A DNA stretch of 40,855 nucleotides from Myxococcota bacterium (lineage in GTDB: Bacteria > Myxococcota > XYA12-FULL-58-9 > JALHOP01). The stretch covers positions 1 through 40,855 of the forward strand of contig JBGGMJ010000060.1 of assembly GCA_041288095.1 (NCBI GenBank), read 5' to 3'. Below are positions 1 through 40,855 of this stretch, piece after piece (the stretch's first letter is position 1; each line of letters starts with the position of its first letter). The notes beneath the pieces were generated by a model. The model ran no database searches, was not told the DNA's origin, and worked only from the letters and a program-made list of their open reading frames with translations. Position numbers and translations under genes: made by a program.

Positions 1-1
1 C

Positions 2-55
2 ACCATCGAGAAAGGCGGTCGGGACGAAGAGCTCGCCATCGTCACCGTCGAGTAG
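2..55 (+). CDS. 3' end of a gene entering from outside the window (...[17 protein letters not shown]), possibly a GreA/GreB-like C-terminus
   Basis: Open frame from 2 to TAG at 53-55 with GC3-rich codons, ending 4 nt before the UvrA-like gene. Family guess rests on only 17 residues. Confidence 0.35.
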
Positions 56-59
56 CATC

Positions 60-2564
60 TTGCGAGACGTGTCGACCAAAGCAGTCGTCCAGATCCGGGG
101 TGCCCGCGAGCACAACCTCAAGGACGTGGACGTCGACATCCCCCGCGACGCCCTGGTCGTATTCACGGGTGTCTCGGGGTCGGGCAAGTCGTCACTCGCC
201 TTCGGCACCCTCTACGCAGAAGCGCAGCGGCGCTACCTCGAGTCGGTCTCGCCATACGCGCGGCGTCTGTTCCAGCAGATGCCGGTGCCCGAGGTCGACG
301 CGATCGATGGGCTGCCTCCCGCCGTCGCCTTGCAACAGCAGCGCGGGGGGACGACGGCGCGCTCGTCTGTCGGCAGTGTCACCACCCTCTCGAACCTGCT
401 GCGCATGCTCTACTCGCGCGCCGGCGACTATCCGAAGGGCGCTCCGCGGCTCGAGGCCGAGGCCTTCTCGCCGAACACACCGAGCGGCGCTTGTCCCCGC
501 TGCCACGGACTGGGTCGCCTCTACGACGCCACCGAAGCCTCGATGGTCCCCGACCCCGCGCTCACGATTCGCGAGCGCGCCATCGCCGCCTGGCCGCCGG
601 CTTGGCACGGGCAGAACCTGCGCGACATCGTCACGACGCTCGGCTACGACATCGATACGCCATGGCGAAAGCTCCCCAAGCAGGACCGCGATTGGCTGCT
701 GTTCACCGACGAACAACCGACCGCGCCGGTCTACGCGGGTTACGAGCCCCACGAGGTGCGCCGGGCGCTGAAGCGCAAAGAGGAGCCCAGCTACATGGGC
801 ACCTTCACGGGCGCTCGGAAGTACGTGCTGCAGACCTTCGCCACCACCCAGAGCGCCCTCATGAAGAAGCGCGTCGCGCGTTACATCGTCGGCGCCGACT
901 GCACGACGTGCGACGGCAAGCGCTTGGGTCGCGCCGCCCTCGCGGTTCGGTTCGCGGGCCGGGACATCATGCAGACCTCGCGGCTCACCCTCGAGGAGCT
1001 GCACGCGCTCTTCTCGCGCCAAGTGAAGACGGCCGCCGACGACGACTCGCGGCTCGTCGTGCAGCGCATCGCCGAAGACATGGTCGCGCGGCTCGCGAGC
1101 TTGCTGGACCTGGGGCTCGGGTATCTGACGCTCGACCGCAGCACGCCAACGCTCTCTCCCGGTGAGCTCCAACGCCTGCGCATCGCCACCCAAGCACGCG
1201 CCAATCTCTTCGGTGTCGTGTACGTGCTCGATGAGCCGACCGCCGGCTTGCATCCGTCTGACACGCAGGCCTTGCTGCGTGCGCTGGCCGCTTTGAAGAA
1301 CGCCGGCAACTCGCTGTTCGTCGTCGAGCACTCCGTGGACGTCATCGAGCGAGCCGATTGGGTGGTCGACGTCGGGCCGGCCGCTGGCGAACATGGAGGC
1401 CGCATCCTCTATAGCGGCCCGCTGCGAGGGTTGCGGGAGGTCGCCGCGTCGCAGACGGCCAAGTTCGTTTTTCGCAAGCGCTCCGCCGTCACTCGGGCGC
1501 GTCGCGAGCCTATCGCCTGGCTCGGGCTCGAAGGTGTCACGCGCAACAATTTGCAGGATCTCGCCGCCGCCTTCCCGCTCCATGCCATGACCGCGGTCAC
1601 CGGGGTCTCGGGATCCGGGAAGTCGAGTCTCGTCTCGCAAGCGCTCGTCGACATCGTCAGGGACCACCTCGGAATGACGGGCGAGGACGAGGAGCAAGCA
1701 GACGACGTCCCGGCCCTCGAAACGGCACCCATGGCGCCGACCCTCGGGCGCATCGGCAGCGGCGCCTCGGAGGTGCGCCGCCTGGTCATCGTCGACCAGA
1801 AGCCTATCGGACGCACGCCGCGCTCGAGCCTCGCGACCTACACCGGCCTGTTCGATCATGTGCGCAAGCTCTTCGCGAAGACGAAGCTTGCGAAGGCGCG
1901 GCGCTACGACGCCGGCCGCTTCTCTTTCAACGTCGGCAAAGGGCGCTGCGCCACCTGCTCCGGCGAGGGCTTCGTCATGGTCGAGCTGTTGTTCTTGCCG
2001 AGCGTCTACGCCCCATGCCCCACCTGCCACGGCGCTCGCTACAACGAGGCGACACTCGAGGTCACGCACGCCGGCAAGAACATCGCCGACGTCCTGCGCA
2101 TGACCGTCGACGAGGCCTTCGCTTTTTTCGACGACGAGCCCACCATCCGCCACGCGCTCGGTGTCGTCCGCGATGTCGGACTCGGCTACATCCGGCTCGG
2201 GCAGCCGGCAACCGAGCTTTCGGGCGGCGAGGCTCAGCGCGTGAAGCTCGCCACCGAGCTCCAGCGCGAAGGGCGCGGCGGCACGTTGTTCGTGCTCGAC
2301 GAGCCCACCACGGGCCTACATCCCAGCGACGTCGAGAAGCTGCTCCGCGAGCTCGAGCGTTTGGTCACCGCCGGTAACACGGTGGTGCTCGTCGAGCACG
2401 ACATGCAAGTGATCGCGGCATGCGATTGGGTCATCGACATGGGGCCGGGCGCCGGCTCGAAGGGCGGCACGGTCGTGACGGCGGGGACACCGGAGGCCGT
2501 CGCCAAGTCGCGTCACGGTAGGACGGCGGAATACCTCGCGGCTTTCCTGGGCGAGGCCTCCTGA
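60..2564 (+). CDS. uvrA: UvrA-family ABC ATPase, class II (UvrA2/DrrC-like)
   Basis: N-terminal [12 protein letters not shown]. Two Walker A motifs (GVSGSGKSS), signatures LSPGELQR and LSGGEAQR, Walker B DEPT twice, CxxC zinc motifs. At 834 aa it is shorter than canonical UvrA. Start is TTG60 or GTG69. Confidence 0.92.
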
Positions 2565-3088
2565 TGGCAGGCGACGACGACAACACGCCAAAGCGACGCT
2601 GGACCAAGCCCTTTCGGATCCTGGCTCAGATCATTCTCGCCCCGGTCGTCCTCTTCGAGGAGTGGGGCTGGGAGCCATTGCAGCGGGTGGTCGGCTGGCT
2701 CGTCCGCCATAGCCCATTCAAGGCGCTCGAGCGCGTCATCGCCTCCCTGCCACCTTACGGAGCTCTCTTCACCTACGCGACGCCGGCGATTGGCCTGCTG
2801 CCGGTGAAGCTCGCCGCCCTGAAGCTCATCGCCATGGGACACCCCATGGTTGGGATCGGCGTCATCGCCGGCGCCAAAGTCGTCGGCACTGCTATCGTCG
2901 CGCGTCTCTTCCATCTGACCAAGCCACAGCTCCTGCGGATCCCCTGGTTCAACCGTCTCTATGCCTGGTGGGTTCCGTGGAAGACCGCTATCGTGGACGC
3001 GGTCAAGGCGTTTCCGGTGGTTCGAGCGATCCGGTCTCTCTCGTCCGAGCTCCGCCAGTCCGTCGCCGGTTGGTTCCGCCGGCGCTAG
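2564..3088 (+). CDS. Membrane hypothetical protein
   Basis: Start overlaps the UvrA stop (TGATG). Hydrophobic segments, FEEWGWEPL motif, GC3-rich codons. Confidence 0.8.
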   Translation: MAGDDDNTPKRRWTKPFRILAQIILAPVVLFEEWGWEPLQRVVGWLVRHSPFKALERVIASLPPYGALFTYATPAIGLLPVKLAALKLIAMGHPMVGIGVIAGAKVVGTAIVARLFHLTKPQLLRIPWFNRLYAWWVPWKTAIVDAVKAFPVVRAIRSLSSELRQSVAGWFRRR

Positions 3089-3165
3089 CGCGGCCGCTGT
3101 GTGGTCTCGCCCTCGCCCTGACGGTCTTGGTGCGCCGCTTGGTCCGCAAGCGCACACCTAGCGTC

Positions 3166-4239
3166 TCACTCGGCCGGTAGGTCCAACGACGCCATGACCT
3201 TCGCGGGCTCTCGATAGGTGCGCTGGATCTGGTCGCCATCGCGGACCTTGCGCAAGCCGTCGAGCAGGATCTTCTCGCTGCCGTCGAGCCCCTCCGCGAC
3301 CACGAACAGGTGCGGCAGCTCGACGGAGACCGCGATCTCTCGCGCATGCACGATGCCGCCGTCGTCGACGGTGTAGACGAACTTCTTGTCGAGGATGTCG
3401 AAGGTCGCGCTCTGCGGAATGATGAGCACGTCGTGGAGCGGCAACGTCATCAAGATCTTGCCGGTCTCGCCGTGCCGCAACAGGCCCTTGGGGTTGGTGA
3501 AGGTCGCGCGAAACGCCAGGTTGCCGGTCTCGTTGTTGAAGTCCGCCTCGATGGTCTCGATTTTCCCGGGCTCTTCGAACACCTTGCCGTTCGCCATGAC
3601 GAGCTTTACCGGCGCTGGCTTGTTCGCGGCCACGTGTGATTGGTAGTCGAGATATTCGGCTTCGGTGACGTTGAAGTAGACCCACATCTGACTGTTGTCG
3701 GACAGCGTGGTGAGCAGCTCGCCCTCGTCGAGCAGACTGCCTTGACGGACCAGCAAGCGATTCATGACGCCGTCGAACGGCGCCTTGATCTCGGTGAAGG
3801 CGAGATGCGTCCGCGCAAGCGACACCTCGGCCTTCGCCTTCTCCCACTTGGCTCTGGCCATCGCGAGCTCGTTTGGCGAGACCACGTTCTTGTCCTGCAG
3901 CAACTTTGTGTTGCCGTATTCGACTTCGGCGAACTGCGCTTCCGCATCCGCTTTCTGCAGCTCCGCTCGATAGAGCATCGGCATGATCTGGAACATGCGC
4001 TGACCCTTGTGGACCAGCTGCCCCTCGTCGACGAAGGTCTGCTGCAAGAAGCCACGCGCCATGGCACGGACTTCGATGTGCTGGATCGCGCGGATCTGGC
4101 ACACGTACTCTCGCGTCGTCTCCGTATCGGTCCGCATGGGGCTGGTAACCGGATAAGAGGGGCGCTCGTGGACCGCTTCGTGATCCGCGTGGCAAGCGGC
4201 GAGCACCGCCATAACGGTCATTGCTACTATTGATTTCAT
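3166..4239 (-). CDS. RND efflux periplasmic adaptor (membrane fusion protein), lipoprotein
   Basis: Lipobox VLAAC; MFP motifs VDEGQLVHKGQ, IKAPFDG, MWVYFNVTE. ATG4239 overlaps the OMF stop (ATGA), so it is preferred over the ORF-track start 4266. Confidence 0.92.
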   Translation of the reverse strand: MKSIVAMTVMAVLAACHADHEAVHERPSYPVTSPMRTDTETTREYVCQIRAIQHIEVRAMARGFLQQTFVDEGQLVHKGQRMFQIMPMLYRAELQKADAEAQFAEVEYGNTKLLQDKNVVSPNELAMARAKWEKAKAEVSLARTHLAFTEIKAPFDGVMNRLLVRQGSLLDEGELLTTLSDNSQMWVYFNVTEAEYLDYQSHVAANKPAPVKLVMANGKVFEEPGKIETIEADFNNETGNLAFRATFTNPKGLLRHGETGKILMTLPLHDVLIIPQSATFDILDKKFVYTVDDGGIVHAREIAVSVELPHLFVVAEGLDGSEKILLDGLRKVRDGDQIQRTYREPAKVMASLDLPAE

Positions 4240-5684
4240 TCGCTTGCGGCCGGCGCCGTGCGCCACCCGCCTCCTAGTGCTTGGTAAACGTTGACGACGG
4301 CGCTCAGCTGGCGCTTCTTGGTCTCGATGAGCTCCATCTCGGACTCGAGCGCGTCGCGCCTGGTCGTCAACACTTCCAGGTAGTCCGCGCGCGCGGACGT
4401 GAAGAGTACGTTCGAGATGTCGATCGATTCGACGAGCTTCTCGACCTGTTGCGTTCGGAGCTGCACGCTGTTGCCGAGATTGCCGATCATGGCCAGCTGG
4501 TTCGCGGTTTCCGCGTAAGCCGCGAGCACTGTCTTCTCGTACTTGAGCACCGCCTGCATTTGCTTGGCGTTGGCCGAGTAATACGCCGCCTTGATGGCGC
4601 GCCGATTGAGGAGGGGCGCCAGAATGTTCGCCGAGACACCGTAAGCGAGCGACGCCGGCGTGTTGACCAGCCGGCCGACGCTGAAGGCGTTGTAGCCAAT
4701 GGCGGCGTCGATGCTCAGCGACGGGTAGAACAAGGCGCGTGCCACTTTGACGTCGAGCTGCGCGGCACGCAGCTCGAGCTCGGCCTGGCGCACGTCGGGA
4801 CGGTTCTCGAGCAGCTCCGTCGGCACACCGACACTCACGACACGCGGGGCGAGCTCGGTGAACGCGGCCGAGCTACGCCGCACGGGTTGTGGGAAGCGGC
4901 CGACCAGAAAGTTCATCCGGTTCTCGGCCTCGGTGATCTGCTGTTGAAGCTCGAACTGGCGGCTCTGATTCTTGAGGACCTCGGCCTCGAAGCGTTTGAC
5001 CGCGAGCTCCGTGACGCGCGCCGCTTGTTTCTCGAGGCGCACCACTTCGAGCGCACTGGTCTGCAGCGCGATGTTCTCCTTGAGCACGTCGAGCTGGTTA
5101 TCGAGGGCCATCAGCTCGTAGTAGAGCGTGCCAATCTCGGCGACGAGGCTGGTCACCGCGAAGTTCCGCCCCTCGATGCTCGCAAGGTAACGGAAGGCCG
5201 CCGCCTTGGTGGCGTTACGCAGGCGCTTCCAGATGTCGATCTCCCACGAGGCGCGAAACCCGAAGAAGTAGTTGGGCAACACCGCGGGCACCCGCCGTCC
5301 GGGCACGATGTCCGTGCTGTCGTCGCCCGCGCCCTGGCTGGTGTAGCGCCCCACCTTCTCGACGCCGGCGTCCGCCTCGAGGCCGAGTCGCGGCATGTAC
5401 TCTCCACTGCGCGCCAGCACCTCGTTGTTGGCGATGGTGATCTCCTGGAGGGCGATATTGAGCTCTTGGTTGTTCTTGAGAGCCAGGTCCACGAGCTCGA
5501 TGAGCGCCGGGTCGTCGAAGAATTCCCGCCACGGTGCGCTCGCCGAGTTGCCGCCGTCGGAGGTTTGGCCGAAGCTGTCGGGCACGGCCTTGTTGGGTTG
5601 ACGTGGCTCCTGCTGCTCGAGAGCCGGCACGCAAGCGCAGACGAGCAACAGCACGACCGCTTTGACGGAGTAGAGGTTACGCAT
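4236..5684 (-). CDS. RND efflux outer-membrane factor (TolC/OprM-like lipoprotein)
   Basis: Signal ending LLVCAC; motifs WREFFDDPAL, ASWEIDIWKRLR, LLENRPDVRQAE and C-terminal YQALGGGW. Likely start ATG5684. Confidence 0.93.
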   Translation of the reverse strand: MRNLYSVKAVVLLLVCACVPALEQQEPRQPNKAVPDSFGQTSDGGNSASAPWREFFDDPALIELVDLALKNNQELNIALQEITIANNEVLARSGEYMPRLGLEADAGVEKVGRYTSQGAGDDSTDIVPGRRVPAVLPNYFFGFRASWEIDIWKRLRNATKAAAFRYLASIEGRNFAVTSLVAEIGTLYYELMALDNQLDVLKENIALQTSALEVVRLEKQAARVTELAVKRFEAEVLKNQSRQFELQQQITEAENRMNFLVGRFPQPVRRSSAAFTELAPRVVSVGVPTELLENRPDVRQAELELRAAQLDVKVARALFYPSLSIDAAIGYNAFSVGRLVNTPASLAYGVSANILAPLLNRRAIKAAYYSANAKQMQAVLKYEKTVLAAYAETANQLAMIGNLGNSVQLRTQQVEKLVESIDISNVLFTSARADYLEVLTTRRDALESEMELIETKKRQLSAVVNVYQALGGGWRTAPAASE

Positions 5685-8600
5685 GACGGTGCGCAATCTC
5701 CTCGCTCACCGATTCTTCCGCTTGGTCGCGGATGAGCGAGCATCCTTCGGCGAGTGAGCCGCAGATGAAGTACAGGCCGGGCACGACCATCACGCCGAAG
5801 AGCGTGCCCAGCAGCATGCCGCCAAGCGCCGACGCCCCGATGGTGCGATTACCGATGGCACCGGGCCCCGTCGCCACGACCAGCGGGATCAAACCCGCCA
5901 CGAACGCGAACGAGGTCATGAGGATGGGCCGGAAGCGCGCCCTCGCGCCCGCGATAGCGGCCTCGAGCACCGACTTGCCCTTGGCGTGCTCCTGCACGGC
6001 GAGCTCGACGATGAGCACCGCGTTTTTGCCGAGCAAGCCGACCAGCATGATGAGGCTCACCTGGGCGTAGATGTCGTTGGCGAGCCCCAGGACCTTGAGC
6101 AACGCGAAGGAGCCGAAAACGCCGGCGGGGAGCGAGAGCACCACCGCAAGCGGCAAAATGAAGCTCTCGTACTGCGCCGCAAGCAGCAGGTACACGAAGG
6201 TGAGCACGACGGCGAAGATGACGATAGCCTCGCTGCCGCGCGCCGCTTCGTCGAAGGAGAGGCCTTCCCAGGCGATGTCGTAGCCACGCGGCAAGGTTTG
6301 ATCGGCGACTTCGCGCACCACCCGCAACGCATCGCCGGTGGTGTGGCCCTTCGCTGGTCCACCGCGAATCGCCGACGAGGTGTAGAGATTGTAACGCGTG
6401 ATTTCGTTGGGACCCTGCGTCTTCCGCATGGTCATGAACGCCGAGTACGGCACCATCTCGTCGCGGTCGTTCTTGACGTACAGGTCGAGGACGTCGGTCG
6501 GCATGCGGCGGAACTCGGGCGCCGCCTGGGTGTAGACCTTGTAGAAGCGGCCGAAGCGAATGAAGCCCTGCTCGTAGGTGCTACCGATGAGGATGCCGAG
6601 GTTGTCCATGGCGCGGGCGATCGACACGCCCTTCTGCATGGCGAGCTCGTTGTCGATGACCAGCTCGTATTGCGGATAGTTGGCCGCGAACATGGTGAAC
6701 AGACCGCTGAGCTCGGGCCGCTTGCCGAGCGCCTCCATGAAGGCTTTGTTCACTTCGTCGAACGCTTGGTAGTCGGTGGTGCCGGTCTGATCGAGCAGGC
6801 GCAGCGAAAAACCGCTGGCGGCGCCGTAACCCGGCACCGCGGGTGGCTCGAAGAACTCGACGATGGCCCCGATGTCCTTGGCCTTCACCTCGAGCTCCTC
6901 GATGACCTCTTGAACGGACGCGTGGCGCTCGTGCCAGCCCTTCAAATTGATGAGCACGGTGCCGGCGTTGGAGCCTCGGCCCTCCGTGAGTACCTCGTAG
7001 CCAGCGAGCGACGACACCGACTCGACGCCGTCGATCTCCTTGGCGATGCTCTGCAGGCGGCGAGCGACGTCGTTGGTGACTTCGAGCGTGGCGCCAGGAG
7101 GCGTCTGAATGATCCCGTAGATCATCCCTTGATCTTCGTTGGGGATGAAGCCCGCCGGCAGCACCGCGCTGATCAGGTAGATGCCGCCGGTGAAAATGGC
7201 GAACATCGCCACCGTCACGACACGCCGCTCGACGATGCGCCGCAGCAGCCAGACGTAACCCGTTGTCGCCTTCTCGAAGCCGGCGTTGAACCTATCGATG
7301 AACCAACCGACCGGCGTCTTGCGCTTGGGCCTCTCGGGCCCGTGTGCGTGCGGCTTCAAGATCATCGCGCACAGCACCGGCGTGAGGGTAAGCGCCACCA
7401 CGCCCGACAAGACGATCGATGCCGCCATGGTGATCGAGAACTGACGATAGAAGATGCCGACCGGGCCGGTCATGAAGGCCACCGGCACGAAGACCGCCGC
7501 CATGACCAGTGTGATGGCGATGATGGCGCCGCTTATCTCACCGAGGACCTTCTTGGTCGCCTGAAACGGCGAGCTGTGCTCCTCGGCCATCTTGGCGTGC
7601 ACCGCCTCGACGACGACGATGGCGTCATCGACGACGATGCCGATGGCCAACACCAGCGCGAACAAGGTGATGAGGTTGATGGTCAGGTCGAAGACCTGCA
7701 TGAAAACGAAGGCGCCGACGAGCGACACTGGCACCGCGATGGTGGGGATCAGCGTCGAGCGCCAGTCGCCGAGAAAAATGAACACGACGAGCGCCACCAG
7801 GACGAACGCCTCGAGCAGCGTGTGCGTGACCTGGTGAATCGACGCGTCGAGGAACTTCGAGACGTCGTAGCTAATCTGGTACTTCATGCCAGGTGGAAAG
7901 GACGCCTTCTCGATGCGCTCGAGGGTGCTCTTGACGCGCTCGATGACCTCCCTGGCGTTGCTGCCGTAGTTCTGTTTCAACACGAGCGCCGCTGATGGGT
8001 GACCGTCGAGGTTCGAGTAGATGTCGTAGAACTCACTGCTGAGCTCGACATCGGCGATGTCGCGCAGGAGGATCTTCTCGCCGGCGGGGTTCGCCCGCAC
8101 GATGATCTTCTCGTACTGCTCCGGTGTGTTATAGCGGCCCTGATAGACCAGGGTATATTCGAGCGACTGGCTTTTCTTGCCCGAGGCTCCGCCGGTACGC
8201 CCCGGCCGCGCGAAGACGCTCTGCTCGTCGATGGCCCGCATGATCTCTTCGCTCGAGACGTTGTAGGCGCGCATGCGATCGGGCTTGAGCCATATGCGCA
8301 TGGCGTACTGGCGATTGCCGAGGATGTCGGCCTGACCGATACCCTTGATGCGCTGCATCTCGGGGATGATGTTGACCATCGCGAAGTTGAAGAGAAACTT
8401 CTGATCGGCATGGGGATCGGTCGAGTAGAGGTTGACGTACATCAGCATGCTCGGCTGGACGCGCTGCACGATGACGCCTTCGCGCTGCACGAGCTCAGGC
8501 AACTGGTTGAGCACCTGGTCGACGCGGTTCTTGACGTTGACGACAGCGCGGTCGGGATCAGTGCCGAGATCGAAGATCACCTGAATGGTGGCTTCGCCGG

Positions 8601-8853
8601 CGCTGGTCGCGTCCGAGGTCAAATACTTCATACCCTGAACGCCGTTGATCGACAGCTCGAGCGGAATCAGCGTCGATTCGATGAGCGCCGACGCCGAGGA
8701 GCCCGGATACGAGATGCTGACGATGACGCGCGGGGGTGAGATCTCCGGGAACTGCGATACCGGTCGAGTCTTGGCCGCGAGCAATCCGAGAAACACGAGG
8801 ACCAGCGACGTGCATATCGCCAGCACGGGCCTGCTGATGAACTTCTGAAACAT
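5677..8853 (-). CDS. RND efflux permease (AcrB/HAE1-like)
   Basis: 1058 aa; FISRPVLA start, IGIVVDDAIVVVE, GLLGKNAVLIVE, RFRPILMTSFAF. Confidence 0.96.
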   Translation of the reverse strand: MFQKFISRPVLAICTSLVLVFLGLLAAKTRPVSQFPEISPPRVIVSISYPGSSASALIESTLIPLELSINGVQGMKYLTSDATSAGEATIQVIFDLGTDPDRAVVNVKNRVDQVLNQLPELVQREGVIVQRVQPSMLMYVNLYSTDPHADQKFLFNFAMVNIIPEMQRIKGIGQADILGNRQYAMRIWLKPDRMRAYNVSSEEIMRAIDEQSVFARPGRTGGASGKKSQSLEYTLVYQGRYNTPEQYEKIIVRANPAGEKILLRDIADVELSSEFYDIYSNLDGHPSAALVLKQNYGSNAREVIERVKSTLERIEKASFPPGMKYQISYDVSKFLDASIHQVTHTLLEAFVLVALVVFIFLGDWRSTLIPTIAVPVSLVGAFVFMQVFDLTINLITLFALVLAIGIVVDDAIVVVEAVHAKMAEEHSSPFQATKKVLGEISGAIIAITLVMAAVFVPVAFMTGPVGIFYRQFSITMAASIVLSGVVALTLTPVLCAMILKPHAHGPERPKRKTPVGWFIDRFNAGFEKATTGYVWLLRRIVERRVVTVAMFAIFTGGIYLISAVLPAGFIPNEDQGMIYGIIQTPPGATLEVTNDVARRLQSIAKEIDGVESVSSLAGYEVLTEGRGSNAGTVLINLKGWHERHASVQEVIEELEVKAKDIGAIVEFFEPPAVPGYGAASGFSLRLLDQTGTTDYQAFDEVNKAFMEALGKRPELSGLFTMFAANYPQYELVIDNELAMQKGVSIARAMDNLGILIGSTYEQGFIRFGRFYKVYTQAAPEFRRMPTDVLDLYVKNDRDEMVPYSAFMTMRKTQGPNEITRYNLYTSSAIRGGPAKGHTTGDALRVVREVADQTLPRGYDIAWEGLSFDEAARGSEAIVIFAVVLTFVYLLLAAQYESFILPLAVVLSLPAGVFGSFALLKVLGLANDIYAQVSLIMLVGLLGKNAVLIVELAVQEHAKGKSVLEAAIAGARARFRPILMTSFAFVAGLIPLVVATGPGAIGNRTIGASALGGMLLGTLFGVMVVPGLYFICGSLAEGCSLIRDQAEESVSEEIAHRHA

Positions 8854-8856
8854 ACA

Positions 8857-8916
8857 CCGCTACCTGAGGTCAGGGGGCTAACGAGGCTGGAAGGAAGACG
8901 AACCTCAGGAGAGCGG
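8857..8916 (-). promoter_or_regulatory. Predicted mRNA hairpin covering the RND translation-initiation region
   Basis: mRNA arm CCGCT-CT-CCTGAGGT (8916-8902) pairs with ACCTCAGG-T-AGCGG (8870-8857), 13 Watson-Crick pairs. The 3' arm ends 3 nt before ATG8853. Confidence 0.6.
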
Positions 8917-9276
8917 CGGGCCGCGTGCCGGGTGCACGAGCCACTGCGAACGAACGGATTCGAGCCCACGCTGATGGGCGATGCCGGCCCGTGCCGGCGC
9001 GCGGAAGGTCAGGTCAGCGACGTCGACACACACGTCGTCCGGAGCATCGTCTTCGATATCGGCGCTCAGCTCTTGATGGGCGTCCGCTACAGCGGGCAGA
9101 GCGTCGACGGATGCGTGGCCGGCCGCGGGCGGCGCAGGGCTGCCGTAGGCGACGGCCCCTGTGTCAAAATGACTCGCCCCCTGGAGGAGCGCGAAGCTCG
9201 CGAGCCACATGCCAAGCATGACGGCCGAGACGACGAGATTGCGCGAGCTGCTCACTCCATGACTCCAAACGGCCAT
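8905..9276 (-). CDS. Putative leader/arrest peptide: N-terminal TM or signal segment, acidic linker, C-terminal ARGPP
   Basis: Hydrophobic LVVSAVMLGMWLASFALL, D/E-rich linker, ends HPARGPPLS*. Lies 51 nt upstream of the RND permease on the same strand. Confidence 0.7.
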   Translation of the reverse strand: MAVWSHGVSSSRNLVVSAVMLGMWLASFALLQGASHFDTGAVAYGSPAPPAAGHASVDALPAVADAHQELSADIEDDAPDDVCVDVADLTFRAPARAGIAHQRGLESVRSQWLVHPARGPPLS

Positions 9277-9329
9277 CTTGTATTGGCTCAGATGGACGGA
9301 TCCCGCAAGGGGTCCGGAAGACTCGCCCG

Positions 9330-10145
9330 CTATGGCGTGCGGCAGAAGTCGCGGAGCTCGTCGGTCACGGGTGGCATTTCGCGCGCGAGTAGCCCGGCTT
9401 TGAAGAGCTCCCAGCGGCTCTGAAGCGTCGGGTAGCCGCTGAGCTGGACCGTGACGTGGGGATTGTCATCGGTGAGCAACAGGAGAGACTGGGTGCTGTC
9501 TTGCCCCACGAAGCAACACACCGCGTACGCGGCCAAGAAGCCGCGCTCGAGCAGCACGTCATGCGAAGCTTCCGGCCACAACATGCGTGCGCCATAGCGG
9601 GCGGCCCAGTAGTCGGCGCGTGCTTCGTTCTTGCTCTCCAGCAGGCGATGGCCGCGCTCGTGCGCAAGGATCAGCGCCAAGGCATCCGGCGTCATCCCCG
9701 GCGTGCGCACCACGCCGCCCGGGACGACGACCTCGGTCGCGTGCTTCGCGTCGACCTCGATGCGGGTGCTGTCGGCTGCCCAATCCAGAACGAAGGGAAA
9801 ACCGAGCTGGCGGCTGGCGTGACTGCACACCGCCAGGGCCTCCTCCATGGTCATCGGCGGCCGCGCCAACCGCGCGCTGAACGGCAGCGTCCGCAGAAGC
9901 GTATTGGTCGGCGTCTCCGGCGGTGTCGAGCTCGGCTCGGGCGCGGTACGCACCGTAACGCCGCCAATCAAGGTGGTGCCGGTCCGCCCTGGCGGACGAA
10001 CGAGGGTATCCAGGAGGTTCTCGGGAATGCCCTCCTGGCGAGCTTCGGCCAAGGCTGCGTCGCGGGGCATACCGCGTTTGACCGCGTACTCGAGCCGCGC
10101 GAGCACTTCCAGCTGGTCCCACTGACTGGCGGACATCGCTCGCAT
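9330..10145 (-). CDS. Hypothetical protein with a zincin (M48-like) metallopeptidase motif
   Basis: LILAHERGH (HExxH), then EARADYWA, and a later GYPTLQSR resembling the M48 HP..xR segment. Confidence 0.7.
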   Translation of the reverse strand: MRAMSASQWDQLEVLARLEYAVKRGMPRDAALAEARQEGIPENLLDTLVRPPGRTGTTLIGGVTVRTAPEPSSTPPETPTNTLLRTLPFSARLARPPMTMEEALAVCSHASRQLGFPFVLDWAADSTRIEVDAKHATEVVVPGGVVRTPGMTPDALALILAHERGHRLLESKNEARADYWAARYGARMLWPEASHDVLLERGFLAAYAVCCFVGQDSTQSLLLLTDDNPHVTVQLSGYPTLQSRWELFKAGLLAREMPPVTDELRDFCRTP

Positions 10146-10153
10146 GCCATTTG

Positions 10154-10181
10154 GGTATCGAGCGCTACCGCGCGGAGTTGC
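10154..10181 (-). promoter_or_regulatory. Putative sigma28-like promoter GCAAC-N15-TCGATACC
   Basis: Same motif and spacing as at 10933-10960. Ends 8 nt before ATG10145, implying a near-leaderless mRNA. Confidence 0.5.
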
Positions 10182-10190
10182 GGAGGAACG

Positions 10191-10227
10191 CGGGGAAACC
10201 AGCTTTCCCTTACCCTTGGTTTCCCCG
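10191..10227. terminator. Perfect 11-bp inverted repeat (possible terminator or processing hairpin)
   Basis: CGGGGAAACCA (10191-10201) and TGGTTTCCCCG (10217-10227) with a 15-nt loop, 5 nt past the stop of the 10233-10901 gene. No U-tract. Confidence 0.45.
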
Positions 10228-10232
10228 GCGGC

Positions 10233-10901
10233 TCAGATCTTCTGCATCCAGCGCCGCACGGCTTGCGTGAGCACGATGAGCAGCGTCGTGTCGAAGAGCT
10301 CGAGGTCGCGCATGTTGGCGGGCTGCGAGAGCTCGGTGACGTCCCAGCCGCCGAGCTTGCCGGTGGTCTTCGTCGTGTCGCCTTCACGCACCTGCTCGAG
10401 CTTGACGCGGCCTTCCGACTCGCGGCTCGTCGAGCCTTCGATGATGCGCGTGTCGCCGCTATCGCGGATGGTGATGGCGACGCTACCGATGGCCGATTGC
10501 TCGTAAGCCCCGAGCTTGCCGGTGACGGTCGTGAGACCCGCGGAGCGCTCGATGGTAAGATTCACATCGCGGTTGCAGAGCAGCCCCTTGACCGTCGTCT
10601 TGGCGAACGACTCTTGCTCGACGCGTAGAGAGACCTGCTTGAATCCGGGCTCGAAGCCGATGGTCCCAACGATGTCCGTGGCGCGACCGGCGCGCGTCAT
10701 CGTAAGCGCAGTGCGGCCGTTGTCCCATTTGCTGACACCGCCGGTGAGCGTCGCCAGCGTCGCGTTCTTGCGCTCGAGCGTGAGGCTCACTGCTTGACCA
10801 GGGTCGCGCGCGGTCGCACCCGAGACCATGGCGGAACCGCTTGGCCTGCCGCCCCCACGATTGACGACGACACTGAGGCGCTTTGGCGATTCGACTGTCA
10901 T
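10233..10901 (-). CDS. Hypothetical beta-rich protein with internal repeats
   Basis: GGAG RBS upstream. Repeating units such as L(T/R)xER...T.V.G.LG. No signal peptide. Confidence 0.75.
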   Translation of the reverse strand: MTVESPKRLSVVVNRGGGRPSGSAMVSGATARDPGQAVSLTLERKNATLATLTGGVSKWDNGRTALTMTRAGRATDIVGTIGFEPGFKQVSLRVEQESFAKTTVKGLLCNRDVNLTIERSAGLTTVTGKLGAYEQSAIGSVAITIRDSGDTRIIEGSTSRESEGRVKLEQVREGDTTKTTGKLGGWDVTELSQPANMRDLELFDTTLLIVLTQAVRRWMQKI

Positions 10902-10932
10902 GCTGCACTCCGGGACGGATTGGTGCCGTGCA

Positions 10933-10960
10933 GTTATCGATGCGCCCCCGGATGTGTTGC
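10933..10960 (-). promoter_or_regulatory. Putative sigma28-like promoter GCAAC-N15-TCGATAAC
   Basis: The -10 box resembles the FliA consensus GCCGATAA with a 15-nt spacer. Lies 31 nt upstream of ATG10901. Confidence 0.55.
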
Positions 10961-11024
10961 ACTTTTTCGAACGAAGCCGCGCGCCGGGAGCATGCCCGGC
11001 GCGCGGCCGTTCTGCGTGCCCGCG

Positions 11025-11210
11025 CTACTTCTGGTAGTCGGGACGCTCGCGACGCTTCTGCTCGTCGCGATCCATCTGCTCGCGGCCCTGCGTCCGCGAA
11101 TCACTGCCGCTCTGGTCGCGGCCCGGGCTCTGCTGCCCCTGCTTGTCACGCTGGTTGTCCTGCTTCGGATTTGGCTTCTGTGGATTCTGTGGATTCTGTT
11201 GCATAGCCAT
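11025..11210 (-). CDS. Small (61 aa) hydrophilic Q/N/D/R-rich protein
   Basis: MAMQQNPQNPQKPNPKQDNQRDKQ...PDYQK, preceded by purine-rich GGGGGAAG. It fills an otherwise empty gap. Confidence 0.7.
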   Translation of the reverse strand: MAMQQNPQNPQKPNPKQDNQRDKQGQQSPGRDQSGSDSRTQGREQMDRDEQKRRERPDYQK

Positions 11211-11466
11211 GACTTCCCCCTGGCAGACAACCTGGGGGTGCCCGCGATGACGGTCAATTACCCAAATAGGGTCATGATCCTGAGCACTTCCACACTGGCC
11301 CCGTTCCGCAACACTCGCGAATGACGCGTAGTCACGGCGGTTTCGAAACAACAGTCGGCGCCGCGCGACCGAAATATCGCCATCCCCAAAAAGCGGTCCG
11401 CATCGCCCCGTGCATCCACGCATGGAAGGCGAACGTCTGGCCGCGCCCCTTTCTCCGGCGAGCTGT

Positions 11467-13464
11467 ATGGTTTCCTACCCGCGAGACGTCCTCAATCAGC
11501 GTGCCACCGATCTCTACGTGCGCATCGACCGCGATGGCAGCGGCGGCATCAGCGCCAACGAGGCTGTCCGCACGGCCAAGAGCCTGCGTCGCGACGCCAT
11601 CCTCCGCGAGAGCACCCGCGACGTTTTCGGGTTGGTCCCGCGCTCGGGCAGCGAGCTGTTGCGCTTCGTCGAAGCCCCACCCAAGCAGGTCGCTCAGACA
11701 CGCATCTTCGGCCTCGACCCCAAGCAGCTGGTAGCAGAAGCCCCTATCGCCGCGGGCCGCGAGCTCGTGCTCGGCCGCGATGCCAAGGGCCGACAGATCG
11801 CTATCTCGGCCGACGGCAACATCACCGTGGACGGCGTTCGCCCGGAAGGTCTCGAAGCGACGGCGCGCGCCATGGACGTCGCCGGCGAGCTGGGCGCGGC
11901 GCTCGCCCACAAGCCCATTCCCAAGGCACTCCAGCAACGCCTGTGCGTCGAGCTCTCGAGCGCGCTCGTTAACGCCACTAGCGGCGCGCCGACCCGGGAC
12001 AAAGACGCGCTCTTCTCGGGGGCGATGGCCCTCCTCATCGCCCTCGGCCGTGGGTGCGATAGCGGACTCAAAGCGCAGGTCATCGACCGCGTGCTCTGGG
12101 GGCTATCGCGCCAGCCCCATGGCGCCATGCGCGAGTTCTACGTCGGCATCGCCGCCGACCGTTTCGAAGCGCACTTCGACGCTCCTCAGCGCTTCGCCAT
12201 CCAAGAGCTCATCGAAGTCACGGTTCGCTCGCGCTTTCCAGTCGACGCGTGGACCGACAACCGCACCAAGCCTTTGCGTGTCAGCGAGATCGTCCACGCC
12301 GAGTTCTGGCGCCGCGTCATCGGCTACTACCGCAACCGTGGCTTCAAGCTGATCTCCAAAAACGACAAGGACACGCGTCGCGTCTACGAGCGCGTCATCA
12401 AGGACCCCACCGGCAGCAAGGCGCCTCTCAAGGTGCACGTCGAGGTCGCGGTCGGCGAGGACAACCTTTACGCCAAGATCAACGACCCGAAGCTGCATGT
12501 GCTCGTCTACGACGGACACTGGCAGCTCGGCGGCAACGGCACCCAGTCGATCTCGACCAGCCCGAAAGCGCGTCCGGGCATTCCGAAGCTCATCGTGCAG
12601 GACGGCTGCCGCACCATTCAGAACTATGACGAGTTCGTCGATCGCCACCGCGATGCCATGGTGATTGGCTCGGTTAAGCCGATCTTGGCGGACGCAAAGC
12701 CCATCCTCGATGTGATCTTCGACGGTATCGTCCGCGGTGAGTCTCTCGCATGGGTGCGCTCGCGCATCGGCAAGGACTCGTACTTCTCACGCACCGAGTT
12801 CCGGAAGCTCCGCCAGCACGCCGACCTGGATAACGACAACCGCGCCGACAGCGACGAAGGCGGTCATCTCGACACGCACTTCGACGTCTATCACCGGCGC
12901 GTCGGCAGCAAATTCCTGAACGCCATCGAGAGCGCCAACACCGCGCTCTACTATCACCACGACCACGAGGTCGATGTCGGCAACGGGCGCTCCCATCTGG
13001 GCCCTGCGTTCGCCGACCATCTCGTCGCCTCGGGCGTCATCGAGGACCCGAAGCCCGGCGAGGTCGTGCGCGTCACCCCGGAGAAGAAGAGCGGCGCCGA
13101 CGGCAAGTCGGAGACGCACTGGCACGTCCAGTTCAACCCGGCCTACACCAACCGTCGCGACGAGGAGTACGCGGGCATCGTGACCGCCCACGCGGTGATG
13201 GAGATCATCCGCCAGAAGGAAGGCAAGCTCTCCGAGTTCGACCGCATGCGCGCCATCGTCATGGGCGCCGCTGCGATTCAGTTCCTCGGCGTCTACGCCA
13301 AGCGCGGCAACAAGGGCATGGTCGGGTACCTCGCGCACTTCGGCCTGCCGCCGATCCCACCGAAGGTCGTCATCGACTTTCTCGAGAACGAAGAAGGCTA
13401 CGGCGGCAACAAGCAGGCGCGGGCGTTCATCGAGCTAGTGCGCGAGTACCGCGCCCCGGTCTAG
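11467..13464 (+). CDS. Large hypothetical protein with EF-hand-like loops and a putative caspase/gingipain-fold His-Cys domain
   Basis: DRDGSGGISANE (EF-hand pattern), VLVYDGHW and LIVQDGCRT, DLDNDNRAD. Start uncertain (11410, 11422 or 11467). Confidence 0.75.
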   Translation: MVSYPRDVLNQRATDLYVRIDRDGSGGISANEAVRTAKSLRRDAILRESTRDVFGLVPRSGSELLRFVEAPPKQVAQTRIFGLDPKQLVAEAPIAAGRELVLGRDAKGRQIAISADGNITVDGVRPEGLEATARAMDVAGELGAALAHKPIPKALQQRLCVELSSALVNATSGAPTRDKDALFSGAMALLIALGRGCDSGLKAQVIDRVLWGLSRQPHGAMREFYVGIAADRFEAHFDAPQRFAIQELIEVTVRSRFPVDAWTDNRTKPLRVSEIVHAEFWRRVIGYYRNRGFKLISKNDKDTRRVYERVIKDPTGSKAPLKVHVEVAVGEDNLYAKINDPKLHVLVYDGHWQLGGNGTQSISTSPKARPGIPKLIVQDGCRTIQNYDEFVDRHRDAMVIGSVKPILADAKPILDVIFDGIVRGESLAWVRSRIGKDSYFSRTEFRKLRQHADLDNDNRADSDEGGHLDTHFDVYHRRVGSKFLNAIESANTALYYHHDHEVDVGNGRSHLGPAFADHLVASGVIEDPKPGEVVRVTPEKKSGADGKSETHWHVQFNPAYTNRRDEEYAGIVTAHAVMEIIRQKEGKLSEFDRMRAIVMGAAAIQFLGVYAKRGNKGMVGYLAHFGLPPIPPKVVIDFLENEEGYGGNKQARAFIELVREYRAPV

Positions 13465-13476
13465 AATCCAAGCCCA

Positions 13477-13905
13477 ATGAGCTACGTCGACGAGGTTCTG
13501 CTCCGCGATGAGAAGGTCACCCATCGGGCCCGCCTGCATTGGTCGGTCTTTCTCTCCCTTTCGGGGCTCCTCACCCTGTTCATCGCGCCCTGGATCCGGC
13601 GCGCCACGTCGGAGTTCGCTGTAACGGACCGCCGCGTCATCATGAAGACTGGGGTCCTCACGCGAAAGACCCTCGAGCTCAACCTCGTCAAGATCGAGTC
13701 CATCGGCGTGGAGCAGTCGCTGCTCGGCCGCATGTTCAACAGCGGCACCATCACCATCATCGGCAGCGGCGGGACGCGCGAAGCCTTCCCCTCGATCGGC
13801 TCGCCGCTCGCATTCCGCCGCGCCGTGCAAGAAGCCATCGAAGACTACACGGCGCGCCACGGCGTGCCGGGGGTGCTCATCAAGCCTTCGGAGCGCAGCG
13901 GCTAG
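13477..13905 (+). CDS. Bacterial PH-domain (bPH_2-like) membrane protein
   Basis: One TM segment, then EFAVTDRRVIMKTGVL...KIESIGVEQSLLGRMFNSGTITI. Confidence 0.88.
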   Translation: MSYVDEVLLRDEKVTHRARLHWSVFLSLSGLLTLFIAPWIRRATSEFAVTDRRVIMKTGVLTRKTLELNLVKIESIGVEQSLLGRMFNSGTITIIGSGGTREAFPSIGSPLAFRRAVQEAIEDYTARHGVPGVLIKPSERSG

Positions 13906-14453
13906 CGGAGCGCCAGCGCGTCTACCAGCGTGTGCAGTGCCGGGGCCGCGAACCCCGAGGTCTTTCGCGGCGCGAAGGCTCCCAAGACCAGTGCGCCGAC
14001 GATGAACGCCAGCACTGCTCCGGCGTCCTTCTCGGAGAGCTTGCCACGCGAGCGCCGCTGGATGACCTCGAGCTCGGAGTCGACGAGCTTGCGGACGCGC
14101 GCGAACAACATTGGGTCGCGCACGGCTTCGGCGAGCACACCGACCCAGCAGCGCGCCGCGATGGTGTCGGGACTGCCGTCGAGACGCAGGGCCGAGTCGA
14201 TATAGGCGTTCAAGGGCTCCGCGTCGGTGCTGGCGCGCACACGCTGCGCGAACCGCTCGGTGAGCATGAGGACCAACCCGTCGAGCAGCTCGGCCTTGTC
14301 GGCGAAGTAGTGATGCACGAGCCCTGGAGCGACACCCGCCTCGTCGGCGACGGCCGCGATGGTTGCCCCGGCGTAGCCGTGCTCGGCGAGCACCCGCGCG
14401 AAGCCCTCGATGATCTCGCCGCGTCGCAGCGTCCTCAAGCTCGGTCGCCCCAT
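13902..14453 (-). CDS. TetR/AcrR-family transcriptional regulator (BetI-like)
   Basis: MGRPS...GYAGATIAAVADEAGVAPGLVHHYFADKAELL helix-turn-helix. ATG14453 preferred. Confidence 0.92.
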   Translation of the reverse strand: MGRPSLRTLRRGEIIEGFARVLAEHGYAGATIAAVADEAGVAPGLVHHYFADKAELLDGLVLMLTERFAQRVRASTDAEPLNAYIDSALRLDGSPDTIAARCWVGVLAEAVRDPMLFARVRKLVDSELEVIQRRSRGKLSEKDAGAVLAFIVGALVLGAFAPRKTSGFAAPALHTLVDALALR

Positions 14454-14475
14454 AGATTGGTTGTATACCCAACTT

Positions 14476-15510
14476 ATGGGGCGCACCATCCTCTTCATGA
14501 TGAACCTCATCGACAAGCAAGGCATTCACGCGGGCGAGAAGACGATTCCCTGGAGCGACGTGCGCGAGGTCGCGATTCGCACGACGTCGGAGGGACCGTT
14601 CGTGGACGACCTGTTCTGGGTATTCGGTTTGCGCGACGGAATGGTGGAGCTACCGAGCGCGCTGGTGAATGGCGAGGCCGTCGGGGCGATGCAAGAAGCG
14701 CTGCCGAATCTCGACAACATGAAGGTGATCTTCGCGATGGGCTCGACCAGCGAGTGCATCTTCCGGGTTTGGCAGGCCGACCAAGCAGCCTGGAACGAGT
14801 CGACCTATGCAGCGCGGTTCGCGGCGCTGACCGAACGCCTCGGCGGACAAGCATCGCCGGCAGTGTTCGCGCGTCTCGTGACGTCGTGGTCGGCGCCGGA
14901 GCGGCGCTACCACAACCTCGAGCACCTGACGGACTGCCTCCGCGAGCTCGACGCCGCCGGCGTGCCCCGCCCGACCGCCGACATCGCCGAGCTGGCGCTC
15001 TGGTACCACGACGCCGTCTACGTGCCGACCGCGCACGACAACGAAGAGCGCAGCGCCCAGCTGCTCGTAGAGGACGCGCGAACGTTGGGCCTCGCCGGCA
15101 AGGTCGATGAAGCGGTGGCCTGCATCCGCGCGACCGCGCACATGAGCGGCATCGTGCCTCAAGGTTCCGCGGCGGAGCTGGTCGTCGACATCGACCTCGC
15201 GATTCTCGGCCGCGAACCCCTGCGGTTCATGGACTATGAGTACGCCATCGCGGAGGAATACGCGGCGATGTCGTGGACCCGTTACGCGATCGGCAGGAGC
15301 CGATTCCTCGCCGACCTCCTGCAGCGACCGGACATCTTCCGCACCACCCATTTCCATGAGCGCTACGAAGAGCGCGCGCGTCGAAACGTCGAGAGCCTGC
15401 TCGCGAGCCGGCGCTACCGGACGCGGAGCCTACTCGGCTGGCTCATGCGGTTGTTCAGCGCACCCAAGCGTCGACGACCGCCTCCGCCTGCGCGCGCGTC
15501 TTGCCCATGA
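14476..15510 (+). CDS. HD-superfamily metal-dependent phosphohydrolase (COG4339-like) with an extra N-terminal domain
   Basis: RRYHNLEHL, ALWYHDAVY, DNEERSA, DIDLAILG, YEYAIAEEY. About 100 aa of unrelated N-terminal domain. Start 14476 or 14497/14500. Confidence 0.82.
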   Translation: MGRTILFMMNLIDKQGIHAGEKTIPWSDVREVAIRTTSEGPFVDDLFWVFGLRDGMVELPSALVNGEAVGAMQEALPNLDNMKVIFAMGSTSECIFRVWQADQAAWNESTYAARFAALTERLGGQASPAVFARLVTSWSAPERRYHNLEHLTDCLRELDAAGVPRPTADIAELALWYHDAVYVPTAHDNEERSAQLLVEDARTLGLAGKVDEAVACIRATAHMSGIVPQGSAAELVVDIDLAILGREPLRFMDYEYAIAEEYAAMSWTRYAIGRSRFLADLLQRPDIFRTTHFHERYEERARRNVESLLASRRYRTRSLLGWLMRLFSAPKRRRPPPPARASCP

Positions 15511-15901
15511 GCTCCATGACGGCGAGCGCCGCATACTCGCGGTCGAGCGGGCCCACGAGGGCGGCGCCCCGCCACCGCAGGTGCTCGAGCGCGACACTCG
15601 CGCCTCTGACGCTGGCACTCGGCGACGCAGCCTCGATCGCTAGAACCAGCGACGACGCGGTCACGCTGCCGATGCTCGGCGCGGCCGAAACCTCGCCGAC
15701 GAGACGCTCCGCGACGCTGGCGGCGACGGTGGGCGCCGCCTCGGCACGAAGCACGCGAGTCTCCGTCGGCAGCGCCTTGAAGGCGATGAGCATCATGCCC
15801 ATCGCGACACCCACTCCCGCGTAGAACGAGACCCACGAAAAAACCACGCGTCGTTCCTCGTATGCGTGGCGCTGTGTGGCGGTGTCGACGATGAATTGCA
15901 C
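15455..15901 (-). CDS. Hypothetical membrane-anchored protein
   Basis: AGGAG 7 nt before GTG15901; TM segment VVFSWVSFYAGVGVAMGMMLIAF. The 3' end overlaps the HD gene by 56 nt. Confidence 0.5.
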   Translation of the reverse strand: MQFIVDTATQRHAYEERRVVFSWVSFYAGVGVAMGMMLIAFKALPTETRVLRAEAAPTVAASVAERLVGEVSAAPSIGSVTASSLVLAIEAASPSASVRGASVALEHLRWRGAALVGPLDREYAALAVMELMGKTRAQAEAVVDAWVR

Positions 15902-16066
15902 GGCTGACTCCTGGGGGCGTGAACCAACCTGCTCTCGTGGAATGCAAGAAGGATGCGCCGACCGGGGCACGGAATATCCAGGCCTTGCGGGCTGGGGCGC
16001 GTGTGGGTGCGACCAGTTGTGGCGACGGAAGGCCGAGTCTGGTCACCCGGGGAGCCGCGCGGGCGC

Positions 16067-17503
16067 CTAGATACGGTCTGGGTGCACCCGGCGAGTGCTG
16101 CTCGCATGGTCGCGGTCGACGAAGTCGATCAGCAACTGCACCACGTCTTCTTGCGCGCGCCGCGCCTCGCGATGTGCTTCTTCGCGGGCGTGTTGGTCCG
16201 GACGAGTGCCACCGAGCAGACGCGTGAGGCCGAGCATGATCTCGTCCTGCGCCACCATGTTGCGACGCTGCACGCCGAACTGCCCATCGTCGGTCCGCCC
16301 CTCGGCGAGGACCTTCTCGGCCGCGTCGATTCCCGTCTGCGTGGCGACAGCGCGGTCCCGCAACGCGTCCGCTTGACCCAGCATGTCTTGCGCCGAGGCG
16401 AGGGTCCGTCGCAGCGGACTGTCGGCGGGCAGCTCGCTCTGAGCCTCGCTCACCGCCTGTTGCGTCGCGGCGTTCGTTGCCCTGCCGAGCGCGGCCGTGC
16501 TGGCCGCGTCGCCCGATGCCGCGCGTGTCGCCGCGTCGGCGATGAGCGCGTCGGCGATTGCCTGACCGCCTTGTGAGCTGGCCTGCGAGAGGGTCTCCGC
16601 CGGAAGCGCGTCCGCCGCGGCTTCGGGATGTTGCTCCAGGTACTTGGTGAGCACGTTGCCACCGTCGCCGGATGCCTCCATGTCGAGTGCCAGGTCTCGC
16701 AGCGCCTCCGGATCCGACACTTTGATGCGAGCTGCTTCGAGCATGGTGCGCGCGCGACTATCAGCGTCCTTGGCTCGCTGGCGGGCGTCCGCCGCGGCGG
16801 AATGGTCGCCGCGCTTCATCGCCTCTTTTTCTTCTTTGCTTGCTTTCGCGGACTCACGCACCGCGCGTCCCGCCGCATCGTAGACCCTGCTCCAGCTCTC
16901 GGCCGCGCGCTGCTGCGTCATACGGCCGCCGCCGTTGGCGCGCTCCATGTCGTCCAGGGCATTCGCGACCCGTTCACTGGGGCGCCCTTGGAAAGCCTCG
17001 CGGATTTTCCTCGCGGCGCGTTGCTCGAGCTGCCCCGCGCGGCCGAGCAAGGTCTGATCGATCTGCGCCTTGGCCACCGCCATCGCCGCCTCACGGAGGA
17101 GGTGCTTGGCTTGGTTGATGAACCGCTCCATGTCCTGGTTGGTGCTCAGGTTCGTGACTTCGAGCTTGAGGAACGCCGAGGTCATGGAGTCGGGGTCGTT
17201 CGTCGATTCGAAGTCCAGAGCGTGCAAGTTGTCGATAAACGAGCGCACGCCGGCGTTGGCGTCGGGGCCGGCGCTCCCGAGGCGGCTCACCGGCGTGGCG
17301 AGTGGCAAAGACAGCAGGTCGCTGGCGGGACGGCTGACGCGGGCCTGGGGCGCGCTGACGTCGACGGTCGCATGGAGCACGCGCCGGCCGTCCGCTGCGG
17401 CGGTCGCCTCGGGATTGGTGCCGGTGCCAACCTGGGTCGCGCCGCCGCTATTGGGAGTCGCACGCTCGAGGCGCACCGTTTCCGGGATGCGGACATCGCT
17501 CAT
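16067..17503 (-). CDS. Hypothetical Ala/Arg-rich helical (coiled-coil) protein
   Basis: GGAGG RBS upstream; 478 aa with a disordered N-terminus and long amphipathic helices. No signal peptide. Confidence 0.8.
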   Translation of the reverse strand: MSDVRIPETVRLERATPNSGGATQVGTGTNPEATAAADGRRVLHATVDVSAPQARVSRPASDLLSLPLATPVSRLGSAGPDANAGVRSFIDNLHALDFESTNDPDSMTSAFLKLEVTNLSTNQDMERFINQAKHLLREAAMAVAKAQIDQTLLGRAGQLEQRAARKIREAFQGRPSERVANALDDMERANGGGRMTQQRAAESWSRVYDAAGRAVRESAKASKEEKEAMKRGDHSAAADARQRAKDADSRARTMLEAARIKVSDPEALRDLALDMEASGDGGNVLTKYLEQHPEAAADALPAETLSQASSQGGQAIADALIADAATRAASGDAASTAALGRATNAATQQAVSEAQSELPADSPLRRTLASAQDMLGQADALRDRAVATQTGIDAAEKVLAEGRTDDGQFGVQRRNMVAQDEIMLGLTRLLGGTRPDQHAREEAHREARRAQEDVVQLLIDFVDRDHASSTRRVHPDRI

Positions 17504-17602
17504 GAGACCCTCCGCGGGGGCAGCCAGCTCGGCTAAAGACCCTTAACTACGTACATACACCGTTTGCAGCCGGTATGGCTGGGGTAAGAAGTAAAGACAC
17601 TC

Positions 17603-18343
17603 ATGACCCCGCTCGATTTCAAGACACTGCGAAACGTCGCCATTGCCGAAGGTCATGACGCCGAGACCCTCGAGTTCATCGACAACCTGTGGGCGATGGC
17701 GCCGGCGAAGACGTGCGAAGGCATGCTCGCGGTCGCGCTCGGCTATGACATGGAATCGTTCACGCTGCTCGCCCGCCTACTGAAGTCGGCCTTGCCGCGG
17801 CGGTCATTTTCGGCCGCCCCCGACATCGTCAACCTCGATGATTGGTCCATCCTGTTCGTGCCCGGCGATCTCCACTTGGACGGCAATCTGCCGATCGAGA
17901 ACACGATGGTGATCGTTCTCGGCGGTCTCACGGTCACCGGCGTCATCGGCAGCTACCGCGACTTCGAAGTCACGCGCTTCGTGGTGCTCGGCGACCTCAA
18001 TGCCGCGGGGCTCGAAGGCGACAAGGACATCTTCGTCGAGGGGACGGTTTCGGCGGACATCATCTGGTTCGACGGCAAGGAAGGGCTGCTCGTCGCCAAG
18101 GCCATCGATGCGCGCATCCTCTATAGCGGATCCGAACGCGCCATCGAGGTCGAGGCCGTGCGCGCCGAGCATACGTTTTCGCCACGCAAGCCGGTGAACG
18201 TGGCCGCGCTCGAGAGCGTCCTCGCCCCCGAGGCGTTCGTCCCGGAGACGGGTTATGTCTTCGAAGGACATCCAGGCTACGGCTGCGTCAATCGTGCCTT
18301 ACGTCTTCTGCAGCTCGGCCGTGCCGGGCTCTTGCATCATTGA
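17603..18343 (+). CDS. Hypothetical protein with bactofilin-like beta-helix repeats
   Basis: Repeats VPGDLHLDGNL, VLGGLTVTGVI, VLGDLNAAGL, VEGTVSADII. Confidence 0.72.
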   Translation: MTPLDFKTLRNVAIAEGHDAETLEFIDNLWAMAPAKTCEGMLAVALGYDMESFTLLARLLKSALPRRSFSAAPDIVNLDDWSILFVPGDLHLDGNLPIENTMVIVLGGLTVTGVIGSYRDFEVTRFVVLGDLNAAGLEGDKDIFVEGTVSADIIWFDGKEGLLVAKAIDARILYSGSERAIEVEAVRAEHTFSPRKPVNVAALESVLAPEAFVPETGYVFEGHPGYGCVNRALRLLQLGRAGLLHH

Positions 18344-19245
18344 GGTTGCCCGTGACTCGCGTCACCATCGCCATTGCTCTCCTATCCGTCGTCGCGGCCG
18401 TCGTCGCTTGGCGCATGGAGCATCGCCTGTATTTGGACCCGCGCTGGCAGGTACCGACCGTGACCGTGCTCGATGCCGGCGCCGAGCCGCGCGCAGCCCT
18501 TCGCTACCAGCACACCACCCCGCCGCGCCCATTCACCTCGGTCACCCAAGAAGCCCTGATCACCTTCCGCGGAGTGCTCCAGGGAGAGGAGTCGCAGACT
18601 CCACCCATCCTGCTGCATTGGGAACCAGCGGCCAGCGAGCGCTCGTGGGGCGTCAGCACCACCCACTGGCGACTCGCCGCGGCCGAGGGCGCCCAAGAGC
18701 TGGTCGGCGCGGTCTGGATCGTGCGTGTCGGCAAGAACGGGCAGCTGCGGATCGAACCGCCGGGTGACATGGCGCCCTCGGCCGCGAAGCTCGCCGAGCG
18801 TTTGCGGCGCGTCTTGGCCTGGACGCTCGCGGTGCCGCTACCGGACGAGTCTGTCGGCAAGGGAGCCCGCTGGACCGCGACCTGGCGCGCTCCGGTCGGC
18901 GTCGGCACGGATGTCGAGCACGTGGCCACCTACGCGTTGAACGACAGCAATCGCGCCGGTGTCGACCTCGACGTGACTTGTCGTTTGAGCGGACAGCCGC
19001 AGCGCCCCGCCGAGCACGTCGTCGTCGACGAGATCGAGGGCGACTATGCGGGCCGCATCGTCTTGCTGCTCGAGGAGGCAACACCGGTGCAGACCGAGCT
19101 CGCTTTCCGGTCCGGCATGGCAACCGTCGAGGCAGCGTCCGACAGCGGCCCCCCTACCGATGAAGAGCGCCGTCGTGGCAACAAGATCGTCTGGCGCGGC
19201 CGTCTGCTATTGCAGGCAGACGCGATTGGACCATTGCACTGGTGA
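18340..19245 (+). CDS. Membrane-anchored exported protein (DUF6263-like)
   Basis: N-terminal TM; motifs LDAGAEPRAALRY and VPLPDESVGKGARW. Start overlaps the previous stop. Confidence 0.65.
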   Translation: MRLPVTRVTIAIALLSVVAAVVAWRMEHRLYLDPRWQVPTVTVLDAGAEPRAALRYQHTTPPRPFTSVTQEALITFRGVLQGEESQTPPILLHWEPAASERSWGVSTTHWRLAAAEGAQELVGAVWIVRVGKNGQLRIEPPGDMAPSAAKLAERLRRVLAWTLAVPLPDESVGKGARWTATWRAPVGVGTDVEHVATYALNDSNRAGVDLDVTCRLSGQPQRPAEHVVVDEIEGDYAGRIVLLLEEATPVQTELAFRSGMATVEAASDSGPPTDEERRRGNKIVWRGRLLLQADAIGPLHW

Positions 19246-19247
19246 CG

Positions 19248-22200
19248 TCATGGCACGCTGATGTTGACGTGACCGTCGGTCGGGTCGTCCTCGCCGTTGT
19301 AGTACCACTGGCACCACGGTTTGAAGTCGTCGCAGAGATCATCCGGATGACTGTCGTGATCCTCGATCTCCGCCTGCGTGATGTAACAACGGCAGCTCTG
19401 GTTGTTGCCGTAGTACAGCTTCTCGCCGCAGCGGAACATGCATGACGGCGTCGTGTTGGTCGGCTGCGACACGACCGTGTCGGCATCGCTCGGCCACATG
19501 TCGCAGCTCCCGGCATCGATCGTGGATCCCGGGGTCGTGCACTCCGTCGAGCCCGTGCGCTTACACGCCGCGACGCTCTTCTCCCAGGCCTCGATGAAGT
19601 CCTCGGCGCCGCGGAAGAGGTAACGCATCTGATAACGCATATCCATGAAGCTCGTGGGATCGGTGCGCATGGCGTTGACCATGTTCTGGAGCATGTCGGG
19701 CGTAAGGCCGATGTTGGCGTGACCGACGTAGTTGAAGTCGAAGCCGCGATACACCGGCGGCACATTGAAGACGTCACCTTCCTCGTCGCGGTAGATGACG
19801 TCGCTGGCGAGCGCCGTAGCGTCGTTCTTGTCGAAGTACAGGCGCTTCATGTCGGGCTGTGGCGGCGTCGCGGTGTTGGACGGCGTCTTCGAGCGCGCGG
19901 CTATATCGTCGTCGGCGACGCCAAGGACGTCCTTCTTGTAGTACACTCCGTTTTGGCGGAAGTTCTCGGCCATCATGTTCGAGGCGAGCATGGGGTCGCC
20001 GGCGAGGCTGAAGGCGAGGTCCTCGGCGCCGTAGCAGGACATGCCGAAATGCCGCGGGCCCATCTGGCTCGCGAAACCGTTGAAGTCGGTGCCGAGCGCG
20101 GCGCCGATGGCCGCCCAGTGCGGTGGACGCGGGGTCACATAGGCCGTGAAGCCCGTACCGCTCGGCATGACGTAGGACATCGTTGCCCCCGACTGCTCGC
20201 CGGCGGTGATGTACGCGAGGTACTTCAGCGCGAAGTCGGTGGGACTTCCGGGGCACGTCGTCAGCGTGCTCAAGTCCCAAATAGCGGACTGCTTGGGGAT
20301 AGCTGGTGACTTGTGACGCTCGTAGCCCGTCGACAAGCCAACGATGCCGCCGAGGCGCATGATCTGTTGCACCTCGTTTTGGCGGAGCTGCCGCTCGTTG
20401 GTCCCCCAAGCGGTCGCCCAGCGTAGGTCGGAGTGCGTCGCGATGATCGGATACGCGCGCGCCTGACAGACGGAGAGATCGGGATTGGTGCAGCCGCTCT
20501 GGAAGAGCCACGGCTGCAGATCATCACGCGCCGTTTGACTCATGTGCTCGACGTCGATGAGCATGCCGCGACTCATCGCAATGAGGGCGTAGTCGACGCC
20601 GCGGCTGGTTAGGCCATTGGCATTGATGTGGCCGGGCGAGAACATCATCGACTCGTAGTTCTGCAGCGGGTCGGTCGTCGGCACGCCCTCTTCGAAGGAC
20701 ACGGTGAAGCCTTGGTTGTTGGTCACCGCTCCAGCGGGCGCCGCCCACCAGGAAACGCGCTTGGTCAGGTTGTCGTCGCCGATGAAATCGGGAGCCAACG
20801 CCATGAACATGTTGAAGCTTATGTCCAACGCCCCAGTGACCATCTGGAAGTAATGCGTCGGCGCGGCGCACTCGAAGAGGTCCGCGCAGAGGTCGCCGTT
20901 CTGCTTGAACATGGTGTTGGGCAACGTGCAGGCGATTTGACCAGCGGAGAGGTGACCCAGCACATCGGCGGCGCGCGTCTCCCACGCGTCTTCGTCTTTG
21001 TAGATGCCGCCCGCGTATTCGTCGATTCCGTAGAGCCAGCGATTCCAGGCTCCTTGCTTGAAGCCCGGAGCGGTGATGGTCGCGAAGTTGTCGAGCGTGG
21101 CGCAGTTCCCGGAGGCCACGAAACGTGTATCGATACCGAAGGCGTCGTTCTGCAGCGTAAGCACGCCGTCGAAAACGGCGGCACCGCCGAGCTCGTTGTC
21201 GAACTGATGGATGGGCGTGATCTTGCGGATGCCCGCCCAACGCAAGAAGTCGAGCTCGTTGGTGTAAGAGCCCGGCGCTGGTCCCGCGGCACGCAACTGG
21301 CCGGAGGTCGCGAGCTCCGCACCCAACACGATGGCGAGCTTACCGTCGGCGATGTAGCGACGCGCCTCGTCAGGCGTGTATGCGATGCGCGCGAAGTCCG
21401 CTATCTCGGACGCAGACGCGAGCTTCTTGATGGCGCAGACTTGGCGCTCGACGGCGTATTGCTCATCACTCGCGTGACCGACGTGGCCCCACATGGTGTA
21501 CGCAAGATTGAGCGGATCGGGCTCGCTGTTCTCGATGTCCCAGAAGTTGTGCATCAGCGTATCGAGCGCGAGGCTGTGCTGAACGTCGGACACGAGGATA
21601 CGCAAGCCCCCTTGCCAGGCGCGCTTGAGCCACTTCCAGTACATCTGCTGGTGAATCTTGGAGAGGAACGGCCGCTCGGGCACGACGAACTTGTGCAGGT
21701 CCCAGTTGTAGCCGTACTGCCCGTGCGTCGCCTGATTGAGCATCTCTTCGTAGCCGAACATCGGGATGTGCGACGACCCGTCTTTGCTCGCAAAGACGTG
21801 CATCAGATACTGCGACGCGCTCACCGAGTTGTAGTTCTCGTCGTTGAAGATGTTCTCGTCGTCGGTCTCGCCGCGGTTCTGATGTTTGCCACGGTCACAG
21901 GCGGCGAGCGCCAGCCGGTCGCGATCGATATCCGTGCTCGCCGTGCACACGAGCGTGTTGCATGAAGCGACGATGCCGTGCGCCGGGCACACGAGTGTCT
22001 GCTCGGCGTTGACCCAGTCCGACGGGCACAGCTCGAATGGGCCCATGGATTTACGCTGGAATGGCAGGCCCGCCATCGCGCCCATCCGCGTCTGCAGCGC
22101 GGCGAGTGACTGACGGTTGGGCAAGGACGTCACCGCCGGCAACGGCTCGGCGCCGGAGCCCATGTGCGACATCCAGTGCGTGTGAATGTCCGCGATACCG

Positions 22201-23243
22201 TACACCGCCGCGGGCCGATCGGATTCGATCGTCGGCACGAGCGCCGAGGACGCGTAGGCACCGAACGGTGCTTCCTGAAAACGCGCCGCGATATCGGACA
22301 GGCTGCCAACGACGACCGAGTCGACGTTGAGATGGCCCTTGTCCGACATGTCGCGCATGCGAACGCGACCACCCGTCTTGCACCAGTTGGCGCGCGGGTT
22401 GATTCCGCCGCCCGTCGCGGCCGACGAGCCCCACAGGTCGATGATGACGAGCTGCATGCGCTCGTCACCGAGGAATACGCCGCCGTTTTGCGCGCCCTTG
22501 TTGGGCGCCACCAAGGCGGGTTTCAGGGTCTCGCTCGCCGCTGTCGGATTCGCGGTGAGTCGCGCGGAGATGCTCTCGAAGGTGCGACGCCCTCCCCTGT
22601 AGATCGAAACCCCGGTCAACGTTTGCGGGGTGTCCCTGCAGCTCGCACGCCCTTCGACACTGACGAACACGAGCTCCTGGTTGGATGCCGCCGACTTCGC
22701 GGGCCGGCCGCCAATCGTGAAAGCAACGTAGCGCGTCGTGCTGCCCGTGAGGTCGAGGTCATTGCTCTGGAACTCAGCGGTGAGCCAGTCGAGCTCCGCG
22801 TCCGGGGTGCCAACGCCTGCGACCGGATTGAAGTTCCATGGATTGTCCTTGGTGGGACGAACGTCGGCGGTGCCGAAGTAGAACTCGCCGATGACGCCGA
22901 TGGGATACGCGGAGTTCCAGTAGTCGCCGCCGAGCTCACTGCCGATCTCGTGGGGTCCATCATTGTCGATGTTGAAGCCGCCGGGGATAGGCTCTTTGTG
23001 CGCAAGGTGGCGCTTGATGGAGACGTTCTCGCCGTAGACGGGGATCCAGCCGTTGACGTTGGGGCCGGCGGCGGCGGCCGGGAGCGAGGGCTGGCCGGCC
23101 ATCAACAGCCACTTGCCCGAGGCTTGCAGGTAGTCCGGCGTGCGCGCTGTGTTCTCGAAGGTATCTTCGAAGATTGGTGCCGCGAGCACAGGCGAGCTGG
23201 CGGATACCGCTAGAGCGGACAGAACGACCATTAGACGCTGCAT
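19248..23243 (-). CDS. Large secreted amidohydrolase of the membrane dipeptidase (M19)-like family, with accessory N- and C-terminal domains
   Basis: Signal peptide; ADIHTH, HQQMYWKWLKRAWQGGLR, GKLAIVLGAE, PIHQFDNELGG, GMLIDVEHMS, IATHS, GTDFNG. GGAG RBS. Confidence 0.85.
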   Translation of the reverse strand: MQRLMVVLSALAVSASSPVLAAPIFEDTFENTARTPDYLQASGKWLLMAGQPSLPAAAAGPNVNGWIPVYGENVSIKRHLAHKEPIPGGFNIDNDGPHEIGSELGGDYWNSAYPIGVIGEFYFGTADVRPTKDNPWNFNPVAGVGTPDAELDWLTAEFQSNDLDLTGSTTRYVAFTIGGRPAKSAASNQELVFVSVEGRASCRDTPQTLTGVSIYRGGRRTFESISARLTANPTAASETLKPALVAPNKGAQNGGVFLGDERMQLVIIDLWGSSAATGGGINPRANWCKTGGRVRMRDMSDKGHLNVDSVVVGSLSDIAARFQEAPFGAYASSALVPTIESDRPAAVYGIADIHTHWMSHMGSGAEPLPAVTSLPNRQSLAALQTRMGAMAGLPFQRKSMGPFELCPSDWVNAEQTLVCPAHGIVASCNTLVCTASTDIDRDRLALAACDRGKHQNRGETDDENIFNDENYNSVSASQYLMHVFASKDGSSHIPMFGYEEMLNQATHGQYGYNWDLHKFVVPERPFLSKIHQQMYWKWLKRAWQGGLRILVSDVQHSLALDTLMHNFWDIENSEPDPLNLAYTMWGHVGHASDEQYAVERQVCAIKKLASASEIADFARIAYTPDEARRYIADGKLAIVLGAELATSGQLRAAGPAPGSYTNELDFLRWAGIRKITPIHQFDNELGGAAVFDGVLTLQNDAFGIDTRFVASGNCATLDNFATITAPGFKQGAWNRWLYGIDEYAGGIYKDEDAWETRAADVLGHLSAGQIACTLPNTMFKQNGDLCADLFECAAPTHYFQMVTGALDISFNMFMALAPDFIGDDNLTKRVSWWAAPAGAVTNNQGFTVSFEEGVPTTDPLQNYESMMFSPGHINANGLTSRGVDYALIAMSRGMLIDVEHMSQTARDDLQPWLFQSGCTNPDLSVCQARAYPIIATHSDLRWATAWGTNERQLRQNEVQQIMRLGGIVGLSTGYERHKSPAIPKQSAIWDLSTLTTCPGSPTDFALKYLAYITAGEQSGATMSYVMPSGTGFTAYVTPRPPHWAAIGAALGTDFNGFASQMGPRHFGMSCYGAEDLAFSLAGDPMLASNMMAENFRQNGVYYKKDVLGVADDDIAARSKTPSNTATPPQPDMKRLYFDKNDATALASDVIYRDEEGDVFNVPPVYRGFDFNYVGHANIGLTPDMLQNMVNAMRTDPTSFMDMRYQMRYLFRGAEDFIEAWEKSVAACKRTGSTECTTPGSTIDAGSCDMWPSDADTVVSQPTNTTPSCMFRCGEKLYYGNNQSCRCYITQAEIEDHDSHPDDLCDDFKPWCQWYYNGEDDPTDGHVNISVP

Positions 23244-23340
23244 AAGCTCCCCCGACGGCGCGAGCGCCGACGTCTACCGGAACGACGGGGGGTGCGGCCA
23301 GGCGATTGATTGCTCGAATTGCAACGGCGGTGACCCGCCG

Positions 23341-26300
23341 TCACGGAACATAGAGCCTGGGCTCGTCGTTCATGGTGTTGCCGAGCAACATGTACGTCCC
23401 GGTCCAGACGACCGAGTCCTCACGCGTCGTCGCCGGTCCGTCGGTGGTGCTCATCGCGGTCCAGCTCGAGCCGCTCACGTCATACACGCCACCCGAAACC
23501 AAGCCGCTGCTCGAGCTCGGCGTTGCGAGTCCGCTCCAAACGAGCAGCTTCGTGCCCGTCCACGCCGCGAGTGGTCGCGAGCGCGCGGCGGGGGCGTTGG
23601 TCGTCGTGAGCGCTGTCCAGCTACCGCCGGGAGTGTAAACGGCCCCGGTGTTCGTGGTCGCGCTGGCGCTGGTCTCGCCGCCCCAGACGAGCATCTGGGT
23701 GCCGGTCCAAACCGCCGCGGCGCGGCTGCGGGCGCTGATCTGCGCCGCCGAAGCGATGGGCGTCCAGGTGTCGGTGCCGGGGACGTAACGCGCGCCATCG
23801 TCGAGATAGCCCGCGGCGCCCCGTCCGCCCCAGACGATCATCTCACTGCCGGTCCACACCGCGACATGGCCAAAACGCGCGGCCGGGGCGTTGGTGGCGC
23901 TCATCGACGTCCAGATGTCGGTCGCCGGGTCGTAGCGCGCGCCGTCGCCGATCGGCGTGCCGTTATTCGCCCCGCCGAAGATCAGCACATAGGTCCCGTC
24001 CCAGACCGCCGTGTGCTCGCGACGCCCGCTCGGTGCATCGAGCGTACTGGTCGCCTGCCAGGTGCCGGCGCCGGCGGGATCATAGCGGCCCCCCGTACCG
24101 AGATACGTCGTGCCCGAGCTGCCGCCGAAGACCACCATACGCGAGCCGGTCCAGGTGGCGCTGTGGCCGTTGCGGGCCGAGGGCGCGCCGGATGCGCTGC
24201 TCTGCGTCCATTCGCGCGCCGCCGGCGTCGTCGTCACCACGCGACTCGTGCTGCTCGTGCTGAAGACCGGGTCGATGCCGCCGTACGCTATGGCGGTCGA
24301 GCCCGTCCACACGAGGCTCGCGGCGCGATATGGCCCGGTCGTGCCGCTGCGCGTCTCGCTGAGGGCTCCGTTCGATGCGACATAGCGGATGCCGCCATTA
24401 CCGGCGCCGCTGCTGCCGCCGCCTACCGCAATCATCTCGACTCCCGTCCAGACCGCGGTGTGCTCCATCGAGGTTCCGGGAAGACCGGTGTTGATGACGC
24501 CCCAGGTGCTCGTCTTCGGGTCGAACCATTCGCCGCGGGAGTCGACGGAGCAACCGCCGACGCCCTGGTCCCAGCATCCGCCCCAGACGATGACTCGACT
24601 CCCGGTCCAGATCATCGTCGCGGCGGTACGCGTCCTGGGTGGCGTCGGCAGCGCCGTCCAGGTGTTCACCGCCGGATCGTAAATGCCCGCTTTCGTGATC
24701 ATCGTGGTGCCCGTCCAGGCGGCGCTCTCGCGATAGGTCGTGCCGACGGAGCTCGTGCTGGACGCGATCGGCGTCCAGGCATTCGTCACAGGGTCGTACA
24801 TCGCACCGGTATTGAGAGGGACGTTGCTCGGATTGACGCCGCTCCAGACGATCATACGGTCGCCGGTCCAGGCGCAGACCGGCGAGGTGCGCGCGCTCGG
24901 CGCGTTCGTGGTGCTGGTCGCTTGCCAGGTGCTCGTCGCCGGGTTGAAGCGGCTGCCCGTGTTGGTCGCCGTGCTCACCGTCGAGGTGACGCCGCCCCAG
25001 ACGATCATCTCGCTGCCGGTCCACACGGTGCAGGCCTCGAGCCGGGAGGTCGGGCCACCCGCGAGCGCGCTCCAGGTGTCGTTCGTCGGGTCATAGCGGC
25101 CGGCACCGGCCGCCCCGCCCCAAATGAGCATCTCGGAGCCGGTCCACACGGCGACGTGCGCTTGGCGGGCGGATGGCGCGCCGACCATGCTGATCGATCG
25201 ATACGAGTCGGTCTCCGGGTCATAGCGTGCGCCCGTGCCGATGACGGCGGCGCCGTCGTGACCACCCCAGACCAGCATCTCGTTGCCCGTCCACACCGCC
25301 GTGTGGCGCTTGCGCTTCTGCAACATGGTCGTCGGCAACCAATCGTCTCCGTCCGCTACGTAATAGCGGACGACGTTACTGGTAACGCCGAACACCGTGA
25401 CCTGCACCGCGTGGTTGCCGGCGCCGAGCCCGCCGGGCAGCGTGAGCTGCACCGTGGTATCGGACCAGTTGACCGGGGTCACGGGAAGGCCGCCAATCGT
25501 GGCGTTGCCACTCACGGTGAAGCCTACTCCCGTGAGCGTGATGCTGCCGGAGGCGGGCCCATGCTCCGGCGAAATGGTCTCAATCCAGGGCTGCACCACG
25601 AAATCCACCGGCGTGCTCGCGCTGCCGTCGCCGCGCGTCAGCACCAGCGGCCGCGTGCCCGGCGCGACCGCGGGGATGCGCACTACGACGTACGTCTTGG
25701 ACCGACTCTCGATGGTCGCCGAGTTGCCGCCAATGGTCACGGTGGCGTCGGTGCCGAGATAGCGGCCATGGATCTGCAGGGGACGCCCGACGGCTCCGAC
25801 TGCTGGGAGCAGGCTTTCGACCTCGGGGGGTGGCGGCGCCAGGACCTCGATGGCGATGACGGCGCCTTGCGAGTCGACCTGGCCATCGTTCGCCACGACC
25901 GTGAACGCGTCGAGGCCGCGATAGCCGGTGTCGGGCACGTAACGGAAGCCACCCGTGTCGGCCGCGAGCTCGACGGCGCCGTGCGCCGGCTGCGACGTCA
26001 CGGCGAAGGTCAGGTCGTCCCCATCGACGTCGGTCGCGGTGACGAAGCCCTGGAGCGGCTCATCCTCGATGGTCTGGAGACTCGCGCCCTGGGCCACCGG
26101 TGCATCGTTCACCGGAGTGACCGTGAGCGAGACGTTCACCACCGCGGAGGTCAGCGCTCCGTCGCTCGCGTGATAGGTGAACGAGAGCGGACCATTGAAG
26201 TCCTGCGCCGGGGTAAAAGTAACGGCGCCGCTGCTCGCCACCGACAGTGTCCCGGATGCCGGCTGTGTGTCCACGATGGCGGACAAGACATCGCCATCGA

Positions 26301-27078
26301 CATCGACGTCGTTGCCGAGCAGGCCGGCGGCGGCGTCCAGAGTGAGCGTCGCGTCCTCCGCGACGTCGTACGCATCGTTCACGGCGCTCGGGGCGTCAGG
26401 GGTCGGAGCGACCGTGAAGGTAACGACCGCTTGTGAACCGTAGGTCCCGTCGCTCGCCGCGTAGGTCACCTGGTCGGTACCGAAATAGTTCGCGGCGGGC
26501 GTGTACGTGAAGGAGCCGTCGCCGGCGAGCGACAGCGTTCCATGCTGGGGAGGGGTGACCACGCTGGCCGAGAGCGCCGTGCCGTCAGGATCAGTGTCGT
26601 TCGTGAGCACACCTTGTGCGCTCGCGGCCACCAGCACGGTGTCTTCGCTCACGTCGTAACTGTCCGCTGCGGCGGTCGGGGCCCCCGCCGCCGCGGTGAT
26701 CGTGATCTCGACCGTCGCCGGCTCGGACTCGATGGCGAGGTCGGTCGCGCGGTAGTTGAACCCGTCCGACCCGACGAACCCCAGCGAAGGGGTGTAGACG
26801 AAGCCGCCGTCCGCGAGCATCGACAGGGTCCCGTGGGTCGCCTGTGGCGGCGGCATCACGACATAGAGCGTGCGGCCCTGCCCGCTCTCGTCATTCGCGA
26901 GCACACCTGGGGTCCCTACGGTCAGCGCTTGGTCCTGCTGCCCGGTGTACGTGTCGGCGCGCGCGGTCACGTTGTCGCTGTCTCCGCGACCTTTGACGCT
27001 GCCGCCGCAAGCGGCGAGGAAGACAAAGAGAAGTGCCCAGAAACCACGCTGGGCGGCCACGGCGGGGACTGTTCGCAT
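23341..27078 (-). CDS. Surface lipoprotein: about 4 cadherin-like/Ig (tandem-95) repeats, 2 IPT/TIG domains and Kelch propeller repeats
   Basis: Lipobox FLAAC; repeats GVLxNDxD...HGTL...DGxFxYTP; IPT-like VESLLPAVG and IETISPEHG; about 13 HxAVWTGxxMxVWGG repeats. ATG27078 preferred over 27267. Confidence 0.88.
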   Translation of the reverse strand: MRTVPAVAAQRGFWALLFVFLAACGGSVKGRGDSDNVTARADTYTGQQDQALTVGTPGVLANDESGQGRTLYVVMPPPQATHGTLSMLADGGFVYTPSLGFVGSDGFNYRATDLAIESEPATVEITITAAAGAPTAAADSYDVSEDTVLVAASAQGVLTNDTDPDGTALSASVVTPPQHGTLSLAGDGSFTYTPAANYFGTDQVTYAASDGTYGSQAVVTFTVAPTPDAPSAVNDAYDVAEDATLTLDAAAGLLGNDVDVDGDVLSAIVDTQPASGTLSVASSGAVTFTPAQDFNGPLSFTYHASDGALTSAVVNVSLTVTPVNDAPVAQGASLQTIEDEPLQGFVTATDVDGDDLTFAVTSQPAHGAVELAADTGGFRYVPDTGYRGLDAFTVVANDGQVDSQGAVIAIEVLAPPPPEVESLLPAVGAVGRPLQIHGRYLGTDATVTIGGNSATIESRSKTYVVVRIPAVAPGTRPLVLTRGDGSASTPVDFVVQPWIETISPEHGPASGSITLTGVGFTVSGNATIGGLPVTPVNWSDTTVQLTLPGGLGAGNHAVQVTVFGVTSNVVRYYVADGDDWLPTTMLQKRKRHTAVWTGNEMLVWGGHDGAAVIGTGARYDPETDSYRSISMVGAPSARQAHVAVWTGSEMLIWGGAAGAGRYDPTNDTWSALAGGPTSRLEACTVWTGSEMIVWGGVTSTVSTATNTGSRFNPATSTWQATSTTNAPSARTSPVCAWTGDRMIVWSGVNPSNVPLNTGAMYDPVTNAWTPIASSTSSVGTTYRESAAWTGTTMITKAGIYDPAVNTWTALPTPPRTRTAATMIWTGSRVIVWGGCWDQGVGGCSVDSRGEWFDPKTSTWGVINTGLPGTSMEHTAVWTGVEMIAVGGGSSGAGNGGIRYVASNGALSETRSGTTGPYRAASLVWTGSTAIAYGGIDPVFSTSSTSRVVTTTPAAREWTQSSASGAPSARNGHSATWTGSRMVVFGGSSGTTYLGTGGRYDPAGAGTWQATSTLDAPSGRREHTAVWDGTYVLIFGGANNGTPIGDGARYDPATDIWTSMSATNAPAARFGHVAVWTGSEMIVWGGRGAAGYLDDGARYVPGTDTWTPIASAAQISARSRAAAVWTGTQMLVWGGETSASATTNTGAVYTPGGSWTALTTTNAPAARSRPLAAWTGTKLLVWSGLATPSSSSGLVSGGVYDVSGSSWTAMSTTDGPATTREDSVVWTGTYMLLGNTMNDEPRLYVP

Positions 27079-27135
27079 TGCCGGGGAGTGTACCCGGATC
27101 CCGCCCGCAAGGCTTACAGGTGACGCCTCTTCATG

Positions 27136-27156
27136 CCGACACCGCCGCGGTGTCGG
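27136..27156. promoter_or_regulatory. Perfect 9-bp inverted repeat in a divergent intergenic region
   Basis: CCGACACCG-CCG-CGGTGTCGG between ATG27078 (-) and ATG27217 (+). Confidence 0.4.
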
Positions 27157-27216
27157 TCCCGTATACGGCAGCGAACCGCAACCAATACGGCTCCCCTGTC
27201 GACAACGATCCCGCCA

Positions 27217-27945
27217 ATGAATCACCAAGCAGTCATCCTGGGCGCAACCGGCCTGGTCGGCTCCCACATCGTCGACGCCTTACTCGCCGACCCCATGTGG
27301 ACGCGCGTCATCTGCCTCGGCCGTCGTCGCACCGGCCGGACGCATCACAAGCTGGTCGAGCACGTGGTCGACCTCTGGGACCCGCCGACTTGGACACGCC
27401 TCGTGCAAGGCGACGTTGCCTTCAGCGCCCTCGGGACGACCCGTCGCGCCGCGGGCGCCAAGCAGGCGCAATGGGAGGTCGATCACGACTATCAGCTCGC
27501 TTTCGCCACCGCCGCCCGCATGAACCGTGTGCCGACCTTCGTCCTCATCTCCGCGGCGGGAGCCAATGCCCACAGCCGCCTGTTCTACCCGCGCATGAAG
27601 GGCCAGCTCGAGCGCGAGATCGCCGCGCTGGTGTTCCCGCGGGCGCGCGTCCTCCGCCCTAGCCTCCTCGACGGCGAACGCGCGGAGCGTCGCTTCACCG
27701 AAAGCGCCGCGCTCGGAGTGCTCCGTCCGCTGCGGCGGATTTTGCCGGCGATGGCGCGGCCCGTCGAAGCCTCCGTGGTCGCCGCCGCGGCGATTGCCTC
27801 GGCCCACAACGAGTTCAGCGGCCTGCGCCTGCTCGAAGCACTCGATATCTTCGCCCTCGGCGCCGCGCACGTCGACTTCGCCGGTCCCGCCGCGCTTGCG
27901 CCACCGCGTTCCGTGAGTTACCCGACGCCGGATGTTCCATCGTAG
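27217..27945 (+). CDS. NAD(P)-binding Rossmann protein (atypical SDR, TIP30/YraR-like)
   Basis: AVILGATGLVG, AFSALGTT, VDHDY, YPRMKGQLE, LRPSLLDG. Confidence 0.9.
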   Translation: MNHQAVILGATGLVGSHIVDALLADPMWTRVICLGRRRTGRTHHKLVEHVVDLWDPPTWTRLVQGDVAFSALGTTRRAAGAKQAQWEVDHDYQLAFATAARMNRVPTFVLISAAGANAHSRLFYPRMKGQLEREIAALVFPRARVLRPSLLDGERAERRFTESAALGVLRPLRRILPAMARPVEASVVAAAAIASAHNEFSGLRLLEALDIFALGAAHVDFAGPAALAPPRSVSYPTPDVPS

Positions 27946-30580
27946 GCTTGCACTCGTAGCTCTACTTGCGACTCTCGTCCCGGCTTGCAAGGACGACCCG
28001 AAGGACGAGGTCGAGATCGTTCCCTTCCGCTCGACCCGCATCCTCGGCGAGGCCGATCTTGCGCTCCTCGAGCCCGACGCCGGCGACGGTGTCTTGCGCT
28101 TCACGTCCATGCCCGCCGGCCTCGCGAACGTTCAGCGCGGCCAGGTCATCGTCGCGAGCAAGTCGCCGACGACGCCCACTGGCCTGCTCCGCATCGTCAA
28201 GTCCGCCGCCGCGGATGGCGACGGCCTGCGCCTCGAGACCGTTCACGCCCCCATCCAGCTCGCCTTCCAGAAGATCCACATCAAGACCACGACCAAGTCG
28301 ACGGGAGAGCTGGGCACCACGGCTTGGCCCAACAGCACGACCCAGCCACTCAGCGCCCAAGACTTCGACCGCCACGTCGGCGCCACGCAGAACGTGAACA
28401 TGGTCGTCTTCGACGGCGATGGTGACACCGAGACCGAAAACGACCAGGTCGTGCTCGAAGGCGACCTCGGCGGCGCCATCGATTTCTCGTTTCGCCTCGA
28501 CTTCGATTGGGGGGCACTCGAGGACCTGCCCGATCTCGTCGAGCAGTGCATCGGCAACCTCCTCGAAGGCGACTTCAGCTGCTCGCTCACCGACCTGCTT
28601 CCGGAGGCGAAGGCAATCTTCGACGCGAAGCCGAGCCTCGCCGCGAACCTCGATCTCCACGGCGCCGCCATCCTGAGCTTCGAGAAAGAGTTCGTCCTCT
28701 ACAAGAGCAACATCGGCGAGCTCGTCTATCCACCGGTGGTGATCACACCGCACGTCGAGATCGTCGCCAAGGTCGAAGGCGCGGCGTCGGCCGCGTTTCG
28801 CACGTCCGCCAACACCGCAATCTCGTTCGATACGTCGGTCACGCTTTCGTCGAAGCAGCCTGGGACACCGCAGTTCAAGCCGCCGGAGCTCGACGAGGTC
28901 GCCCTGAACGCCGAGCCTCCGGAAATCACGCTGCGTGCGAGCGCCAAGGCCGGCCTCGGTGCCGAGCTCAGCACGCTCATCTACGGTATCAGTGGGCCCT
29001 ATCTGACAGCGCGCGCTTTTGCCGCGGTGGACGCCGATGCCTTTCGCGAGCCCTGCGTCACTCTCTCGGCCGGCGTCGAGGGGAGCTTGGGCGTGAAGAT
29101 CACGACGCCCGCGTTTCTCTTCATCGACCCGTTCGAGATCATCAGCTGGGAAACCGAGCTCGGACCGGTCGAGAAAGTCCTCGACGTTCCCGTTCCGCTG
29201 TGTGAGCCCGCGCCGAATGCTTCGACGCTGCCACCCGGCAGTGGACCCGACGCCGAGCGTCTCGCGAATCCGACGTTCACGGCTTGGTCCCGCACCTACG
29301 CCGCGCCGATGAGCACGCTGGCGACGATCGGTGGCGGAACCTCGTTCTGGCTCGACCAGCAGCGCTCCATCGACGGCCGCATGGTCATCGCCGCGCGTGG
29401 CGCCGAGGCGCTCATCAAGATTGACGAAGACGGCGCGCTGGTGTGGAACCGGGCGCTGTCCGTTGACGCGGACGAGGGTTTCGGCGTGCTTCATCCCGTT
29501 CGCGTGCTCTCGACGCCGGATGCCGGCCTCCTGGTCCTCGCCGAGCCCAGAGTGCCGCCGCTGAGCATCGTCAAGCTCACACAAGCCGGCCGCGTGGAGT
29601 TCCGCCGCGAGCTCATCCTCCCCGATCCCACTTGCTTCGAGACGCCGGTCGGCCTCGCCAGCGATGGCGGCAGCGGCTCGTACGTGGTGCTCGCGTGCGG
29701 ATCGTTGCGGGTCTTCATCGTCCACCTGAACGCCGCGGGCGAGGTGCTCGATGCCTCGAGCTTCACCGACGCAACCGCGACGCAGCTGAACCCGGCCCTC
29801 GTCACCAATGCTCGAGGTGACCTCTTCATCTCCGGCCGCATCTCGCAGCCGATGGACTCGATGTTCGCGCTGCGCCGCGACGGCCAAGGCAACGTGTTGT
29901 TCGCGAACCGCTACGAGGCTTGCCCGGCCGGCCCAGACGTCTATCCCGTAAGCGCCGTCATCGAAGACAACGGGGACGTGACGGTCGCCGGGCGTGGCGG
30001 TGCCGAGCACAACGGTTTCCTCGCGCGCTTGAAAACGGACGGTGACGTCGGTTTCGCGGCGTTCCCGGGCTTCGGCTTCGGCGCGGGCTCCGTGTTCGCT
30101 CTGGACGCTATCGCGGAGCTCCCGACGACAGGCTACATCGTGAGCGGCTACGCCGTCCGCTTCACGGCGGACCCGCCCGCCGACGCGGTCGGTCTTGCTC
30201 TCCTCCAGCTCGATGCAGTCGGACAGCCACTCTGGAGTCGGCGCTATCTCCTCGCCGGGGCGGGCGGAGAGCCTGGGCGGGTAGGTCAGACCGACTTGCG
30301 GCTGACGGATGATGGTGGAGTTCTCGTCACCGCGGCCACGCAACTCGATCCGCTGGTTGCGACTGCGAGCCTCTGGGCGATGAAGGTCCCCGCGAAGGAC
30401 GGCCTCATCGACCTTGGCATAGCGGGCACGAGCTTCGCCGACGATGTGGTGGCGCTCCCGTGCTCGCTCACGTCGCTACCGTGGAACGTGACCCTGCAGA
30501 GCGAGTCAGGCGTCACGACGCGGGTCGTGCCGACCGACACAGTTCCGTTCGCCATGACGGTTCAAACGCAAGGCCCGTAG
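27932..30580 (+). CDS. Large lipoprotein: beta-rich N-terminal region and C-terminal beta-propeller-like repeats
   Basis: Lipobox LVPAC; repeats LIKIDEDGALVW, IVKLTQAGRVEF, LLQLDAVGQPLWSRRY. Confidence 0.8.
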   Translation: MFHRRLALVALLATLVPACKDDPKDEVEIVPFRSTRILGEADLALLEPDAGDGVLRFTSMPAGLANVQRGQVIVASKSPTTPTGLLRIVKSAAADGDGLRLETVHAPIQLAFQKIHIKTTTKSTGELGTTAWPNSTTQPLSAQDFDRHVGATQNVNMVVFDGDGDTETENDQVVLEGDLGGAIDFSFRLDFDWGALEDLPDLVEQCIGNLLEGDFSCSLTDLLPEAKAIFDAKPSLAANLDLHGAAILSFEKEFVLYKSNIGELVYPPVVITPHVEIVAKVEGAASAAFRTSANTAISFDTSVTLSSKQPGTPQFKPPELDEVALNAEPPEITLRASAKAGLGAELSTLIYGISGPYLTARAFAAVDADAFREPCVTLSAGVEGSLGVKITTPAFLFIDPFEIISWETELGPVEKVLDVPVPLCEPAPNASTLPPGSGPDAERLANPTFTAWSRTYAAPMSTLATIGGGTSFWLDQQRSIDGRMVIAARGAEALIKIDEDGALVWNRALSVDADEGFGVLHPVRVLSTPDAGLLVLAEPRVPPLSIVKLTQAGRVEFRRELILPDPTCFETPVGLASDGGSGSYVVLACGSLRVFIVHLNAAGEVLDASSFTDATATQLNPALVTNARGDLFISGRISQPMDSMFALRRDGQGNVLFANRYEACPAGPDVYPVSAVIEDNGDVTVAGRGGAEHNGFLARLKTDGDVGFAAFPGFGFGAGSVFALDAIAELPTTGYIVSGYAVRFTADPPADAVGLALLQLDAVGQPLWSRRYLLAGAGGEPGRVGQTDLRLTDDGGVLVTAATQLDPLVATASLWAMKVPAKDGLIDLGIAGTSFADDVVALPCSLTSLPWNVTLQSESGVTTRVVPTDTVPFAMTVQTQGP

Positions 30581-30582
30581 CA

Positions 30583-31377
30583 ATGCACCAGCCCGACCAA
30601 GACATCCCGAGGCTCGTTGGCATGGTGCACCTATTGCCCCTGCCCGGCGCGCCGCGGGCCCGCGAGATGACCGAGGTGGTCGCTCGAGCACGCGCCGACT
30701 TCGCGGCGCTGCGCTCGGCGGGCTTTCGCGCGGCGATGGTCGAGAACTTCGGTGATTCACCGTTCTACCCGGACCGGGTGCCGGCGGAGACCATCGCGGC
30801 CATGAGCGCCGTCATCACGGTGCTGCGCGCCGACGCGCCCGACATGCAGCTCGGCGTCAACGTCCTGCGCAATGACGGAGAGAGCGCAATCGCCATCGCC
30901 GCGGCCTGCGGCGCGAGCTTCATCCGCGTCAACGTCCTCACCGGCGCAATGGTCACCGACCAGGGCGTCATCACCGCGCGGGCGCACGCGGTCATGCGTC
31001 TACGAGCTCGGCTCTGCCCAAGCGTGCGCGTTTTGGCGGACATCCTCGTCAAGCACGCGGAGCCCCTCGCGGCGGTGCGTGACCTGCAACAGCTCGTCCA
31101 TGACACCGTTGCTCGTGCCGGCGCCGATGCGCTCGTGGTTAGTGGCGAAGGCACGTCTCGGCCGGTCGACGGGGATCGCTTGAAGGACGTCGCCGCCGCG
31201 AGCCCGGTCCCAGTCTACATCGGCTCCGGCTTCTCGGCGCAGAACGCCGCGGCGCAGCTCGCCGTCGCCCACGGGGCCATCGTGGGCTCGTCGATCAAGA
31301 CGACCAGCGACCCCAGCTCTCCAGTCGATCCCGAGAAGGCACGTGCCCTCATCGCCGCCGTCCAGCGCATGTGCTAG
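30583..31377 (+). CDS. btpA: BtpA/SgcQ-family TIM-barrel protein
   Basis: GMVHLLPLPGAP, MVENFGDSPF, GVNVLRND, FIRVNV, ADILVKHA, IGSG. ATG30583 lies 2 nt after the upstream stop. Confidence 0.9.
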   Translation: MHQPDQDIPRLVGMVHLLPLPGAPRAREMTEVVARARADFAALRSAGFRAAMVENFGDSPFYPDRVPAETIAAMSAVITVLRADAPDMQLGVNVLRNDGESAIAIAAACGASFIRVNVLTGAMVTDQGVITARAHAVMRLRARLCPSVRVLADILVKHAEPLAAVRDLQQLVHDTVARAGADALVVSGEGTSRPVDGDRLKDVAAASPVPVYIGSGFSAQNAAAQLAVAHGAIVGSSIKTTSDPSSPVDPEKARALIAAVQRMC

Positions 31378-31386
31378 TGAGCCCGC

Positions 31387-33285
31387 ATGCAAAAGCGTGC
31401 TCTCTTTCTCCTGCTCCTTGCCGCCGGCTGCGGCCATTCCAAGGATGGCGCGGCGCCTGCTTCCGCGACGGCGACCGATACCCCGTCCGCCACGGGTGAT
31501 GCGACCGCCGCGACTCCCGCTGCCCAGGTAAACGAGACCAGCAAGCGCTTCAACCTCGTGGTCGAAGAGTGGACGACCGCCGTCCTGCGCGAATCTCCCG
31601 AGACCGCGACCAGCCTTGCCGCGACGGAAGAGCGCGCTGGCGGCCGCTATAGCGATCGCGTCTCCGACCTGTCCCGCGCCGGCATGGACCGTGTCGTGGC
31701 GCTCGCGCGCAGCCTGCTGCAGGCGTTCGAAGGCATCAACCGCGACCAGCTCACCCCCGCCGAGCGCGTCACCTACGACGTCCTCAAGACCTCGGCATCG
31801 GCGGACGTCGCCAACAGCGCCTTCGGCTACGGCTACTACGGCATGGGCATCATCGTCCCGTACGCGGTGACCCAGCTGAGCGGCGCCTGGGCACAAATGC
31901 CCGACTTCCTCGACAGCCAGCATCCGATCCGCAACGCGCAAGACATCGAAGACTACCTCGCGCGCCTCAAGGGCCTCGGCCAGATGCTAGACCAGGAGAC
32001 CACGCGCCTGGGCGACGACGCTCGCGCCGGTGTCGTACCGCCGACGTTCGTCATCGACGGCACCGTCGCTCAGCTCAAACGCGTCGCGGCCAAGAAGCCG
32101 GCAGAACAGACCCTGGTGCAGTCGCTCAAGCGCCGTGCCGGCCAAGTCGAGGGCGCCGATGTGTCCGCTTTGACGGCTCGCGCCGAGGCCATCGTCGCGA
32201 GTGATGTATTGCCCGCATACAAGCGCCAGATCGATGCGCTCGGAAAGCTGCGCAAGCTCTCCAAGTCGAACGCGGGTGTCGGTGGTCTTCCCAAGGGTTC
32301 TGAGCTGTATGCGCAGGCGCTGCAATCCTGGAACACGACGACGCTCACGCCGGATGAAATCCACCAGATCGGCCTCGACATCGTGGCCAAAAACACCGCC
32401 GAAATGGACAGCCTCCTCGCTTCGCTCGGCAAGAAGAAGGGCAGCGTCGCACAACGCATCCGCGCGCTCGGCCAAGAGAAAGCGCAGCTGTACCCGAACA
32501 CCGACGCAGGCAAGACGCAGCTCATCGCCGACCTCAACGCACACGTCGAGAAGGTGAACGCCCTCTTGCCGGGCTACTTCAACACGCTCCCGAAGGCCGC
32601 GCTGCAGATCAAACGCGTCCCCACCGAGATCGAGCAAGGCTCACCCGGTGGTTACTACCAGTCACCGGCGCTCGACGGGTCGCGGCCCGGCGCTTACTAC
32701 ATCAACCTTCGCGACACGAAGGGCTGGCCGAAGTTCGATCTACCGACGCTCACGCATCACGAGGGCACGCCAGGTCACCACTTCCAGATCGCGCTTGCCC
32801 AGGAGACCAGCACCCTGCCCTTCGCGCGCTCCGCCCTGCTCGGCTTCTCCGGCTACATGGAAGGGTGGGCGCTCTACGCCGAGGGCGTCGCCGACGAGAT
32901 TGGCCTCTACAAGGACGATCCGCACGGCCGGCTCGGCTACCTCAAGGCCGCGACCTTCCGCGCCACGCGCTTGGTCGTCGACACCGGCCTCCACGCGAAG
33001 AAGTGGACGCGCGAACAAGCCGTCAAATACATGGTGGACACCGTGGGCAGCGACCGCGCCAGTATCGTCACCGAGGTTGACCGCTATTGCGTATGGCCCG
33101 GCCAGGCAACCGCCTACATGCTCGGCCGCGAGGTCATCAAGAAGCTACGCGGCAAGGCCCAAGCCGAGCTCGGCGACCGCTTCGACCTCAAGAAGTTTCA
33201 CGATGTGGTGCTGAGCAACGGCGCCGTGCCGCTGTCGGTCCTCGAGCGGGTCGTCGACGATTGGATCGCGGTCACGCGCGGGTAA
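31387..33285 (+). CDS. DUF885-family lipoprotein (putative metallopeptidase)
   Basis: Lipobox AAGC; HEGTPGHHFQ, EGWALYAE, RLVVDTGLH, PGQATAYMLG, FHDVVLSNGAVPL. Confidence 0.92.
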   Translation: MQKRALFLLLLAAGCGHSKDGAAPASATATDTPSATGDATAATPAAQVNETSKRFNLVVEEWTTAVLRESPETATSLAATEERAGGRYSDRVSDLSRAGMDRVVALARSLLQAFEGINRDQLTPAERVTYDVLKTSASADVANSAFGYGYYGMGIIVPYAVTQLSGAWAQMPDFLDSQHPIRNAQDIEDYLARLKGLGQMLDQETTRLGDDARAGVVPPTFVIDGTVAQLKRVAAKKPAEQTLVQSLKRRAGQVEGADVSALTARAEAIVASDVLPAYKRQIDALGKLRKLSKSNAGVGGLPKGSELYAQALQSWNTTTLTPDEIHQIGLDIVAKNTAEMDSLLASLGKKKGSVAQRIRALGQEKAQLYPNTDAGKTQLIADLNAHVEKVNALLPGYFNTLPKAALQIKRVPTEIEQGSPGGYYQSPALDGSRPGAYYINLRDTKGWPKFDLPTLTHHEGTPGHHFQIALAQETSTLPFARSALLGFSGYMEGWALYAEGVADEIGLYKDDPHGRLGYLKAATFRATRLVVDTGLHAKKWTREQAVKYMVDTVGSDRASIVTEVDRYCVWPGQATAYMLGREVIKKLRGKAQAELGDRFDLKKFHDVVLSNGAVPLSVLERVVDDWIAVTRG

Positions 33286-33295
33286 GCTTCGGGCG

Positions 33296-34891
33296 ATGAA
33301 AGCGGACGACGGCGCCATCGAGCGCTACATCGAAGAACGACGCCAGCTCGTCGACGCGTTCGTCGCGCGGCACTTCACCCTCGCCGGAACCGTCGCGCGC
33401 TTTCGCCGCACCTTCGTCAAGGACATAGCCCGCTACCCCATCAACTTCCTGCTCTCCCTGCCGTCGCTGTTCGTGAAGCAAGTCGCGGATTGGTTGGAGA
33501 TGGCGGGCTGGGACCACGGCGCCCGTCTGCTCGAGCGGATTCCGCTGCCACTCAAGACGGTGGCGCAGGCCGAGGTCGAGCGCGCGGTCGTGGAGGAGCT
33601 CCTCGAGCTGCCGCCGGGAGACGCGCGCCTGCCGCTGCTGCACGATCCCTTCAAGAGCTTCCGGGGGTCTCGCCTAGCGATCCTCGACGCGGCAAGTAGC
33701 GGCCTGACTTTGCTCCTCGCCTTCATCGTCTTCGGCGACAGCGGTCTGTCCCCGTATGCCATGGGCGACAAGCTCGCGCGTGCTCAGGCCAAGCGCGACG
33801 CTGCCTCGGGGTTCATCCTCGGGAGTGGCGTCGGGTCGGCGTTCTACAGCGTGTTTCCGCCGCATCCGACACCGCTCCAGGTGTTCGGCGCCACGGCCGT
33901 CGTGCTCCTGACCTTGGGCATGCTCGGCACGCTGACGCACTTGTTCAGTGATCCGCTACAGCAGAGAGCGGGCATTCAGCGACGCCAGCTGCTGAAGCTC
34001 ATCAACGCGTTCGGGGACAAGATGATCTTGCACGCGCGCAAGGGTGGCGCCGTCCCCATCGTGCCGACCACCGCCGCGGCACCGGCCCCATCGCCACCGA
34101 CCTCGACCTCAACCTCGACGGAACCGCCTCGCGCGCGCCTGCGCGAACGGGCCGCCAAGCTGATTGCGCCGCTGATCGCGCGCTATCACGGCATCGAAGA
34201 CCGCTATGGCAGAGCCCGGGCCTTGCAGGTGATCATCGTGCCGCTCGTCGTCGGGGTCATTCTGACTGTCGTCGTCGCGGACCGACTTCGCTTCGACCCG
34301 TATCGCGAGATCCGCGAGCTCATCGGCGACCGCGCGTATCCGACCGCGATTGCCCGTCTCGACATCCTCGCGCGCCAAGGCGTCTACCAAAAACAGGCCG
34401 ACTATTGGTATTGGCGCGGCCGCGCCCTCATCGGTGACCATTCCTACGAAGCCGGAGCCGATGCTTATCGCTCCGCCATTCAGCGCAACCCCAGCTACCG
34501 CGACGACGACACCGTGATCGACGACCTCGTGACCGCCGTCGCCAAAGGCAGCAACGCGAAGGCTAAGAGCCTGTTGCTCACCGAGCACGGCCCACGCGCG
34601 GTGGACAAGCTCGTCGACCGCACCGTCGTCCGCGAGAAGGTCGACCGATGGGCGCTCGTCGAGATCGCGGAACGCCTCGGTGCCAGTGAGCGCCTCGACT
34701 ACGAAGACATCGCGCTCATTGACTTGGAGCAGACCACTACCTGCGCGGAAAAAAAGCGAACAGTGCAGAAGATCGGCGAGCATCGGGTCACCGACGTGAT
34801 CGACGAGCTCCGGGAGCTGCAAGACAACCCGCAGTGGAAGTGCTTGGAGCCCGGGCTCAAGAACGTGATCGACGGGCTCGCGACCCGCTAG
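33296..34891 (+). CDS. Membrane protein: DUF6635-like N-terminal domain fused to a TPR/HEAT-like C-terminal domain
   Basis: RRQLVDAFVARHFTL...PINFLLSLP and DPLQQRAGIQRRQL, a P/T/S linker, a TM segment, then TPR-like YWYWRGRALIGDHSYEAGADAYRSAIQRNP. Confidence 0.75.
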   Translation: MKADDGAIERYIEERRQLVDAFVARHFTLAGTVARFRRTFVKDIARYPINFLLSLPSLFVKQVADWLEMAGWDHGARLLERIPLPLKTVAQAEVERAVVEELLELPPGDARLPLLHDPFKSFRGSRLAILDAASSGLTLLLAFIVFGDSGLSPYAMGDKLARAQAKRDAASGFILGSGVGSAFYSVFPPHPTPLQVFGATAVVLLTLGMLGTLTHLFSDPLQQRAGIQRRQLLKLINAFGDKMILHARKGGAVPIVPTTAAAPAPSPPTSTSTSTEPPRARLRERAAKLIAPLIARYHGIEDRYGRARALQVIIVPLVVGVILTVVVADRLRFDPYREIRELIGDRAYPTAIARLDILARQGVYQKQADYWYWRGRALIGDHSYEAGADAYRSAIQRNPSYRDDDTVIDDLVTAVAKGSNAKAKSLLLTEHGPRAVDKLVDRTVVREKVDRWALVEIAERLGASERLDYEDIALIDLEQTTTCAEKKRTVQKIGEHRVTDVIDELRELQDNPQWKCLEPGLKNVIDGLATR

Positions 34892-34892
34892 C

Positions 34893-37800
34893 TCAACGAC
34901 TGATCGGGCGCCGCGCCGGCAGGTCTTCGAGCGCGCTCACGCGAACGTGCGTGATCCCCCGCGCCCGCAGCAGCTCCCGCACGAATGCGATGCGCTCGCG
35001 CGGCACCATCATCGCCGTGATCTGCGCGAACGGTACGCCACCGACCACGCCGACCTCGCCGATGTCGGTGCCGTCCGCCCGGTGCACCTTATCGGCGGGG
35101 GGCCGCATACCGTAGACGATGGGGAAGCCCTCCGCGACCAGTTGCCGCTCGGTATCGTTCAAGCGTTCCCATTGTTCGAGTCGCGCGCGCTCCCGCTGCA
35201 TGAGCGCTCGGAAGTAGTCCTCACCGGCGCCGCGCTCCTGCCCATAGCGCGCCAGATTCGCGCGGCCGATCTCCGGGGTCCAGCGCACGAACCCGTCGTT
35301 GCGCGAGTAGTCGTTGGCGACGTCGATATTGCGCAGCGGCACGGTCGAAAGCTTCGTGATGTTGATGCCGGTGCCGACGCCCGGAATCACCATGGCGCCG
35401 ACGCGCATCTCGCCGGTGAACGGCACGTAAGGGAGTCGACCCGTCGCGTACAGTCCGCCCGTCCCCGCGCCGAAGGGCGTGAGCATCAGCAGCGAGGCGG
35501 AATTCGAGCCGTGAAAGAGGTACGCCCGGTTGATCGACACTTCGAGGCCTGGCGTGCGGTCGAGCACTTCGTTGCTGTCGCGCAGAAACTCGGCGCGCCG
35601 CGGACGCCAGCCGATGATGTTGCCGATGAGCTGACCACCCTCGGGCGTCGCGGAATCGATGCCGATGCGGCGGGCCATTGGGACCTCGTCCTCGGGCCCT
35701 GCTCGGCCGCGCCCCAAGGTCGCGCGCATCTGTGCGGCGTCGGCCGGCGCATGACGGTCGGCGAAAGCCAGGAAGTCGTCGACGACGCGCGTGACGCCCG
35801 CCGCCTGTCCGTTGTAGCGGTCCATGGCCTCGAGCGTCCGGCCGGCCAAGGCGACGAGGCGCGGATCGCTGTCGGTGGCTCCTCGCTCGCGCAGGCGCGC
35901 CATCTCGGCGTCGAGTCGCAAGATCTCGCGCGTCGTTGCCTCGAGCCTGGTCTGCTCCGCGCCGGCACGGCCGCGAAGCGTCTCGAGCTCGGCGCGAACG
36001 GGCGACAAATGCAGCCCGGGCTGCAAGCGCTGCGCGCCGGTGTTGACGGTGTGCAAGAGCAGCGCGGTGCCGAGGTTAGTGAGGAACATGTCGCGGATCT
36101 CACGGGCTCTCGGGAAGTCGCCGTGACGCGAGACGTGCTCCAGGGTCGCGATCGCCGTGCCCGCGAAGGCGGCGCTGGTCGTGGTGATGCCGGCAGCCGC
36201 GAACTGGGAGATCACGCGCTCGCCGGCCGTCGTCCCCTGAAACGACCGCGCCAGGCGCGCCGCCGGATAGAGCAGCCCGAGCATCGCGAGGTCGATGGGA
36301 TAGTCCCACACCGAGAAGCGCCCGCTCGCTGCTTGATTCATCGCGGTGAATGACGACGATTGCGCAACGAGCGGTCCAACCGCGGTCCAGAATCGCCCCG
36401 CCTGCGCGACGCTGAGCGCGGCGCCTACCGTGCTGCCCACTCCGAGCGAGACCACCGACAACATGCCCATCTGCGTGGCCGCGCCGACTATGCGGCGGAT
36501 TTCGCGACTCTCCGCTTGCTCGTCGACGCGCGTCGCGAGCGCCGCACCCGGGTCGTTCGCCGGCCCGGTCATCGACTCGAGCATCCGCCGCGTGGCTTCG
36601 TCGAGGTGCGCCAACTCACCGCCATCGAGAAGGCGGCGCGCCGCGCGGGCAACCTCACGTGGCGTCAGCGGCACGACCGCGACCAACCGCATCTGCCCAT
36701 CGGCACCGCGCGCCGGCATGACCCCGGCGATCTCGCCCTTGCGCTGGCGTTCCTCGAGCGCTCTCCGCGCCGCATCGTCCGCGGCGACCGGCTCCAAACG
36801 ATAGGGGAGCACGCCGGCTGTCTGAGCCAACACCAGCGTCGCCTGGCTCGCGTCGGGCTGCAGTCTCCTGCCGCTGTCGGCCGGCGAGCCACGGTACAAA
36901 GCCTCGGTGGTACGCATGCGCCCGCGCAGCCGCGCCGCGTCCGCGCCAGCGTCGTCGCCAGCCGCGAAAGCCGCACTGCTCGCGTCCACCATCGCGCGGC
37001 CCACCGTCGTGTTCGCGAGCATGCGGGCACCTCGGCGCGAATCGAGGACCATGTCGATCGAACGCGAGCCCCAGTCGATTGTGTCGGGCGAGAGGTCGAT
37101 GACACCGCGTTGCGGATCTTGGACGCGCAGCGGCCCCGTCGCCGCGAGCATGGCGCGGGTCTCGGCCGCGAAGTCGAGCTCGCCGCGGTCGATGCGTTGC
37201 ATCGCGAGCTGATGCAAGTCACCACCTTGAACCTCGTCCCAGCTACGCTTACCGAAGTCCGCCGGAGTAAGACGGCCGGCGCGCAAATCACGATGCACCG
37301 TCCACGACGCGGTCATCCAACGAAGTCCCGCGTGCAGCGTGTCGCTGCGCAACCAGCGATCACTGGCGACCTCGCCAGGGTTCCAGAACTCCGCGTGCTC
37401 GGCGAGCATGGAATTCATCACCAAGGACATCTGCTCGCGCAGCGCCATGAAGGCGCGCGTCGAGCGTTCCTGAAGCTCCGACGAAACAGGCGACTGCGCC
37501 GCTACATCGCGCAACCCGGCGAGGTCGCGCTGGAACGCTTCGCGGTCACCCGGCGTCACATGAGCCGCCACGCCAGCGAGCTCGCTCAACGCCGCGGCCA
37601 CGGCGTCGGCGATCTCCCGCGTCGCCGCCGGCGCTTGACGCGCGAGCGCGACCGCGCGCGCCACCCGACTCCCGGCTTCGCGAAGCCGCGCCCCGGTCAC
37701 CGCGTCGCCGCGGCGCAGTGCATCGCTCGCCAAGCGCTGCATCCACCCCGACGCCGCCGCCAGGGTCTCGACCGTGCGCGCGAGACGTGTCGGACTCTGC

Positions 37801-38264
37801 GTCAGGTTCGCGGCGAGTCGGCTTGAGTCTAGCTGAGGTGTCGGCGGCAGCGGACGCCGATCGGACTCGCGCGAAACGGGCGCTTTCGGTGCGCGATAGC
37901 GGTCAGCGCCGTCACCCGCGCGCGGCTCCGTTGCTTGCGGCTCCCTCTTGGGCTCGCGGGCCGTCCGCACCGCGTGGGCAAGCGGCGAGCGCACACCGAG
38001 CTCGTTGGCGATGAGACCTGCGAGCGTTTCCAGCGTGCCCCGATCGGCCTCCGCGAGCGCCGCCACCAAGACACGCCAAGCCTGCGCGTTCGACTGAAGC
38101 GTCCGCGCGCCTGCCTCGGCGCTGCGAAAGTCGAGAGGTCGCTCGAGGGCATCACTACCGCGACGTCGCGCCCGCTCGAGCAGAAGCCGGGCGAGCGCCT
38201 GCGCTTGGGCCGCCGGATCCTCGGCGACCGCGGGGGTAATCCCGATTGGTACAACCGACGTCAT
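34893..38264 (-). CDS. Large modular toxin/effector-like protein with a central hydrophobic region and a putative C-terminal ADP-ribosyltransferase-like domain
   Basis: 1123 aa, no signal peptide. Helical N-terminus, Gly/Ala hydrophobic helices, coiled coil, then a C-terminal domain with YLFHGSNS, KLSTV...ANDYS, FPIVYG, DIGEVGV. Confidence 0.7.
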   Translation of the reverse strand: MTSVVPIGITPAVAEDPAAQAQALARLLLERARRRGSDALERPLDFRSAEAGARTLQSNAQAWRVLVAALAEADRGTLETLAGLIANELGVRSPLAHAVRTAREPKREPQATEPRAGDGADRYRAPKAPVSRESDRRPLPPTPQLDSSRLAANLTQSPTRLARTVETLAAASGWMQRLASDALRRGDAVTGARLREAGSRVARAVALARQAPAATREIADAVAAALSELAGVAAHVTPGDREAFQRDLAGLRDVAAQSPVSSELQERSTRAFMALREQMSLVMNSMLAEHAEFWNPGEVASDRWLRSDTLHAGLRWMTASWTVHRDLRAGRLTPADFGKRSWDEVQGGDLHQLAMQRIDRGELDFAAETRAMLAATGPLRVQDPQRGVIDLSPDTIDWGSRSIDMVLDSRRGARMLANTTVGRAMVDASSAAFAAGDDAGADAARLRGRMRTTEALYRGSPADSGRRLQPDASQATLVLAQTAGVLPYRLEPVAADDAARRALEERQRKGEIAGVMPARGADGQMRLVAVVPLTPREVARAARRLLDGGELAHLDEATRRMLESMTGPANDPGAALATRVDEQAESREIRRIVGAATQMGMLSVVSLGVGSTVGAALSVAQAGRFWTAVGPLVAQSSSFTAMNQAASGRFSVWDYPIDLAMLGLLYPAARLARSFQGTTAGERVISQFAAAGITTTSAAFAGTAIATLEHVSRHGDFPRAREIRDMFLTNLGTALLLHTVNTGAQRLQPGLHLSPVRAELETLRGRAGAEQTRLEATTREILRLDAEMARLRERGATDSDPRLVALAGRTLEAMDRYNGQAAGVTRVVDDFLAFADRHAPADAAQMRATLGRGRAGPEDEVPMARRIGIDSATPEGGQLIGNIIGWRPRRAEFLRDSNEVLDRTPGLEVSINRAYLFHGSNSASLLMLTPFGAGTGGLYATGRLPYVPFTGEMRVGAMVIPGVGTGINITKLSTVPLRNIDVANDYSRNDGFVRWTPEIGRANLARYGQERGAGEDYFRALMQRERARLEQWERLNDTERQLVAEGFPIVYGMRPPADKVHRADGTDIGEVGVVGGVPFAQITAMMVPRERIAFVRELLRARGITHVRVSALEDLPARRPISR

Positions 38265-38277
38265 GCAGCCCCAAAAC

Positions 38278-38368
38278 CGCGGTGGCTCGTGGATTTGGCG
38301 GGTGCAGCCCTCCTACACCGCCCGTCGGCGCGGTGGCTGAACAACCGTAGCCGCGCGGCGGCCCTCCT
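38278..38368. repeat. Two imperfect direct repeats (CGCGGTGGCT ... GCCCTCCT) in a divergent intergenic region
   Basis: CGCGGTGGCT at 38278 and 38329; GCCCTCCT at 38307 and 38361. Confidence 0.45.
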
Positions 38369-38403
38369 GCGTATGCCTTTGGAAACTCAAGCTCGAGAAG
38401 GCC

Positions 38404-39459
38404 ATGGCGCGTTGCGCGGTTCGCATCGCTCTCGTCACTACTCTGCTGCTCGGCTGCGGCAGCGCTGAGGACGCGCGGCCATACGTCATCTTGCGCGTCG
38501 AGGATCCCAGCAACATCGCCGCGACGGGCGCGGGCGGCGCGCCGGTCCTCGAGCTCAGAGACGCGTCGGGCAACGCCAGCCGCTTCGACGATTTGCCGGG
38601 CGGGTTTCCGCTGACCGTCACTCTCACCTCCGAGCTTCGTGGTCCGCAGCGGGTGACCGTCGAGCTCTACCGGGCCACGGACTTGGTTGGCCGTGGTAGC
38701 GTCACCATCGATGTGCTGGCGCAGAACCAACAGGAAGCCACGGTCACCCTCGATTTGATCTGCGTCGCCGACGGCAACTGTCCGCCGCTCGGCGTTCCTC
38801 CCGAAGAGGATGAGCTGCCGCCGCCGCCCGCGCCGCACGAGCCAGCGTCGGATCCGGATCCGGAGTGCGGCGAGGACTGTCCCCCGGTAGCGACTCCGTG
38901 CACCAGCGGCAAGTCCGGCGCCATCGAGCTCGAGCCGGACGGGACCGCGTGCGGCCGAGACGGCAATAGCGACGGTGTCTGCTATGCCGGAGCGTGCGTG
39001 GACGCCGGAGGCACCCCGGCTTGTGACCAATACCTGAGCCTAGACTTCTTCGGGGAAGGACAGATCCTCGGCGGTGTCGATCACGGAGTCACAGTCAACC
39101 AGCTGAAATTCCCGCAAATCGACGGCGACGGCTACAACCCGCAGTGGGTCGTCGAGGACGACGACATTCGGCCCGGCGACCCCGCCACACCAAGCGCGAC
39201 GGCGTACACGCTCTACGCCGTCGCTCCGTACCAGCTCGCGAGCTTCCGCATTCGCACCCAAGCAGGCACCCGTTGTCAGTTCACGACCGAGCCCGCTGCC
39301 AATGCGAACGTCGTGCGCAATACGTCCTTCGCGACGGTCACCCTGACACGCAATCCCGCGAGCAGCGGTGATCAGAAGGTGCGCTTCGACTTCACCTGTG
39401 AGCCGGGCGGCCTCGCCGGCCTGCGCATCGACGACTTCTGCCTCGTCGATGCCCCGTGA
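38404..39459 (+). CDS. Cys-rich lipoprotein of unknown function
   Basis: Lipobox LLLGC, Pro/Glu linker, Cys-rich module PDGTACG...GVCYAGAC, C-terminal beta-sandwich-like LRIDDFCL. Confidence 0.8.
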   Translation: MARCAVRIALVTTLLLGCGSAEDARPYVILRVEDPSNIAATGAGGAPVLELRDASGNASRFDDLPGGFPLTVTLTSELRGPQRVTVELYRATDLVGRGSVTIDVLAQNQQEATVTLDLICVADGNCPPLGVPPEEDELPPPPAPHEPASDPDPECGEDCPPVATPCTSGKSGAIELEPDGTACGRDGNSDGVCYAGACVDAGGTPACDQYLSLDFFGEGQILGGVDHGVTVNQLKFPQIDGDGYNPQWVVEDDDIRPGDPATPSATAYTLYAVAPYQLASFRIRTQAGTRCQFTTEPAANANVVRNTSFATVTLTRNPASSGDQKVRFDFTCEPGGLAGLRIDDFCLVDAP

Positions 39460-39460
39460 C

Positions 39461-39844
39461 CTACTCCGCCTTCTTGGCGGCTTCGTCGGCGACGATGGCG
39501 TCGAGCTGGCCGAGGATGATCTTGATCCGCTGTTGCAGATACGGGCCGCCCAGCGCTTCGAGCTGATGCCAATCGGCGGCGAACTTCTGCAGCTCGTCCT
39601 TCACCTGCAACCACTGCTTCGAAGCCCGGTTGTTGCTGTGCGACTGCGCCTGCGTGTAGCCGGCGTCGACCTCGTTGATGAGCTCGAGGAGCTCGTCGGC
39701 GTGATGACCGTAAGGCTCTTCCGCCTTGGCGAGGACCGCGGCGGCTTTCTCGCGTGCGACGACAGCCTTCTTGTAGCCAAGGGTCTGTCCCGAGGAAGCG
39801 CAGGCGGCAAGCGCCAGGCACGCAAGTATAGCGTAGCGAGTCAA
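39461..39844 (-). CDS. Small helical lipoprotein
   Basis: MTRYAILACLALAAC lipobox. Start overlaps the upstream stop. Confidence 0.78.
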   Translation of the reverse strand: MTRYAILACLALAACASSGQTLGYKKAVVAREKAAAVLAKAEEPYGHHADELLELINEVDAGYTQAQSHSNNRASKQWLQVKDELQKFAADWHQLEALGGPYLQQRIKIILGQLDAIVADEAAKKAE

Positions 39845-40851
39845 AGTCGGTACTCCACGCCGGCGCCGACGAGTGGTCCGCCATAGCTGTCAGTAGAACG
39901 ACAGGGCCGGCCATCGCCACAGTCGTCGAGGTCGATGATGCCGTCGACGCTACCCCCTCCGGCGCTGAGATCGACGAAGAGTGTGTCCGACGCCCCCGTG
40001 CCGAAGGCGCGAAAGCGGACACCGAGCTCGCCAAACGCGAAACCTTGAGCCGCTCCGCCGGCACCGAAGAGGCTGATTGTCTGGCTAAGGGGCACCTGCA
40101 GACGCGCCACCGTGCCGTTGTAATCGAACTCGTCTGCGATGACGGCGAAGCTATTGCGGATGGTGAGATTCAAGCCGTCCAGCGCTCCGATACGGGCGAG
40201 CTGGGCGATCAAGATTGCCGCGTCCTGGCTCGAGGGAAAGCCGTCGTTGCCGTAGACGAGCTCGCTCAGGGTGGTGACACCGACGCCGAGGCCGAGCGCG
40301 AAGTAGTCGTGATCGTAGGCCACGAAGCCGGTGACGCCCACGTTGCCGACGTTCCGGTCGTTGGTGAGCGCGCCCGCCAGCGGCTCGACCACGAGCCCGA
40401 CCGCGATCGGGCGTTCGAAGTGGTAGGCGGCCGTGGCGTGCGCGATGACGCCCGCGCCGATGGTGCCGAGCGGCAACAGCGGCCTCAGCGTGAGCGCAAG
40501 TGAGCCGACGCCGCCGTGGCGCGCCGGGAACAAGCGGCTGCCGGCCTTCGGCGCGGCTTTGTCCACGACCGCGGTATCGGTGGGCACGCCCGCGGCGCTC
40601 TCGCGAGGTCCAGAGACCACGAGCGAAACGGGCGGACGCTCGAGCGGATAGGCCTCGAGCCGGGTCACCTCGGCCCAAACCTTGCCGCCGCTCGTATGCA
40701 GGCCGCTGACACTCCCCGGCAGCGCCACCAAGCCGAGGACGCGCGGTTCTTCACCCTTCACGTCGATGGCGAGCACGCCCGCCGCGGCGCAGGCCGCATA
40801 GGCGGTATCGTCGAGGACGACGACCGAAGCGGGATCGCACGCCACGTCCAC
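39841..40851 (-). CDS. Hypothetical protein with an LVIVD-like N-terminal repeat and a probable outer-membrane beta-barrel; 5' end uncertain at the window edge
   Basis: AYAACAAAGVLAIDV repeat-like segment, alternating amphipathic strands, C-terminal GAGVEYRL barrel-type terminus. Confidence 0.7.
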   Translation of the reverse strand: MDVACDPASVVVLDDTAYAACAAAGVLAIDVKGEEPRVLGLVALPGSVSGLHTSGGKVWAEVTRLEAYPLERPPVSLVVSGPRESAAGVPTDTAVVDKAAPKAGSRLFPARHGGVGSLALTLRPLLPLGTIGAGVIAHATAAYHFERPIAVGLVVEPLAGALTNDRNVGNVGVTGFVAYDHDYFALGLGVGVTTLSELVYGNDGFPSSQDAAILIAQLARIGALDGLNLTIRNSFAVIADEFDYNGTVARLQVPLSQTISLFGAGGAAQGFAFGELGVRFRAFGTGASDTLFVDLSAGGGSVDGIIDLDDCGDGRPCRSTDSYGGPLVGAGVEYRL

Positions 40852-40855
40852 CTAG

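Follow-up and report, generated by a model that had tools for sequence, protein, structure and literature searches.

A small gene directly upstream of an HAE1-type RND efflux operon probably encodes a translation-arrest leader of the RAPP/RGPP class that acts on this operon. It lies on the minus strand of the window, a term used here for the whole stretch of 40,855 nucleotides that was analyzed, and its product is laid out as a predicted export signal, an acidic, His-rich middle part and a putative C-terminal arrest motif. By these sequence features the leader fits the published class of RAPP/RGPP arrest peptides (ApdA/ApdP, CruR and a CutF-like logic; Fujiwara 2025). The features of the locus are the following:

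8905..9255, minus strand: leader gene, start GTG 9255, 116 aa; the open frame continues upstream as far as ATG 9276 (123 aa)
9184..9240, minus strand: N-terminal hydrophobic segment NLVVSAVMLGMWLASFALL, approximately residues 6-24, after one Arg
9034..9072, minus strand: acidic cluster SADIEDDAPDDVC, residues 62-74, conserved, with D66 and D69 invariant (alignment A3)
8914..8943, minus strand: putative arrest module W105-x4-A110-R111-G112-P113-P114, columns invariant in alignments A2 and A3; motif codons R 8925-8923, G 8922-8920, P 8919-8917 and P 8916-8914
8905..8907, minus strand: leader stop UGA, two codons past PP, within the hairpin 5' arm
8901..8918, minus strand: hairpin 5' arm CGCCGCU..CCUGAGGUU, from MFE structures, inside the modelled ribosome footprint (P1-12..P1+15)
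8855..8871, minus strand: hairpin 3' arm GACCUCAGG.AGCGGUG, -18 to -2 of the RND AUG
5677..8853, minus strand: RND inner-membrane pump, HAE1 type, 1058 aa (PF00873, E 3.7e-290)
4236..5696, minus strand: outer-membrane factor (OMF), NodT/OEP family (PF02321; TIGR01845 250 against a cut-off of 210)
3166..4266, minus strand: periplasmic adaptor (MFP) (PF16576; TIGR01730 206 against a cut-off of 95), start codon uncertain

The leader gene and its family

An earlier note had described a 123-aa ORF (8905..9276, minus strand) with an N-terminal hydrophobic segment, an acidic part and an ARGPPLS* end, and this frame is indeed found in the sequence. Translation probably begins at GTG 9255, and ATG 9276 is not favoured as the start. 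The ATG is missing from the same-genus orthologue, which carries a 1-nt indel just downstream of its position, GTG 9255 is the conserved start and is preceded by GGAG 7 nt upstream, and the database entry P0005 has the 116 aa predicted from this codon. As judged from sequence comparison, the leader is a genuine coding gene because its dN/dS against the orthologue of genome G002 is 0.34 (0.17 for the flanking genes), a 9-nt indel between the two is in frame and five relatives exist. Differences from G002 are distributed over the codon positions as 26/12/37, with the third position dominating, and gene callers predict the leader in two genomes. The ORF has a lower GC3 (0.77) than the neighbouring genes (0.83-0.87), and Pfam and NCBIfam searches assigned the leader to no family (no Pfam match at E up to 1).

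The family comprises six members, the leader of the window and its five relatives, with lengths of 101-123 aa. Overall identity of the relatives drops to 23-28%, and proteins this diverged still show signal, acidic cluster and C-terminal motif; P0011 and P0012 are the two most distant members. The ending W-x4-A-R-[G/A]-P-P-x-x-stop is kept in all six (identity 23-71%), one of which carries RAPP in place of RGPP, and the number of residues between motif and stop is two throughout. The last ten residues are the only long invariant block of the family. Each member also has a hydrophobic segment near the N-terminus, scored by Kyte-Doolittle hydropathy over 15-residue windows (1.72-2.58, with 0-4 Lys/Arg ahead; best window 2.09 in the leader studied here), which is predicted to be a signal peptide or signal anchor. 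The distance from the acidic cluster to the P-site proline is 42-48 residues in 6/6 members.

The family is tiny. A word-indexed search of 5.8 billion proteins returned only the window's own protein and its G002 orthologue, HMM searches detected the family in 3/22 genomes of the order and in 3/401 sampled genomes of the phylum, all in one genus, and a scan of GTDB contigs found a G002-like contig only. Single-protein scans of metagenome contigs yielded no relatives of P0011 and P0012, and P0007, P0011 and P0012 have no Pfam match at E up to 0.1.

The motif is rare at the ends of reading frames in this genome. Among 53,368 stop-to-stop frames of at least 60 aa, RGPP falls in the last eight residues of 18, RGPPxx* ends nine and ARGPP lies within the last eight residues of three. 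Depletion of RGPP as such is not clear, with 16 RGPP against 28 AGPP in 3,390 frames that serve as a crude proxy proteome; the motif alone need not stall ribosomes here. According to Fujiwara et al. (2025), RGPP gives the most robust, EF-P-resistant arrest, arrest also requires the N-terminally neighbouring context beside the motif, and small exported proteins encoded ahead of diverse genes are enriched in RAPP/RGPP near their C-terminal ends (PMC12992588). With the stall geometry borrowed from the cryo-EM structures of ApdA/ApdP (PMC10951233), we infer by analogy that ribosomes stall at the RGPP of the leader.

The efflux operon and its linkage to the leader

The operon downstream of the leader is ordered RND, OMF and MFP; the position of the MFP gene at the end is unusual. 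By profile scores the pump is of the HAE1, AcrB-like type and not a heavy-metal exporter: it reaches 1038.2 bits with TIGR00915 (cut-off 940.35) and stays below the cut-off of the heavy-metal model TIGR00914 (305.8 vs 701.45). The downstream gene was not recognized as a Sec or YidC component, the SecD/SecF models scoring far under their cut-offs (TIGR00916, for example, 25 bits vs 148.6).

In all three genomes with known context (the window, G002 and G003; P0008, P0011 and P0012 do not enter this count), the leader directly precedes an orthologous HAE1-type RND-OMF operon on the same strand, with 51, 52 and 92 nt between the end of the leader and the RND start. The RND genes behind the leader share 83-85% identity. 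The gene upstream of the leader differs in G003 and the linkage to RND is kept. RND orthologues at 69-75% identity (G025, G007 and G034) have an MFP gene directly upstream and no leader in 3/3 cases examined, and an MFP gene also stands upstream of less similar RND genes of 50-52% identity (G001 and G003).

The hairpin ahead of the pump start

The complementarity that had been noticed between the last codons of the leader and the region before the RND ATG is real and is part of the MFE structure. The 9-bp inner stem pairs CCUGAGGUU (8909-8901) with GACCUCAGG (8871-8863) and the 7-bp outer stem pairs CGCCGCU (8918-8912) with AGCGGUG (8861-8855), which leaves 1 nt between the hairpin and the AUG at 8853 (MFE -29.3 kcal/mol); the 3' arm includes the likely SD AGG at -12 to -10. 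As a bare fold of 91 nt the hairpin beats chance only modestly (z -1.53; 13/200 shuffles fold as well); in a context of 201 nt the z-score is -2.91 and 0/200 shuffles are as good. Two other identities of the element were considered and rejected. It is not a repeat, as the 3' arm occurs nowhere else in the genome (one match with up to five mismatches), and it is not a terminator, no terminator-like site being found there.

[quoted passage not shown] Under the modelled stall the window shows a cost of 8.2 instead of 13.0 kcal/mol (a drop of 4.8; 4/300 shuffles reach the native value) and G002 one of 7.9 instead of 17.5 kcal/mol (a drop of 9.6; 0/300). In G003 the arm sequences differ, and other sequence brings about the pairing of the ARGPP codons with the SD and GUG in the MFE structure; the cost changes from 9.1 to 7.5 kcal/mol, and 54/300 shuffles are at least as good. 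These calculations speak for the hairpin model in the window and in G002 and lend it weak support in G003.

The earlier note had proposed that this hairpin links an RGPP leader, equipped with an export signal, to control of the RND start, and suggested looking for a conserved ORF and a covarying stem upstream of homologous operons. The proposal is partly supported, by the motif (6/6), by the linkage to RND (3/3) and by the drop in opening cost in the window and G002, but is weakened by G003, where the drop is 1.6 kcal/mol. As to the suggested check, the RGPP/RAPP ORF is conserved, but a covarying stem did not emerge, as no compensatory base change was seen in the comparison of the window, G002 and G003. 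Between the window and G002 no difference is seen from some 30 nt ahead of the RND ATG into the gene, so that the 3' arm is the same in both, and of the outer stem G002 retains only a part. Contigs from soil DNA runs contained near-identical strains only and showed no informative covariation; a minus-strand change of U8902 to C, present in one low-depth contig in each of two runs, removes a loop-end pair and is uncompensated.

Mechanism, alternatives and related systems

In the mechanism proposed for the arrest leader, the N-terminal signal would bring the nascent chain to the Sec translocon, and the ribosome stalled at RGPP would occupy the 5' arm of the hairpin. As the 3' arm, by folding in the window and G002, covers the SD region of the pump to 1 nt before its AUG, the start site would be open during the stall. 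Efficient pulling-out of the chain would allow the ribosome to finish two codons further on, whereupon the hairpin would re-form and pump translation would drop. The amount of pump made would thereby reflect what becomes of the exported leader. What is sensed might be export or membrane energisation, acting on the acidic cluster that would be some 45 residues away from the catalytic centre when the ribosome stalls, or alternatively a periplasmic ligand held by the Asp/His-rich part.

A specific form of the first option is that the leader senses membrane energisation, a tentative idea to which we give a low chance of being correct. The acidic cluster would be placed in or at SecYEG at the stall, where the membrane potential would pull on its acidic residues, and a drop in potential, or a block of export by membrane-active compounds, would prolong the stall and turn on the PMF-driven pump. 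A pull of the membrane potential on acidic residues (PMC6028853) and a ruler of about 45 residues (bioRxiv 10.1101/2021.12.23.474019) have been described.

The second option amounts to a metal or ligand sensor of the CutF/CruR type, in which the same arrest leader would stall for a time set by a periplasmic ligand bound to the Asp/His/Cys-rich part and not by export or energisation; this is possible, if doubtful. The exported part of the six members contains 11-17 Asp+Glu, 5-12 His and 1-2 Cys, with a Cys at a conserved position past the acidic cluster in 4/6. CutF and CruR act in this manner and CzcI precedes czcCBA (PMC9973294; PMC9426467), and the neighbours of the leader in a protein language model, usable as a lead only, carry the automatic names DUF2946 (0.96, 0.92 and 0.91) and CzcI (0.91). 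However, CxxxC is absent from the exported part of all six members, and a six-frame search of G000, G002 and G003 with PF11162 (DUF2946), run to E values of 10, gave no hit on the leader locus, so that by sequence the leader is not a DUF2946 member. The lack of any Pfam match at E up to 1 and the HAE1 rather than heavy-metal score of the pump also speak against such a sensor.

Plain translational coupling to an ordinary small exported or membrane partner of the pump, with no programmed arrest and with ARGPP serving the mature protein, is unlikely. Because the leader stop lies inside the 5' arm, normal termination would briefly open the stem too, and purifying selection on the acidic, His-rich part as well as the internal occurrence of RGPP in 16 proxy proteins of this genome would suit such a partner. 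Against it stand the Atlas model of the leader protein, which is disordered (pLDDT 0.50, pTM 0.17), the confinement of long invariance to the last ten residues at a fixed two residues from the stop, the RGPP/RAPP exchange, which fits the known tolerance of arrest motifs (PMC12992588), and the presence of another RGPPxx* leader in the same genus.

Control of transcription, instead of or besides that of initiation, appears improbable. Here the stalled ribosome would shield a C-rich, G-poor spacer from Rho and so set how much transcription reads on into the pump genes. In the window and G002 the sequence of hairpin loop and spacer is rich in C and poor in G, and CruR reportedly works by Rho-dependent termination (PMC9973294), but the spacer is just 51-52 nt long and no terminator-like site exists at the hairpin. 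Hardly credible, and already disfavoured, is a chance open frame in GC-rich DNA over a conserved non-coding 5' UTR element, for although the lower GC3 and the missing Pfam/NCBIfam match would agree with it, the codon-position pattern, the dN/dS of 0.34, the in-frame indel and the relatives that keep signal, acidic cluster and C-terminal motif at 23-28% protein identity do not.

The favoured arrest leader shares much with the known RAPP/RGPP arrest peptides (ApdA, ApdP and the S. lividans set; Sakiyama 2021, Morici 2024, Fujiwara 2024/2025), which are likewise small (<300 aa), carry an N-terminal signal and R-[A/G]-P-P near the C-terminus, are encoded directly upstream of the presumed target on the same strand and keep the motif while the rest diverges. 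It differs in that their targets are Sec/YidC, TonB receptors, copper factors and thioredoxins and not an HAE1 RND pump, in having no sequence similarity to the named members, and in that its arrest is predicted. CutF of Rhodobacter capsulatus (cutFOG, DUF2946) is also exported and has a proline-rich stall motif at its C-terminus, and its gene is followed by a short spacer that forms a stem-loop over the next SD, where melting of the SD-shielding stem-loop by the stall has been demonstrated or proposed (PMC9973294; bioRxiv 10.1101/2025.02.05.636593); unlike the present leader, it has a CxxxC copper site and PF11162, and its output is a multicopper oxidase. CruR of Bordetella pertussis (DUF2946, RAPP) is similarly encoded just ahead of the envelope-transport gene that it regulates and carries a RAPP-type motif at its C-terminus, but the regulated gene is that of a TonB-dependent transporter, controlled over a 162-nt spacer, reportedly via Rho, and the response is to copper and independent of the signal sequence of CruR (PMC9973294). 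[quoted passage not shown] SecM, VemP and MifM share the force-releasable arrest of an exported nascent chain and the exposure of the downstream RBS by the stall (PMC10951233); they act back on the export machinery itself in a feedback loop, and not on an efflux pump.

The new point is the HAE1 pump as output, which is absent from the main-text descriptions of RAPP/RGPP leaders (PMC12992588). The words efflux, RND and transporter do not occur in that main text, although its source data may list efflux genes, and a literature search for an arrest peptide or stalling leader ahead of an RND pump found no RAPP/RGPP case, the only relevant items being a review of MexXY and the CutF paper. The earlier note had called such an output unusual, which is fair, but less so than it seemed since RAPP/RGPP leaders already precede many classes of genes (PMC12992588) and CzcI stands before czcCBA (PMC9973294). 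If the proposal is true, a multidrug-type RND pump would be under post-transcriptional control by a nascent chain, a mode of efflux control unlike the usual TetR or two-component repressors and unlike the indirect, antibiotic-sensing MexXY leader. Fujiwara et al. (2025) ask for the releasing force and the regulated process of leaders outside the Sec/YidC pathway (PMC12992588), for which the locus may offer a compact test case, its family being invariant only in the predicted export signal, the acidic cluster with its constant spacing and W-x4-AR[G/A]PP-xx-stop, and its short spacer containing a defined hairpin that covers the start site of a tripartite HAE1 pump. Since the host is an uncultured soil bacterium, the value of the system lies in its mechanism and not in clinical relevance.

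A second, unrelated ORF with a TM segment and an RGPPxx* end precedes an ExbB/ExbD cluster in 4/4 genomes of the genus, which speaks for leaders of this kind as a habit of the lineage and thus for the arrest reading. An acidic cluster comparable to that of the RND leader was not found in this ExbB-associated leader, which therefore lends no support to the spacing idea. ExbB/ExbD is also PMF-driven, and the occurrence of an RGPP leader before it hints at arrest peptides that match consumers of the PMF to the status of the envelope.

The leader gene and its family

The 123-aa ORF with a terminal ARGPPLS* described in the earlier note is indeed present in the window, open from 9276 to 8905 on the minus strand. 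In G002, a genome of the same genus, the ATG corresponding to window position 9276 is absent and a 1-nt indel lies just 3' of that site. Both genomes have a GTG (window 9255) with GGAG 7 nt upstream of it, and the database entries for the leader are 116 and 113 aa long. On this basis, the gene is taken to be 8905-9255 (minus strand). The two leaders share 71% amino acid identity, with 26/12/37 differences at the three codon positions and an in-frame 9-nt indel. Their dN/dS is 0.34 compared to 0.17 in the flanking genes, and the GC3 of the leader is somewhat low (0.77). A more telling sign of a gene is the existence of relatives that can be recognised at the protein level only. The Atlas model of the protein is disordered (pLDDT 0.50).

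A protein search of the relatives' genomes matched the leader in G002 alone. In G003, a third genome of the genus, the RND orthologue is 83% identical, and inspection of its upstream region revealed a 115-aa ORF that ends in SARGPPAV* 92 nt 5' of the pump and is 28% identical to the window leader. A profile of these three leaders was searched against 1.84 billion representative proteins (E up to 1e-3), and four of the seven matches are small relatives:

G003 protein
101 aa, C-terminus ARGPPLT
122 aa, C-terminus ARGPPRV
123 aa, C-terminus ARAPPSA

The invariant columns of the six-way alignment are one Leu of the signal, two Asp of the acidic cluster, a Trp and A-R-x-P-P, with Gly at x in five members and Ala in the sixth. 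Between this block and the stop there are always exactly two residues, and in all six members the first Pro lies 8 residues from the Trp and 42-48 residues from the acidic cluster. The exported part is acidic and rich in His (11-17 Asp+Glu, 5-12 His, 1-5 Lys+Arg). Judged from the alignment, a five-residue block at constant distance from the stop, with 23-28% identity elsewhere and a Gly/Ala swap, would be expected of an arrest motif under selection. An internal RAPP (..AFRAPPRAG..) lies 28 codons before the terminal RGPP in the G002 leader (stretch L002:1495-1836, minus strand) and in the database family member P0008, where the window leader reads RAPA; it may serve as an additional pause site or be there by chance.

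The family is rare: of 22 genomes of the order, 3 carry a member, as do 3 of 401 genomes sampled from the phylum, and all of them belong to one genus, of which one genome has neither the leader nor the orthologous pump. In the window's genome, the terminus RGPPxx* is found on 9 of 53,368 stop-to-stop frames (60 aa or longer). Of the ORFs of 40 aa or more, 40 have R[AG]PP within the last 8 residues, and just two of these carry a strongly hydrophobic N-terminal segment, namely the leader and an ORF of 162 aa on a different contig. The counts of 16 internal RGPP versus 28 AGPP come from a crude proxy proteome and do not allow avoidance of RGPP to be demonstrated.

Upstream of the leader (window 9277-9329, minus strand), the window has the motif CCCCTTGCG in common with G002 and the otherwise diverged G003 (stretch L011, upstream of 5114). 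With its -35-like TTGCG it may be part of a promoter; a sigma-70 consensus scan found none.

The hairpin over the pump start

The stem that the earlier note proposed over the RND start is contained in the MFE structure of 8840-8930, where it is longer (9 + 7 bp) and reaches to 1 nt 5' of the RND AUG. Taken as a fold, it does not stand out over 91 nt (z -1.53) and does better over 201 nt (z -2.91). The cost of opening the ribosome binding site was calculated as the unpairing of positions -14 to +4 of the pump start, for free mRNA and for mRNA carrying a ribosome footprint on the RGP/P codons (P-site codon -12 to +15), following the stall geometry of ApdA and ApdP (PMC10951233).

Opening cost (kcal/mol) in free mRNA and with footprint, and shuffled footprints reaching the native value
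Window: 13.0, 8.2, 4/300
G002: 17.5, 7.9, 0/300
G003: 9.1, 7.5, 54/300

In the G003 MFE structure, the ARGPP codons pair with the SD and the GUG via unrelated sequence, and the ensemble effect is weak. Of the conservation sought upstream of homologous RND genes, the RGPP ORF is kept in G002 and G003, and a covarying stem was not found: the hairpin shows no covariation between the window and G002 because their sequences agree fully from about 30 nt 5' of the ATG onwards, into the pump gene. A strain variant, minus-strand U8902 to C, on one low-depth contig in each of two soil runs, costs the stem one pair at its loop end; the RGPP codons are not affected. The hairpin is neither terminator-like nor a repeat.

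Probable arrest class, operon and possible input

RAPP and RGPP have been described as the strongest, EF-P-resistant cores of an arrest-peptide class, enriched at the C-termini of small exported proteins upstream of genes as diverse as those for Sec components, TonB-dependent receptors, YcnI, PCu(A)C, PepSY, DsbA and thioredoxins; arrest was demonstrated for seven such peptides of Streptomyces lividans (PMC12992588). The words "efflux", "RND" and "transporter" are absent from the main text of that article, source data aside. Literature searches for leaders of the arrest or stalling kind ahead of RND pumps turned up only MexXY, as an indirect case, and the paper on CutF. When CutF of Rhodobacter stalls during export, at its C-terminal proline motif, the stem-loop that covers the SD of the next gene is melted, the same logic as proposed for the window leader (PMC9973294; bioRxiv 10.1101/2025.02.05.636593). 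We consider it quite probable that the putative leader is an arrest peptide of the RAPP/RGPP class; this assignment ranks above the full statement, still somewhat favoured, that it gates pump translation via the hairpin.

The genes around the leader are:

60-2564, plus strand: 834-aa UvrA-like protein (UvrA DNA-binding domain, ABC ATPase domains), convergent with the end of the pump operon
2513-3157, minus strand: 214-aa ORF, immediately 3' of the adaptor gene
3166-4266, minus strand: periplasmic adaptor (MFP)
4236-5696, minus strand: outer-membrane factor (OMF) of the pump operon
5677-8853, minus strand: AcrB-type RND permease, directly downstream of the leader
9330-10145, minus strand: 271-aa protein with an HExxH-like LAHERGH motif, directly upstream of the leader

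The order RND-OMF-MFP (3166-8853, minus strand), with the adaptor last, is unusual. Distant pump orthologues in the compared genomes G025, G007 and G034 (69-75% identity; 3 of 3 examined) have the adaptor directly upstream and no small ORF, as do less similar RND genes in G001 and G003 (50-52%; 2 of 2). The leader occupies the usual adaptor position of the more distant orthologues (MFP-RND). The 214-aa ORF, which has no Pfam or NCBIfam match, may be a fifth operon gene. The 271-aa protein has a sub-threshold match to Peptidase_M48 (E 0.27) and also adjoins the leader in G002; a zinc-ribbon protein takes its place in G003.

The acidic cluster keeps a constant spacing of about 45 residues to the catalytic centre, which matches the spacing of a nascent segment that is just arriving at the membrane (bioRxiv 10.1101/2021.12.23.474019). 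It has been reported that the pull of the membrane potential on acidic residues passing through SecYEG is strong enough for the release of a SecM arrest (PMC6028853, citing Ismail 2015). A role as a sensor of energisation or export is therefore attractive but unproven. The main alternative is a CutF-type sensor of a metal or a ligand. CzcI, a relative without the proline motif, lies upstream of czcCBA (PMC9973294). Language-model neighbours of the leader are named DUF2946 and CzcI, which is a lead rather than a test. Every profile test for DUF2946 membership was negative, and the window leader lacks CxxxC. The pump itself is HAE1-like, as earlier suggested, scoring 1038 bits against TIGR00915 (cut-off 940) and 306 against the heavy-metal exporter model TIGR00914, below the cut-off of 701.

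A second probable RGPP leader in the genus

An unrelated RGPPxx* leader precedes an ExbB/ExbD cluster and is kept in all four genomes of the genus (70-88% identity). In the window's genome, it is encoded as follows:

Contig C10:55861-56349 (stretch L031:1362-1850), plus strand: 162-aa ORF, N-terminal TM, C-terminus ...RP[LMV]RGPPxx*

The ORF has no match in Pfam or NCBIfam. About 100 nt downstream begins an ExbB-ExbD-ExbD-ExbB-ExbD-ExbD cluster, and a conserved hairpin (GTCACGTC..GACGTGATC) lies just 5' of the exbB SD. This ORF, too, probably encodes an RGPP arrest leader; its output would be PMF-transducing.
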